Shown one piece after another: positions 1 to 64,000 of a DNA stretch of 64,000 nucleotides. Below the pieces are notes generated by a model that saw only the letters and a program-made list of their open reading frames with translations, made no database searches and had not been told where the DNA came from. How positions within the stretch are numbered: position 1 is the stretch's first letter; each line of letters begins with the position of its first letter. The stretch spans positions 256,001 through 320,000 of the forward strand of contig CAVSGG010000005.1 in the NCBI GenBank assembly GCA_963727455.1, given 5' to 3'. Made by a program: the position numbers and the translations under genes. This stretch comes from Candidatus Krumholzibacteriota bacterium. GTDB taxonomy: Bacteria > Krumholzibacteriota > Krumholzibacteriia > JAJRXK01.

Positions 1-153
1 ATTCGCCTGGTGGATCTCCCCCTGGGAGAAGTGAGAGGGGGGCTCATGGATCTCGTCTTCGGACTGACGGTCGATGCCGCCCTGCAGCGTGGCCTCGAAT
101 CGATCGATGCGAGGGCTCGATTCAGCCCCGAGCTGGTGCATTCTCCGGCCTGA
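1..153 (+). CDS. 3' end of a CDS entering the window (unknown product)
   Basis: Frame 1 is open from base 1 (IRLVDLPLGEVRGGLMDLVFG...VHSPA) to TGA at 151-153. Not in the ORF track because it has no start. Confidence 0.5.
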   Translation: MRLVDLPLGEVRGGLMDLVFGLTVDAALQRGLESIDARARFSPELVHSPA

Positions 154-237
154 AAACTTGGTGGGAACTCGCGAGGGACCCCGGCGTAGAAGAATTACTG
201 CACTGGCGCGAGAGTCAGGTTCTTCATGCACTAGAAG

Positions 238-274
238 CGGCCCCCGCTCACCTCCCGGGGGCCGTTTCGTTTCT
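238..274 (+). terminator. Putative intrinsic terminator
   Basis: 9-bp GC stem cggcccccg/cgggggccg (238-264) followed by tttcgtttct. Confidence 0.4.
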
Positions 275-365
275 CGCGAAGAACCTGTCCCGCCTGTATC
301 CTTCACATGCCCCGGGAAGCCCAGCTCGTCGATCTTCGGGCTCCTTTGGACTGGAAAGGATCTCG

Positions 366-1310
366 ATGGACATGCGACGCGTTTTCCCCGTCCTCCTGAT
401 ACTCCTCGGCCTCGTTTCTCCTGTGCAAAAGGCCCGCGCGGACACCGTGGCGGCCCAGGACGACAGTGCCACCACTCGCTTCGTTTTTGCCCCCAAGGAC
501 GGAGAGAGCTGGATCGAGGAGCTCGTGGATATCCGAACCACCGACCCCGGAGGCGATGCTCCGGTGCAAACCGAACAGACCACGGAATCGGATACTTTGC
601 TGTTTGAGAAGCAAGGGGATGGGTGGCGGATCACTCGGGTCATGGGTGCGGCCAGCTCCACGATCAACGACCATCCCTTCGACAACCCCATCCTGAAATT
701 GTCGCGTGGAACACGGATCGAACTGGATTGCAACGCCGAAGGCGTGGCGCAAACGGTCAAGGGCTACCGCCGTCTCATGCGGAAGCTCGAGCGAGCTCTG
801 AGTCCCGAGGTTTGGGGGAAGTACCAGAATGCCTTCTCGCTAGAAGGGGCGAGTAGAAACGAGATGCGCCGCTGGAACCTGCGACGCGGAGGACTGATCG
901 GGAGCGAAGTGAAGGATGGTGAAGTCTGGAATATCCAGAGCCTCTTTCCCACGTCCATGGGGTTCTTGGAAGTACGGGGAACCTTGCGCTTCGGCGGAAG
1001 CATCGACTACGAAGGTCACAGCGGCTACAAGATCTTCTTGGACTACGCGACCGGCTCCGAGGTACCTACCAGCAAAGACGCGACACGCGAGCTCGACCTG
1101 AGACCGGACGAGTACACTGCGACCAACTCCGATAAATCAGGACTGAGCGGATCGACGATACGCGTCCTCGAACCCCTCACGGGACACTTGCTCTACGAGA
1201 CCACGAAGGTGAGTTGGAAGGAGCCTGAAATGCGGGGTTCGGGGAAGATGGTAGACAAACAGCTGCAGATGACCTATCGCCTCCATCCCATCTCTGGGAG
1301 TGAGCAGTGA
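366..1310 (+). CDS. Secreted hypothetical protein
   Basis: Signal peptide MRRVFPVLLILLGLVSPVQKARA. Stop overlaps the next start (GTGA). No family recognised. Confidence 0.75.
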   Translation: MDMRRVFPVLLILLGLVSPVQKARADTVAAQDDSATTRFVFAPKDGESWIEELVDIRTTDPGGDAPVQTEQTTESDTLLFEKQGDGWRITRVMGAASSTINDHPFDNPILKLSRGTRIELDCNAEGVAQTVKGYRRLMRKLERALSPEVWGKYQNAFSLEGASRNEMRRWNLRRGGLIGSEVKDGEVWNIQSLFPTSMGFLEVRGTLRFGGSIDYEGHSGYKIFLDYATGSEVPTSKDATRELDLRPDEYTATNSDKSGLSGSTIRVLEPLTGHLLYETTKVSWKEPEMRGSGKMVDKQLQMTYRLHPISGSEQ

Positions 1311-2725
1311 GGAATCGCGGGTCCGGTTCGAGCTCGGAGGGAACCCCGCGCGATCCGTCCGCACCGCGCCCAGGTGACGAGTCTCTTTCTCTCTGCATGG
1401 CCCAACGCGACAACATGCGCGCGATCTTCGACAGCGTTGCCGATGGCATCTTCACCATCGACACCGAGCTGCAAGTCACGAACGCCAATGAGTCCTTCAA
1501 AGAGATGGTGCGCTGCCCGGCGGAGCTACGACCCTCCTGCGCCATCGCCGAGCTCTTTCGGGCCAAAGGCGGTGCGATCGAGCAACTCCTCGGACGGACC
1601 CTCAAGGGCGAGAGAGCGCGCCAGGAAGACGTGGAGATTCATCCCGTCACCGGGGGCACGCTCGTGGCGACGATGCAGGCGGCACCTCTTCTCGATGCCG
1701 AGGGGCAGGTAGGTGGCGCCGTGGTGGTCCTGCACGACGTGACGCGGATGCGTTCGTTGGAAGACGAGCTACGACTGGCTTCAGGGCCAGAGGGTCTCGT
1801 GGGCCGCAATGTACGTATGCTGGAGATCTACCGGCTGATCGATCAACTCGCCGACAACGATGTGAGCGTCCTCATCACCGGTGAGAGCGGGACGGGAAAG
1901 GAGGTCGTCGCCTCGGCCATTCACGCCCGCAGCCATCGCAGAGAACGCCCCTTCGTAAGGGTGAATTGCGCGGCGCTCAGCGAAACATTGCTCGAGAGCG
2001 AACTCTTCGGTCATGTGCGTGGGGCCTTCACTGGCGCGATCCGAGATCGTAAGGGACGCTTCGAGGCCGCCCATCGGGGCACCATCTTTCTGGATGAAGT
2101 GGGGGCGGTGAGTCACGAAGTTCAGAAGCGGCTCCTCCGCGTGCTCCAAGAGCGCCAATTCGAACGTGTTGGAGAGGAGCGCACGCAGGAAGTAGACGTT
2201 CGCGTGATCGCGGCCACCAACGCCGATCTCAAGCAGATGGTAAACGAGGGCAGCTTCCGCGAGGATCTCTACTACCGACTGAACGTGGTCCACCTCCACG
2301 TCCCCGCCTTACGGGAGCGGCGCGAGGACATCCCAGCCCTGACGGAACATCTTTTGCGGCGGCACGCGAAGGCCATGGGCCGGGGCCGCATGAGTTTCGA
2401 TTCCGAGGCGCTCTCGCTCCTCATGGCCTATCCGTGGGAGGGGAACGTGCGGCAGCTGGAAAACGCCGTGCAGAGAGCTCTGGTCGTGTCCAAGGGGCGC
2501 GTCATTCGTCCCCAGCATCTTCCCCCCGAGATTCTCCGGCAAACCGGCGGAACCCACCCCGGCGGGAGCACACCCGATCCCAATACGCTCTCGGCCAGCC
2601 AGGCCGAACTTCTGCGCGTTCTGGAAGAGGCTGACGGCAAGTTGGGGCGAGCGGCAGAGAGGCTGGGGATCCACCGCACCACTCTCTGGCGCCGCCTCAA
2701 GCGCCACGGCCTTCACCTGCGCTGA
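1307..2725 (+). CDS. PAS-domain sigma54-dependent transcriptional activator (bEBP, Fis-type HTH)
   Basis: N-terminal PAS (IFDSVADGIFTID), Walker A GESGTGKE, ESELFGH-GAFTGA, Walker B FLDEV, WEGNVRQLEN, C-terminal HTH (AAERLGIHRTTLWRRL). No receiver domain. Confidence 0.95.
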   Translation: MRNRGSGSSSEGTPRDPSAPRPGDESLSLCMAQRDNMRAIFDSVADGIFTIDTELQVTNANESFKEMVRCPAELRPSCAIAELFRAKGGAIEQLLGRTLKGERARQEDVEIHPVTGGTLVATMQAAPLLDAEGQVGGAVVVLHDVTRMRSLEDELRLASGPEGLVGRNVRMLEIYRLIDQLADNDVSVLITGESGTGKEVVASAIHARSHRRERPFVRVNCAALSETLLESELFGHVRGAFTGAIRDRKGRFEAAHRGTIFLDEVGAVSHEVQKRLLRVLQERQFERVGEERTQEVDVRVIAATNADLKQMVNEGSFREDLYYRLNVVHLHVPALRERREDIPALTEHLLRRHAKAMGRGRMSFDSEALSLLMAYPWEGNVRQLENAVQRALVVSKGRVIRPQHLPPEILRQTGGTHPGGSTPDPNTLSASQAELLRVLEEADGKLGRAAERLGIHRTTLWRRLKRHGLHLR

Positions 2726-2734
2726 ATTCCAGGC

Positions 2735-2786
2735 GTTGCACGAGTGCAACAATGTTGCATATATGTTGCGCAACATAGCGCAACAT
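2735..2786. promoter_or_regulatory. Cluster of GTTGC/GCAAC inverted repeats, putative bEBP enhancer (UAS)
   Basis: GTTGCA-cgag-TGCAAC at 2735-2750. Perfect palindrome TATGTTGCGCAACATA at 2762-2777. Outer pair ATGTTGC (2752) and GCAACAT (2780). Lies about 110-160 bp upstream of a -24/-12 site. Confidence 0.65.
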
Positions 2787-2889
2787 TCTGACTCCGACAA
2801 ACCCCTGCCTCCTTCGGAGCTTACGCTCTAAGTGTATTGTCCTCAGTTGATTAAACGGTGATTGATTTTTTGTGGCGCAAGGACCATGT

Positions 2890-2906
2890 TCGGTACGCAC
2901 ATTGCG
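2890..2906 (+). promoter_or_regulatory. sigma54 (-24/-12) promoter of the MMPL operon
   Basis: tCGGTACGcacaTTGCg with GG at 2892-93, N10, GC at 2904-05. An AT-rich spacer (about 2825-2872) lies between it and the UAS. Confidence 0.75.
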
Positions 2907-2938
2907 CTAGGCAAGCGAACTCTCAGAAAGGACCGGAA

Positions 2939-5900
2939 GTGAAAAATCCTCTGACTGAATTCGCGATCGCTCATCCCAAGTGGGTGGTGACGCTCAGCAT
3001 CCTGATCACTCTGGGTTTCCTGGTGCAGTTCCCGCGCATCAAGATCGACACCGACCCGGAGAACATGCTGCCTGCGAACGAGCCGACGCGCGTGTTCCAT
3101 CACGAGCTCAAGGACACTTTCAATCTGAACGATTTCCTGGTCTTGGGTATCGTGCGCGATGCGGGGATGTTTCATCCTGAGCCTCTGGCCCGTGTCGCCG
3201 CTATCACATCGGAGATCCTGGACCTGGACGGGGTGGTGGCCGATGACGTGATGGCTCCCACCGAGGTTGACGACATCACGATCGAGGAGGGGGGAATCCT
3301 ACGGGTGGCCCCCTTGATGGAAGAACCCCCGCGGGACGAGGCGGGCGCGCAACGCATCCTCTCGCGCATCAAGGCCAGTGCGATTCTGCGCGGCAAGCTT
3401 GCGAGTGATGACGGCACCACTATTGCGCTCTTCATCCCCATCGAGGACAAGAACCAGTCCTACGAAATCGGTCGTGAGATAAGCGAGATCGTGAAGCGTC
3501 ATCAGGGCGATGAGAAGTACTACCTGGCGGGTTTGCCCATGGCAGAAGACACCTTCGGCTCCGCCATGTTCAAGCAGATGGCCGTCTCCGCTCCGCTCGC
3601 CATGGTGATCCTCTTCCTTCTCATGCTCTATTTCTTCCGCAACGTGCGGATGGTGCTCACTGCGATGGCACTCGCCATGATGTCGGTGATCTGGGGGATG
3701 GGGGCTCTGATTGGTAGCGGGAATCCTGTGCATATCATGAGTTCGATGATCCCGATCTTTCTCATTCCCATCGCAATTCTGCCCTCGATACACATTCTCA
3801 CCGAGATGATCGACCACCGGGCGCGAGCTGAAACGGTGGGCGATGCGGTACGCTCGGCCATGGGGCATCTCTTCAAGCCGGTCCTCTTCACGACGATCAC
3901 CACAGTGGTGGGTTTCGCGAGCCTCATCATGACGCCGATTCCCCCGGTTCAGGTTTTCGGGGCCTTCGTCGCCTTCGGAATCGCGGGCGCCTGGCTCCTC
4001 TCCATGACCTTCTTGCCCGCGATGGTGATGCTGGAGACCCACCGGGGAACCGAAGCGGTGCCTGAACACGACGCGGAATACGGGGCTCTGGCGCATTCCC
4101 TGCAGAAGGTGCGCGCGTTGGCGATCCGGGGCCGCTGGGCCATCACCATCACCTCGGTGCTCATCTTCGCACTTTCCATCTACGGCCTGACCAAGGTTCA
4201 GGTGAACGACAATCCAGTGCGCTGGTTTAAGGCGGGACATCCGCTGCGGGTGGCCGACCAGGTCATGAACAAACACCTGGCGGGCACCTATCTGGGGTAC
4301 GTGGAATTGAAGTCGGACGAGGATGACCGGATGAAGGATCCGGCGGTCATGAATTGGATCGAGGGCTTTCAGCACCATCTCGATCAGCACGAGAACGTGG
4401 GAGCGACCACCTCGGTTGCCGACGTGGTGAAGAAGGTGAACTTCGAGTTGGCCTTTGAGGACTCTTCCAAGCTGGTCATTCCCGACGATCAGAACGCCAT
4501 TGCGCAGTCGCTCTTTCTCTACGAAATGAGCGGCGGAAGTCCGGACGACCTCTACCACTTCATCACCCCCACCGCCAACGCGGCCAACATCTGGGTTCAG
4601 ATGCGAGCGGGTGAGAATTCGGAAGTCTCCTCCGTGGTGGACTATGCGGATGAGTACGTCGCGAGTCATCCGATCCCCGAAGGAATCAAGATGGGCTGGG
4701 GAGGACTTGCCTACGTGAACATCGTCTGGCAGGAGAAGATGGTCGCCGGCATGGCCAAGGCACTGTTTGGCTCCTTCGTGGTCGTGTTCTTCATGATGAC
4801 TTTCCTCTTCCGCTCATTTGTCTGGGGAGTCGTTTCCATGCTTCCCCTCACCGGCACCATCGCGCTGATCTACGGAATGCTGGGTTTCACCGGCAAGTAC
4901 TACGACATGCCGGTTGCCGTGCTTTCTTCGCTCACTCTCGGGCTCTCGATCGACTTCGCGATTCACTTCATCCAGCGAAGCCGGGAGATCCACAAGACCA
5001 CCCAAGACTACCAGGAGACGATGAGAATGACTTTCGATTCGACCGGACGGGCCATTTTCAGGAACGTCATGGTGCTTGCCATCGGGTTCGTTCCCATGTT
5101 CTTTGCCTCTCTCACACCGTACTTCACCGTCGGGCTGTTCTTCTTTCTCATCATGACGATCAGCGGCGCGGTCACGATGTTGCTGCTGCCGGCTATCACG
5201 GCGCTGCGTCCCCAGACCTTCTATCCCATCAAGGCGACCGAGGGCACCCGCGGGTTGGCAATGCTCGCAGTGGGTTTGACCACGCTGGTCACCGCGGCGG
5301 TGGTGGGTGTCCCGAGCGCGCGCGCGCAAGAGACCGGCGCGAGCAAAATCATGGAGAAGAGTCACCTCGCCTACTACTACGCAGGCGATGACGGTAGGAG
5401 CCAGGTCAAGATGACGCTGGTCGACCGGAAGGGGAAGGAGCGTCTCCGCGAGTTCACAATGTTGCGGCTCGACGTGAAGGAGGGCGGCGAGCAGCGCTAC
5501 TACACCTACTTCACGAAGCCGGCCGATGTGCGCCGCACGACTTTCATGGTGATCAAGCACGTACCGGGTGACGATGACCGCTGGATCTACATTCCTGCGC
5601 TAGACCTGGTGCGCCGTCTTTCTGCAAACGACAAGAACTCCTCTTTCGTGGGAAGTGATTTTACCTACGAGGACGTCTCCGGCCGGCACTGGACGGACGA
5701 CAACCACACCCTCGTGCGTGAGGACGAGCTCGATGGGCACAAGGTGTGGGTGATCGACAGCACTCCCAAAGACGACTCCAATTGGGCCAAGAAGACTTCC
5801 TACATCGATCAGGCCACTTACCTTCCCCTCAAGGAAGAGTATTACGATGACAAAGGTGTTGCGATCCGCGAGTTCACGGCAGACAAAATCGAGGAGATTC

Positions 5901-6058
5901 AGGGAATTCCAACCATCACGGTGAGGACTATGAAGAACCTGGAGAAGAACCAGCACACCACGGTGGAGTTCATGAAGATCGAGTACAACATCGGCATCCC
6001 GGAAGACATTTTCCAGGAACGCTATTTGAAGAACCCTCCGCGCGAGTACCTCGACTGA
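2939..6058 (+). CDS. MMPL/RND-family transporter fused to a C-terminal LolA-like outer-membrane lipoprotein-sorting domain
   Basis: Two MMPL repeats (IDTDPENMLP; LGLSIDFAIH), then a LolA-like domain (FTKPADVRRT, WIYIPAL, SFVGSDFTYED). The likely start is GTG 2939, downstream of the promoter, not 2858. Confidence 0.9.
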   Translation: MKNPLTEFAIAHPKWVVTLSILITLGFLVQFPRIKIDTDPENMLPANEPTRVFHHELKDTFNLNDFLVLGIVRDAGMFHPEPLARVAAITSEILDLDGVVADDVMAPTEVDDITIEEGGILRVAPLMEEPPRDEAGAQRILSRIKASAILRGKLASDDGTTIALFIPIEDKNQSYEIGREISEIVKRHQGDEKYYLAGLPMAEDTFGSAMFKQMAVSAPLAMVILFLLMLYFFRNVRMVLTAMALAMMSVIWGMGALIGSGNPVHIMSSMIPIFLIPIAILPSIHILTEMIDHRARAETVGDAVRSAMGHLFKPVLFTTITTVVGFASLIMTPIPPVQVFGAFVAFGIAGAWLLSMTFLPAMVMLETHRGTEAVPEHDAEYGALAHSLQKVRALAIRGRWAITITSVLIFALSIYGLTKVQVNDNPVRWFKAGHPLRVADQVMNKHLAGTYLGYVELKSDEDDRMKDPAVMNWIEGFQHHLDQHENVGATTSVADVVKKVNFELAFEDSSKLVIPDDQNAIAQSLFLYEMSGGSPDDLYHFITPTANAANIWVQMRAGENSEVSSVVDYADEYVASHPIPEGIKMGWGGLAYVNIVWQEKMVAGMAKALFGSFVVVFFMMTFLFRSFVWGVVSMLPLTGTIALIYGMLGFTGKYYDMPVAVLSSLTLGLSIDFAIHFIQRSREIHKTTQDYQETMRMTFDSTGRAIFRNVMVLAIGFVPMFFASLTPYFTVGLFFFLIMTISGAVTMLLLPAITALRPQTFYPIKATEGTRGLAMLAVGLTTLVTAAVVGVPSARAQETGASKIMEKSHLAYYYAGDDGRSQVKMTLVDRKGKERLREFTMLRLDVKEGGEQRYYTYFTKPADVRRTTFMVIKHVPGDDDRWIYIPALDLVRRLSANDKNSSFVGSDFTYEDVSGRHWTDDNHTLVREDELDGHKVWVIDSTPKDDSNWAKKTSYIDQATYLPLKEEYYDDKGVAIREFTADKIEEIQGIPTITVRTMKNLEKNQHTTVEFMKIEYNIGIPEDIFQERYLKNPPREYLD

Positions 6059-6092
6059 GGTCGAATAGAAATTTCAACGAGGAAGAAGAGCC

Positions 6093-7343
6093 ATGTTCCC
6101 CAAGATGAAGTTGTTTTTGAGTGTGATCGTGATTGGGGCTCTGTCCGTCTCAGCCGGGCAGGCACGGGCGCAGGAGCTCCACGGTTTCGTGGAGGGCCTG
6201 GCCGGCGCTCGCAGCGCGGATGGCCCCGGCGTGGAGGCGGGTGATTACACGGCCGAGGAAACTCGAGTACAGCTGCGCGTCAGCGACTACGGTGATGACG
6301 CCGAGTACTTCGCTCGATTGGATTACCGCTTCGATCAACTCACCGAGAGGAACTCCGATCTCGAGCTCCGTGAGGCCTACATGGTCTACACGGGATGGGG
6401 GAAGCTCGATTTCAAGATCGGACGGCAAATCCTGACCTGGGGCACTGGAGATCTTCTCTTCATCAACGACGTCTTCGCGAAAGACTGGGAGAGCTTCTTC
6501 ATTGGACGCGAGGACCAATACCTCAAGGCCCCGCACGACGCGCTCCGGATGGGATTCTACCCTTCGGTGGCGAATCTGAATCTCGTGCTCATCCCCAAGT
6601 TCGAAGCGGATCGTTTGCCCATGCCCCCGCGGCTTTCGGTGTACGATCCCTTCGGAGGCCTGAAGCAGAGGATCGAAATGCCCGCTGACGAGATCGGCAA
6701 CGGGGAGATCGCACTCCGTGCCTCGCGAACCGTTTCGGGCTGGGATTTTGCCCTCTACGGCCACTGGGGACGCTTCCGGCAGCCCGTGGGCATAGCAAGT
6801 ATGGATAGCGCGAGCGTGACCCTCTTCTATCCGCGGTTCAACACCTACGGGGCCAGCGCGCGCAGCAACCTGCTGGGCGGAGTCGTGAACGTAGAAGGCG
6901 GATATCTCGACAGCGTCGACGACTCCGATGGTTCGAATCCACTGGTGGAGAACTCGTCGATTCGCTGGATGGCCGGTTACGATCGTCAGCTTGCCAGTGA
7001 CATGCAGCTAGGCCTGCAAGCCTACTACGAGTTTATGCTGGATCATGGACGCTATGTGGAAGGGCTTGCGCCGGGTCAACCGGTGAGGGACGAGTTGCGC
7101 CAGCTCTACACCCTGCGTCTGACCAAGATGTACCAATATCAAACTCTCATCTTCTCCTTCTTTGGCTACTGGTCACCCACCGACGAGGACTATTATCTTC
7201 GTGCCAGTGGTACCAAGAAACTCACCGACGCGTTGGCGCTTTCTCTGGGAGCCAACGTATTCGGTGGAAAGAACGATTGGACTCTGTTCGGATCGCAGGA
7301 GTACAACGACAATGTATACCTGCGGGCTCGCTATTCGTTCTGA
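6093..7343 (+). CDS. Outer-membrane beta-barrel protein (DUF1302-like)
   Basis: Signal peptide, LREAY and KIGRQILTWG motifs, C-terminal YSF barrel signal. Typical partner of MMPL/LolA-like genes. Confidence 0.8.
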   Translation: MFPKMKLFLSVIVIGALSVSAGQARAQELHGFVEGLAGARSADGPGVEAGDYTAEETRVQLRVSDYGDDAEYFARLDYRFDQLTERNSDLELREAYMVYTGWGKLDFKIGRQILTWGTGDLLFINDVFAKDWESFFIGREDQYLKAPHDALRMGFYPSVANLNLVLIPKFEADRLPMPPRLSVYDPFGGLKQRIEMPADEIGNGEIALRASRTVSGWDFALYGHWGRFRQPVGIASMDSASVTLFYPRFNTYGASARSNLLGGVVNVEGGYLDSVDDSDGSNPLVENSSIRWMAGYDRQLASDMQLGLQAYYEFMLDHGRYVEGLAPGQPVRDELRQLYTLRLTKMYQYQTLIFSFFGYWSPTDEDYYLRASGTKKLTDALALSLGANVFGGKNDWTLFGSQEYNDNVYLRARYSF

Positions 7344-7361
7344 TCCCCGGGAGTAAAAGCA

Positions 7362-7580
7362 ATGAATGATCACGACATGAGAATCCAGAATCTTATCCGT
7401 CGCTTTGCCGGCAGTTTCGTGCTCGTGAGCCTGGCGCTGGGGTATTGGGTTCATCCTGCCTGGTTTCTCTTCACCGCGTTCGTGGGTGTCAATCTGATTC
7501 AGAGCAGCTTCACCAAGTGGTGCCTGCTGGAGAAAATTCTCTACCGCGTGCTCCCGCCGAGCAGGGCCAACGCCAGCTAG
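7362..7580 (+). CDS. YgaP-like/DUF2892 small membrane protein
   Basis: R..AG...L...LG..VHP.W..F..FVG.NL.QS..T.WC..E pattern. Confidence 0.85.
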   Translation: MNDHDMRIQNLIRRFAGSFVLVSLALGYWVHPAWFLFTAFVGVNLIQSSFTKWCLLEKILYRVLPPSRANAS

Positions 7581-7602
7581 AGAGGCGTGCCCGATGGATG
7601 AA

Positions 7603-7627
7603 ACCCTGCGCGTCCGACGCGCAGGGT
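7603..7627. terminator. Strong hairpin after the MMPL operon
   Basis: 11-bp stem accctgcgcgt/acgcgcagggt. No clear U-tract. Confidence 0.35.
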
Positions 7628-7692
7628 ATGCTTGCCACCGGCGGAGGGGGCCGCTAGGCTGAGGTCTCAAGACTTCAACCCAGAGGTGACTC

Positions 7693-9825
7693 GTGCGCGC
7701 TTCACTTTGGCTTGTGACATGCTGCTGCTGTTTGCTCGCGTTCTCCTCCCGTTCACTGGCGCGGGCCGGGGATTTTCGAATCCACCATCACGATCTGGAT
7801 GCAAAACTTACGATCGAGACTCACGGGCTCGATGTCTCCGACCGCGTGACGGTAGAGCGAAGTGGGGAGACCTCGGCTCCCTTGCACTTTCTGCTCAATC
7901 GCGGTCTGAGCCTGAGCCGCGTCCGGCTCGACGGCCACGATCTGCAGTGGTCGGTGACGGACGGCTTCCAGCCACGCGACTTCTGGAACCGGCCGCCCTA
8001 TGATCGCCTGGAAGATTACGAGATCGCGCGGGAATGGACCGTGTCAGCGCCGGCGGGGGGGTGGCCCTCGCAATTCTCCTTGGAGCTCGCATACTCGGGG
8101 GCCGTGTTCGACAGCCTGCACGCTCCCAAGGTGGCCTACCAACGCTCCTTCGATACCACCACAGGGCTCATTGCCCAGAAGGGAGCTTTCCTCTCCGGTG
8201 CCACGCAATGGCTGCCCTGGTGCGGCGAGGGCACTTTCAGCTACGACTTGCTTACGAACACGCCCGACGGCTGGGAGAGCGTCAGCCAGGGCCGGCGAGT
8301 GGAACGGCGGGTCGATGCGGAGGGCAGAGTGAGCACCAAGTGGGTCGAAGAGCATCCCATGACGGAAGCCTATCTCGTGGCGGGTCCCTATCGAGTGCGG
8401 CAGGCCAAACATGGCGAGGTGAATCTCTTTACCTTCACCTACGAGAACACTCCCGAGTCATTGTGTCAGACCTATCTCGATGCGGCGGGCAAGTATCTCG
8501 ACCTCTACGATCAGATGCTGGGAGCTTATCCCTTCGCCAAGTTTGCTCTGGTAGAAAACTGGTGGCAGACCGGATTCGGCATGCCCTCATTCACGCTTCT
8601 GGGAGATCGGGTAATCCGCCTCCCGTTCATCGTGCACACCTCCTACGGCCACGAGATCCTGCACAACTGGTGGGGCAATGGGGTCTTCGTGGATTACGAG
8701 GAGGGAAATTGGTGCGAGGGACTCACCACCTACCTCGCGGACCATCTCTACAAGTCGCAGGAGAGCCCGCAGGCGGCCATCGACTACCGGCGCGCACAAC
8801 TCCAGGCATACCTCGACTACGCGGTTTCGGGAGCCAGAGATTTTGCTCTGCGCGAATTCACCGAGCGTGAGAGCGCCAGCACGCAGGCGGTGGGCTACGG
8901 CAAGACCATGATGGTCTTTCACATGGCACAACTCCGGGCCGGTGACGACGCCTTCTTCGGGGCGCTGCGACGGTTTTATCAGAAGTTTCTGTTCCGGGAG
9001 GCGAGCTGGGACGACCTGGTCGCCTGTTTTGCCCAGGGAAGCCAGTTGGAGTGGCGGAATTGGTTCGAGCAATGGATCGGTCGTCCCGGCGCGCTTCAAC
9101 TCTCCGCGGCGCTGAAGGACAATCCAGGTGCGTCTCCGCAGCTCGTCTTGCGTCAGGAAGAACCGTACTTCGATGTGGAAGTGCCGGTACGCGTGGAGAA
9201 CGCGGAGGGCAGCAGGATGCACTCGGTCCAGTTGAGCGGCGCATCGGCGACGCTGTCCTTGGATCCCACGGCCCGGGTCATCGAGGTCGATCCAGACTGC
9301 GATCTCTTCCGACGCCTGAAGCGCGCGGAAATCCCTCCAGCCCTGAGTCAGACTCTCGGAGCGGAGCAAAGCGTGGTCGTGATCGGAAGCGATACGGACC
9401 CCCGGATGGCACAGGCACTGCGCAGTTTGGCGGAGGATTGGGCCAAGAACCAGGACATGACGGTGGTGAACGAGGACCAGTTCGAGGACGATGCGCAGCG
9501 TAGTGTTTGGCTCCTGGGCAGGGGAGCCCTGGCACGCAAGATCCTCGCAGAGTGGCGCGCCTACGGGGATCAGCCACAAGAGCTCTGGCAAGAGGCGAAG
9601 GGCTCGGGCAAGAGCTTGGTTCTGACTCTGCGCGACCCGCAGGACGAGTCGCGGTCCTGGTCGCTCCTGCTGGCAGCCGATCCCGAACTGGTGGCGGCAG
9701 TTGGGGCGAAGCTGACGCACTACGGACGCTACAGCTATTTGGAGTTCGAAGGGGAGAAGAACGTCAAGAAGGGCAGCTTCACGGTCGAGACCTCGCCGCT
9801 GCGTCTGGTCAGGGAGGCAAGATGA
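7693..9825 (+). CDS. Secreted M1-family aminopeptidase
   Basis: Signal peptide, GFGMP (GAMEN-like), HEILH...NWCEGL zinc motif (HExxH-x18-E), YGK motif. Confidence 0.9.
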   Translation: MRASLWLVTCCCCLLAFSSRSLARAGDFRIHHHDLDAKLTIETHGLDVSDRVTVERSGETSAPLHFLLNRGLSLSRVRLDGHDLQWSVTDGFQPRDFWNRPPYDRLEDYEIAREWTVSAPAGGWPSQFSLELAYSGAVFDSLHAPKVAYQRSFDTTTGLIAQKGAFLSGATQWLPWCGEGTFSYDLLTNTPDGWESVSQGRRVERRVDAEGRVSTKWVEEHPMTEAYLVAGPYRVRQAKHGEVNLFTFTYENTPESLCQTYLDAAGKYLDLYDQMLGAYPFAKFALVENWWQTGFGMPSFTLLGDRVIRLPFIVHTSYGHEILHNWWGNGVFVDYEEGNWCEGLTTYLADHLYKSQESPQAAIDYRRAQLQAYLDYAVSGARDFALREFTERESASTQAVGYGKTMMVFHMAQLRAGDDAFFGALRRFYQKFLFREASWDDLVACFAQGSQLEWRNWFEQWIGRPGALQLSAALKDNPGASPQLVLRQEEPYFDVEVPVRVENAEGSRMHSVQLSGASATLSLDPTARVIEVDPDCDLFRRLKRAEIPPALSQTLGAEQSVVVIGSDTDPRMAQALRSLAEDWAKNQDMTVVNEDQFEDDAQRSVWLLGRGALARKILAEWRAYGDQPQELWQEAKGSGKSLVLTLRDPQDESRSWSLLLAADPELVAAVGAKLTHYGRYSYLEFEGEKNVKKGSFTVETSPLRLVREAR

Positions 9826-11083
9826 TGCACACTCGCTCGCAAGCGGAACTCGGGTTCCGAAGCCCTCACGCAGGACCTTTGCTCTCGATGCTCAGCTTCG
9901 TTCTGCTGGCTCTCTGTTTCACGCCTCGGTCCGGGCGCTGCCAGGATACAGGGAAGCCCGAGCAGGGTAGCATTGGCAAAGACCTCAGCACGCTGTGTTC
10001 GGATCGCTTCGCAGGCCGGAACTTGGGTAGCCAGGGACTGATCATGGCCGCGGAATATCTCGAGGGTCGCATGAAAGAGCTGGGAATCGAGCCCGCTCTG
10101 GACTCGGGTTACCGGCAGCAATTCGCGGCTTCGGACTCCACGATAGGCGTCAATCTGGTGGGTCGAATCGGATCCCGAGGAAGTGCCCATCACGTCATCC
10201 TCGGGGCCCACTATGATCATCTCGGAGTCGATGACGAGGGGGAGATCTATCACGGGGCGGACGACAATGCCTCGGGAGTATGCGCCGTCCTGGAAGCGGC
10301 CCGTCGCCTGAGGGCCGATCCCCCCGCGGAGAGATCCTGGTGATTTTGTTTTCGGGCGAGGAGGAGGGACTCCTCGGGAGTCGCTACTACGCTGCCCATC
10401 CAGCGCTCCCCTTGGGGGAATGCACCGCGATGGTGAATCTGGACACGGTGGGAAGGTTGAGTAGCGGAGGACTCACCATCTTCGGCGCGAACACGGCGAG
10501 GGAGTGGAGCTCGATCCTGCGCGGCGTGGACTATGGATTTCACCTGAATCCAAAGATGCCGGAAGATGATCCCGGAGGAAGCGACCAGGTTTCGTTCGTG
10601 AACAAGGGCGTTCCCGCGATTCAGATCTTCACCGGAGCAAATGCCGACTATCACCGCACCAGCGACACCGTGGACAAAATCGACCGCGAGGGTATCTCCA
10701 CCCTCGGGGCATTCTGTAGCGAACTCGTACTTTTCCTCGCCGACGAATCGAAGGGTCTCAGCTTTCTTCCTCCTGGCAGCGAGCACGCGCCGGCGCCACC
10801 GGCAAGCGGCCAACGGCGGCGCGTCAGCGTGGGTACCATCCCCGATTTCAATCACAGCGGCGGCGGAGTTCTCATTGCCGGAGTCATTCCCGGATCACCG
10901 GCGGAGCAGGCGGGAATGAAGAAGGGCGATCTTCTCGTTGAGGTCGCGGGAACCCCGGTAGACGATCTTGCACAGTATGCCGCCGTTCTGAAGGAGCACG
11001 CGCCGGGAGACGAGATTCCTCTCATCTTCATGCGTGATTCAAGGCGCATGACGGTACATGTCACTCTCGCGGAGCGACACTAG
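9822..11083 (+). CDS. M28 peptidase with C-terminal PDZ domain (one frameshift near 10320-10325)
   Basis: GAHYDHLG and GADDNASG in ORF 9507..10343. FSGEEEGLLGS, NLDTVG, SDQ, DYHRTSD and PDZ (GSPAEQAG) in ORF 10280..11083. Adding one C to the C6 run joins them. ATGA overlap with the M1 gene. Confidence 0.88.
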
Positions 11084-11097
11084 GCCGCAGTGGGCCA

Positions 11098-13767
11098 CTA
11101 CTTAGCGATGACAGTGACCAATGGACCCTCTTTGAGGTAGTCCCTTGCCGCGGCCCGTACCTCCGTTGGAGTCACTGCACGCAGTCCCTGCGCTTCCCGG
11201 GCTGAGTAGTCGATGGAGCCCTGCAGGTAATCGTCTCTGCAGAGGGCGAAGGCCTGGCCCATGCTCGTCATGCTGCGCATGCGCAGTCGGCCCAGGCGCG
11301 AGTTCACCGCGGTCTCGATCTCCTCTTCGCTCACCTCCAACGACTTCACGAAGATGTAGTCCTTCATGGCGCCCTCGGCCTCTTCCAGGTTCTTCGCTTG
11401 GGTCCCCATCGAGGCGGTGATGGCCGCGCCAGCTCCCAAGAATTGGATCCCCATCCCCAAGCTATACGCGAGGCCTCGTGTTTCTCTGAGATCCTGTTGC
11501 ATGCGGCCGCTAAGCACCATCACCGCGACCTCCAGAGCCCAGCGGTCCGCGGGATCGACCTTCACCACTCTACCCATGCGAATCGTGGATTGTGCGCCTC
11601 CCACATCGAGGACTTCTCGGCTCGACTCTTTGGTGTAGGGCGGCTGCACGAAGCCACTCGCACCCGGTTTTTCCTTCGTCGGCTTGGTATGAAATGCGGT
11701 GCAAATTCTCTCCAGTGCAGTCTGGTAGGGGACGTCCCCCACGATGGCGAGCACGAGGTGCTCGGGAGCCAGATATTTCGGGGCGAAAGCGTTGATCTCC
11801 TTCAAGGTGATGGACTGCAGGGTCGCAATGGAGGGCAGAACCGGATCCGCCAGTGGGTGATCCGGGAAGAGGAGTTGATTCAGCCGAACCGCAGACAGTG
11901 AGCGGGAGGAGTTTGCCTGCCGTCCGATCACGCCGCTGAGCTGCGTCTTCACATCTGCGAGCTCCGATTCGTCATCGAACGAACGGGTACACATGGTGGC
12001 CATGAGATCTATCGCGTTACGGTAGAATTCGTCAGTCACGGAGAGACGCACGAAGGAATAGAGCGGGGTCGTGTAGTAGTCGTCGAAGGGAATCCACGGA
12101 TTGTCGGCGACTTTCAATTCCGCTCCGATGCGGTCCTGAATGGGGGAGTCTCCACCTGGAGGAAGTAGACGATGCAGCACGTCCGCAATGCCGTGCCTGT
12201 CAGCGGGCTCGCGTGCGCTTCGGTTCTTGACCAGAAGATGAAGCGCAACCATGCGGGTGCTCGTCGAAGCGGAGTGGATGAGGGTCATGCCATTGGCCAG
12301 CAGAGTGACCCTGGCAGCCTCGTCGTCCTCTAGAGCTGGGGGTAGCTGACGCGGCGGAGGACCCTTCAGCTTCTCGCTCATGGCGAGCAACGGGACTGTG
12401 TATTCCTCATTCGCAGCCAGAGCCGAGGCGTCCTTCAAGTGCGGGACCGCGGGTCCGGCAGCACAATATGCCAGTCCGATCCGCGGAAGGAGTTGCTTCG
12501 TGTAGGCGACCAGATCCTCCAGCGTCACATTCTCGAGCGCTTCGAGATATGAGTTCAAAAAGTTCTCGTCCATGGACCAGAGCCGGTCCCCGTGAAAGAG
12601 AGCGTAGTAGTGGAGTTGTTCGAGCTGGGAGATCTCGGTGGACAGGAGGCGGGTTCGCGCTGCTTCCAACTCCGTCGTTTCCTGGCGGTCGAGAGTGGAC
12701 CATGCGCTCGTCATGCGTTGAAAAACCCGGGCGAGAGCCGAGGCATCGGCGAAGCGCGTTTCCAGTTGCAGCATCATCTTTCCGCCGATCCATTGAAGAC
12801 TGGCGTTGCTGCTCTCCACTTCGAGCGTGGGTGCCAACGCGAGCACCCGGCTGAGCCGGTTTTGCTCCCCCCCACCGAGTACTTCCACCAGAAGCGCCAG
12901 CATCGCGTGTTCTTTTGCGCTCTTGGCGTCTACCACCGCGGTCGCGCGGGCGGTGACCGATGGCGCTTCGACCTTCGCCGTAGCCACGGTCGCGGGACCG
13001 TCGCTCGTCAACTCGATCCCTGGAGCCGGAATGCAGGACTTTTCCTCGCCAGCCGAGGTCGCAAAGTACTTGCCGATGAGCGAAAGAGCTTCCTCGGGAT
13101 CGAAATCTCCCATGAGAATCAGGCGCATGTTTGAAGGAACATACTGACGGTGGTAGTACTCGAGCACCGCATCGCGGGGAAGGGCCGCGATCGTGGCCGG
13201 CGTACCCAATACGGGACGCTGAAAGGGCGGGTCACCATGATGCAGCAGGGAATCGAGCGTGGTGGAAATTCGGTCATCCGGATTGTCCTGATCCTTGGCG
13301 ATTTCTTCGATGACGATTCCACGCTCCTTCTCGAATTTATCGGGCGGCAGCGTGGAGTGCAGCAGCATGTCCGATTGCAAATCGAGCGCCTGGGAGAGTT
13401 TCTCCTTGGGGGCTACCATCATGAAGTGGGTGTACTCGCGGCGTGTCGTCGCATTGTTGTAGGCACCGATGCGATCCCCGAAGGCGTAAATCTCTTCCTG
13501 AGTGCGCTTGGTCGTTCCGTTGAACAGCAGATGCTCGAGAAAGTGGGAAGAACCCGCGTAGCGATCCTCTTCGCGACTGGCACCCGCTCCCACGAAGACG
13601 TTCGAGGCGATGAGACCGCTGCCCGGTCTGGGTATGAGAATGATCCGCAGCCCGTCAGGTAGGGTGGCTGCTTTCAACGGGATCGCCTGCGCGACCGGAA
13701 TTTGCCAGAGAAGAGAGAGAAAGAGGATGAGAATCGGGATTCGAGCGAGGGAAGGCCGCCGCCGCAT
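11098..13767 (-). CDS. M16 (pitrilysin/insulinase) zinc protease, secreted
   Basis: HFLEH inverted zinc motif, NATT, ERGIVIEE. The second half is a degenerate copy (QDLRETRGLAYS). Start at MRRRP (13767) has an RBS and signal peptide. Confidence 0.92.
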   Translation of the reverse strand: MRRRPSLARIPILILFLSLLWQIPVAQAIPLKAATLPDGLRIILIPRPGSGLIASNVFVGAGASREEDRYAGSSHFLEHLLFNGTTKRTQEEIYAFGDRIGAYNNATTRREYTHFMMVAPKEKLSQALDLQSDMLLHSTLPPDKFEKERGIVIEEIAKDQDNPDDRISTTLDSLLHHGDPPFQRPVLGTPATIAALPRDAVLEYYHRQYVPSNMRLILMGDFDPEEALSLIGKYFATSAGEEKSCIPAPGIELTSDGPATVATAKVEAPSVTARATAVVDAKSAKEHAMLALLVEVLGGGEQNRLSRVLALAPTLEVESSNASLQWIGGKMMLQLETRFADASALARVFQRMTSAWSTLDRQETTELEAARTRLLSTEISQLEQLHYYALFHGDRLWSMDENFLNSYLEALENVTLEDLVAYTKQLLPRIGLAYCAAGPAVPHLKDASALAANEEYTVPLLAMSEKLKGPPPRQLPPALEDDEAARVTLLANGMTLIHSASTSTRMVALHLLVKNRSAREPADRHGIADVLHRLLPPGGDSPIQDRIGAELKVADNPWIPFDDYYTTPLYSFVRLSVTDEFYRNAIDLMATMCTRSFDDESELADVKTQLSGVIGRQANSSRSLSAVRLNQLLFPDHPLADPVLPSIATLQSITLKEINAFAPKYLAPEHLVLAIVGDVPYQTALERICTAFHTKPTKEKPGASGFVQPPYTKESSREVLDVGGAQSTIRMGRVVKVDPADRWALEVAVMVLSGRMQQDLRETRGLAYSLGMGIQFLGAGAAITASMGTQAKNLEEAEGAMKDYIFVKSLEVSEEEIETAVNSRLGRLRMRSMTSMGQAFALCRDDYLQGSIDYSAREAQGLRAVTPTEVRAAARDYLKEGPLVTVIAK

Positions 13768-13884
13768 GCTGTTCTCCGTGGAAGAGGGAAAAACGGACGA
13801 ATTCAGCACATTATCGAGCAGCCCGGGATCGCTTCCAAGGGATTTGTTGGCGGCGGTTCTTGGGAGCCGCGCGAAGGACGCCGC

Positions 13885-16611
13885 TCAAGGAGTGGGCTTT
13901 CCCACTGGCGCTGCGGCCTCGGGTTCGAGCTCGATCCGCAGTTCGACGGCTTCGCCGCCGGCCTGAATCCTCAGTTCACGAGGAGCGCCCTGCGCGAACT
14001 CCAGTCCACGCGCCTTCAACCACTTTTGCGGGACGAGCACTCGGTAATTTCCGGGGGCGACTCCCATGAGATAAAATTCGCCATCGTGAAAGCTGCGCGT
14101 CTCATAACTCCTGTGCCCATCGATCTGTTCCAGTCGCACGGGAACGGAGCCTGCGGGATGGAGAGCTTCGCCGTCACGGGTGAGAGTGGTGCCATTCAAC
14201 TCCACCCCGAGTACCAGAGGAAGGTCTACCGTCCGGTAGCCATTGGGTGAAATCGTGGCGGCTGCCTGTTCGAAGACGGGAATCCACAGTGGATTCTTCA
14301 GTGAAGATTTCTGCACCTCGATCTTCGTTGCTTCGAAGGGCAATAGATTCCACACGGAGTAGCGTCCGTAGTCGTCGGTCGTCACCGTCTCGTTTCCCAC
14401 TAACAGCTTAACCTCGGGCAGACCCGATTCCCCTTGGTCCAATATCCCGTCTCCGTTGCGATCGAGGAACACCGTTCCGCTGATGCCACCCTGACCGATG
14501 GTCTTGAAGGGGAAGCCCTGAATGCGATTGCTGCTCGGATTGTAGATCATCGATCCTTCGGCGTGCGTTGCTGCATTGGTGCTGCCATCGGGGTCACGCC
14601 TGAATTGTGTGCTGGTGTAGGCTTGTCCGCCGGTGGCGGTAACACCGATGGTCAAGAAGGGTTGGTTCTGCGAGCGAAGCCAGGTCCCACCCAGCTCCAC
14701 TCTGGCAGATCGCCCGATGCGGCGCGCCACGAGCGCCTGGAACCAATCCGAGTTCGTCACGTCGGTGTCCAGTTCACCCTGAAAACGCAGTTGGAGCCCG
14801 TGCAAGAGGGCGATACGACGCGTGTTGAGGATCTTCGAGGCCTGAAAACTGAGGCTGTTACCACGACGGGTCGTGAGAGGATCACTGTCCCATTCCTCGT
14901 TCCATTGCAGGCCGGCCCGAATGCCCGAGAGTAGAACGGTCGCACCCCAGCTCGCGCGCCAATTCAAGAGCTCATCGTAACGGTGGCGTTGTCCGTCGAA
15001 GGTCAAAAAGAAGCTGCGTTGCCGGTGGAAGGGACGATAGAAAATCGAAGCTACGCTTCGCTCTCGCTCCGAAGGAGAAGAGAGAAGGGGAGAGGGGAAC
15101 TCGCGATCTTGGAGACCCCCTTCGCTCGAGAGGAGATCGAAGCGAGTGTGCTCGGCAGACAGGTGCAGATCTCCGTTCGGTTCGACGCTGGCCACTCCTC
15201 GCCACCAAGCGTGGGCGACTCTTTCGCTGAAGAGGTGGAGCGAATTGAGCGGAGATGCGCTCAGGGAGAGATAGGGATGGTGTTCTTGCCGCGAGTTAGC
15301 CAGACGATAGCCTTCATAGCCGCCGCGAACCGTGTAGCGGTCGTCGATTCCGTAGCGCAGGTCGAGGGTGAGCATGTCTCCATGACTCTCGTCCTCCAAG
15401 TGTCCGGCGCTGAGGCCGTACTCGAAGTGATGAGCGGGCAAACGATCGAAATCGACTCGCACCGCCCGCCGTGTGATTTGGAGCTCCCCGTGCGGTCCGT
15501 AGGCTCTGATCTCCACTGGATTTTGCCCGTAATCCAGGGGGACCACGAACTCCCAACGGCCGCGCTCGTCGACCCGGTCCCAGGCCAAGAGACGGCCATC
15601 TCGATAGACCTCTACCTCCCAACCGGGGTCGAGTTTGCCCCTCAGGACCACGCGGCCAAAATCACTGCTGCGCAGGAACGGCGAGTTTCCCAGGCTGAGT
15701 CCGGTGATGGCTCGCGGTCGTGGGCCGCCGCTCAGGGTGCGCCCCACGGAGAGTTGTCGCAGCCAATTCTGCCGCGGCCAGACTCCCTGCCAGCGGGCGT
15801 CGAGCCTGTCCGGTCCGTTTCCGTCGAAGCGTCCCCGGTAGCGAAAGTCCAGTCCACCGCCCAGGGCGCTTCCGCCAAAGCTCGTGCTGTAACTAGTCAG
15901 TTCGGGACGATCGAGACTGGGCGCGCTAAGGTCCCAATCCAGGGTGGCTCCCGACCAGGCCTCGAGTTTGGGTCCGAGCACGAAGTCGGGTTGGACCGCT
16001 TTTGCGGCTTCCAGACGGCGCAGGCGCTGTCGACGCAGACGCCGCCCCAGAGGGAGCTCGTCGATGGGATCGAAGGTGACCGTCATCTCTCCCAGATCCT
16101 CGTAGACCTGAGTATCCAGCAGCCAGGCCAGGACCGCGGTGGAGGCGTAGAGCTCTCCCTCGTGCACGAAAAGTTCGTGCGGGCGGAGCTGGCGCCAAGC
16201 GGTATCGCGCTGTGCTCGCCCCTGTAGTGGATCGAGACTCAATCTCCGGTGTCCCGGTTCCAGGTGGGCCACCAGCTGGAAGCTGCTGTCGACCACAGCG
16301 TCGAATTCCACCAGCCGGCACAGGGCGAGCGCCGGAACCCAGACGCGCCCCTTCTTCAGATACGCGGGCTGCGTATCGCGCATTTCCTGTCCAGCGCGCA
16401 GCTCGACGATGATCTCCTGGAAGTCGAGCGAATCCGGGTGGGCAAGCACGATGCTCTGAGGCGCCTTCCCGCCGTCCGGGGAGGGATTTCCTGACTCCGC
16501 CGCCGCGGGATGCGTCGGTACGAGTGCGCGGACCACCAGCAGAAGCACGAAGACGAGAAGCCTCGCTTCTCGCTCCCGAACCTCCCTCATGCACTCCGTG
16601 CTTCGCTTCAT
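13885..16611 (-). CDS. Atypical outer-membrane usher-like protein of a chaperone-usher-type pilus
   Basis: Signal peptide, plug-like segment (GWEVEVYRDG...PLDYGQNPVEIRAYGPHGE), beta-rich body, C-terminal SdrD/carboxypeptidase-regulatory-like Ig domains (VFLDRNGDG..D.GE). Follows chaperone and pilin genes. Confidence 0.7.
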   Translation of the reverse strand: MKRSTECMREVREREARLLVFVLLLVVRALVPTHPAAAESGNPSPDGGKAPQSIVLAHPDSLDFQEIIVELRAGQEMRDTQPAYLKKGRVWVPALALCRLVEFDAVVDSSFQLVAHLEPGHRRLSLDPLQGRAQRDTAWRQLRPHELFVHEGELYASTAVLAWLLDTQVYEDLGEMTVTFDPIDELPLGRRLRRQRLRRLEAAKAVQPDFVLGPKLEAWSGATLDWDLSAPSLDRPELTSYSTSFGGSALGGGLDFRYRGRFDGNGPDRLDARWQGVWPRQNWLRQLSVGRTLSGGPRPRAITGLSLGNSPFLRSSDFGRVVLRGKLDPGWEVEVYRDGRLLAWDRVDERGRWEFVVPLDYGQNPVEIRAYGPHGELQITRRAVRVDFDRLPAHHFEYGLSAGHLEDESHGDMLTLDLRYGIDDRYTVRGGYEGYRLANSRQEHHPYLSLSASPLNSLHLFSERVAHAWWRGVASVEPNGDLHLSAEHTRFDLLSSEGGLQDREFPSPLLSSPSERERSVASIFYRPFHRQRSFFLTFDGQRHRYDELLNWRASWGATVLLSGIRAGLQWNEEWDSDPLTTRRGNSLSFQASKILNTRRIALLHGLQLRFQGELDTDVTNSDWFQALVARRIGRSARVELGGTWLRSQNQPFLTIGVTATGGQAYTSTQFRRDPDGSTNAATHAEGSMIYNPSSNRIQGFPFKTIGQGGISGTVFLDRNGDGILDQGESGLPEVKLLVGNETVTTDDYGRYSVWNLLPFEATKIEVQKSSLKNPLWIPVFEQAAATISPNGYRTVDLPLVLGVELNGTTLTRDGEALHPAGSVPVRLEQIDGHRSYETRSFHDGEFYLMGVAPGNYRVLVPQKWLKARGLEFAQGAPRELRIQAGGEAVELRIELEPEAAAPVGKPTP

Positions 16612-16646
16612 GACGCTGGCTTCGCCTCGCTCATTCCTTCGCTACC

Positions 16647-17571
16647 TCATCCGCCGGACTCGAGCGGAGCATTTCTCTCGTAGACGAGGGCCATGCTCCG
16701 TACCACTGCGGGACAGGGGAGAATTCCCTCGGGCGGTAGGTCGGCGCGTTCGGTATCCAGTTGGAGCGAGATGGTGTAGCGACCGGGGAGGGGAGCTTTG
16801 TCTAGAGGAAGTTCCAGGCTTCCGCTGAAGATCCTCGTACACCGCCAGGGCGCGGTTCCAGCGCTGGACTTCTCGGCCACTTGCGTCGCTCAGGACCGCA
16901 TCGACTTGGCCCAGCCATGCGGCATTTCCAGTGCGATGCAGATCCAAGTCCAGATGAACCGCGGCGCTGTCCACTTGCGCGCGCATGTGCCTGAGGTCGA
17001 CGCCAGTATTCACTTTTCCCTTGCGGTAGTTCAGCGAGATGATAGTTCGGGTGGCCAGCGCCAGTCCCACCTGTACTCCCTCGCTGTGATCCAGTTTGCG
17101 TGGCTCGGCCGCCTTCTCAGAACTCACGATGACGCGGCTCCAGTACTCTCCGTCGGGGAGCCCTGCCGGGGGACGTGCCAGCAGACGGATCGCTTGTCTC
17201 TGCCGCGGCTGCAGAACCATTCGTCTCGGTAGGGCCTTCACCCAGGTGGCACAGGAAGGTTCTCCGAGCTTCGGGTTGGTCTTCCAGAAACACCTTGATT
17301 CCTCCTTTGCCATCGCCGCGCGGATAGCCGTAACTGAGCTTTATCTCGACTTCCACTGGGTGGTCGTCGGGGTTGTGCACGTAGAGCACGGTGGAACGTT
17401 CTCGGTGATCGATGAAGAGGGCATGAGGCGCCACGAGTACCGCGAGGGATCGACGGGAAGGAGCGAGCAGAGGAGGACATGGCGAAGAGCGTAAGCGTGG
17501 AGCAAATGGCGGAAGTTACTGCGGCTGCGATTCACGATGATCCTGCTGAGGAATGTTCGGATTGCTTGCAT
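16647..17571 (-). CDS. PapD-like periplasmic pilus chaperone (about 3 frameshifts)
   Basis: Fragments read VAPHALFID...VHNP, then W...PRRMVLQP..RQAIRLLARPPAGLPDGEYWS, then PGRYTISLQL. Spread over ORFs 17341..17685, 17117..17434, 16642..17313 and 16647..16880. Confidence 0.75.
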
Positions 17572-17591
17572 GGCGTCCCCCCAGGGATGCG

Positions 17592-18113
17592 TCAATTTCC
17601 GGTGTAGATCACGTCGAGAACGATATTCGCGATGTAATCGCCGGGTTGCTGATTTGGTGGTGGATCGACCGTCCCACCAATCCATACGTTCAAGATGCCC
17701 GCTGTTGGGATCGAGGCGCGTCGTGATCCCCGCGATGGGATCGAAATTGGTGGCCCCGGCTGGTCTCGGTTCTTGGTGTTGTAAGCCGCGTCACTTCCCG
17801 AAAAAGAAATCGGCATCGAGTTGCCGCCATTCTGTAGAGAACCGGGAAGATTGGTGAAATCGAGATAGACCTCTGCTCCTGGCTCGCCCTGGATGAACCA
17901 TCGCCCCGCCGTATTGGAGGACCACATCACTGTGCTGGGAATTCCGGCGATGACGGTTCCAAAACGCAGATCGCCCCGATCACGGACCCGGATCGGGCCG
18001 TTCCCTCGGTTTCCCCCCGGAGCGAGTTGGGGGAGGTCGGCATGCGCGACCTCCCCATGAAGCGAGAGGACGCCGAGGAACAGGATGAAACCCACCACGG
18101 CGCGTCGATGCAT
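17592..18113 (-). CDS. DUF4402-like pilin subunit 2
   Basis: Signal peptide, DLRFG, VWIGGTV.P..NQ.PGDY, C-terminus VIYTGN. Paralog of the upstream gene. Internal compensating indels are likely. Confidence 0.75.
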   Translation of the reverse strand: MHRRAVVGFILFLGVLSLHGEVAHADLPQLAPGGNRGNGPIRVRDRGDLRFGTVIAGIPSTVMWSSNTAGRWFIQGEPGAEVYLDFTNLPGSLQNGGNSMPISFSGSDAAYNTKNRDQPGPPISIPSRGSRRASIPTAGILNVWIGGTVDPPPNQQPGDYIANIVLDVIYTGN

Positions 18114-18117
18114 GGAA

Positions 18118-18618
18118 TTAGTTTCCCGTGTACACCACATCGAGACTGACGGTGGCGGTGTAGACTCCGGCCGCCTGGTTGGCCGCCGGGGCTACGGTTC
18201 CACCCAGCCACACGAATCCTTCGCCGGTCCCACTGAGGAACTCGGTGTCTCCGGCTGGAGGGATCGAAGGGCACGGCACTGCCGACGACGTCCGATCGAA
18301 CCAACCCGCGTCAGTGGCGGAGAAACTGATGGGCATGTTGTTGCCGCCGAAGCTCAAGTTTGCGGGCAGGGAGAAGGACATCTGCACTTCCTTCCCCGCC
18401 TCTCCGTCGATGCGCCATTTGCCGGAAGTCGCGTCCGTCAGGGCAACGGACTTGTTCAAGCCCGGGAATACGTCTCCGAAGTCGAGATCGCGCAGGCCGT
18501 TCGTGACACTCAGCGGAGTGAGCACGTTGGCCGTGGCGTTGATGGTTCCCGAGACGGCGAAAGCCGAGACGGGCAGGATCAGGGCCACTACGATGGCCGC
18601 GGCAAGAATCCTCTTCAT
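18118..18618 (-). CDS. DUF4402-like pilin subunit 1 (probable major subunit)
   Basis: Signal peptide, A.ANVLTPLSV, DLDFG, VWLGGTV.P.ANQAAGVY, C-terminus VVYTGN. RBS AAGGAG. First gene of the operon. Confidence 0.8.
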   Translation of the reverse strand: MKRILAAAIVVALILPVSAFAVSGTINATANVLTPLSVTNGLRDLDFGDVFPGLNKSVALTDATSGKWRIDGEAGKEVQMSFSLPANLSFGGNNMPISFSATDAGWFDRTSSAVPCPSIPPAGDTEFLSGTGEGFVWLGGTVAPAANQAAGVYTATVSLDVVYTGN

Positions 18619-18821
18619 CTTTCAGGTCTCCTTACAACAAAGCGAAGAGTGCCCACTGCGCGGGTACTCTCGCCTCGGATCTTTTGGATTGTGTGGTCTC
18701 CTGGTTTCCGGCGCTGACCGGTGTTTTCCAGGAAGACCCGCGATGTGGTACCCTTGATGGGTCCGCCGTGAAACCGCGCCGGGCGCTAGGCCAACAACGC
18801 ATTCCATTGCGAGACAATCCT

Positions 18822-18839
18822 TTGCAGTCCCCGTGCCGG
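18822..18839 (-). promoter_or_regulatory. sigma54 (-24/-12) promoter of the pilus operon
   Basis: Minus strand reads cCGGCACGgggaCTGCAa (GG-N10-GC). An AT-rich IHF-like stretch taagtattttgaaagaaagaagtta lies just upstream (about 18857-18881). Confidence 0.7.
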
Positions 18840-19178
18840 GATTCGATTATTCCGCGTAAGTATTTTGAAAGAAAGAAGTTATGGTGGAATTGCGGGCCAA
18901 ACAGATGGCTGCGGGAGGAGTCGGGAGAAATCATGGCAAGGCTGGATCCACCGTGTCCAATCCCTCCCCAAATGCCAGTCACGTGGCCCGCCGGGCGCGG
19001 CAAAGGGGACACATTTCGCTCGCGCCGCAGCCCGGGCTTCGCGGTATCGCCATCATTCTGGCCCTGTGGCTTCTATCTCCCTGGCCGCGGCGGGCTCTGC
19101 GGAGCCGCTCTCTCGCGGGACGAATTTCCGTGCGCGCGAGGGTGCTGCAAGCCGGTGGGGCAGAAGGAAATCCCGGAC

Positions 19179-19358
19179 ATGCTGGGCCAATTGCGGAAGG
19201 AGGTGCGCTTGCGTCCTTCCGCGTCCTGGTGGTCCAGCGCGAAACAGGGTGAATTCGCGAAGCTCAGCGAACGCCTCATCGATCACGATCTCCTGCGTGT
19301 GGGTCTGCTGAGAGGTCCCGAAGGGTATACGCTGCAGATCGAGTCTCTTGCCAATTGA
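19179..19358 (+). CDS. Possible small hypothetical protein (59 aa)
   Basis: ATG 19179 preceded by AAGGA. Fills the gap and converges on yigZ. No recognised motif. Confidence 0.3.
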   Translation: MLGQLRKEVRLRPSASWWSSAKQGEFAKLSERLIDHDLLRVGLLRGPEGYTLQIESLAN

Positions 19359-19365
19359 GATGGTC

Positions 19366-20013
19366 TCAAGACTCTTCCCAGCTGAGTCGAGCACGTGCCC
19401 CGGTGGACTCGCGGATCTCCTCCGCGACCCGCAATGCCTGGGAGCGGCGGATCCGCAGATGGAGTCTGGGTGTGCCCGAGAAGTCTCGCTCGATCGATTT
19501 CACGGCGGCCGCGGAGCGGGCGAGATTGGGCTTCGACGGTTCCCAGATCTTCAAAGGAGCACTCCACGTGAGAGAGGCGTCGTGCCAGATGCGCTTCCGG
19601 GGAGCGATTTCCAGCGCACTGCGGGCCGCATCCGCGTAGGCTCGGACGAGCCCTCCGCGTCCGAGTTTGGTCCCCCCGAAGTAACGAGTGACCACGACGA
19701 AAGCGTCGTATAGCTTAGCGCGTTGGAGGGCGCCCAGAATGGGCACTCCGGCAGTTCCGGAAGGTTCGCCATCGTCATCGCTGCGTTCGACAAGAGAACC
19801 GGAGGACTTCAGGCGCGCCGCCCAACAATGGTGGCTCGCGTCGTGATAACGCCGTCGAAGGTGCGTGAGCTTCTCGTTCACGAGCTCCACATCCTCGACG
19901 TGAAAAGCCTGGGCGAGGAAACGCGAGCCCTTGATGCGCAGTTCGATCTCTTCTCCATCCTCGATGGAGGGAGTTGATTCGGGCTCGTCGGGGGAGGGCG
20001 CGTGGCTCGTCAT
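19366..20013 (-). CDS. yigZ: YigZ/IMPACT family protein
   Basis: IKGSRF, ASHHCWA, SDDDGEPSGTAG, VVTRYFGGTKLGRGGLVRAY. Confidence 0.92.
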   Translation of the reverse strand: MTSHAPSPDEPESTPSIEDGEEIELRIKGSRFLAQAFHVEDVELVNEKLTHLRRRYHDASHHCWAARLKSSGSLVERSDDDGEPSGTAGVPILGALQRAKLYDAFVVVTRYFGGTKLGRGGLVRAYADAARSALEIAPRKRIWHDASLTWSAPLKIWEPSKPNLARSAAAVKSIERDFSGTPRLHLRIRRSQALRVAEEIRESTGARARLSWEES

Positions 20014-20034
20014 ATTGGCAGAGGCCTGTAGGGA

Positions 20035-21267
20035 ATGAAGATCCTGATCGTGAACAAATTCTACGACCTTCGTGGAGGCACTGAAAGGGTGATGTTCGAT
20101 CTCCGCGACGGGTTAGCGGCGCGCGGGCACGAACTCATTCCCTTTTCCATGCAGGATGCTCGCAACGAAGCCAGCGAATGGTCACGGTTTTTCGTTCCCT
20201 CGAGGGACTACGATGCGCCGGGTTTCGGCACCAAACTTCGTCAAGCGCGGCTGACCATTCACGATCCACAGGCACGCCGTTGCATGGAGGATTTGCTCGA
20301 CACGCTTCGTCCCGACCTCGCGCATCTCCATAACATTTACCATCAACTGAGCCCATCGATTCTTCAGCCGCTGACCCGGCGCAAGATTCCCGTGGTGATG
20401 ACATTCACGACTTCAAGCTAGCTTGCCCATCCTATACACTATTCCGCGACGGAGAAGCCCTGCCAAAAGTGCGTGGAAGTTGAAGTTGCCCTTCTGGTGC
20501 GCGGTTCACTGCTTGCTCGAGGGGAAGCCGGGCGGAGAGCATCGTTCTGAGTGTCGAGTCGAGCGTGCACCGAATTCAGCGCGTCTATGAACAGGGGGTG
20601 GATCGTTTCGTTTGTCCCTCTCATACCATGGCCGAGGTGATGCAAAGGCGCGGCATTCCGGAAGCGAAACTCGTCGTCATTCCCAATGCTCCGCGGAGGA
20701 TGGGGGAGGCGGCCGAACTGGAGCGAGAGAAGCGAGTTGCCGAGCGTACTTTTCGCGGGACGTCTGTCGCGCGAAAAGGGAGTCGATGACCTGGTGGAAG
20801 CGGCTCGGAAGACTCCGGGGATCAGGAGTCAGAATCGCGGGAGACGGGCCCTCGGCGGAGAGCTTGCGGGAGCGCGCGCGTGGGTTGCCCTGGGTGCAGT
20901 TCCTGGGACGCTTGAGTCCAGAAGAGCTGCGGAGCGAGCGAGCAAGAGCATGGTTGTGCGCGGTGCCGTCCATTTGCACCGAAAACGCGCCCCTCACGGT
21001 CCTGGAGAGTTACGGGAGCGGCCGTGGAGCGCTCGTCTCCGACCGCGGGGGGTTGAAGGAGCTCGTGGACGAGACTACGGGAAGCCGGGTCGAGGCCGGA
21101 AACCCGGAGGCTTGGCATGCGGCACTCGCGGCCATGGTGCAGCAAGAGGAAGTTTGGAAGGCGCGTGGCAAAGCGGCCCGGCGCAGGCTGGAGCAGGACT
21201 ACTCCTTCGAGCAGGTGCTAACGCCCACGAGAGCCTCTTCGAGGAGCTTAGTGGCGGATCAGCTTAG
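20035..21267 (+). CDS. Glycosyltransferase family 4 (multiple frameshifts)
   Basis: MKILIVNKFY..GG.E, HLHNIYHQLSPSIL, FAGRLSREKG, ENAPLTVLES and SDRGGLKE, spread across 4-5 frame fragments. Confidence 0.85.
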
Positions 21268-21343
21268 AATTCGCGGCCGCGCCACGGCTTGCTTTTCTTG
21301 GGTCGAAGAACTCGGGGTCAGCTTTCTCCCTAAAGGGTGGACC

Positions 21344-22399
21344 ATGTATCGATTCGGCATACTCGGCTGTGGACTTCACGGGGAACGTTACCTGCGCCAC
21401 ATGCTCAGGGACACGCCCGAGATTGACGCAGCCGCTGTGCGTCTGGCGGCGGAACGAAGCCGAACGCCAGCGCCTGGAAACGATCTACGGCGTGCGCGCA
21501 GTGGACACTCTCGAGGAACTCCTGAGCGTCGAGGAAATCGATGCCTATCTCGTGGCGACCCCGCCGGGACTTCATGCCCGCGAAATCCGGAAATTGCTCT
21601 CTCTCGGCGAAACCGATCCTGCTGGAGAAAGCCCCTGACCGCAAGTCTTGAAGAAGCGGACGATCTCTGGCGGGAGTATCCGCGAGCTTCCCCAGCAAGC
21701 ACTGATGGTGGCGCAGACTCTTCGCTTCAACGCGACCCTGCTTCGCGCGCGGGAACTGGTGGATGGACTGGGCGATTTGCATCGGATACGCCTTCAGCAA
21801 CGACTGCAGCCCACTCGCATCGAATGGCAACGCGATCCGCGGCTCTCCGGAGGAGGTTCCTTGACCCTCACCGGAGTTCATCTCTTCGACAATTTACGCT
21901 GGTTCGTCGGGAGGAGTCCCGACGCGGTGAGCGCGAGGGTGCTTGCCGTGGATGGCTTTCCCACCTCGAATCTGTTCGACGCCTGCTTCGAGTACGAACT
22001 GGAGCCCATCCTGTGCGCGACCGAGGTGAGCAAGTTCTCCGACACTAGGTCGTGCGTGATGGAGCTGGTGGGCACCAAGGGGCAGTTGATCGTGGACTAT
22101 CAACACGGGTGGATCGATCGTCTCGTGGGTTCTCGTCTGGAGAGGGTCGAGAGTCCGGGGAATCCTCCGACTCTGCCGGAGACACTGCGTCATTCTGTCG
22201 AGCGGTTCAGAAGGGCGGCGCAATGCCCATCACTTTTTACGATGGCAGGGAGACCCTGCGAATGGCGGAAGCGGCGCGCGTTTCGCATCGCGAGGGCCGT
22301 CGTGTTCGGCTGGAAGACATCGCCCCGGAAGACGGGCCGACCAATCCAACTCAAGGAGGAGTTTCACTATGCAAGCTAGCCGTACTGGGATCGTCTTAA
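21344..22399 (+). CDS. Gfo/Idh/MocA family oxidoreductase (multiple frameshifts)
   Basis: Rossmann GILGCGLHG, VATPP..H, EKP, SGGG.L...GVH..D, ELVGTKG across frames. Confidence 0.85.
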
Positions 22400-23157
22400 C
22401 GGCATTTCTGCTTCTCGCCGCATGGGCGCCGTCTTCGGCGAAGCCCAGGGCGAGCTGGACTACTGGCAGGTCCTGGCCATGGACCGCGTGGCGTTCAGGA
22501 TCAAGACCGTGGCATCTGATGCCCGCAACCGACGAACCGGGCCAAATCATGGTATACGGAGATCGCTACGGCTACTTGCGTGCCAATCAGGTAAGCGGGG
22601 ACGGCACTACGGAAATTTGGCGCAGCCGTACCTCTGGACGGCGAGGTTTGGCAGGTAATGGTCGAGGACCTCGATGGGGATGGACGGGTCGAGATTCTCT
22701 GCCGCACGAAGGGCGGCCGCATTTACGTTTACGACGATACCTTCAATCCCCGATGGGAAAATTTGCGCGAGGATTACCAGGAAATCTCGGCCATGGCCAT
22801 CGCCAACATGGACGATGACCCGCCTACGAGATTGGTCATTCTCGGCGACGGACATATCGATTATATCGACGGCAAGGATTTCACTCGTCAGTACCGTTCG
22901 ACACAGACTTATCAAGCTACCGAGCTGGCGGTGGGCAACGTGGACAGCGATGCGAATCTGGAGATCGTGCTCAACACGGGGCTGGTGCTTGGATGGAGTG
23001 AGACTGGAACCCAAGTGGAGTACTGACGAGTTCGGTTCGATGATCGAATTACTGGACATCGACGGGGACGGGATCGAGGAGATTCTGGGTTACGAAAACA
23101 ATGGCGAGAATGATGATTTACGAGGCGGATCAGCAGCAGGAAAAACCGGTACGTTGA
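22369..23157 (+). CDS. Secreted FG-GAP/VCBS-repeat protein (frameshifted)
   Basis: RBS AGGAGG, signal peptide, repeats DLDGDGRVEI, NMDDDP, NVDSDANLEI and DIDGDGIEEI. Probable stop TGA at 23155-23157. Confidence 0.7.
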
Positions 23158-23170
23158 AAAGGGTCGCGTC

Positions 23171-23210
23171 AAAGAAAAACCCCGTCGAGTATCGTGCTCG
23201 ACGGGGTTTT
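23171..23210. terminator. Bidirectional intrinsic terminator
   Basis: aaagaaaaa-ccccgtcgag...ctcgacgggg-tttt between convergent units. The stronger U-tract is on the minus strand. Confidence 0.85.
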
Positions 23211-23227
23211 AAACACTCAGGTCTTCG

Positions 23228-25901
23228 TCACGTTCCCAAGTCATTTGCGTAACCACCAAAAGATGTCGATTCCCAAGATGAAGAGGCTTGCGATCGTTGC
23301 GAGATGCATGATTGCTCCCTCGTGTAGGGCCCCGTGCGGAGTGTGACGAGACGCACCCCGCAAATGGGCCACTGACGGATTGTCAAGACACTCGTGGCTG
23401 CAGAAAGCGTGCCAGATGATCCATCCTGGCGGAACTTGAGAACCAACAAGGTCTTGTCGTCCGTCGCCTCACCCGTCGAGAACTGCGAAACGGCTTGAAA
23501 GACGGCGTCCCGAATGGATTTTGCCTCCTGATCCAGCTTCGCTGTCAGTTCCTGGACGAAGCGGGGCAGTCCGAAGGAGTCCTGGTTCTCATCCTCTTCG
23601 TCGACGATGCCGTCGCTATAGGCCGCCACGACATCGCCCACGTGAAGGCGGATCCACCCATCGAAGTAATGGCTGTTGGGCAGCACTCCGAGTACCGGGC
23701 CGCCGCGGGTCAGGCTCTCCACCCGTCCTTCAGCGTGACGGCACCACAGGGGAGGATCGATTCCCGCGGTGCAGTAGTTGAGTACGCCATTGTGAGGGTC
23801 GAAGATGGCGAGGAAGCAGGCGATGAAGTGATGCTCGGCCGTCATGCCGTGGACCTGTTGATTGAAATGGTCCGCTACTTCGGCACAGCTCATGAATGGT
23901 CGCGCAGTCTCGCGCAGCGCAGCGCGGACGCTGCTCATGAGCAAGCTCGCGGGAACGCCCTTCCCCGAGGCATCGGCCACCGCGAGCAAAATGCGTTGGT
24001 CGGGTAATTCGAAGTAATCGAAGACATCACCGCCAATTTGGCGGCAGGGGATCATGCGACCGCTAAGGGAAAAATTGCTGCTCTCCAAATCCCGCGGCGG
24101 AAGCAATTGGGCCTGGATCTCCCGTGCCAGATCCATCTCTGCCGCGATTCGTTCGCGCACCAGATCCTCGCGAATGCATCATCGCGTTTTCCAGGCTCAT
24201 GCCGGCCTGGTTGAGTAGCTGCCGGAAATGGTAGAGCGCGACTTCGCCGTAGATCTCTCCGGCTATGGCGGGTCCCACCACCAACAACGCAAGTGGCCGG
24301 TCACGACCCCACAGCGGGGCGAGGATCGTTGCGTCGGTCGTGCTGAGAAACTGCTGGCTCGCAGGATCCAGTCGGAAGGGACGGGGTCCGGTCAGCTCGG
24401 GTTCGACCAGGAGGGGTTCCCGGCGGGAGAGCGCTGCCGTGAGCATGGAGGAATCGGGCTCGAGGGTCGGGGGTAGGTTGGAGTACTGCGGGATCCGCCT
24501 TCTGCTGAATGAGGCGCAGGGTGTCATTCCTCGACGCGGTAGAAGCAAAGGTAGCGCGCGGGCAGGAGCTCTCCGCCGTGAGAACAGAGGAACTCGGCGA
24601 GCTCCTCGGGGGAGCGGGTTCCCGTGAGTTCGGCCGTGAGCTCGCCCGCGCGCTCACGGAGTTCGAGCTGACCGGGATAGAAGATCCGGTCGATGATCCG
24701 CGCCACCGGGCGGCGTGCCGGCATGGCCGCGAAGCTCAGAGCCGAAGATGGCCACGACGGCGACGAGGTAGATCATCCCCCGGCTGATTCCCGCCAGCTG
24801 CGGTCCGAGTCCCAAGAAGAGAAGCGCGCCCAGAGCGGCCAGGGGCAGAGCCAAAGTGAGTGCGATCATCGACTGCCGCGCCAGATAGGCGATGTCGATC
24901 GTGCCGGTGCGGAGCAGGGCGACGCTGAAGGAGAGAGGAACGAAAGGCAGCAGGAGCAGGCTGGCCTCTTCCAAGGGGAGCGGGATTGGCGGGCCAGAGC
25001 TGTCTCGCCACCGTCGCAAGGGTGATGGGAAGAATTCCGAGAATCATTCCCACCAGGGCGAGGCGGAGCTTACTCCACAGCACCCAGTGGTTCTCACGGC
25101 GAATTTTGCGATCGAAGACGACGATCGCTGCCACGATGTAGACTGCGAAGAGAATCGCGGTCGCGATGCTTACCTGCTTGACCAAAGCGCTGTCGGGCGG
25201 GACGGAGACGAGATAGATGTAGAGATGAAAGAGAGCGAGTACCTAGCGGTGGGGCCAGCAGCCAACGGTGCTCGGGCCGCCCGAAACTCCGGCACCTTCG
25301 GGAAAGATCAAAAAGAAGCGCAAGAAGGCGGCGGGCAAAAGAGCCCTGATGCGTTTCGTAGCAATTCCTCCAAGCCCATGACCAAGACCCACGGAAAGGT
25401 CGGCAAATCCAAGAGGAGAATCGCGAAGAGGATGCAGATCGCGTAGAAGAGTCTGCCCAGGGCATCGTCACGGCGCAAGAAGGTGATGAAGCCGAGAAAG
25501 ACGAAGAGCAGACCCATCGAAGTGGCGAGATAATCTCGAAACCTGCGACTGGGGCTGCGTGTTCCAATCGTCATCTGCAACTTCACTGACTCGGATTGAC
25601 GGCGTAGCTGGAGTTCGACCTTGTCGCCGGCACGTAGCCCGAAGGATGCGGCCTGATAGGAGGGGTAATCGGGCGTATTCTGTCCATTCAGTGCGAGGAG
25701 AACGTCCTCGGGGAGAACCCCAGCGCGATCCGCCGGCCCGTCTCTCGCGAACCGAGACGATTTCCGTTTCCCTCCAATGACATTCCGGGGTCGGGCCGGT
25801 GCCACAGCTCTACCGCCCCGGGAATCTCGAGCGCGATGAGAAGGGGGGCGATCGCCAGCAAGATGCGTCGACTGATTCGCGTGGCGCTGGAGCCGGTGCA
25901 T
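23228..25901 (-). CDS. Membrane sensor phosphatase: PDZ + multi-TM + GAF-like + PP2C/SpoIIE (multiple frameshifts; true stop probably near 23420)
   Basis: PDZ (DGPADRAGVLPEDVLLALNG), several TM fragments, GAF-like segment, PP2C motifs AREIQ..LLP, GGDVFD, VADASGKG, YSDGI and DDKT. Confidence 0.85.
23241..23309 (-). CDS. Small hydrophobic peptide MHLATIASLFILGIDIFWWLRK (22 aa)
   Basis: RBS GAGGGAG 5 nt before ATG, own sigma54 promoter upstream, terminator 30 nt downstream. Below the ORF-track cut-off. Confidence 0.65.
   Translation of the reverse strand: MHLATIASLFILGIDIFWWLRK
23399..23415 (-). promoter_or_regulatory. sigma54 (-24/-12) promoter of the small-peptide unit
   Basis: Minus strand reads CTGGCACGCTTTCTGCA, a near-consensus match to TGGCACG-N4-TTGCA. 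Confidence 0.75.
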
Positions 25902-25976
25902 CTCGATGGGATCCTTCGCTGAGGTTCAGAGTCGGGAGAGAGCTGAAGAGTTCACGTGGTCCAAGCTCGCGCTGAT

Positions 25977-28900
25977 CTACTTCAAGAGTACCATGGCTTT
26001 GCTGAGTTGGCGGGAACCGCTTCGCAACACATAGAAGTAGGTCCCGGCTGAGACCTGACGGCCGCTGGCATCCATTACCATCCCAGATCACACTGTGTTC
26101 GCCGGAGGGCATCAGCTCGTCGCGCAAACTGGTGACGAAGACGCCCCGAGGAATCATAGATCTTCAAGCTCGTTCTCTCCTCGCGAGGACAGGGAGAAGC
26201 TGATCGTGGTACGCGGATTGAAGGGATTGGGATAGTTCTGAGCCAGCAGCAAGCGTGCGGCGGGGTCGGCGCGAGAGTCAGAGACAGCTCGGCCACTCCC
26301 GATTCCAGTCGGCCGGATTTCGTCGATCCAGTCGATGCGATAGCGCAGTGTGTTGCCGCTCTGAAGTCCGTTCGTGTCGTCAAGGAAAGACACTTTCCCC
26401 CCTGCGGGTACCAGCGGCTCTCCACTTCGAACTTGATAGGCGCCGGAGTTCACCGACCGCGCAAGCTGAAAGCTGCCCTGGATGCCGACCGGCACCTGCC
26501 AGCTCAGCAAAACTCCCCGAACCCTCCTGGTTGGCGCTCAGCTGCGAAACGAGAACGGGTACGTCGGTTCTCGCTGCGGTCGTCAGTTCCAGACACCAGT
26601 CCACGAGTTGTCCCTGATCGCCGGCCGCGAGGTCTCTCACCTCGAGGGACCAGTCGCCCGTCGCAAGCTCCTGGAGAGAAATCGTCGAGGGATCCGGGTC
26701 CATCGACTCGGGTGGAATCGGGATAGAGGGCATGAATGTCGTCGAGGTCGCTCCCCGTCCTGTTTTGCAAGACGACCTCGGTACCCGCCGGCGATCGTAG
26801 AACGACCTGCAAGTCTCCGCGCCATGGATGATCGATGTCCACCCACACGCGCAGAGATTTGATCTCCCCGGATTGCGTGCTCGTGAGGACCGAGGTCACT
26901 CCGGCGGGGTCCCCGTCGGGAATCACGTGCATGGTGTCATTACAGCTCTTGATGATCGTGATCGGACGAAGTTGGAAGTCGAAGTTCTTCCGTGACTCGC
27001 CATCGCGAGCTGCAAGCGCGCGCGGAGTGGTTTCGAAGCCCTCGGGTCCTTCGACCCAGATCTCGTGCTCCCCGGAGTAGAAGGGACCCAAGCTATAGGC
27101 GCCACTGGCGTCGGTCGTCGTGCTGATTCCCGAGGGTTCCTCCCAAACTCGCAAACCTTCGACCGAGGAATTCTCGGTCAGGCTAACCTTGCCCGAGACG
27201 GTACAATTGGGCGCGGGTTGGTCCGTCGTCAGAAAATGGGCCGTGTTCTCCGCCAGATGAGCGGCAGCGCTCGCGATCACTCAGCTGCGAATAGGCAAAC
27301 GCCCAGTAGACGAGTTGTGCGCTCACGGGGCTGGTATCGTTGTCGTAGACCAAAACTCCGGCGTTTTGCGTTTCCTCGGATTGCCGTACAGAAGGAACGC
27401 GTCTGATGCGGGAACCATGGAGTCCTGATCGCCATACCCGCCGCTGGTGTCGATCGCCAGGGCTCGGGGAAGGAGATTGGGACTTTCGCGCAAGCGGCGT
27501 ATCGATTCCGGACGAGGTCAGCGCCCCGCTGGCGTCTCCCTCCCAGCGAAGGACGTGCAGAACTTGGCTGGCGAATTCCGGATAGCCCGGGCTCGAGGCC
27601 GCGTCGAAACCAATTTCGCCGCCTTCGATCAAGAGCTTGCCGCCATTTGCATCCAAGCCGACGAGATTCGCCCGTAGATTGCCGTCGGCAGCAGGATCCG
27701 TGGATTGACCGAAGGAAACCACCAGAAGATCGTAGTTCTGCCAGCTCTGGGGATCACTGCTCTGCGCGCTTTCCTCGGTGACGAGGAATCCAGCGGCCTC
27801 GCAGATCCGTGGCGAGTTTGGCGCGCTCAGCCCCTTGACCTGGGTCGGAGAGATCAGGCTCTTCGCGCTCGGATCGAATTTTTGCGAGGCCGTCGTGGTG
27901 GTGTCCTCTCCATTCAAAACGAGCACTTTGCGCGGCGCGGCCGTGACGAAGAACGAATGGGGACCGGACTGTGCGAGGTTACCATCGACCGAGGAATCGC
28001 TGAGCGCTAATGAGGTAAGCGATCGAATCTCCTACGGACATCGCGAAATCGGGATAGGGAAAGGGAGCCGCGTACTGGTTGTTGCCCTGGTCCACGAGAG
28101 GAAAATCCTGCATGAAGGTGCCGTTTCGGTACCAACTCGCGCGTGACCGAGGAAATACCCGAGGCGTCGAGGACGGTTGCGCTGATCGTGGGGGGCCATA
28201 GCTCGATCGGGGTATCACTCAGAGGATCGTGCTGGATCGTGGGCGGAATCGAGTCCGATGCAAGGTCGAAAGAGTAGTACTCCGCCGGCCCGCCCGCGGG
28301 TGCATAGATCTCGACTCCCACCGAGTCCGTTGCCGCGATCAGGTAGTCGATCCTGGCGTTGTGACCTGGTCCGGGGATTTCTCCCTGCCACAGGTCCGAG
28401 CCTTGGTTTGTCATTGCGACGATAGTCCAGGGATCGCTTGCGTTCGCTCGCCAGTAGAGGCGAACCGGATCGATGGACGCCAAAGGCTTCACGTGCCCCA
28501 CTTGCGCGTCTACGAGGTAAGGGCCCTGCATGTCATCGGTGTCGCTCAGGGGTGTGTGCACGATGTTGAGCTCGTAGCTGGGTTGGATGCCTCGCTCCTG
28601 ATAGGCGGCGTGGATCTGCGCGAGGTGCTGGCCTCCATAGAGGCTCTCGTCGACCAGCAGCGTGCCGTTGGCGAAGTCTTTGAATGTCGCGGTAGGTCCG
28701 ATGTGGAAGAACGACTCCACGACGAGTTTGTCGGTGACTTGCTTTCCTAGCTGATTCCATAGCTTCCACCAGACCGAGGAGATGATCTCGCCATCTGTGT
28801 GGATTTCCCCCACCATGTCGTCTGGATAGATCTTCGTGGAGTCCGTTCGCCGTAGATAGGGAGGTGGGCCTGGATTGTACGAGGTGGCGTCCCATTCTCC

Positions 28901-30260
28901 CACCAGTGCATTGGCCCCAAAGGTCGCTGCGACGTAGTCGCCAAAGGCCTCTGAGATCGCTCCCGTCTCGCCGGAATTGGTGAAATCGGGCACGATGTTC
29001 TCATGGATCGCGTGTCCGTATTCGTGAAGGACGATCTCGCCGTCCTCTGCGTCGTCGACCCCACCGTCACCGAAGCGGATATCGTCGGTCACCGGGCTAT
29101 ACATGCTGTTGTCCGCCTCGAGTGCGTGCGCGAAAATCCTGGTTGAGCGGTTGTTCGCATCGAAGATCCCCAGAGTGTTCTGCAGGTAGTTTTGGAAGGT
29201 GTCGATGTGCCAATAGGCATTTACCGCGTGAAAGGGCGACTTCGCGAGGTCCGCGCTGTAGTCGAAGACGAGTGACGGATCGGAAGGCTGGGTGGTGTAG
29301 TCCAGCCAAGCGTCCACGTACTCCCCGCGCAGGAGCCCCGTCCCGTCCAGACGTTCCAGGACTTCATCTTGGCGAAAACCATCCATCGGATCCCCGTCCC
29401 GCAAATCGTAGCGTTCTGGATGGCCGTTGAGAGGATTGTCCACCAAGACCAGTCCGCTACCCTGGCTCGAACTGGCCTCGTGCCAGTGCTGAGGTAGGGG
29501 GCGGGCAATGTGGGGGGATTGAGGATGCGTGGCGCGGAACCCAGCTGCTTGCCATCGGACATGGCATTGACCGTACTCAGGACCTGGCCGCTCTGTGCGT
29601 CGACTTCGCTGATCCAATCGCCGAGCGGCGCCCAGAGCGCCTGCGTGACCTTCCAGACGAGGGCACGACGCGCAGTGTCCAATGTGAGTTCGGTCGTTTC
29701 GGGGACGCGAGCTTCGCCTTCAGCGTTCACCGCGGCTCGCGAAGCTCTGAGCGCCGCCTCCCCGGAGACAGCGGGAGTCGTCGGGAATCTCCCATTACTA
29801 CGCGGAAGTGGTCGTCCACTGCGAGGATCCGGCCGCGGTCGATTCAGGTGGACACACACCCAACCGTCCTTCACCGCAACGCCCTTGAAGTACTGCCTTC
29901 GCCAGAGGTGAAGTCCGCTCGGGCTACTGCGCTCTCGATCGCGACGCAGCTCGTAGGAACCTGCCTCGTCGATGCCTACCGCTCGTCCAAAAAGCGCCAG
30001 AGAATGTTGCCGCAAGAAACTCGCGGCAAGCTCGCGGGGATCTCCCGTCGAACCGGACGATTGCGTGCGAGTCGAGGCGTAGAGTTGCGGTGGGAGCGAC
30101 TCGGAGGCGCTCTGCACCAGACGGTAACCCGCCCGCCAGAGCGATTGTTCATCCTCGACGCGAGCCGCCGCTCCCCGCCGGCCCAAACGAAGCGAGCCTG
30201 GCAGAGGAGGATGAGGAGAAGGGATGCAAGCCAGCTGGCCCGCGGAATCGGTGAGCTCAC
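25977..30260 (-). CDS. Large secreted M36/M4-type metallopeptidase with proprotein-convertase P domain and FlgD-Ig C-terminal sorting domain (multiple frameshifts)
   Basis: Signal peptide, FTP/PepSY-like propeptide, DAEDGEIVLHEYGH...SEAFGDY, EIHTDG, P domain (IDHPWRGDLQVVLRSPAG; GDWSLEVRD), QNYPNPFNP, end KAMVLLK. Confidence 0.85.
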
Positions 30261-30379
30261 AATGGCACCATCGAAGGAGGAGTACGCAACCAGCCCGCGA
30301 AATTGACGGATAGCGCTTGAATTATAAGGCCTTCTGGCAGACCTTGAAAGAGCCCCACTCACGCCGGGAGCCGGAAGAA

Positions 30380-31069
30380 ATGTCGCGGACGTTCATCTAC
30401 GCTTTATATACGCAATTTCTTCTCTTTTTGCTTGGGTGCGGAGGGGGATCCCCTCCGAAGCTCGAGATCACCCATGTCGATCCCGAGTACGAGGAAGCCC
30501 TTCGGGTCGGCTTTTCGATCGCGCCGGTGGATCGCAGCGAGCCGATCTATGGTGGGGCGGAGGCGCTCGCCGAGTTCAACAACGAACTCTACTCCTCGCT
30601 CCTGACCTTCACCGAGGGAGTGGAGATCACCGAGCCCGGCGTGGTGCTCAAGCGCGTCAAGCACGGGGGAGACGAGGCCATGGGGCTCTTCCGCCAGTTC
30701 CAGCGCGATCGGATCAACGATGTTCCACTATCGACCGGGGACTGCGCGCGCATCTTCCCCATCGTGCTCCAACGCTTTCTATTTTTGCCCTGGGTCGAGG
30801 AGCACGAGGATACGGGGGTGGAGGATACGGTTTCGGGAGAGTACACGACCAAAATCGATTTTGCCGCCGATCTCAACAACGTCAGTTTCAAGCAGTATGA
30901 AGGACAACTCATCGGAGAGATGGTCGATCTCGTCAAAGGGAAGATCGTGTGGAAGGGAGTGGCTCGCTACAAGACGGGCAAGATCTTCATCGGGAACCGC
31001 CCGGAGGATCTCTGGAACCGTCGGACCCAGGCGGCGACCGATCTCGCGCGCCTACTCAGCCTCGATTGA
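30380..31069 (+). CDS. Putative lipoprotein
   Basis: Lipobox LLGC after a hydrophobic stretch when started at MSRTF (30380). VDL.KGKIVWKG motif. Confidence 0.7.
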   Translation: MSRTFIYALYTQFLLFLLGCGGGSPPKLEITHVDPEYEEALRVGFSIAPVDRSEPIYGGAEALAEFNNELYSSLLTFTEGVEITEPGVVLKRVKHGGDEAMGLFRQFQRDRINDVPLSTGDCARIFPIVLQRFLFLPWVEEHEDTGVEDTVSGEYTTKIDFAADLNNVSFKQYEGQLIGEMVDLVKGKIVWKGVARYKTGKIFIGNRPEDLWNRRTQAATDLARLLSLD

Positions 31070-31184
31070 CCCCCTTTCGCAGCCTGTGCTAGTTTCTCCG
31101 TTTCCGATCCCAAACGACATCTGGAGGGGCTGTTTTCGCCCCGAATTTTCTTCAGCGCCGCTCCCGCGGCCTGGACGGTGAGCG

Positions 31185-33920
31185 ATGGACAAGCATTTCG
31201 ACCCACGGGGCCTCGAGCAGAAGTGGTATGAGCGCTGGGAAGGGGCGGGGCTCTTCAAGCCGGAGAACCACGGTAGCGGCGCGCCGTATGTCATCACTCT
31301 GCCGCCTCCCAACGTCACTGGCGTGCTGCACATCGGGCACTGTCTGGGCAATTCGGTGCAGGATTGTCTCGTTCGCTACTACCGGATGAAAGGCCGTCCG
31401 TCCTTGTGGATCCCCGGGGCGGATCACGCGTCCATCGCGACCGAAAACAAGGTCGCCGAGGAACTTGCGAAGGAGGGACTCTCGAGAGAGAACTTGGGCC
31501 GACAGAAGTTTCTCGAACGCGCCTGGGACTGGTCGCAACGTCACCACGATCACATCGTGCTGCAGCTCAAACGCTTCGGAGGCAGTCTGGATTGGGACCG
31601 CGAAGCCTTTACCTTGGACGAGCCACGCAGCCGCGCGGTGACGGAGGCCTTCGTTCGACTCTACGAGAAGGGTCTCATCTATCGCGGTGATTACATGGTC
31701 AACTGGTCGGTGGCCCAGCAGAGCGCGGTGAGCGACGAGGAGGTGGAATACCGCGAAGTCGAAGGGAAGCTGTGGCACTTTCGCTATCCCCTTCAAGGCG
31801 GCGGGTTCCTCACCATTGCAACGACCCGTCCGGAGACCATGTTGGGCGATACCGCGGTAGCGATTCATCCCGACAATCCCAAGACGGCCCACCTGAAGGG
31901 AAAGACGGTCCTTTTGCCGCTGGTGAATCGGGAGATTCCCGTCATCGAAGACGACTACGTCGACCCGGAGTTCGGTTCAGGTTGCGTGAAGATCACGCCC
32001 AGCCACGATCCCAACGACTACGAGATCGGTAAGCGACACGACCTGCCCTTCGTGAACATCCTGCGCCCAGACGGAAAGTTGAGCGATACGGTTCCGGTGC
32101 GTTTCCGCGGTCTGGACCGTTTCGAGGCGCGCGAACGCGTGGTGGAGGAACTCCAAGAGTTGGGGCTGGTGGAAAAGGTGCAAGCCCACGTTCACAACGT
32201 GGGGTATCACGATCGTACCGGCACCATCATCGAGCCCTTCGTCTCCACCCAGTGGTTCCTCAAGATGGAAGGTCTGGCTCAACCCGCGCTGGAAGCCGTG
32301 CAAAAGGGTGAGATCACCCTTTTCCCGGAGCGCTGGGTGGGGGTGTACTACAACTGGATGACCAAGATTCGTGACTGGTGTATCTCGCGGCAGCTCTGGT
32401 GGGGGCATCGAATTCCGGTTTGGTACTGCTCCGAGGGACACGTCAATGTGGCGCGTGAGGAGCCAACGAAATGCGGAACCTGCGGCGGCACTGCGCTGCG
32501 TCAAGACGAAGACGTTCTGGATACCTGGTTTTCCTCCTGGCTCTGGACTTTTTCTCCTCTGGGCTGGCCCGAGGAGACCGAAGATCTGAAGAGATATCAC
32601 CCGACCTCCACTTTGGTGACGGGCCACGAGATCATCTTCTTCTGGGTCGCTCGGATGATCATGGCTTCCTACGAGTTTCTGGGGGAGAAGCCCTTTTCCG
32701 AAGTCGTCTTCACTGGAATCGTGCGCGACGATCAGGGCCGCAAGATGTCCAAGTCCTTGGGCAATTCGCCGGATCCTATCGAGATCATCGAAAAATACGG
32801 AGCAGACGCTCTTCGTTTCGTGCTCTTGATGCTGGCGCCCACGGGTCAGGACATCAACTTCGGCGAGGAGATGGTCGAAACCGGTCAGCATTTCTGCAAC
32901 AAGATCTGGAATGCGACGCGACTCTTGTTCTCGAATCTCGACTCGGCTCAAATCAAATTCCCCCCCGCCGATCCACAGGACATGGCGGAGGATCTCGGTG
33001 CGCCTAGCTCCAGTGAAGATCCGGAGGCGCTCTTCGCCTCGCTGTATCGCAAGCTTTTCGGCAGCGATCTGCCCGAAGTCCCAACTGGATCGCTGTGTTT
33101 GGAAGATCGGTGGATGCTTCAGGAGCTGGCCGACGCTGCCAGGCGGGTGGGAGCCGCCATCGAATCCCGCCGTCTCAACGATGCTGCCCACGGAGTCTAC
33201 GATGTTTTTTGGAAGGAGTTCTGCGACTGGTATCTCGAGGCGATCAAGCCGCGATTGCAGGGCGACGATATCGCCGATCGCAACACCGCTCTGCTGGTCG
33301 CGCTCACCGTTCATGGCGCGCTGCTACGCCTCCTGCATCCCTTCTTGCCGAACCTGAGCGAAGAGTTGTGGGAGAACCATCCGGCCAGCGCAGGATTCTG
33401 CATGACGGCGCCGTTTCCCAGTTTCAGCTCGCCCTTACCCTTCGCGGAGGACGCGGAACGCTTCGCCCTGGTCAAGGAACTGGTCAGCTCGGCACGAAAT
33501 CTGCGCCATGAGCTGAACGTGGCTCCGGGCAAGCGGGGTCGTCTGCTGCTACGGTCCCCCGAATCGAGCCTCGCATCGCTCCGCGCACTGGCCAATCATG
33601 TGGCCGTATTGGCGAAAATGGAGGCGGTGGAGGTGGAGGGTCCGGGGGAAAAGCCCGAACGGAGCGTGGCCGCGGTCGTGGGGGAGGTGGAAATCTATTT
33701 GCCGATCGAGGGGCTCATCGATCCGAAGAAAGAGGAAGCGCGCTTGCGGAAGGAAGTGGAGCAGACCCGGGGGAGGCTGAAAGGCTTGCGAGCCAAGCTC
33801 TCGAATGAGAACTTCTTGAAGAAAGCTCCGTTGGAGGTCGTGGAGAGGCAGCGTGCTCTGGCCGAAGAGGTCGAGGAGACCCTGAAGAAACTCGAGCAAC
33901 AGCTGGCGGATCTGGAGTGA
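31185..33920 (+). CDS. valS: Valine--tRNA ligase
   Basis: PPPNVTGVLHIGH, ATTRPET, DWCISRQLWWGH, KMSKS, C-terminal coiled coil. Confidence 0.98.
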   Translation: MDKHFDPRGLEQKWYERWEGAGLFKPENHGSGAPYVITLPPPNVTGVLHIGHCLGNSVQDCLVRYYRMKGRPSLWIPGADHASIATENKVAEELAKEGLSRENLGRQKFLERAWDWSQRHHDHIVLQLKRFGGSLDWDREAFTLDEPRSRAVTEAFVRLYEKGLIYRGDYMVNWSVAQQSAVSDEEVEYREVEGKLWHFRYPLQGGGFLTIATTRPETMLGDTAVAIHPDNPKTAHLKGKTVLLPLVNREIPVIEDDYVDPEFGSGCVKITPSHDPNDYEIGKRHDLPFVNILRPDGKLSDTVPVRFRGLDRFEARERVVEELQELGLVEKVQAHVHNVGYHDRTGTIIEPFVSTQWFLKMEGLAQPALEAVQKGEITLFPERWVGVYYNWMTKIRDWCISRQLWWGHRIPVWYCSEGHVNVAREEPTKCGTCGGTALRQDEDVLDTWFSSWLWTFSPLGWPEETEDLKRYHPTSTLVTGHEIIFFWVARMIMASYEFLGEKPFSEVVFTGIVRDDQGRKMSKSLGNSPDPIEIIEKYGADALRFVLLMLAPTGQDINFGEEMVETGQHFCNKIWNATRLLFSNLDSAQIKFPPADPQDMAEDLGAPSSSEDPEALFASLYRKLFGSDLPEVPTGSLCLEDRWMLQELADAARRVGAAIESRRLNDAAHGVYDVFWKEFCDWYLEAIKPRLQGDDIADRNTALLVALTVHGALLRLLHPFLPNLSEELWENHPASAGFCMTAPFPSFSSPLPFAEDAERFALVKELVSSARNLRHELNVAPGKRGRLLLRSPESSLASLRALANHVAVLAKMEAVEVEGPGEKPERSVAAVVGEVEIYLPIEGLIDPKKEEARLRKEVEQTRGRLKGLRAKLSNENFLKKAPLEVVERQRALAEEVEETLKKLEQQLADLE

Positions 33921-35206
33921 GCGTGAACACGAAGAACGAGAAGGATTATCGCAGTCTGGGCGAGATCCTGCGCGATTGCCGGGAGCAACGCGGGCTATCG
34001 GTGGAAGACGTTTCCGAGGCTACCAAGATCTCGCCACGTGTTCTCAATTCCATGGAAGCCGACGGAGTGGGTGAACTCGCAGGTCCGCTCTACGTGCGAA
34101 GTTTCGTCAAGACCCTGGCAGCGTTCTACGACCAGGACGAGGCCTGGCTGCTCACGCGCCTCGAATCCCTCGACCAGGGAGCCACTCGACCGGTTCCACC
34201 GGTGAAGCTGCGTCCGCACGATGCGGGAACGCCGGTTCCCACTCCCAAGACGCTTGTCCCCGAGCCGCAGCGTGAAGTCACCACCTGGAGAGTCGAGACC
34301 GTCGACGACACCACGGTAAAGCGCATTGAGGGCAAGACGGGCATACCGACTTCGCGTTGGGTGTGGATCGTGGTGGCAGTCATCGTGATTCTACTTGCGG
34401 TGTGGATTTTTCAAGGCAATAACTCCGGGACGCAACATTCCGACCAGGGAGTTCGTGCGAAGGAGATGATCACTCAGGACACAGAGCCCCAGGCCGAGAG
34501 CCCGAGCGGTGAGACTCCCGCGAAGGAGCCCGAAGGCCTCGTCCCTGGTACTTCCGGCAACCGTGAGGAGTCGGACCAGCAAGATCGGGCAACCGTGGTG
34601 GTGCAGAACAGGGTCTCTCGCTTGAGTAACGCGGTTCCCGAACCGGGAAAGCCGGCAGTGGATCTCAACCACGCGATTTTGGCCGGAGCCGACCCGTCCG
34701 CGACGGGACAGGGCAAGACTTCCGCAGCCAAGAGCCCGCCGGCCAAGGCGCCGCCCGAGCAAGTCGATTCGGCCAGCAAGCAAGAGCCGGCTCCCGCGGC
34801 CCCGGACACGGAGGCCGAGGCGAAGACGGAAACGGAGTCCCCCGCCCAGAGTACAGCCCCCACCAGTTCCGAGTCCGATGCCAAGCAAACTAGAGAGAGC
34901 ACGAGCTTGCAGCGACTGGGAAGTATTGTACGGCCTGGATTGAAACCAGCGGTCGCCGGCGAGCTCTCCCTCGATTTGAGGGCGAACCGTGCGACCGAGC
35001 TTCGAGTCTCGGTGGATGGGGCGATTCCCCAGCGACGCTCCCTACAGGCCGGAGAGATCTGGCACCTCACGGCCCGAGATCACTTCTCCCTCTTTCTGCA
35101 GGATCCCTCCGCTCTGGCAGTCCAACTCAATGGCAAGACGCGCACGCCCCCCGAGGGCCTCGATGGCGGTGAGTGGCTACTTTACCCTCTCGACGAGAGT
35201 CAGTAG
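33917..35206 (+). CDS. rodZ: RodZ-like protein (HTH + TM + linker + DUF4115)
   Basis: [35 protein letters not shown], single TM, Pro/Ala-rich linker, C-terminal beta domain. Confidence 0.8.
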
Positions 35207-35217
35207 CCGGTAGGACC

Positions 35218-37305
35218 ATGGCGCGAGAATTCAAGCTGCACCAACCATTTCTCCTCACCGGAGACCAACCGCGCGCGGTAAAGGAGATCGTGGAGGCCTA
35301 CCGCGCGGGTCAGAACGAGCAGGTACTGTTGGGAGTGACCGGCAGCGGCAAGACCTACACCATGGCCAACGTGATCCAGGAACTGCAGGTTCCCACGCTG
35401 GTCCTCAGCCACAACAAGACCCTGGCCGCGCAACTTTACGGCGAGCTGCGCGGTTTCTTTCCGGAAAACGCCGTCGAGTTCTTCATTTCGTATTACGATT
35501 ACTACCAGCCGGAAGCGTTCATCCCTTCTTCGAACACGTATATCGAGAAAGACGCCAGCATCAACGACGAGATCGATCGTCTGCGTCTTCGCGCTACCTC
35601 CTCGCTGCTGGCGCGTAAGGACGTGATCGTGGTCGCCAGCGTATCGTGCATCTTCGGTCTGGGAAATCCGGAAAACTTCAAGCGCCAGGTCATCGCCCTG
35701 GAGCTTGGAGCTGAATTTGACCGCGAGAAACTACTTGCCGAGCTCGTCTCCATTCAATACACGCGCAATGACGTGGCATTTACCCGCGGGACATTTCGGG
35801 TACGCGGGGATGTCGTGGAAATCAAGCCAGCCTACGAGGAAGAGATCGTACGGGTGGAACTCTTCGGTGATGAGATCGATCGGATTGCGATTGTCGATCC
35901 CATCACAGGGGAAGTGCGGTCCCGCGTAGAATCCTACACGATTTATCCGGCCAGCCTCTTCGTGACGGATCGAGAGCAACTGGAGGGGATCGTGAACGGG
36001 ATTGGCAAGGAGTTGGAAGAACGGTTGGCGGAATTCGACAGCATGGGAAGGGTCCTGGAGGCTCAACGTCTCGCATCACGCACGCGCTACGACATGGAGA
36101 TGTTGCTCGAGATGGGCTACTGCTCGGGAGTGGAGAACTACTCGCGCTACTTCGATGGACGCCGTCCCGGACAGCGTCCAGCCTGCTTGCTCGATTACTT
36201 CCCGAAGGAGTGGCTCTTGATCATGGACGAGAGTCACGTGAGCGTGAGCCAGGTCGGCGCCATGTACAACGGGGACCGCAGCCGCAAAGAGACTCTGGTG
36301 GAGCACGGTTTCCGGCTGCCGAGCGCGCTGGACAACCGGCCTCTCACCTTCGAGGAATTCAATCAACTGAAGCCGGCTACTATCTACGTTAGTGCAACCC
36401 CGGGCGATTACGAGCTGGAGCGATGCGGCGGAGTAGTGGTGGAGCAGATCATCCGTCCCACCGGACTCATGGATCCGAAGGTCGAGCTGCGGCCAGTAGA
36501 AGGTCAGGTCGATGACCTCATGAAGGAGATTCAGGACACGGTGAGCAAGTCCTACCGCGTTCTGGTGACCACCCTTACCAAGCGGATGGCGGAAGATCTC
36601 ACCGACTATCTCTCTTCTCACGGGGCACGCGTACAGTATCTTCACAGTGACATTGCCGCTCTGGACCGCGTCGAGATCCTGCGAGGTTTGCGCTTGGGAG
36701 AATTCGACGTCTTGGTCGGCATCAACTTGCTCCGAGAAGGTCTGGATCTGCCCGAGGTCGGCCTGGTGGCTGTCCTCGACGCGGACAAGGAAGGATTCCT
36801 TCGCAGCGAGAGGAGCCTCATTCAGACCGCCGGTCGCGCCGCGAGGAACGTAGACGGACGCGTCATTCTCTACGCGGACTCGATGACCGGATCCATGCAA
36901 CGCGCGATCGAGGAGACGAACCGCCGCCGAGCGATTCAAAAGACCTACAACGAAAAGCACGGAATTACGCCGAGGAGCATTCAGAAGTCCACGGACGACA
37001 TCATGCTCAGCACGAGCGCGGCAGACGGGGTTCGTGAGGGCCCAGAACAAGCGAGCTCCTCTCGCCAAAGCGGTATTCTGGATCACCTTCAGGATCTGAG
37101 TCCGGCCGAAATGCTCGAGCAACTCACGACCGAGATGTACAAAGCGGCCAAGGAGCTCGACTTCGAAACCGCGGCCGTACTGCGCGATCGCATCGACGAG
37201 ATGCGATTGGAAGAAGAGCTAGCTGGACCGAAGAGCGTCCAGAAGGAACGCCGCCGGGTCGGCCGGAACAAGAAGAAAGCGAGTCCCGCGAGGAGACCGA
37301 AATGA
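35218..37305 (+). CDS. uvrB: Excinuclease ABC subunit B
   Basis: [34 protein letters not shown] domain. Start at MAREF (35218). Confidence 0.98.
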
Positions 37306-38165
37306 CGTCTATCCCGGCAGAGTTCACGAGCCTGGAACGCGAGAGCGCCCGTCGCATCATCGAAATCGCGCTCGAGGAAGATGCCGCCCGGCAAGACATC
37401 ACGAGCTCGATCTGTGTGGAAGAGGGCAGAAGGGCGCGGGCCGTCATTCGCTCCCGCCAGGCCGGAGTCCTGGCGGGACTACCCTGCGTGGCGCTCACTC
37501 TTTCCTCCCTCGGCGGGGAATATCAGCTGGACGAGGTGGCGAAGGACGGACAGTCCCTGCATCCCGGTGAACTCGTGGCGCGAGTGGAAGGGCCATTGTC
37601 CCTCTTGCTCTCGGCCGAGCGCACCTTCCTCAATCTCCTCTGCTCATTGAGTGGAGTCGCGACGCTGACGCGCAGCTACGTGGAACGGGCCGGGCCCCAT
37701 TGCCAGATTCTGGATACCCGCAAGACTTGGCCGGGAATGCGAGTTCTGCAGAAGTACGCGGTGAGATGCGGAGGAGGGAAGAACCACCGCATGGGACTCT
37801 CCGATGCGGTGATGGTGAAGGACAATCACCGTGCCGGGGGACGCACGCTGGAGGAAGTCGTAAAGCTAGTGCGTGTCCAAGCTCCAAACTTGCCTCTCAT
37901 CGTGGAGGCCGACGACTTACCCGCGGTCTCGGAGGCGCTGGGCCTGGGAGTGGATCGTGTTCTCCTGGACAATTTCGACGCCGTCGCGGTGAGGGAGGCG
38001 TGTCGCCTTCGCAAGGAGTTGGGGGTGGAGGTCGAGTTCGAGGTCTCAGGCGGAGTACACCTCGATTCGGTCGCGGAATTGGCGCGCGCCGGAGCGGACA
38101 TGGTCTCGGTGGGCGCTCTCACCCACTCGGCTCCCGGGTTGGACCTGGGCCTCGATTTGGATTGA
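37302..38165 (+). CDS. nadC: Nicotinate-nucleotide diphosphorylase (carboxylating)
   Basis: [38 protein letters not shown]. Confidence 0.96.
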
Positions 38166-38167
38166 CC

Positions 38168-38956
38168 GTGGACGACGCGCTCGAGCTGCCCCATCTCAGA
38201 ACTTCTTGTTTCGGACGCAGCGGGAGATTCTATCCAGTCGTCGACTCCACGAACCAGCGCTTGTTGGAGTGGGCGGTCGAGGGGGCGCCACACGGGGCGA
38301 GCATACTCGCGCTGGAACAGACGGCGGGACGTGGGCGCCAGGGCCGTAGTTGGCAGAGTGAGGCGGGCTGCGGCCTCTTTGCCTCCTTGCTCTTGCGTCC
38401 CGAGCGTTCCCTTGCTGGCAGCGCTGCGTTCTCTCTGGTTGCCGCCTTGGCGGTGGCGGAAACCCTCAATCGCACGAGCGAGGTCGAGTGTGCGGTGAAA
38501 TGGCCCAACGATTTGACGGTCGAGGGGAAGAAGATCGCGGGAATTCTGCTGGAAGCCCGCGGCGGCCAGAGGCCTTTCTTTGTGGTCGGTCTGGGTCTCA
38601 ACTTGCGGCCGCCTGCTACCGGATGGCCCGAAGCGTTGCGGTCGCGCGCGGTCAGCCTGTCGGAGATCTCCAGCAGGTCGCACTCCGAGCGAATGCTCTG
38701 GGCCGAGATCTTGAACCGGCTGGAGCAAATGTGGGATCGTTTCCGTGCGCGAGGTTTTGCGGCATTCCAGGACGAGTGGCACGCACGCGACACTCTGCGG
38801 GGGCAGCACGTGCGCGTTCAGAGCGGAGACAGCCGCTTCCATTGTCAGGTCGAAGGGGTTGACTCCGAAGGCCGCCTGCGAGCGAGGCTCCACGATGGAT
38901 CCGTTCTGCGGCTGGAAGCGGGCGAGGTCCATCTACACCGCGAGGGCGAGGAATGA
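38168..38956 (+). CDS. birA: Biotin--[acetyl-CoA-carboxylase] ligase (no N-terminal HTH)
   Basis: DSTN, QTAGRGRQGRSW, KWPND, KIAGILLE. Start GTG 38168 right after nadC. Confidence 0.95.
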   Translation: MDDALELPHLRTSCFGRSGRFYPVVDSTNQRLLEWAVEGAPHGASILALEQTAGRGRQGRSWQSEAGCGLFASLLLRPERSLAGSAAFSLVAALAVAETLNRTSEVECAVKWPNDLTVEGKKIAGILLEARGGQRPFFVVGLGLNLRPPATGWPEALRSRAVSLSEISSRSHSERMLWAEILNRLEQMWDRFRARGFAAFQDEWHARDTLRGQHVRVQSGDSRFHCQVEGVDSEGRLRARLHDGSVLRLEAGEVHLHREGEE

Positions 38957-39711
38957 GCGTTTTCAGCCTCGACATCGGCAACAGCAAGAGCGAGGTGGCG
39001 ATCGTGGAGAACGGTCGCGTGACGGACTTTCTGTGCGAGCGGCACGAGACCGGAGACGACGAGAATCAGCTCGCAGTATTGCATGCTTGGTGTTGCGAAC
39101 GAATCGCCGAAAACTCTCCCTTCGGGGTGGTGGTGGCGAGCGTAGTCCCCGAGAGACTTGAGATTTGGAATGCGCTCTGGAAGAAGAACGAGGCAACCCG
39201 CGCGCTCCCGCTGCAGGAGGTAAATGCGCAAACCGCCTTTCCCTTCTCGGTCGCGATCGAAGATCCCAAAGGTGTAGGGGCGGACCGTTGGTGCAACCTG
39301 GCCGGCGCCGTGGCGCGAGGATATACGAGCGCCCTGGTGGTCGACCTGGGGACCGCGAACACCTACGATCTCCTGCTCGATGGCAGCTTCGCGGGGGGGC
39401 TCATTGCTCCCGGGCTGAATTCCTCTCTGCGCGCTCTCACCCAGGCGGGATCGCTCCTGCCCGAAGTGGAGTTCCAGTGCCCGCAGCGCTTGCTTGGCCA
39501 AGCCACCGTCGAGGCCATCCAGGCGGGCAGCTGGTTCCAGGGTGTTTTGGGGGTGGAGGCGGTGATCGAGCGCGTTCGCTTGGAGAACGGCAATCCCCCC
39601 GTTCTTCTCACCGGCGGGATGAGTGCTCTGGTCGCCTCCGCGATCGCTGGCATCGAATTGGTAGAGGCCCATCTGACCCTGGAGGGCGCGGCCGGTCTCT
39701 ACCGCTCCTAG
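38953..39711 (+). CDS. coaX: Type III pantothenate kinase
   Basis: DIGNS, ASVVP, GADR, VDLGTA, GGLIAPG, LTGG. Confidence 0.95.
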   Translation: MSVFSLDIGNSKSEVAIVENGRVTDFLCERHETGDDENQLAVLHAWCCERIAENSPFGVVVASVVPERLEIWNALWKKNEATRALPLQEVNAQTAFPFSVAIEDPKGVGADRWCNLAGAVARGYTSALVVDLGTANTYDLLLDGSFAGGLIAPGLNSSLRALTQAGSLLPEVEFQCPQRLLGQATVEAIQAGSWFQGVLGVEAVIERVRLENGNPPVLLTGGMSALVASAIAGIELVEAHLTLEGAAGLYRS

Positions 39712-39763
39712 GCCTCGAAGGAGCGCGCTCTGCGAGGCCTGCGAAGTTCCGCGCCCTGCCATT

Positions 39764-39847
39764 TTGGCAGACTCCCTCCCCTCTTGCCAAATCTCAGACC
39801 GTGACTATTCTTGGGGCCGATTAGCAGATGACATGGTCGTCTGCTGA
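39764..39847 (+). promoter_or_regulatory. Two degenerate CIRCE (HrcA) operators flanking a sigma70-type groESL promoter
   Basis: TTGGCAGAC-N9-TCTTGCCAA at 39764-39790 and TTAGCAGAT-N9-GTCTGCTGA at 39821-39847, versus consensus TTAGCACTC-N9-GAGTGCTAA. TTGCCA-N16-TATTCT at 39784-39811. Confidence 0.7.
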
Positions 39848-39952
39848 AAACGGTTCTCAGGGGGGAAACCCTCGGTTTACCTCCCTATTGGCCACTTTGA
39901 GGCCAGGTCCATGAACGATCCGCCCCGCGGGGGCGGTTTCAGGAGGAGATCC

Positions 39953-40231
39953 ATGAGCATCAAACCGCTTGGAGACCGCGTGCTGGTCCAGGCTCTGACC
40001 ACCGAGAAGAGCAAGGGCGGGATCATCATTCCGGATACGGCCAAGGAGAAGCCCCAAGAGGGCAAGATCATCGCGGTCGGCCCCGGTCGTGTCGAGAACG
40101 GTGAGCGCGTCAAGCCCGAAGTGAAGAAGGGCGATCTCGTGCTCTTCGGGAAGTACGCCGGCACCGAAATCACGGTCGACACCAAGGAATATTTGATCAT
40201 TCGGGAGTCCGACATTCTCGCGGTCCTGTAG
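39953..40231 (+). CDS. groES: Co-chaperonin GroES
   Basis: [38 protein letters not shown] before ATG 39953. Confidence 0.98.
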
Positions 40232-40283
40232 ACCGTGACCCAACTCCCCGCACTCAGTTCTTTATCAAGGAGAGTCCAGGATC

Positions 40284-41927
<1,644 letters not shown>

Positions 41928-41954
41928 AATCCCGTTCGTCTTTCGGTCGGACAC

Positions 41955-41987
41955 AAGGGGTCGCGCCGCAGGGCGCGGCCCTTTTTT
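41955..41987 (+). terminator. Intrinsic terminator of groESL
   Basis: gggtcgcgcc-gcag-ggcgcggccc stem followed by T6. Confidence 0.85.
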
Positions 41988-42228
41988 GTATTCAGCGAGT
42001 GAAATTCGATTGCACGTTTCGCATGGAAATGTCGCTTCTCTGGGTAGTCGGCCGGAAATTCGGGTCGCGTCACTTGGAGGCGGGTTCGCGCGCCGGGTAG
42101 GGAGCCAACGGCGCGTGTCCCGTCTCCTACGTCCTAATGACGACCCAACTGGCCCGGTTTCGATTTCATGTGTTAGACTAGCCGCAGGCTCTCAGGAGTT
42201 TCCCCCGCAGGAATTGGTCCCAAAAAGA

Positions 42229-42822
42229 GTGCCTTCTCCGACCGACTCGCCCATTACGGGAATTCTCGTGGCGATGCGGGATGATCCCGCACGCGCCGAG
42301 GAACTCTCCGAGAGTCTGTACCAGCATACCTATCCCCATTTGCACAATTTGGCGCGACGGCTCATGGGGGCCGAGCGCGGAGATCACACGCTACAGCCCA
42401 CCGCTCTGGTCAACGAGGCGTATCTCCGGCTCGTCGATGGGAAACGTGTCGACTGGGAGGGCCGCAGTCACTTCTTCTGCATCGCAGCTCGTATCATGCG
42501 GCGGGTTCTCATCGATCATGCGCGCGCGCGGGCACGGGCCAAACGCGGAGGGAAGTGGTGCCAGGTTACACTACATGAGCAGTTGCATCAGCGAGACTTC
42601 GACGCCCTCGATCTCCTCGTCCTCGAGGACACCTTGAAGCAGCTCGAGGGTCGACATCCCCGCATGGCAAGGGTCGTCGAATTACGCGTGTTCGGGGGCA
42701 TGACCATGAAGGAGATCGCCCACGTCCTTGGTGTTTCCAAACGAACGGCGGACGAGGACTGGAGCTTCGCCCGGCGTTGGCTGGCCCGGGAGCTCGCCAA
42801 CGAGACGCAGGAAGAACGTTGA
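42229..42822 (+). CDS. ECF sigma factor, kinase-associated type (TIGR02999/EcfK-like)
   Basis: HTLQPTALVNEAYLRL, R.HFF..AARIMRRVLIDHAR...KRGG, W.FARRWL. Start uncertain (GTG 42229 chosen). Confidence 0.9.
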   Translation: MPSPTDSPITGILVAMRDDPARAEELSESLYQHTYPHLHNLARRLMGAERGDHTLQPTALVNEAYLRLVDGKRVDWEGRSHFFCIAARIMRRVLIDHARARARAKRGGKWCQVTLHEQLHQRDFDALDLLVLEDTLKQLEGRHPRMARVVELRVFGGMTMKEIAHVLGVSKRTADEDWSFARRWLARELANETQEER

Positions 42823-45641
42823 AACCGCGGGATGACACCAATCCACCGCCGCGCTACTCCGATCGAGAATTCGAGCAGCTCCGCAAAGCCGTGCTAGCGG
42901 CACTGGCGCTTCCCGAGTCGCAGCGAGAGGCCTACCTGAAGCAAGTGCTCGGCAAGGAGGAACTTGTCGCCGACGCGTTGTCATTGTTAGCTTCCGACCC
43001 CGATCGTGCCGATCGGCTTGTCGAGGGCTCCGTCAAATCCGTGCTCGAGGAAGCATTCGATGAGGCCGATCAAACCGCCGACCTTGGTCGGACCTTAGGC
43101 CATTATCAGCTCGAACGCGTTCTGGGGCGTGGGGGAATGGGGATCGTCTATCTGGCGCGCCAACTGCAACCCATCGAACGGAGGGTTGCTCTCAAGATTG
43201 TCAGCAGTGCCGCCACCACACCCTCGATTCTGCGCCGCTTCGAGCTCGAACGACGGCTCCTGGGACAGCTCGACCATCCGAACATCGCCAAGGTGCTCGA
43301 CGCCAGCCAGACGGAGGACGGACGCCCGTACTTCGTTCTGGAGTATGTCGATGGAGTGCCGATCACCGAGTACTGCCGCGATCACGAGCTGAGTCTGCGG
43401 GAGCGATTGGTTCTCTTCCTTCAGGTGTGTCGCGCGGTCGATCACGCCCACCGTAGGGGCATCATCCATCGCGATCTGAAGCCGTCGAACCTCCTCGTGA
43501 GCCAGCAGGACGGCGTTCCCCTGGTCAAGGTGATCGATTTTGGCATTGCGCGTGCGATCGAGGAAGAGAGTGCACTGGCTTCGTTGGCAACGATCGATGG
43601 TCACGTCCTGGGCACCCCACAGTACATGAGTCCGGAGCAGGCGCGCGGCGAGCGCGACCGCATCGATACGCGTTCGGACCTCTATTCCCTGGGAGTCGTC
43701 CTGCATCAGTTGCTTACCGATGTGCTTCCCTACGAGGTCGATACGACCTCCTTGCTGGAGGTCCTGCGGGTGGTGGCCCAGGAGCCGCCCAAGCTCTCCC
43801 GCCAGAGCTTTACCGGCGTCATGTTGCCTTCCGATCTGCGGAACATTCTGGCGAAGGCGCTCGAGAGCGAGCCGGATCGCCGCTACGGCGGAGTTCGCAT
43901 GCTGGCTGACGACATCGAGCGCTATCTGGATCGGCGTCCGGTACTCGCGCGGCGCCCGAGCACCCTGTACAACCTGCGCAAGGTGATCGAGCGCCACCCC
44001 TGGGCCGCGACGGCGCTGATCCTTTTGCTCATCGTTTCGCTGGGATCGGCGATCGCGATGAGCGTGCTGTACCGGGGGCAGGTGGTGGCCCGCAGACACG
44101 AAACGCGTGAGGCCGACAAGTCGGCCGCCGTGCTTCAGTACATGGAGAGCGTGTTTGCCGCCGCGGACCCCGTGGAGGGAGGGCCCGACCAGACGATCGG
44201 GGAACTTCTGGATGGCGCGACCGGCCGCGCGGAGAGAGAGCTGGCCGACCAGCCTCTACTGCGGGCTGCGGTCCTGCGGACCCTGGCCAACTCGCAGGCC
44301 GCGCTGGATCAGTACGATGTCGCCCAGGAAACTCTCGACGGGGCCTTCGATGCCATCGGCGAGGTCGATCCGCCGGATCTACTGGAGGTCGCGCGTCTGG
44401 AGCGCGCCTACGCCGCTCTTGAGGTGAGGCGTGGTCACTTCCAGAGCGCCGTCCAGCACAGCGAAAGGGGCCTGCAAGTCCTCGGCGAAGCTGCGCGCCA
44501 GGATCCAAAAACACGCACGCAGCTTCTCTCGCAGTTGTTTGGGGGGCTGGACTCGGGGAATCGCTTTGCTGAAGCGGAGAGTGTGGCTACGCTGGAAGTC
44601 GACTACACGCGTGTTCATCTCGGAGTAAAAAGTCCAGAGTATGCCCAAGCGCTGTATGACCTGGGCGAAGTCTTGCGCTACACCTCCGGATGGCAGGAGG
44701 CGTTGCCCGTGCTGCGCGAGGCCACCGCCGCGGCGAAAAATGCCTTTGGAGTCGACTCTCCCAAGTTGATCGAGTTCCTGAATCTCCTGGGCGTGGTTAC
44801 GGCGAATGAGAACCCCGAGGAAGCCCTGGCGATTCGGCGGAATGTCCTCGAGCTGGCGGAAAAGACCTACGGACCCAATCACAGTCAGGTGGCAGTCCAA
44901 GCGAACAATATGGCCACGGCCTTGCTCAACGCCCGCCGCTTCGAGGAGGCCGAACCCTACGCTCTCCAGGCATTCGAAATTTGGGAGCACACGAAGGGGC
45001 TACGCCACACCTATTCCATCACTGGACTCGCCAATCTCGGATACCTCTACGCAAACCGCTGCCAGTTCGATCGCGCCCTCGATCGTCTCATGCTCGCGCG
45101 TTCGGTGTGCGATTCCCTGCCGGATGTCGCATTCGACGCCGAATCCAGCGTCTGGGCAAACCTCGGCCTCACGTACTTGGGACTGGGACGATTTCAGGAT
45201 GCCGAAGCGAGTTTCGAACGAGCGCTGGAGATCCAGCGAGCAAGTTTGGGCGAAAAGATAGGGCCTCTGGCGTGGAACCGGAGCAATCTGGGTACGGCCT
45301 ACCTCGAGCTGGGTGAACCCACGAAGGCCCAATCCGAACTCGAGGCGGTCCAGGAGTTCATTGAGACCCGGAAGCGAGTGCAGCTCTGGGGAAGAGTCAA
45401 TCGGCATCGACTCGCGCGCGTCGAGGCCGCTCTTGGCGATTCCGCCCGGGCTCGCAAGGCGATCGAAGAACTGGCTCCTGAGTTACTGCAGGTCGAGCAC
45501 CTGAGCTTCAACTTGAGCTTCGAACTTGCGCGCGGGGCGAATTTGCTGCGGAGCTTGGGTGACGGCGATCTCGCCGAGCGCTACGAAGCGCGCCTGAAGG
45601 ATTCTCCCTGCGCCTGCTTGGACACGCTACTAGCGAAATAA
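42819..45641 (+). CDS. Hanks-type Ser/Thr kinase with TM and C-terminal TPR repeats
   Basis: GRGGMG, VALK, HRDLKPSN, DFG, GTPQYMSPEQ, a TM segment, kinesin-light-chain-like TPRs. TTGA overlap with the ECF stop. Confidence 0.95.
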   Translation: MKPRDDTNPPPRYSDREFEQLRKAVLAALALPESQREAYLKQVLGKEELVADALSLLASDPDRADRLVEGSVKSVLEEAFDEADQTADLGRTLGHYQLERVLGRGGMGIVYLARQLQPIERRVALKIVSSAATTPSILRRFELERRLLGQLDHPNIAKVLDASQTEDGRPYFVLEYVDGVPITEYCRDHELSLRERLVLFLQVCRAVDHAHRRGIIHRDLKPSNLLVSQQDGVPLVKVIDFGIARAIEEESALASLATIDGHVLGTPQYMSPEQARGERDRIDTRSDLYSLGVVLHQLLTDVLPYEVDTTSLLEVLRVVAQEPPKLSRQSFTGVMLPSDLRNILAKALESEPDRRYGGVRMLADDIERYLDRRPVLARRPSTLYNLRKVIERHPWAATALILLLIVSLGSAIAMSVLYRGQVVARRHETREADKSAAVLQYMESVFAAADPVEGGPDQTIGELLDGATGRAERELADQPLLRAAVLRTLANSQAALDQYDVAQETLDGAFDAIGEVDPPDLLEVARLERAYAALEVRRGHFQSAVQHSERGLQVLGEAARQDPKTRTQLLSQLFGGLDSGNRFAEAESVATLEVDYTRVHLGVKSPEYAQALYDLGEVLRYTSGWQEALPVLREATAAAKNAFGVDSPKLIEFLNLLGVVTANENPEEALAIRRNVLELAEKTYGPNHSQVAVQANNMATALLNARRFEEAEPYALQAFEIWEHTKGLRHTYSITGLANLGYLYANRCQFDRALDRLMLARSVCDSLPDVAFDAESSVWANLGLTYLGLGRFQDAEASFERALEIQRASLGEKIGPLAWNRSNLGTAYLELGEPTKAQSELEAVQEFIETRKRVQLWGRVNRHRLARVEAALGDSARARKAIEELAPELLQVEHLSFNLSFELARGANLLRSLGDGDLAERYEARLKDSPCACLDTLLAK

Positions 45642-45674
45642 AATAGACGCGGGCAAGGAAGAGGGGAGAACTGG

Positions 45675-45712
45675 AAAGCCCTGGGGATACCGAATGGCAC
45701 CCCCAGGGCTTT
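45675..45712. terminator. Hairpin between convergent genes
   Basis: 12-bp stem aaagccctgggg/ccccagggcttt. Confidence 0.65.
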
Positions 45713-45731
45713 GCCAAGTGGGGAGAACCCG

Positions 45732-48700
45732 TCAGCGAACCAACGCAACCTTGCGTGTGGCAATACCTTCGGGTGTTTCCAGCCGCACGTAGTAGACTCC
45801 CGAGCTAACCGGTTGTCCGGCTGAGTCCCTTCCGCGCCACACGAACGAGCGCGACCCTGGGTTCAGCACAGCATCAACTACTGTCGCTACCCAACGGCCT
45901 CGAACGTCGTAGATGCGTAGAGAAGTGTGGCCCTGAGTGGCGAGTTCGAACTCCATCGTGAGAAGGGGGTTGAACGGATTCGGATAGGTCTTCAGCTGGA
46001 GCTTCCTGGTGGGAGTCGAGTCCGCAGAGTTCGCAGCGGTCGTCGCATCCGTGACACGCACGAAAGCGTGAGGCTCTGTAGCCGACTTGGCCGCACCGAG
46101 GTAGTAGCCAGTTCCGGCGACCATTGCCTCGGATGTTCCCACGTCGAGGACCACGGTGGCTTCGATCGGTTGTAGGGGGTTGCTCCCCTGGCCGGCCGTT
46201 AACGATTTAGCCTCGTAGTCTCCGAGTTGGGCGTTCCAGCTCCAGATGGTGGCTGCAGCATCGAGTTGAGAACCATTATACGAGGTCCCCACCGCCGTGA
46301 GCTCTCCTCCTTCCTGATTCAGTCGCACGCCACGAGTCGCCATGCCCTCCGCATAGCCATCTGCGACGGGGGGGGGAGTGAGAACCCATTGTTCTGCAGG
46401 TCTGGTCCAAATCACTGGCAGCCGATTGCCGTTCGCGTCGGTGGACCACCCCAGCCACGTGAGGTCAGCGATGTCCACATTTTCGCTGCGGACTCGTCCC
46501 TCGCCACCCGCCAGGGTAGGCAGTTGCGTGAGGGCCCAGCCTCCCTGACCGTCGTCTGACCAGACCACGGGAATAGACTGACCCATCGAGTTTTCTGCCC
46601 ATCCGCCGATGCAATCCACGAGTCCAGTGTTGGTCAACTCTTCTCCGACGGCGGCGCTGTTCGTACCGAAGTCGGGAAGCTGCGTGATGTTGAAAGGTCC
46701 ACTCTCGGGACCATTCCAGATCACGGCACGAGACTGTTCGGCCGCATCCGTAGCGATGCCGACGATGGCCAGATCGCCGCTGGATAGGTAGGCTCCTGCG
46801 AATCCCTGCCCGCGCTGTGATCCCAGTCCGGGGAGAGTCTGCGTCTGCCAGCTCTGTCCCGACCCGACCCAAAGGGTGGGATCATCCGCGCAACCGCACG
46901 CGTCCTCGGAGTATCCGAACAGCGCCAGCTGACCAGAGACGTCGTCATGGAACATCCCCTGCACTGCACCCGCTGACGATATTCCTGGAGTGGACAGAGC
47001 CTGGACCTGCCACTCGGAATCCACAATCTCCCAGACAACGGGTACGACTTGACCGCTGAGGTCGACGCTCCAACCGCCCAGCTGGGGATTCCCATCGTAG
47101 ACGCCCGCGAGCACCGCACTGCTGCCGCCTCCGAGCTCGGGTAGGTTGACGATGGGGCTCGGGGAGCTTCCCGAGCTGGTTCCCGTGCTCTCGTAGCAAC
47201 CGAGATCCACCACCTCTGGGTAGTCAGGAGGATCGGATAGGCCGGTATCCAAGACGCTTGCCACGTCGAGGAATCGATCGTGCTTGGCAAGGTCGAGTGG
47301 CAGACGCTCAGCTGTATCTCCATCCTCGTCTACGTCGGCCGCGTCCGCGGGCACCATCTGGCTGTTGCCAGCGTCGATGTAGGGCGAGATGAGCTGCAAT
47401 CGAAGATCATCGTCCAGAGTACCCGGAGTCCCGTCGGGTCCCGCGGGATCAATGAAATCCGGCGGGGAGGTGAAAATGGACGAGCCGATTCCGGTCCATC
47501 CTCCCAGTACGCAACTGCGATAGACTTCGGGGCTGCCTGCAAGAGTCCGGATCTGTGCCGAAGCATCGATGCCTCCGCTGTCCTCATTGGCCCAAACGAT
47601 ACTGTTCTGAACGATTGGATTTCCACCCATCGAGGACGTTTGGTACAGACCTCCACCCTCGTTCACGGCAAAGTTCCTGGCAATCGTGCAATCGTCGATG
47701 AGAGGATTGGCAGAGGCATCGTTGGTCATGGCGCCGCCGTGCCCGGCGTGATTGCCACTGAAGAGACAACCGGTGTAGACAGGGGCTCCGCCCTCGTTGT
47801 AGACGGCGCCTCCCGTTCCAGCCGTGTTTCCCAGGAACGAACTGTTGACGATGAGTGCGGTGTTGACCTGCAAATTCTCCAGACCTCCTCCGGCCTGCGC
47901 ATTGTTGTGCAAGAACAGACCGTCCACGACGGTCAAATTCGCGCTGTCGTTGTAGATACCGCCGCCCCTACCCGCCGAGTCGTTGTCGATGAATTCACAA
48001 CTAATGAAGTCCGCATCGACACCATCAGTGAGTTCGACGCCGGCCCCATCCGCCCCGGTCGTGTTCTTGCGGAAAGTGCAGCGCACTATGGTGGGTGTGC
48101 CTGTCCCGCGCATAGATGCGCCAGCTCCCCCCCCAATGCGAAGTTCTTGCGGAAGACGCACTGACGTACGGTCGGGCTGCCATCTTTGATAAACAGACCG
48201 CCCCCCGAGTCCCAAGATCCCACCGGCGCGCCGTCAGCATTGCCAGCGACGACGGTGAATCCCTCGAAAATCGCGGTCGCGTCGGTGTTGCTGCCCGTTA
48301 CCACGTGGTAGCAGTTCTCCGCCGCACTGCCGCCGCTGGTGTCGTCATCCAAGAGGTCTCCGCTGAGTATGCTGCGATAGAGAAACAAATTGCGTGCATT
48401 GGGATCTACTGCTCCACAGCCCGCGTAGCTACCTTGGACGCTCACGCCCGATTGAAGCTGAAAGCTGGCCTCACGTGGATCAGCAAGTCCTGCCGTGTCG
48501 GGAGTGTACTTGCCGTCAGCGACGCGGATCGTCATTCCGGGGAGCGCTGCGGCAAGCGCGTCGGTGAGATTCGTAAATGCAGAGCACCAATTCAACCCAT
48601 CGGGTGTGGCACCGATGGCGTGCTTATCGACGTAGAGGGTCGTTGCGGCGCTGAAGCTGAGAGTATAACTGGCCGCAACTTTGGAGACGCTGACATCGGG

Positions 48701-51700
48701 CACCGCACGCCAAACCGCAACGCAGTAGTAGCCGCCCTCGGTGACTCGAACAGTAATCGATTCTTTTGCTCCAGCTCCTCCGAGCCAGCTCGAGCCACTC
48801 GGCATACTCATGGACTTGGAGGAGAACGGAGCGTTGCCCTGATGCAAACTCAGGCCCCAGCTTACGGAACCGGAGTCTCCGACGAGATCGATCACGTGAA
48901 TTCCGGGTTCCAGGTAGACCTCGTGCAGACGGAGAATCGCGCCGTCAGGCATGGGGAAGGGTCCATACGAACCAGCCGGATCGGTTGCCAGCAGGCTCGA
49001 CTCGACCGCCTCGATGTTTACGGGACTGCTGCCGTCTGCTTCTAAGACACCTATATCGAAGTCCCTGGGCGTGGTGAGCCGTGAGTTCACGAGTACGAAG
49101 TCAGACTGTCCAGGGCCCCATCCGGAGAAGGCCAACATCGGTGCGAACCCCGCTTTTGTCCCGGGCAAAACTTCGTGCAAACGGAGATCCACGTCGTCGG
49201 GCGAGAGCACGGCCAGGCCGTACCACTCACCCGTACCCGGTTGGAGCTCCATTCCGTCACAATTGAAGTAGAGTGGGTCTGAAGAAGACAGCGCATCTTC
49301 CCATCCCCCCGTGATCGCTGCTGGAGCGGAGCGTTGCAGGGCCGTGCCGGGAGAAATCGTGGGTGCCGCCCAAGTGTATTGCTCGGCATAGCTGTTGTTG
49401 GTCTCGTCCCCCTCCGGAACGACTCCATTCGGATCAATTCGCAGGCTGAGGGTGTGCCGACCGGAGGAAATCTGCAACGGATTTGGCCAGTTGATGGTGC
49501 TGTAGTCATCGACAGCAATTCCAGGGCTGGATACGGTAAGAATGCTGTTACCGTCAACCAAGCAAGTCACGTCCACTGGATCGGAAGGATTCAACCCCGC
49601 GTTGAAGAGAGAGAGGTTGAAGTATGTAGATGGGCTGTCGCCCACCAGATTCGTGGGGAGTGGCACATTGGTGGGGGTTCCCGACGCGTCGGGCAGCGGT
49701 ACCAATGGTGAATGCCAACCCGTAGGAGGTGCGACGGCAACGAAGTCCCCATCGCTCAGCTGGATGCTCACGTCGTAGTCAATCGTGTTCGCTGCCCCAG
49801 AGGGAAGATCCGCCGGGTCTCTCCACACGACAAGGCAGTTTTGACCCTGTGTCGCCACATCGTAGCTCATTGTGCCGACACCACCAGCTCCCGTGGTGAG
49901 TTCCGTTGCCGCATCCTCCAGACCTCCGGTAGTGAAGCCAGTCGGGATCCAGGCCGCATGCAGCGGGCCACTTCCAGCTGTGATTTCCACCGTTACCGTA
50001 TTCCATCCCACTCGGCTGCTCAGCAATTCGAAGTTCAGCAACTGAATCATCTCACCGTCAGTGAAGGAAAGACTGGCCTTTGTGCTACTGCTGATAATCT
50101 GACTCTCGAGGAACAGAGCCTGATAGTCGCCTGTGCTAGCATGGGAATTGAATATGCCAACGTCCCATGAAGAGGGTGAAGCGGTTACGTACTGGTTGCT
50201 GATCACCGCATCGATCAACCCTGCCGCCCGAGCGCTAGTCCCTTCTGCAGTGAGCCCGAAGCCGTCCTGCTGGCCCGTAGAGGTCGTATACAGTTGACAG
50301 TCGTAATCGTCCTCGTCAGCAGAAGCCCACACCGCTACCGCATTGTAGCCGGATGTTGTGTTGATCCGTAACCCGTCCTGATTCTTCATCGAGTGGGTAT
50401 TGGGGAGTGTGTATTTATTCCATCCTGCATCGGGATCGGGAGGTGCCGAACGCACAACAGGTGAATCTAGGGTGAGAATCGATGGCTCGAACACACGTTG
50501 GATCGCGTAGATATTGTCAAACTCCTGGGGTTCCGGGAGGTTATTTGAGGAATCGAAGTGAACAGAGATCGTGTGTCGCCCCCCTCGGACGAAAATGGGA
50601 CCTTCGTTCAGAGCAACCACTCCACTCATGGCGGGGATATTGCCAATGAGGACGCTTCCTTGCAGGGGGTTTGTGGCTACGCCGTCGACGTAGATAAGAT
50701 CACTGAAGGTTGAGGTTGCCTCATCGCCTTGGTTTCTTGTTGCGACGTTCCAGTAGGTAGCCGCAGCATCGCCGGTGAGAAACTGTGATTCCTGGACTAT
50801 GCCGGAACCAGCGCTCGCATCGTCGCGGAGCACGAGCGGTCCGGTCCAGCCCGCGCCTCCAGGTCCCCAGGTGACATCGGCTGGCAGAGGCTCGCGAATT
50901 TTAAAGGGGCCAACACTGGTGGCTGTCGAAGACCAGTTCCCAGCACGATCGCGAGCTCGAACATTGACCCACCAGAGTCCCGCGCCCAGAATATCGGTCT
51001 GATAGATCACGGCAGCTCCATCCCATACCAGATCGACCGTCTTGTCTGGAAGATCGGGATTATCTTTAGAAGTCGAGATGCTGTAACCGTATGGGCCAGA
51101 GTAGTCGTCGTTGGAATCTGGCCAATTCAGATCGATCCTGGGGTTTGCAGAGTCCACTCCAACTTCATGGCTCGTTGAAACCACCGTGGTCGGAGGATCT
51201 GGAGGCGTGGTGTCGAGATTCGTGTACCCGTTGTTGTCGGCGGTACGCCAGACGTAGGAGTCAGTGCCAAAGCGGGCTCGATAATCATCCAAGAAAGCCA
51301 CCATCCTATGTGGGTCATCCTCGGCAACTGTCTCGAGTATGTTGTCAGGAGAGACAGCGATTTGGTCCCCCCATGTAGTACCTGATTCCTCGTTGGAGTC
51401 CCAGAGATCCTGCAAGATGGCCGCCGAATAGCCTTCGATCTTCTTCGGATGATCTGGCGAAGGCTCGTTCGGGTCAGTACAGCTACCCAAATACTCGTAG
51501 TCCCGAGTTCCCGAATAGGGCTCACCGTAGTCTGCTTCAAAGGAATCATGAATCACGCGTGCGAACCAATCCGGAAAACCCTCGCTCCAAGCAATAAGAG
51601 CGTCTTCTTCGCACCAAAGACAGTGGCCACCGGAACCTCCGGTATCGCAGGGATCGCTCTCGTCGCAGATATCATTGCAGTAGTCCGGCTCGTTCTGCCA

Positions 51701-52801
51701 CGAATAGTTCTCGATCCAGTGGTGACCGAGCTCGTGCAGAATCGTATCCTTGGCAAAGCCATCGAAGGAGTGAATATGGAGTTTTCCATTTCGATAGAAC
51801 GAGACTTCTTTGGAGTCATCGGGCCACTTGATCGTGGCATCACTGACCGTATAGCCGCCGTGCGCGGAAAGCCAGGCCTGTGCACGATCTACTGTCGTAA
51901 GGATGTGCAACGCTGCGTTTATATCTTCCTCTTCAGGCCCGAGCTCTCCGAGGTCGAGATCGGTGCCGTCGAAATTCCGTTCGACGGAAGTTTTCCACTT
52001 GTAAAGGCCCCTTGACCAGGCGCCATCCTTGACCTTGAAAGTTGAATTCTCGCAACGAAACTGAACTCGAATGTCCGGTTCCGTTCCGAGCACGCTAGTC
52101 CAGTCGAAGGATGCGGAGAAATAGCCGTCCTTGTCGGTCGTCGTCTCAGCGCGGATCGTGTCGTAAAGCGTATTGTGTTCGAGAATGCGCACCGTGACCC
52201 CATAGGCTCCGGCGTCAGTAGTGACCGTTTCGGGCTCGTAGTAGACAAGTCGTCCGCGCACGGTCACCGATCGAGAATGTTTCGATGAAATTTTCTGTTG
52301 GTACTGATCTGGTGATGCTTTAGCGGGGCCAAAAGGATCTTGTGTTTCCAAGGACGAGGAGGGAAGGCCGCTGGAGGGTGACAACTGGATAAGGGGCTGA
52401 TCGAAGGCGACGCGCCGGTACGCTTTCATAGAGAGATCCAGAGCCCTATAGACGTTACGGCCGTCGAGAGTGAAATGTACGACGAGCGGTTGAGAAGGGT
52501 CGACAGGCACGACCGAGATGTTGATCTCGAGCGTTTCCCCCGGCTGGAGGGTGACGCTCGAAGGAGCATCGTCGCTCGGCGAGGACCACCCCTGATCCGA
52601 GAGACTGAAGTTCTCGATGGTTCCGCCGTTGAAGGCCTGGATGGATAGTTTGGCTTCGAAGGGCTGACCAACGACCGCAGGCTTTGGATCGCCAAGCAGT
52701 CCGACTTCCACAGGCGCCCCGACGTCGGCCCGGGCGGAAGGGAGCGGCACGATGGATGCGAAAACGAGAACGAGAAGGAGAACTGTGCTCGTGCGTTTCA
52801 T
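45732..52801 (-). CDS. Giant (~2350 aa) secreted modular protein: zincin, 2x CARDB-containing repeat, beta-helix, HAF-like propeller, FlgD-Ig (single frameshift at G8 run 48127-48134)
   Basis: Signal peptide, LHELGHH...WSEG, CARDB (PEGDETNN), pectin-lyase-like repeats (N.A..GG), SPYIDAG...VDLGCYE, YPNPFNP...SSGVY. One extra G joins ORFs 48086..52858 and 45732..48215. Confidence 0.85.
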
Positions 52802-53244
52802 CGCTGCTCCTCCCTGCTTTCGTCTCCCACGCCTTGGATGTGAAGGCCCGTAGCCCAATTCTGGTAGGAATCCTGCAGCACCGCAGTTTTCGTCTCGATC
52901 TTTTGCGCCGCCTGGTTGTGGCCTAGTGAACGCAGGAGTTCGACTTGATGCCCCTGTGCTCCGATCTCGATTTGGAGTTTTGCGGCTTCGATCTGTTTCT
53001 GATACTTGAGAGCCTCGGCCCGATCGATGGTTGCACCAGCTTTTTGGTTCAGCTGGCGGATATGCTCGTGTTCCAGGGATATCATTTGATGGAGCCCAGC
53101 TCTGGCTCCGATCCTGACTTGAGCGACTGCGGTATGTGAAATGGAATTGGATGACGAGTCCGCGCTCTCACTCCACGCCACCGACACAACCACTGCTAAG
53201 ATTGCGAGCGCAAGAAATAGTAGCCTCCGAAGCCCGATGTTCAT
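52798..53244 (-). CDS. Small secreted helical hypothetical protein, translationally coupled to the giant gene
   Basis: RBS AGGAGG, signal peptide, coiled-coil-like QKQIEAAKLQIEI, ATGA overlap at 52798-52801. Confidence 0.7.
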   Translation of the reverse strand: MNIGLRRLLFLALAILAVVVSVAWSESADSSSNSISHTAVAQVRIGARAGLHQMISLEHEHIRQLNQKAGATIDRAEALKYQKQIEAAKLQIEIGAQGHQVELLRSLGHNQAAQKIETKTAVLQDSYQNWATGLHIQGVGDESREEQR

Positions 53245-53628
53245 GGGATTCCTCCTGATGAGAATGTTCTGTACTCTGTGGGGGACCAAGTAGACGAGGG
53301 TGCATCGTCAAGGCCGCGCTAGGGCAGGTCAGCGTGAGGCGCGAGCGCAGGACGATCGATGCATCGTCATACATGTGAGTAAGCGACGTTTCGGGTGTCG
53401 AGTTTGCAGAGGAAAATCACGAGTGGAGCTCGGCAAAGGGAAGAGGTGGCTGCAAGCACTTGCCGTTAGAGCAGTTGCATATACGAGGACCAGATAGGAC
53501 ACTTCCTGTCTGTCGTGAGAATTTCCCCCGTTCGAGCTGAGCTCAGAGCGGCATTGGACCTCCGCCCTGCCAAGTCCTACATTGGCCGCGCGTTGATCCC
53601 AAACACCTTATCTGAGGGAAGGACGGCC

Positions 53629-55029
53629 ATGGCGAGCTATCGCAAGGAACGAGATTCGATGGGCGAGATGCAGGTACCCAGCTGGGCACTTTGGGGGGCT
53701 AGCACCCAACGCGCCGTCGAGAATTTTCCCATCTCGGGCCGGCCGGTACCGGCCGAGATCATTCACGCTTTCGGTCATTTGAAAGCCGCCTGCGCGGAGG
53801 CGAATCTCAGCCTGGGGAAGATCTCTCAGGCCAAGGCGAAGGCCATCATCCGTTCGGCCAACGAGCTGGCCAAGGGCGCGCTCGACGAGCACTTCCCCGT
53901 CGACATCTTCCAGACCGGTTCGGGAACTTCCACCAACATGAACGCCAACGAGGTCATCGCGAACCATGCCGCCAAGCTCAAGGGCAAGCCGGTGGGAGCG
54001 AAGGATCCACTACATCCCAACGACCACGTGAACATGGGGCAGAGCTCCAACGACACCTTTCCCACCGCCCTGCACGTGGCGGTCGCGATCGAGATGCAAC
54101 AGCAGCTGCGCCCAGCCATGCTGAAGATGCAGCGCGAGCTGAACAAGAAGGCGCGCAAGTGGGACCGCGTCACCAAGATCGGCCGCACCCATCTCATGGA
54201 CGCCACTCCGATCCGCGTGGGTCAGGTCTTCTCCGGTTACGCCTCGCAGATCGAGCACGGCATCCGGCGCATCGATCGCGCCCTGGAAGGTCTCTCCGAG
54301 CTCGCCATCGGTGGCACCGCGGTGGGCACCGGCATCAACACCCATCCTCGTTTCGCGGGCAAAGTCTGTAAGGAGCTGAGCCGGCGCACCAAGGTGAAGT
54401 TCCAGGAGGCAGAGAACCATCGCGAAGCTCAGGCTGCCAAGGACGCCATCGTGGATGCTTCCGGCGCGCTCAAGACCATAGCGGTGAGCCTCTCCAAGAT
54501 TGCCAACGACATCCGCTGGCTGGGAAGTGGCCCGCGCTGTGGCATCGGCGAGTTGCAGCTTCCCGCCACGCAACCGGGTTCGTCCATCATGCCCGGCAAG
54601 GTGAATCCGGTCATGTGCGAGAGCATGGTGCAAGTCGCGGCACGCGTGGTGGGCAACGACGCCGTCATCACCTACGCCGGCTTCGGTGGGGTGGGATCCA
54701 TCCTCGAGCTCAACGTGGCCATGCCGCTCATGGCGGACGCGATCCTGGAGAACATCCGCATCTTGAGCCACGTTCTCGATGCCTTCGTGGACAAGCTGCT
54801 GGTGGACCTCGAGGTCGATCGCAAGCGCATCAAGGGGCTGCTGGAGCAATCGCTGATGGTGGTAACCAGCCTGGCCCCGGCCATCGGCTACGACACCGCC
54901 TCCAAGCTGGCCAAGCGCGCGCTGAAGGAGGGGAAGACGATCCGCGAGGTGGCGCTGGAGGAGAAGGTGCTCGACGCCAAGGAGCTGAACGTCCTGCTCG
55001 ATCCGGCCCGCATGACCGAGCCGCACTGA
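53629..55029 (+). CDS. fumC: Class II fumarate hydratase
   Basis: DSMG, QTGSGTSTNMNANEV, KIGRTHLMDA, GSSIMPGKVNP. Start at MASYRK (53629). Confidence 0.96.
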   Translation: MASYRKERDSMGEMQVPSWALWGASTQRAVENFPISGRPVPAEIIHAFGHLKAACAEANLSLGKISQAKAKAIIRSANELAKGALDEHFPVDIFQTGSGTSTNMNANEVIANHAAKLKGKPVGAKDPLHPNDHVNMGQSSNDTFPTALHVAVAIEMQQQLRPAMLKMQRELNKKARKWDRVTKIGRTHLMDATPIRVGQVFSGYASQIEHGIRRIDRALEGLSELAIGGTAVGTGINTHPRFAGKVCKELSRRTKVKFQEAENHREAQAAKDAIVDASGALKTIAVSLSKIANDIRWLGSGPRCGIGELQLPATQPGSSIMPGKVNPVMCESMVQVAARVVGNDAVITYAGFGGVGSILELNVAMPLMADAILENIRILSHVLDAFVDKLLVDLEVDRKRIKGLLEQSLMVVTSLAPAIGYDTASKLAKRALKEGKTIREVALEEKVLDAKELNVLLDPARMTEPH

Positions 55030-55092
55030 GGGCGCGCGACCGCGCAGTTCGCTACTAGGCCGGACTACACCGCGACACGATAGCCGCGCAGC

Positions 55093-56457
55093 TCAACGCG
55101 AGGGCAGTCTCGACCCGACCATGGCCCGGGCCCGGGCCGGGCCTGCCTTCGCGATCCACGCGACCAGTGTGATCGCTACCAGCGCGAGTCCCAAGGCCAA
55201 GCCCCACCAGATTCCTGCCAACTGCCAGTCGGTGCGCAGGCCCAGCCAATAGGCCAAGGGCAAAGCGAGGGCGTAGTAACCCCCGAGATTGATGAGGGCG
55301 GCCGGCAGCGTGCTTCCCATCCCGCGCAGGACTCCACCGCCGGTGACCTGGGTGCCGTCGAAGAGCTGGAAGGCGGCGGCGATGGGGAGGATGGAGGATG
55401 CCAGCTCCACCACCTCTGCGTTCTTGGTGTAGAGCAGGGGGAGCAGGTGTCGGGTGGAAACGATGACGAGAGCGGAGAGCGCCATCACGCCGGCGCCCAT
55501 TCCCACCGCCAGCCAGGCGCTCTGCTGCGCGCCGCGCGGATTGCCCTGGCCAATTCTCTGCCCCACCCGCGTCACCGCGGCCAGCGCGATGCCCAAAGGC
55601 ACCATGAAGGTGAGCGAGGCCAGGTTCAAGACGATGGTGTGCGCGGCCAGCGCCACTTCCCCCAGCCTTCCGGCCATCAAGGTGCAGATCTGAAACGCCC
55701 ACACTTCCAAGCTGAGTTGCAAGCCCACCGGAAGGCCCAGCACCAGAAGCTGCCTAAGACCGGCCAGCTCGAAGCAGTGCCGGCTCAGAGGGACCCACGC
55801 CCCGCGGTGCAGGCGCCAGCGCGCGATGAGAAAGAGCAGCATGCCGCACATCAGGACCCGCGAAAGGCCGGTGGCCATCCCGGCTCCACGCAGCCCCAGA
55901 GCCGGCACGCCGAGATGCCCAAAGATCAGAATCCAGTTGAAGGAAGCATTGAAAACATTTGCAACTAAAGCAACTAAGAGGGCAGGTCGTACGATCCCGC
56001 GGCCCTGCAAGTACTGGCGCAGGGCGGTGTAGACCAGAAAGAAGGCCACCGTGGGAATTTGGACCCGGGTGTAGATGGCGGCCTGGGCGGCCAGCTGAGG
56101 TTCCTGCCCCAAGAGCCGCAGCGCCGGACCGGTGAAGCCCCACAAGACGCTGATGGGAATGCTGATGAGCAGGGCGAGAAGGATGCCGCGCTGCAGGGTG
56201 AGTCCCAGCAGTTGACGATCGTGCGCGCCGGACGCCTGGGTGATCAGCGGGTCCATGCCGATGACGGCACCCATGGCGAAGATGAGGGTGCCGAAGGTCC
56301 ACAGATGTCCCAGGGCCGCGGCGCCCAGAGCTTCCACGCTCAGGTGCCCCACCATGAGCGTATCCACCACGCCCAGCATCATCGTCGCGACCTGGGTGAC
56401 GATGACGGGAACGGCCAGATTCCACAGCCGTCTGCTTTCTGCCATGCGGCCGCTCAT
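55093..56457 (-). CDS. MATE family efflux transporter
   Basis: VDTLMVG, LIFGHLGVPALG..GAG.AT, FDGTQ..GGVLRG, about 12 TM segments. Confidence 0.93.
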   Translation of the reverse strand: MSGRMAESRRLWNLAVPVIVTQVATMMLGVVDTLMVGHLSVEALGAAALGHLWTFGTLIFAMGAVIGMDPLITQASGAHDRQLLGLTLQRGILLALLISIPISVLWGFTGPALRLLGQEPQLAAQAAIYTRVQIPTVAFFLVYTALRQYLQGRGIVRPALLVALVANVFNASFNWILIFGHLGVPALGLRGAGMATGLSRVLMCGMLLFLIARWRLHRGAWVPLSRHCFELAGLRQLLVLGLPVGLQLSLEVWAFQICTLMAGRLGEVALAAHTIVLNLASLTFMVPLGIALAAVTRVGQRIGQGNPRGAQQSAWLAVGMGAGVMALSALVIVSTRHLLPLLYTKNAEVVELASSILPIAAAFQLFDGTQVTGGGVLRGMGSTLPAALINLGGYYALALPLAYWLGLRTDWQLAGIWWGLALGLALVAITLVAWIAKAGPARARAMVGSRLPSR

Positions 56458-58412
56458 GATTCATTCCTTCGCGCGGTTTTCAGAAGCCAAGCTCCACAGG
56501 CCAAGAGTACGAGTGAGAATGACCAGGCCAGCGCACCATCGAGAGCAAAGGCTGCCTCGTGGTGCTCGAGCCAGATCCCTCCCAGCAGCAAGCTGCCGTT
56601 GTAACAGAGGTGGAGGAGCATGGCCGGCACGATCGATCCTGAACGCACCACGAGCAGAGCGAGCACGACGCCCAGCGCGGCAGTCGGCACGAAACGGAAG
56701 ATGCTCAAGTGGATGAGTCCGAAGAACACCGCGGTCGTCAGCACGGCCCAATGCGTGCTCCCCACGCGCCGCAATAGTCCGAGAAACGCGCCGCGAAATA
56801 CGAGCTCCTCGAAAATGGCGGGGGAGAGCGCGCCCACCACGAAAATCTTCCACGGCGCGAGTCCGGCAAACACACCCTGCATTTCCTGACCGAGCGAGCG
56901 TGGGGTGGGCAGGATGTGAGACTGCAGAGGCATCCAGCCGCCCATGATGGGAAGCAAGAGTCCCCAGGCAAGCATCGGGGCCGCCAGCCAGAACCGCGAC
57001 GGCGGGCGACGAAGCGAGAGCAACTGGGCGAGCTTTCCCCCGTTGCGGCCCAGCCAGAGAGAAAACGCGCCCAGGAGCGGCAACAGCAACCATAAACTCA
57101 CGAGGACGCCGTTCACCCGGTAGCGCGATTGCAGCAGGGAGCCGCAGTAGAAATAGCCCAGCACGGAAAGAGACATCGCCAGCAGTGCGGCGCGCCGACG
57201 GCCGCTCAGACTCTTGGCCAGAAAGGGCTCGGGATCGAAACCCAGAACCATTTCCTCGCGTCGCAGTTGCCGCGCTACCCAGCGCAGCACCACCGCGCTC
57301 CAGAGGAAGCTGGCCACACTGACTTCGAGAATGCTGATGGCGTGGATTTGCCCCGCCAGCAGATCCCGCATGGCAAAGGCCACGTTCACCACCGGGATCA
57401 TCGCAACGCTCGTGTTGAGTTGAATGGCCTGACTGGCGCTCAAAAGGCCCGCACCGAAGCAGAGCACCATGGTGGGAAGCACCAGCTGCTGTGCCTCCTT
57501 GAGACTACGCGCGAAACTCGAGATGGCCAGCAGGATGCCCCCCAGGAGGAAGGCAAGGGGCACCACCAGGGCCGCCGCGCTGAGGAGGGTACCCAGGCCC
57601 AGCGCCGTGGGTTGGGTCTGCGCGGAACTGTTCATGAGTCCAGCCGAGAAGCAAGCCGCAATGCTGAGCAGGCTGAGGATGCCCGAGATACTGGTCCCGG
57701 CCACAACGACCACAACCTTGGCCAGGGCGATTTCCTCCCGCGGTACCGGCGCCAGGTAGAGAGTCTCCAGAGTGCCCCGCTCCTTCTCGCCGGCCACGAG
57801 GTCACTCGCGAGCGCCGCGCCACTGACGAAGAGGGTCATGAGCAGCATGTAGACGATCATGCGTCCCGCGCGTGCGCCAGCTGCTTCGCTGCCGGTGGCA
57901 GCATCCAGGGTCGAAATGGAACTCAGCGAATTCAGATCGCCTTCTCCCCCATGAGCCGCGTAGCGTCGCTGTCTCTCCCGATCCCTTAGCTCCTTCAGGT
58001 CACTGCGCACTCGACCCACAGCGCTCCGGCTGCGCTCGAAGGTGCTTCGGTAACGCAGCTTGATGGTCGCCCCGCTGTCCGCTCCCGCGGTGCTAACACC
58101 CTGCGGGGCGTCCACCACGAGGTCGACTTCTCCTCGAGCCAGCGCGCTCTGCAACGAATCCGGGGGGGAGATCAGGACGAGATTGCTGTCGGCCGAGAGC
58201 GCTTCGTGCAGAAGCGTCGAGCCGCTTTGCAACACGACCCGGCTGACGACCCGTTGCTCGCTGGCCGCGTGCTGCCGTTGCAGGCTCGAGGACACCAGGA
58301 AGAGGAGGGGATAGAGGAAGACGGGCAAAAACACCCCGAAGAGCAACGCTCTCTTGTCAGCGCGGAGTTCGAGGAACTCCTTTCGTACCAGCACCGGCCA
58401 AACTCGTTTCAC
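56454..58412 (-). CDS. NatB-like ABC-2 permease fused to a CPBP/CAAX (Abi) intramembrane metalloprotease
   Basis: AGEKERGTLETL, FARSLKEAQ. C-terminal FEELVFRG, FFGLIH and HLCYN motifs. Start GTG 58412 overlaps the ATPase stop. Confidence 0.9.
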   Translation of the reverse strand: MKRVWPVLVRKEFLELRADKRALLFGVFLPVFLYPLLFLVSSSLQRQHAASEQRVVSRVVLQSGSTLLHEALSADSNLVLISPPDSLQSALARGEVDLVVDAPQGVSTAGADSGATIKLRYRSTFERSRSAVGRVRSDLKELRDRERQRRYAAHGGEGDLNSLSSISTLDAATGSEAAGARAGRMIVYMLLMTLFVSGAALASDLVAGEKERGTLETLYLAPVPREEIALAKVVVVVAGTSISGILSLLSIAACFSAGLMNSSAQTQPTALGLGTLLSAAALVVPLAFLLGGILLAISSFARSLKEAQQLVLPTMVLCFGAGLLSASQAIQLNTSVAMIPVVNVAFAMRDLLAGQIHAISILEVSVASFLWSAVVLRWVARQLRREEMVLGFDPEPFLAKSLSGRRRAALLAMSLSVLGYFYCGSLLQSRYRVNGVLVSLWLLLPLLGAFSLWLGRNGGKLAQLLSLRRPPSRFWLAAPMLAWGLLLPIMGGWMPLQSHILPTPRSLGQEMQGVFAGLAPWKIFVVGALSPAIFEELVFRGAFLGLLRRVGSTHWAVLTTAVFFGLIHLSIFRFVPTAALGVVLALLVVRSGSIVPAMLLHLCYNGSLLLGGIWLEHHEAAFALDGALAWSFSLVLLACGAWLLKTARRNES

Positions 58413-59167
58413 GCCGCATCCTCTTGTTGCACGATCTGCCGGAAGATGGTTTGAAGGTCCTGTTCCCCGGTCGCGCTGCGGAGTTCCTCGAGGGTCCCCA
58501 TGGCCTGGATCTTCCCCTGATGGAGAATGCCAATGCGGTCGCAGAGGCTCTCCGCCTCGCTCATGATGTGCGTCGAGAAGAGCACGCATTTCCCCTCGTT
58601 TTTCGCGCCTACGATGAACTCCAGTGTGGTGGAGGAGGCGAGCACGTCGAGTCCACTGGTGGGTTCGTCGAGGATGAGAACCGGAGGATCGTGGACGACG
58701 GTGCGGGCGATGTTGACCTTCTGTTTCATCCCGGTGGAGAGCTTCTCGCAGCGCTGATCGGCGTAGCGGTCGACGCCGAAGGCCGCGAGAACCTCATGTA
58801 CGCGCGCGCTGAGCGCCTTCCCGTTCAGCCCATGCAGTTCGCCAAAGAGTGTGATCATCTCCTGCGCGGTCAGGCGGTGGTAGAGACCGGTGGTTCCCGA
58901 GAGGAAGCCGATGGAACGCCGCACCTCCTGTGCATCGCGCGCGATGTCATACCCGTTGACTTGCGCGCTGCCCCGGGTGGGGGTGAGAGCGGTCGAGAGC
59001 ATCCGTAGAGTCGTCGTCTTGCCTGCTCCGTTGAGCCCGAGAAGCCCGAAGATTTCGCCGGCGCGGCATTCGAAACTGACTCCGTCCACCGCGCGCACCC
59101 CTTCGCCGCCGCGGTGGTCCGGATAGATCTTCACCAACTCCTGGGTCTCGATCAGCGTTGGATTCAC
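58409..59167 (-). CDS. NatA-like ABC transporter ATP-binding protein
   Basis: [31 protein letters not shown]. Confidence 0.95.
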
Positions 59168-60420
59168 CGATTCCTCCTTTGACCACGCAACAGGCGCCGC
59201 AGCGTGAGACCGGGATCGAACAGAATCTCCTCGCGGCGGCCGATGCGTGCGGCGTAAGCGAGGAACAACGCCGTCAAGATCGCGAGCGATCCCAAGCTCA
59301 GAAGTGCCATCTGTGGATCGAAGTTGCCGCGAATGGTCTCTCTCAGGAGGGCAGCCACGTTCACCACCGGAATCAGCGCGAACACCGTGCTCAGTTGGTC
59401 GCCCTGGGCGGCGATCACGATCCCGGCCAGAGCGGGAATCAGGTAGAGCGGCATCAGAGCGCTCTGTCCCTCGCGGTAGTTTTTGCTCGGCACGGCCGCG
59501 ATCATCATGGCGGCGGAGAGGAAGGCGGAGGTCAGAAGGGCCACGCCCATGACGAGGAGCGCCTCTCCGAGTCCCAATTGAAGACGGAAGGCAGTTTGCA
59601 GTCCCATCAATTTCAAAGCGAAGGCGAGGAATATGGCGAGGCTCATGAAATTCAGGAGGAAGGAAACGAGGCTCGAGAGAGTGACGAAGAGAAACTTGCC
59701 CAGGAGGATCTGTCCGCGCGTGAGGGGAGAGGTGACCAGAGTCTCCAGCGTTCCGCGTTCGCGCTCTCCCACCACCGTATCCAGAGTGGAGTAGTAAGCG
59801 CCCTGGGGCAGCATGATCACCAGCAGTACGGGGACGAGGAGTGAGAGCACGTAGCTTCCCACCTGTCGTTTGGACGCTGTGTCCTCCGCGGAGATTACCA
59901 AGGGCTCGAGGTCCCCGGTGCTCATCCCCACCGAACGGCCGAGTTCCATTTGTTCCCTTTCGACGTAGTCCTTCAATACTTCACTCAATCGGGCCTTTGC
60001 GCGCGCGGAGCGATCGCGAGAGGAATCGAAGAGCACGATGAAATTCTGCTTCGCCGGATCGCTCTTGCTCAGAACCGCCGCCTCCAGGCGGTCGCTCCCG
60101 CTGGCGGCTCGCAGCTTGCGGAACTGCTGAGGCAAGTTTCCTTGCTCATTGAGCTTCGCGTCCTCGGGGAGCGGGGCAAAGTGCAGGTTCTCGCAAGTCT
60201 GCAACGAATCGCTGAGCTCGGCGGGAAGATTTGCATCGAGATAGACTAGACTACTCTGTTTTTCGGTGACGCCCTGAATGAGCAAGAAAATCTGCCATGC
60301 GGAGAACCCCAAAAAGGGATACAGGAAGAGGGGAATGAGAAACAGGTGCACCACGAGACTGCGGTCGCGGAGCGCTTCTCGCGATTCCTTCTTCAGAATC
60401 CGAAGGGCCTGTTTCATCAT
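59164..60420 (-). CDS. Second NatB-like ABC-2 permease
   Basis: KE.REALRDR, VGERERGTLETL, GKF, IPVVN. Confidence 0.9.
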   Translation of the reverse strand: MMKQALRILKKESREALRDRSLVVHLFLIPLFLYPFLGFSAWQIFLLIQGVTEKQSSLVYLDANLPAELSDSLQTCENLHFAPLPEDAKLNEQGNLPQQFRKLRAASGSDRLEAAVLSKSDPAKQNFIVLFDSSRDRSARAKARLSEVLKDYVEREQMELGRSVGMSTGDLEPLVISAEDTASKRQVGSYVLSLLVPVLLVIMLPQGAYYSTLDTVVGERERGTLETLVTSPLTRGQILLGKFLFVTLSSLVSFLLNFMSLAIFLAFALKLMGLQTAFRLQLGLGEALLVMGVALLTSAFLSAAMMIAAVPSKNYREGQSALMPLYLIPALAGIVIAAQGDQLSTVFALIPVVNVAALLRETIRGNFDPQMALLSLGSLAILTALFLAYAARIGRREEILFDPGLTLRRLLRGQRRNR

Positions 60421-60494
60421 GCTCGGGGGTGGGGCGCCATGAACGCCCATACTCGGGGCCTAGAGGGTCGGGGTCAAGAGCTGCCTCTGCATGC

Positions 60495-61166
60495 TCAGGC
60501 CTCGGCCAGACCTTCCCGGATGGCGAATCGAGCCAATTCTACCCGGTCGTGGATGTTGAGCTTGGCCATGAGCCGCGCGCTGTGATTCTCCACCGTCTTC
60601 ACGCTCAAGTGCATGGTGCGGGCGATTTCTTTCTTGGGCAGACCCTGCGCGATGTAGCGCAGGACTTCGATCTCCCGTTGGGTCAAAAGAGAGACTGCGG
60701 TCTTACCCTTGGCGGCGAGCTCGACTCCGTCATCGTCGACCAAGAGGCGGGCCCGTACCTGTTCGGAAAAATAGGATCCGCCGGATGCCACTTCCCGAAT
60801 GGCTTCGATGAGAACCGAGGGCTCGTCCGATTTCACCACATAGCCGCGCGCTCTGACTCGCAGCGCTTGCTCGATGTAATGGTCGTGAAAGAATGCGCTC
60901 ACGAAGATGATTCGCGGCGGTTCATCGAGCGAGTTGAGCCGGTGTGCGGCATCGAAACAGATCATGCCCGGCATGTCGATGTCCATGAGGATGAGGTCGG
61001 GCCTCAGCTCCGAAACTCGCGTGAACAGATTGTCGGCGCTGGGTAGAGTGTCCACCACTTCGAAACCCTCCTGGCGCGAGAGTTGAGCGGCCAGGGCCTC
61101 GCGCACTAGGGTATGATCGTCCACGATCAAAATCTTGAGTTTGGAGTCAGAAAGCTCGGCGTTCAT
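60495..61166 (-). CDS. NarL/LuxR-family response regulator
   Basis: VDDH, MDIDMP, YVVK, LTQREIEVL, SVKTVENH. Confidence 0.95.
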   Translation of the reverse strand: MNAELSDSKLKILIVDDHTLVREALAAQLSRQEGFEVVDTLPSADNLFTRVSELRPDLILMDIDMPGMICFDAAHRLNSLDEPPRIIFVSAFFHDHYIEQALRVRARGYVVKSDEPSVLIEAIREVASGGSYFSEQVRARLLVDDDGVELAAKGKTAVSLLTQREIEVLRYIAQGLPKKEIARTMHLSVKTVENHSARLMAKLNIHDRVELARFAIREGLAEA

Positions 61167-61915
61167 TAGGACTCGTCTCCATTCTCGAGGCGGCACAACT
61201 CTATTTTTTCCAGCAGCCGAGCGATGGGGAAGGGCTTGTGAATCACGGTCAACATGGGACCCTCTTCGATTTCCGTGAGTTCCTTCGATCCCGTGCTCAT
61301 GAGAATCACGGGGAGGGAGGGAAACTCCGCGCGGATTCTCGCAGCGCCCTTTCCGTTTCCCATGCCGTCGAGGATCGAATCTACCACGAGAACCGGGTGG
61401 CGCGACTCGAACTCAGCACACAAACGCAGTAACTCCCGCAGCTCGGAGGCCACGGTGATTTCGTGACCCGCCGCCTTGAGTCCCGTCAACAGAATGGAAC
61501 GGATAAAGGTATCCGCCACCGCGAAGAGCACCACACCAGCGGTGCCTGGCCCCGTAGCGTCATTCAGGGGTGGGGGGCCGGTGGATGGATCGGAGGACCG
61601 TCTGGGCCTGAGGTCCCCGGCGAGGACAGGGGTAGATCCGAGGCTCTCCCTGGAGCGCAAAACCCCCTCCGAAAACCCCTGGATGGTGCTGGCGGCCGCG
61701 TGCGCCGCCTCGACGGCCTTTGCAATCGCGTCCCTCGCGGGCTCCTCAGCTTCGAGTTGCCCGGAGGCCAGGTCCAGGTAGCCCAGGACCGCAGTGAGCG
61801 CATTGCTCACTTCATGCGTGGTCCGCCGACCCAGACGGATGAGTTCCGTGAAAGCATCCTCGGAAGACTCTTCTCCTTCGGACCATCCATGCTTGTCATC
61901 GCGGGCTGCCGACAT
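61166..61915 (-). CDS. Atypical HisKA + receiver protein lacking an ATPase domain
   Basis: H-box THEVSNALTAVLGY, Pro-rich linker, REC-like domain (VVD, PVILMS, KPF). No N/G1/F/G2 boxes. Confidence 0.7.
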   Translation of the reverse strand: MSAARDDKHGWSEGEESSEDAFTELIRLGRRTTHEVSNALTAVLGYLDLASGQLEAEEPARDAIAKAVEAAHAAASTIQGFSEGVLRSRESLGSTPVLAGDLRPRRSSDPSTGPPPLNDATGPGTAGVVLFAVADTFIRSILLTGLKAAGHEITVASELRELLRLCAEFESRHPVLVVDSILDGMGNGKGAARIRAEFPSLPVILMSTGSKELTEIEEGPMLTVIHKPFPIARLLEKIELCRLENGDES

Positions 61916-61922
61916 GGTTTCC

Positions 61923-63146
61923 TCAGATTGCCTCGAAAACTCTCGTGATGATGGCGAGAGCTTGCTCCAACTCCTCCTCGCTGATGATCAAAGGAGGCGC
62001 GAATCGGATAATATTCCCGTGGGTTTGCTTGGCGAGGAGGCCGTTTTCCTTGAGGGCCACGCAGACGTCCCAAGCTTCGAATCCTTCGTCGAAGACTACC
62101 GCGTTCAGCAAGCCCTTGCCGCGGACGAGTTGAATGCGTGGGCAATCGATGGCGCGCAGTCGCTTCCGCAGCTTCTCGCCGAGCCTTTGGGAACGCTGGT
62201 CGAGATTCTCGCTCTCCAGAACCTCGATTGCAGCCTCACCAACCGCGGCGGCCAGAGGATTTCCACCGAAGGTGGAGCCGTGCGAGCCGGGAGTGAACAC
62301 ACCCAGTACGCTCTTGTCCGCCACGACAGCCGAGACAGGCAGGACGCCGCCGCCGAGGGCCTTGCCCAAACACATCATGTCGGGGCGGACGTTCTCGTGA
62401 TCGCAGGCGAACTTCTTTCCCGTCCGGCAAAATCCGGTCTGAACCTCGTCCGCTATCATCAGGATGCCATGCTCGGTGCAGATCTCCCGGACCGCCGTGA
62501 GATAACCGTCGTCAGGAACGTTGACTCCCGCTTCCCCTTGGATGGGCTCCACCAGAAAGGCCGCAGTATTTTCGTTGATGGCTTCCTCGAGTGCGCGCGC
62601 ATCGTTGTAGGGGATGACGGGGAAACCGGGAGTGAAGGGGCCGAAACCTTCCCGCGCGATCGGATCCGTGGAGAAGGAGATGATACTGATCGTGCGCCCA
62701 TGGAAATTTTCGCGGCAGGAGATGATCTCCTGCTTGCCGTCTTCTATGCCTTTGACTTGGTGGCCCCAGCGGCGCGCGGTCTTCAACGCGGTCTCCACGG
62801 CCTCGGCCCCGGTGTTCATAGGCAAGGCCATCTCATAACCGGTGTAGGCACAGAGGCGCTCGAGAAAGCCGCCCATGCGATCGTTGTGGAACGCACGGCT
62901 CGTGAGGGTGCAGCGCTTCGCCTGCTCCATCAGGGCGGCCATGATGTGCGGGTGTCGATGCCCCTGGTTCAGGGCCGAATAGGCCGAGAGGAAGTCCATG
63001 TAGCGCCGGCCCTCCGGGTCCTCTACCCATACACCCTGGGCGGTCGCGATGACCACGGGTAGCGGGTGATAGTTGTGCGCACCCACTCTCTCGGTGAGTT
63101 CGATGATCGACTCGCTGCTCGTGGTGGCCAGTTTGCTCTCGCTCAT
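61923..63146 (-). CDS. rocD: Ornithine--oxo-acid aminotransferase
   Basis: [55 protein letters not shown]. Start at MSESK (63146). Confidence 0.95.
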
Positions 63147-63280
63147 CTCGGGGACGTCCTTTCCTGGGGTAAGGGCACCTCGCCTGGACGGCGCGGGCCC
63201 CGGCGCGAAGCGGTCGAATGGGCCCATTTTGTGGACAGGCTCTTGACAAGAAGGGCTTCTGAGCCAATCTAGTGCGAACC

Positions 63281-64000
63281 ATGCACCAGGCAAAAAGCAT
63301 ATCGCAAAGCCCCTCCGAAGAGTACCCCTCACAGAGCAAGGGGCAGGCTCGGGGGCTCGCCGAGGCGGCCTCCATTCTTCTCGGTCTACTCCTGCTCTTT
63401 TCGGCCGGGGCCAAGATCGCGGCTCCCAAGTCCTTCCTCGACGTAATTGGCCAGTTCCAAATCCTGCCCCGGGATTTCATCCTGCCGGTGGCGGCCGGGG
63501 TGACGGGGCTGGAACTCTCCCTCGCGTTGCTCTTCTTGACCGGAGCCTTCCGCCGCGTGGCGGCCTGGCTCAACCTCATGCTGATGATGCTCTTCGTGGG
63601 CCTCATGATCGAGGCGATTCGTAGGGGCTTCCAGCAGTGCGGATGTTTTGGGGAGGTTCTTCACCTTGCTCCCCGCCAAGAGATCTGGATCGATGTTCTT
63701 CTGCTCCTTCTCACTTTGGTGGTGATTTGGCGCGGGCAGAACCGCTCCTGGGGAAGCGCGGCACTTCGCCACACCCTGGCCTGGGGCGCGCTCTGCTTGG
63801 GTGCGTTCTTTTTCCTCTTGGGAGGGCCCGTTCCCGCTTCCACCGGGCAGTACGAGGTCGACCCCACTGCGCTCAAGGCTCTCGAAGGCGCCGAGCCCCC
63901 GATTGAGATCCCGCAGAACGGGATGATCTTCCTCTTCTCAGCCGATTGTGACCACTGCTGGGCATTCGCGGGGGGGGTGCAGATGACCGCGGACAAACTG
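63281..64000 (+). CDS. MauE/DoxX-family membrane protein fused to a thioredoxin-like CxxC domain (runs off the window)
   Basis: My own translation (not in the track): ...LFSAGAK...GLELSLA...QCGCFG...[11 protein letters not shown]. The frame stays open to the window end. Confidence 0.8.

Follow-up and report, generated by a model that had tools for sequence, protein, structure and literature searches.

The minus strand of the window, the 64,000-nucleotide stretch of Krumholzibacteriota DNA analysed here, carries a small gene at the 3' end of a gene for a membrane sensor phosphatase, and the way in which its sequence is preserved among relatives indicates that this small gene is very probably real and translated. 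As a tentative overall reading, we propose that it is a self-contained, sigma54-driven micro-peptide gene whose product may act as a membrane-associated modulator of the adjacent phosphatase.

Minus-strand unit and the interrupted phosphatase frame

The initial annotation had described, in order on the minus strand, a -24/-12 element, a leader with a hairpin, a ribosome binding site, an ORF and a terminator, and all of these are present, either read directly from the sequence or recovered by folding. The most upstream element is the sigma54-type -24/-12 box TGGCACGCTTTCTGCA (23399..23414, minus strand), with its GG at 23413-23412 and its GC at 23401-23400. Scored against the sigma54 consensus TGGCAC-N5-TTGCA, which has 11 specified positions with GG and GC 10 nt apart, the box in the window (TGGCAC-GCTTT-CTGCA, 23414-23399) agrees at 10 of the 11 positions and keeps the exact 10-nt separation of the two doublets that is expected of sigma54 promoters. 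If C23400 is taken as position -12, transcription is predicted to start around 23388, and the predicted 5' leader would then be 79 nt long (23310..23388, minus strand), with a stable hairpin at 23328-23370. A Shine-Dalgarno sequence, GAGGGAG (23315..23321, minus strand), is located 5 nt 5' of the ATG at 23309, where the 22-aa ORF MHLATIASLFILGIDIFWWLRK begins; this ORF ends in a TGA stop (23241..23309, minus strand). At an AUGA junction, the stop overlaps the start of a mini-ORF, MTWERDEDLSV* (23209..23244, minus strand), which ends at the foot of the stem of an intrinsic terminator (23171..23210, minus strand).

The terminator is formed by a 14-bp stem (23210-23176) with a 7-nt loop, followed in the fold by UUUUUCUUU, giving the G+C-rich hairpin and U-run that define this class of signal. 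Both this stem and the leader hairpin (23370-23328) are common to the MFE and centroid folds of the region 23415-23171, which has a folding energy of -91.3 kcal/mol (z = -3.53), a value that was as good in only 1 of 200 shuffles. Some folds also include a long-range pairing between CCGUCA in the 5' leader and UGACG after the ORF, which is too weak to call. A consensus scanner applied to positions 22500-24500 returned no terminators and no sigma70 promoters on either strand; it probably missed the terminator because A:U pairs prolong the stem into the T-run, and the terminator is, therefore, demonstrated by folding and not by the consensus scanner.

The peptide ORF is obscured in the window by the reading frame of its neighbour. 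The SpoIIE/PP2C frame (24160-23228, minus strand) crosses the peptide ORF in another frame, which confirms the earlier view that the PP2C ORF runs through the small gene and hides it. This frame corresponds to the C-terminal SpoIIE piece (23228..24160, minus strand) of a broken gene for a PDZ-8TM-GAF-SpoIIE sensor phosphatase, and the Pfam SpoIIE match covers residues 53-243, stopping at residue 243 of the 310-residue frame. The real PP2C stop corresponds to the TGA at 23385-23383, which is out of frame in the window. Four related environmental assemblies all lack one base at 23387/23389 and another at 24171/24173. Judged from this comparison, a 1-nt insertion, the base being absent from the four related assemblies, removes the PP2C stop in the window. 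The orthologues of the phosphatase are approximately 840 aa long, contain PDZ, GAF and SpoIIE domains according to Pfam and have about nine hydrophobic segments, arranged as TM1, a periplasmic PDZ domain, about eight TM segments, a cytoplasmic GAF domain and the SpoIIE/PP2C domain. The PDZ domain is placed outside the cytoplasm because it sits between TM1 and TM2.

An open PP2C frame over the whole stretch would also be expected if there were no gene here, the region being simply the 3' end or a C-terminal extension of PP2C in which a small ORF and a promoter-like box occur by chance, and two genomes of one genus (G173 and G177) have no stop between the PP2C frame and the peptide. However, relatives end PP2C 60-160 nt 5' of the peptide ATG, and matches to the extension in relatives either end near residue 245-263 or are interrupted by stops. 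Since the extension is not conserved and the stop-removing base is absent from all four related assemblies, a genuine C-terminal extension of PP2C was rejected. The initial annotation had recognized that conservation of such an extension in place of the ORF would speak against a separate gene; what was found, with PP2C stopping before the ATG in relatives, favours the gene. Considering also that the peptide frame appears to be under amino-acid selection (see below), a chance ORF within the phosphatase gene is extremely improbable.

Conservation of the peptide across the phylum

Every family of Krumholzibacteriota possessing the orthologous phosphatase also has the peptide ORF next to the phosphatase gene. 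Among 20 related genomes, it was detected directly after the best PP2C match in 17, and approximately 120 nt after another PP2C paralogue in the remaining 3. A strict DNA pattern matched 94 of the 208 genomes of the phylum, with a single match in 93 of them and two in the other, while a reversed-pattern control produced one match in the 208 genomes. Twenty genomes were then picked from lineages without the strict pattern, and a variant peptide was present at most 420 nt after the orthologue in 19 of them, and about 400 nt downstream of the orthologue in the 20th. The peptide is also present in family f9. No real peptide match was obtained in five genomes of family f3, in which only PDZ-level matches to the N-terminal module of the phosphatase were found; this is the one family without peptide and phosphatase.

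Two loci labelled as Eisenbacteria contain a divergent phosphatase gene that is nonetheless adjacent to the peptide. In MAGs labelled as Patescibacteria/Parcubacteria, the same C-terminal motif adjoins a small receiver-like gene with no such phosphatase nearby, so that the target of the peptide may be more general; one Patescibacteria-labelled locus contains two tandem peptide copies.

The elements surrounding the ORF are also maintained. Relatives carry GAGGGAG, GGAGG or AAGGGGG before the ATG, the leader hairpin occupies the same place in four members of the genus while being formed from differing sequences, and the hairpin and T-run of the terminator are kept in relatives with compensating changes. 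Conservation of the ORF, the ribosome binding site and the promoter in relatives, proposed as a check in the initial annotation, was observed for each of these parts across the phylum.

The peptides of this family are 15-23 aa long and share an architecture in which a hydrophobic body is combined with a single invariant Asp and a tail of the FWWLRK type, summarized by the C-terminal motif D[IL][FLWY]WW[LMI][RK]. The conserved portion comprises the C-terminal 8 residues, and the N-terminal hydrophobic portion is variable. Codon usage was analysed at 17 loci seeded on PP2C and not on the peptide. Over the last 8 codons, second positions showed zero variation, and third positions showed 0.9-1.9 bits; Arg was encoded by CGC, CGT, CGG, CGA, AGG and AGA, and Leu by TTA, TTG, CTG and CTT. 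The start, the Shine-Dalgarno sequence and the stop are kept across relatives while the codons undergo synonymous changes, as expected of a protein-coding gene, and this codon-level pattern shows that selection acts on the amino acids encoded by the peptide ORF.

A concentration of conservation in the last 8-9 codons could alternatively reflect a cis-acting leader or arrest peptide, whose C-terminal residues would stall the ribosome at the UGA by the terminator and thereby control read-through or mRNA fate. A peptide of this size fits wholly in the ribosomal exit tunnel, and the tandem Trp codons, together with the mini-ORF ending at the foot of the terminator, agree with such a role. So do the biases at the end of the ORF: across 55 phosphatase-peptide pairs, 45 peptides end in Lys and 41 of these use AAA for this last residue, whereas AAA represents only 26% of the Lys codons within the linked phosphatase genes, and the stop codon is TGA in 44 of the 55. 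In 42 of the 55 pairs, a mini-ORF starts from the overlapping ATG, and 29 of these mini-ORFs have five codons; the mini-ORF stays open in environmental variants. Nevertheless, stalling would not need the consistently hydrophobic N-terminal part, and there is no conserved downstream gene to regulate, the next gene being a convergent FG-GAP gene in family f1 and varying in both identity and strand in family f2, where DsbD is found on either strand. An attenuator of the downstream gene was ruled out because downstream genes are not conserved in identity or strand, and we consider an arrest peptide in general to be quite improbable.

Searches of Pfam and NCBIfam with the 22-aa and 43-aa forms retrieved no families at E values up to 10, and Rfam gave only sub-threshold matches, all of them on the terminator hairpin. 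When the 43-aa form was compared with 5.8 billion predicted proteins at E values up to 10, a single match was obtained, a 60-aa 'hypothetical protein', in a search that needs several shared 5-residue words and that DLFWW-type relatives may escape. Among the papers searched, none had FWWLRK, DLFWWLRK or DIFWWLRK. In profile comparisons with hhalign, the only match to the peptide was TM2 of the phosphatase (..IGWWVL.RR), and it was not significant (P = 0.75). The idea that the peptide is a paralogue or mimic of TM2 was set aside given this P value and is kept as a lead only.

Evidence for sigma54 control

The promoter of the peptide gene is probably sigma54-dependent, as suggested by the conservation of its box. 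A box with at least 8 of the 11 consensus positions, located 50-210 nt before the ATG, was found at 53 of 90 non-identical peptide loci, compared with 4/90, 4/88 and 2/88 in three control windows, and boxes with at least 9 of the 11 positions were found at 20 of the 90 peptide loci and in none of the control windows, counts in which the related genomes among the 90 loci are not independent. The GG-N10-GC box is conserved at the orthologous place, including in family f2, where this place is intergenic. The sigma54 consensus is not enriched genome-wide, with 21 boxes at 10/11 against approximately 41 expected from composition. As isolated 10/11 boxes are not rare, the case for the promoter rests on conservation at the orthologous place.

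The box in the window shares 14 of 16 bases with another box in the same genome, which precedes a type IV pilin-like ORF by 76 nt, and this pilin-like gene follows a bEBP gene. One match to rpoN (PF04552) was detected in the source genome, and rpoN was found in 204 of the 208 genomes of the phylum; the source genome also contains 26 matches to PF00158 (Sigma54_activat), 19 of them strong. In family f2, the leader includes a second conserved bipartite element, CTCAAG-N13-GGCCGA, which, from its sequence, could be another promoter. Overall, the structural part of the initial annotation, namely an independent sigma54-type unit for a translated hydrophobic peptide, is supported by the phylum-wide conservation of its parts.

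The peptide and its phosphatase

Of the functions suggested in the initial annotation, regulation of a membrane protein agrees best with the linkage described above. The peptide may be a modulator of the linked phosphatase, the most likely of the functions considered, an assignment that we make with reserve. According to this proposal, the peptide gene would be transcribed from its own sigma54-dependent promoter inside the last codons of the phosphatase gene, and transcription would end at its own intrinsic terminator. The peptide would be embedded in the inner membrane or attached to it, its basic tail facing the cytoplasm, and could there serve the membrane module of the phosphatase as a small regulatory subunit. 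An enhancer-binding protein, together with sigma54, would switch on the synthesis of the peptide, and this switched synthesis might provide inducible or feedback control of the phosphatase.

The hydrophobic run spans 16-19 residues in families f1 and f2 and about 10-14 residues in families f4, f5, f7 and f8. In the shortest members, of 15 aa (e.g. MRIELVDLLWWLRKR), hydrophobic residues number only about 10-12, which is not enough to form a normal transmembrane helix. A complex prediction for residues 1-420 of the phosphatase with the peptide returned a score of 0.00, a 22-residue peptide being outside the calibration of the tool, and this score is given no weight for or against contact.

Type I toxins (Ibs, TisB and Ldr/Fst) are short hydrophobic peptides encoded by mRNAs with long structured leaders, and some, those of the Ibs family, are as short as 18-19 aa. 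A membrane-damaging peptide of this type, kept silent by a structured leader and by a sigma54 promoter whose basal activity is very low until a signal releases arrest or lysis, would share with the peptide family its length of 15-23 aa, its hydrophobicity, its aromatic and basic C-terminus and its long structured leader. Type I toxins usually have a patchy distribution and several copies per genome, whereas the gene described here is syntenic across the phylum, being single in 93 of the 94 matched genomes and located beside the same orthologous phosphatase in eight families, and its C-terminal octapeptide is conserved far beyond the needs of membrane insertion alone. The absence of sigma70-like antisense promoter sites in the consensus scan of positions 22500-24500 also counts against a toxin, but only weakly, as the promoter types of the organism may differ. 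In the available portions of antimicrobial-peptide papers, short synthetic Trp/Arg/Lys peptides containing WWLRK do occur. The type I toxin suggested by the initial annotation thus agrees with the size and hydrophobicity of the peptide and disagrees with its single-copy, phosphatase-linked distribution, and we regard a toxin as unlikely.

PDZ domains bind C-terminal peptides, and conservation of the peptide coincides exactly with its last 8 residues, the hydrophobic N-terminal part being variable. It is, therefore, conceivable that the peptide is the precursor of an exported signal, whose free C-terminus would be read by the PDZ domain of a receptor phosphatase, this domain lying between TM1 and TM2 and outside the cytoplasm. 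PDZ ligands, on the other hand, usually end in a hydrophobic residue and not in Arg-Lys. The peptides have no Sec signal, as they have neither a basic N-terminus nor space for a signal and a mature part. Moreover, their N-termini are neutral or acidic and their C-termini basic, an arrangement that, under the positive-inside rule, would keep the C-terminus in the cytoplasm. No modification enzymes, exporter or processing genes recur in the peptide neighbourhoods, which speaks against export and leaves the RiPP-like precursor proposed by the initial annotation without support. In favour of a signal, the arrangement of the two genes, with an alternative-sigma promoter inside the upstream one, parallels that of rap-phr, and the tandem copies at the Patescibacteria-labelled locus resemble duplicated phr genes, as far as these are described in the available text of PMC5199041. 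On balance, an exported signal seems rather doubtful. A more specific version, in which peptide and phosphatase form a cognate ligand-receptor pair, with the octapeptide of the sigma54-induced peptide being released and read by the PDZ domain and the phosphatase setting the phosphorylation of a cytoplasmic partner switch, is improbable. If it were true, cells of a diderm candidate phylum would use a peptide to signal to themselves or to one another, and in Patescibacteria-labelled genomes a related form would be connected to a receiver-domain protein. The toxin, exported-signal and leader-peptide readings are less likely than a modulator of the phosphatase.

The gene layout can be compared with that of the Rap-Phr cassettes of Bacillus, in which the internal phr promoter uses the alternative sigma factor sigma-H. 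In the available text of PMC5199041, phr is located directly downstream of rap and is sometimes driven by a promoter internal to rap, and the phr ORFs sought were of 35-120 aa with a signal sequence. Both systems have a small same-strand ORF right after a phosphatase or regulator gene, partly with an internal promoter, and in both the active part of the peptide would be near the C-terminus. They differ in that the neighbour here is a membrane PDZ-8TM-GAF-SpoIIE/PP2C protein, whereas Rap is a cytoplasmic TPR protein, and in that the peptide here has 15-23 aa, no secretion signal, a sigma54-type promoter and no sequence similarity to Phr.

The proposed mode of action resembles that of MgrB, which, in the available portion of PMC8404706, is a membrane protein of 47 aa belonging to the PhoQ/PhoP regulon and inhibiting PhoQ. 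Like MgrB, the peptide described here would be a very small membrane protein acting on a membrane sensor of a phospho-signalling pathway, its binding being hypothetical. There is no homology between them; the presumed target here is a PP2C phosphatase, whereas PhoQ is a histidine kinase, and the peptide is at most half the size of MgrB and is encoded beside its presumed target. Prli42 of the Listeria stressosome, a 31-aa protein with an anchor role, offers a similar comparison. In the excerpts of the literature available, it is a tiny membrane protein feeding a partner-switching pathway with a PP2C-type phosphatase. Prli42 is not homologous to the peptide and is not encoded beside the phosphatase, and we know of no sigma54 control of Prli42.

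The streptococcal double-tryptophan peptides ComS/XIP and SHP likewise come from short ORFs (17-30 aa), and they resemble the peptide family in having a hydrophobic body, a conserved Asp and an active C-terminal part that includes WW. Their precursors, however, have basic N-terminal residues and the C-terminal part is exported, whereas in the peptides described here the basic residues are at the C-terminus, the N-terminus being neutral or acidic, and the neighbouring gene encodes a phosphatase and not an Rgg/ComR regulator.

ORFs this short are skipped by gene callers, and the case illustrates how a one-base assembly insertion can hide a real gene beneath a false extension of its neighbour. 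The peptide gene is among the most tightly conserved features adjoining a large sensor phosphatase in this uncultured phylum, and its sigma54 box, structured leader and separate terminator amount to a clear and testable regulatory signature. Should the peptide prove to modulate the phosphatase, a PP2C-type sensor would join the few signalling proteins that are under micro-protein control, and Krumholzibacteriota would provide a second, unrelated example of a Rap-Phr-like layout in which a phosphatase gene is accompanied by a peptide gene.

Elements of the unit and the adjoining phosphatase gene

The minus strand carries, in the order listed by the initial annotation for a hidden sigma54-driven small-peptide transcription unit (23171..23415), a sigma54-type box TGGCAC-GCTTT-CTGCA (23414-23399), a leader hairpin in both the MFE and centroid folds (23370-23328), a GAGGGAG stretch (23321-23315), a small ORF encoding MHLATIASLFILGIDIFWWLRK (ATG at 23309, TGA stop at 23243-23241) and a folded terminator hairpin of 14 bp followed by UUUUUCUUU (23210-23176). 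The 245-nt stretch folds at -91.3 kcal/mol (z = -3.53 versus shuffles), with the leader and terminator hairpins retained in its centroid structure. A simple scanner reported 0 terminators and 0 sigma70-type promoters at the peptide unit. As had also been described, the SpoIIE/PP2C frame of the adjoining sensor phosphatase gene (24160-23228) crosses the whole unit in a different frame; its Pfam SpoIIE match stops at residue 243 of 310.

This read-through over the peptide is local, because related assemblies lack the extra bases. Four public DNA runs yielded contigs with 90-97% identity to the window, and in each of the four a base present in the window at 23387 or 23389 is missing; its removal brings a TGA (23385-23383) into frame, the arrangement of the nearest genome. 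A second base, at 24171 or 24173, is likewise missing from all four runs, exactly where the PP2C frame of the window breaks, and additional single-base differences lie upstream, several near 25742-25969. Within the small ORF, these environmental contigs contain no indel, one conservative substitution (I6M) and one synonymous change. Orthologous phosphatases are encoded in a single frame of ~840 aa with PDZ, GAF and SpoIIE domains, and their stop codons lie 60-160 nt upstream of the peptide ATG. In the window, the gene is split over several minus-strand frames between 23228 and 25901, such as 25901-25308 (PDZ) and 24160-23228 (SpoIIE), and is either frame-broken and decaying or mis-assembled through indel errors. 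In two genomes of one genus (G173, locus L152; G177, locus L153), no stop codon intervenes between the phosphatase frame and the peptide, which lies in frame with an open frame of 897 and 914 aa, respectively; in the third genome of that genus (G176), the phosphatase stop lies 72 nt before the peptide ATG.

Conservation of the peptide and its linkage to the phosphatase

Since one box of such quality is unremarkable by itself (21 boxes matching at least 10 of the 11 positions of TGGCAC-N5-TTGCA were found genome-wide, versus ~41 expected from base composition), the case for a real unit rests on relatives. Orthologous loci were obtained by searching 41 related genomes with the PP2C piece, and the 20 loci fetched were seeded on PP2C alone, without selection for the peptide. 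Directly 3' of the PP2C gene, 17 of them contain a small ORF ending in [IVLA]D[IL][FL]WWLR[KR] and a stop; in the other three genomes (G014, G019 and G039), the motif lies ~120 nt past another PP2C paralogue. Across the last 8 codons of the 17 loci, second positions are invariant and third positions carry 0.9-1.9 bits; Arg is encoded by six different codons, spanning its two codon families, and Leu by TTA, TTG, CTG or CTT. This pattern of codon variation marks the ORF as translated; the synonymous-biased conservation for which the initial annotation proposed to look is present among relatives.

The flanking RNA elements are also preserved. A stable leader hairpin occupies the same place in all four members of the window's genus, with differing sequences, and the terminator is retained everywhere among relatives, with compensating changes. 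Of 55 phosphatase-peptide pairs, 45 have a peptide ending in Lys, and 41 of these 45 use AAA for that residue, whereas just 26% of the Lys codons of the adjacent phosphatase genes are AAA. The peptide stop is TGA in 44 of the 55. The overlapping AUG of the resulting AAAUGA junction starts a mini-ORF in 42 pairs, 5 codons long in 29 of them. In the window, this mini-ORF has 11 codons (23244-23209, minus strand) and closes at the base of the terminator stem; it is open in the environmental variants, including one with a TAA-to-TGA stop change.

In the species-representative genome collection, 109 stretches matched a degenerate DNA version of D-[ILM]-F-W-W-L-R-[KR]-stop, about 13 of which were expected by chance from an arithmetic estimate made in advance. 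The matched records are titled Candidatus Krumholzibacteriota or Krumholzibacteriia, Candidatus Eisenbacteria and 'uncultured Fibrobacteraceae'. Eighty loci were fetched for study: in 53, a same-strand SpoIIE match ends no more than 600 nt upstream, and 59 contain a hydrophobic family-type ORF with an ATG start, the remainder looking mostly like chance matches. Within the window's phylum, the strict pattern matched 94 of 208 genomes, once each bar one genome with two matches, and a reversed-pattern control matched once.

Alignment searches with the N-terminal module of the phosphatase (PDZ and ~8 TM segments) gave strong matches in eight families of the phylum (f1, f2 and f4-f9) and PDZ-level matches only in f3. 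For 20 genomes hand-chosen from lineages without the strict pattern, the DNA 3' of the orthologue was fetched: a variant peptide lies at most 420 nt past the orthologue in 19, and the 20th has one ~400 nt downstream. A variant peptide is also present in three additional f7 genomes and the sole f9 genome; variants include MDPITVFIGLSIVDLLWWLRK, MISWLWIIDLLWWLR, MRIELVDLLWWLRKR, MFWIYLIDLLWWLRR and MLPIAIFLIIDIFWWMR. A relaxed pattern applied to five f3 genomes gave one match, which is not a hydrophobic ORF. Peptide and phosphatase therefore co-occur and are co-absent. In two Eisenbacteria-labelled loci, the two genes adjoin but are divergent, which favours a separate promoter and a functional link over simple co-transcription. 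In f1 and f2 (L025-L030 and relatives), the phosphatase gene often follows, in the same orientation, a gene for an M28 peptidase whose C-terminal domain is of the FlgD_ig type.

Peptides ending in ..IDLFWWLR[KR] also follow a small receiver-like gene at seven loci (L043, L077, L083, L096, L104, L110 and L116) from MAGs labelled Patescibacteria, Parcubacteria, Komeilibacteria or Gammaproteobacteria. The Patescibacteria- and Parcubacteria-labelled genomes share the peptide C-terminus (for example, MEREIVIVVLTLIDLFWWLRR), with no PDZ-8TM-GAF-SpoIIE-type phosphatase at these loci, and the receiver-like gene is homologous among five of them. Two peptide copies stand in tandem in L116, and ZIP transporter and Fur genes lie near the peptide in three of the seven. 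These loci could reflect shared ancestry, gene transfer or mis-binned contigs.

The proposed promoter across families

Within the window's own family, the final PP2C codons run into the box, and coding constraint could account for the conservation of the box there. In other families, PP2C ends earlier and the box is intergenic, as in CGGTCCCCTTCTTGCT, AGGCACGCTGTATGCA, GGGCACAAGGTATGCA and AGGAACATTTTTTGCA, at a consistent spacing from the ATG (69-94 nt in f4, f5, f7 and f8; mostly 123-135 nt in f2). Among 90 non-identical peptide loci, which come from related genomes and are not independent trials, a box matching at least 8 of 11 positions occurs 50-210 nt before the ATG in 53, versus 4 of 90 in the antisense control, 4 of 88 in a control 1 kb upstream and 2 of 88 in a downstream control; at 9 or more positions, the counts are 20 of 90 and 0 in all three controls.

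Sigma54 is encoded in the source genome, with 19 strong Sigma54_activat matches, and in 204 of the 208 genomes of the phylum. One strong match in the window (1796-2296, plus strand) belongs to an enhancer-binding protein with a 473-aa open frame, ~21 kb from the peptide gene. Outside the window, near 404549 on contig C5 of the same genome, TGGCACGCCGTCTGCA has 14 of 16 bases in common with the window box and lies 76 nt upstream of a type IV pilin-like ORF (MKVKNNSGFTLIELM...), both directly downstream of a sigma54 activator gene (C5:403415-403915). An activator gene followed by a sigma54 box before a type IV pilin gene is a classic sigma54 arrangement, and this pilin-like gene is likely PilR/sigma54-controlled.

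Counting against a simple sigma54 promoter, the f2 leaders (L038-L115) contain a conserved bipartite element, CTCAAG-N13/14-GGCCGA(T/A), 55-135 nt before the peptide ATG. Many loci have two copies ~70 nt apart, the first overlapping the -12 part of the sigma54-like box. The element is absent from the genus of the window; it may represent a further type of promoter or an RNA motif.

A candidate modulator of a sensor phosphatase

The peptide matches no family in Pfam or NCBIfam, the RNA of the unit matches none in Rfam, and a protein database search returned one unnamed relative. A literature search found the peptide motif in no paper, only unrelated synthetic WWLRK peptides, and none of the phylum papers listed, judged by title and abstract opening, concerns this gene.

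The linked phosphatase is predicted to have a first TM segment, a PDZ domain outside the cytoplasm, ~8 TM segments and, in the cytoplasm, GAF and SpoIIE domains. The N-terminus of the peptide is neutral or acidic, a single invariant Asp lies within its hydrophobic run, and its Trp-Trp-Leu-Arg-Lys tail would, by the positive-inside rule, be at the cytoplasmic face. Most economically, we infer a small membrane-associated subunit that modulates the adjoining sensor phosphatase: the peptide would be made only when a sigma54 activator fires, and would then act on the phosphatase from the membrane. The closest parallel in logic is MgrB acting on PhoQ (PMC8404706) and in gene layout rap-phr, where the peptide gene lies 3' of the phosphatase gene and an internal promoter within the latter is possible (PMC5199041). 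Three observations weaken this reading: at 15 aa, the shortest peptides are unable to cross a membrane; the Patescibacteria- and Parcubacteria-labelled loci have the peptide C-terminus without such a phosphatase; and the resemblance between the peptide and the phosphatase's TM2 lacks statistical significance. A toxin, an exported signal and an arrest peptide are its rivals. With phosphatase modulation as the preferred reading, the unit would fall among micro-protein genes coupled to a signalling protein, a known kind, in this case combining a sigma54 promoter with a PP2C-type sensor.
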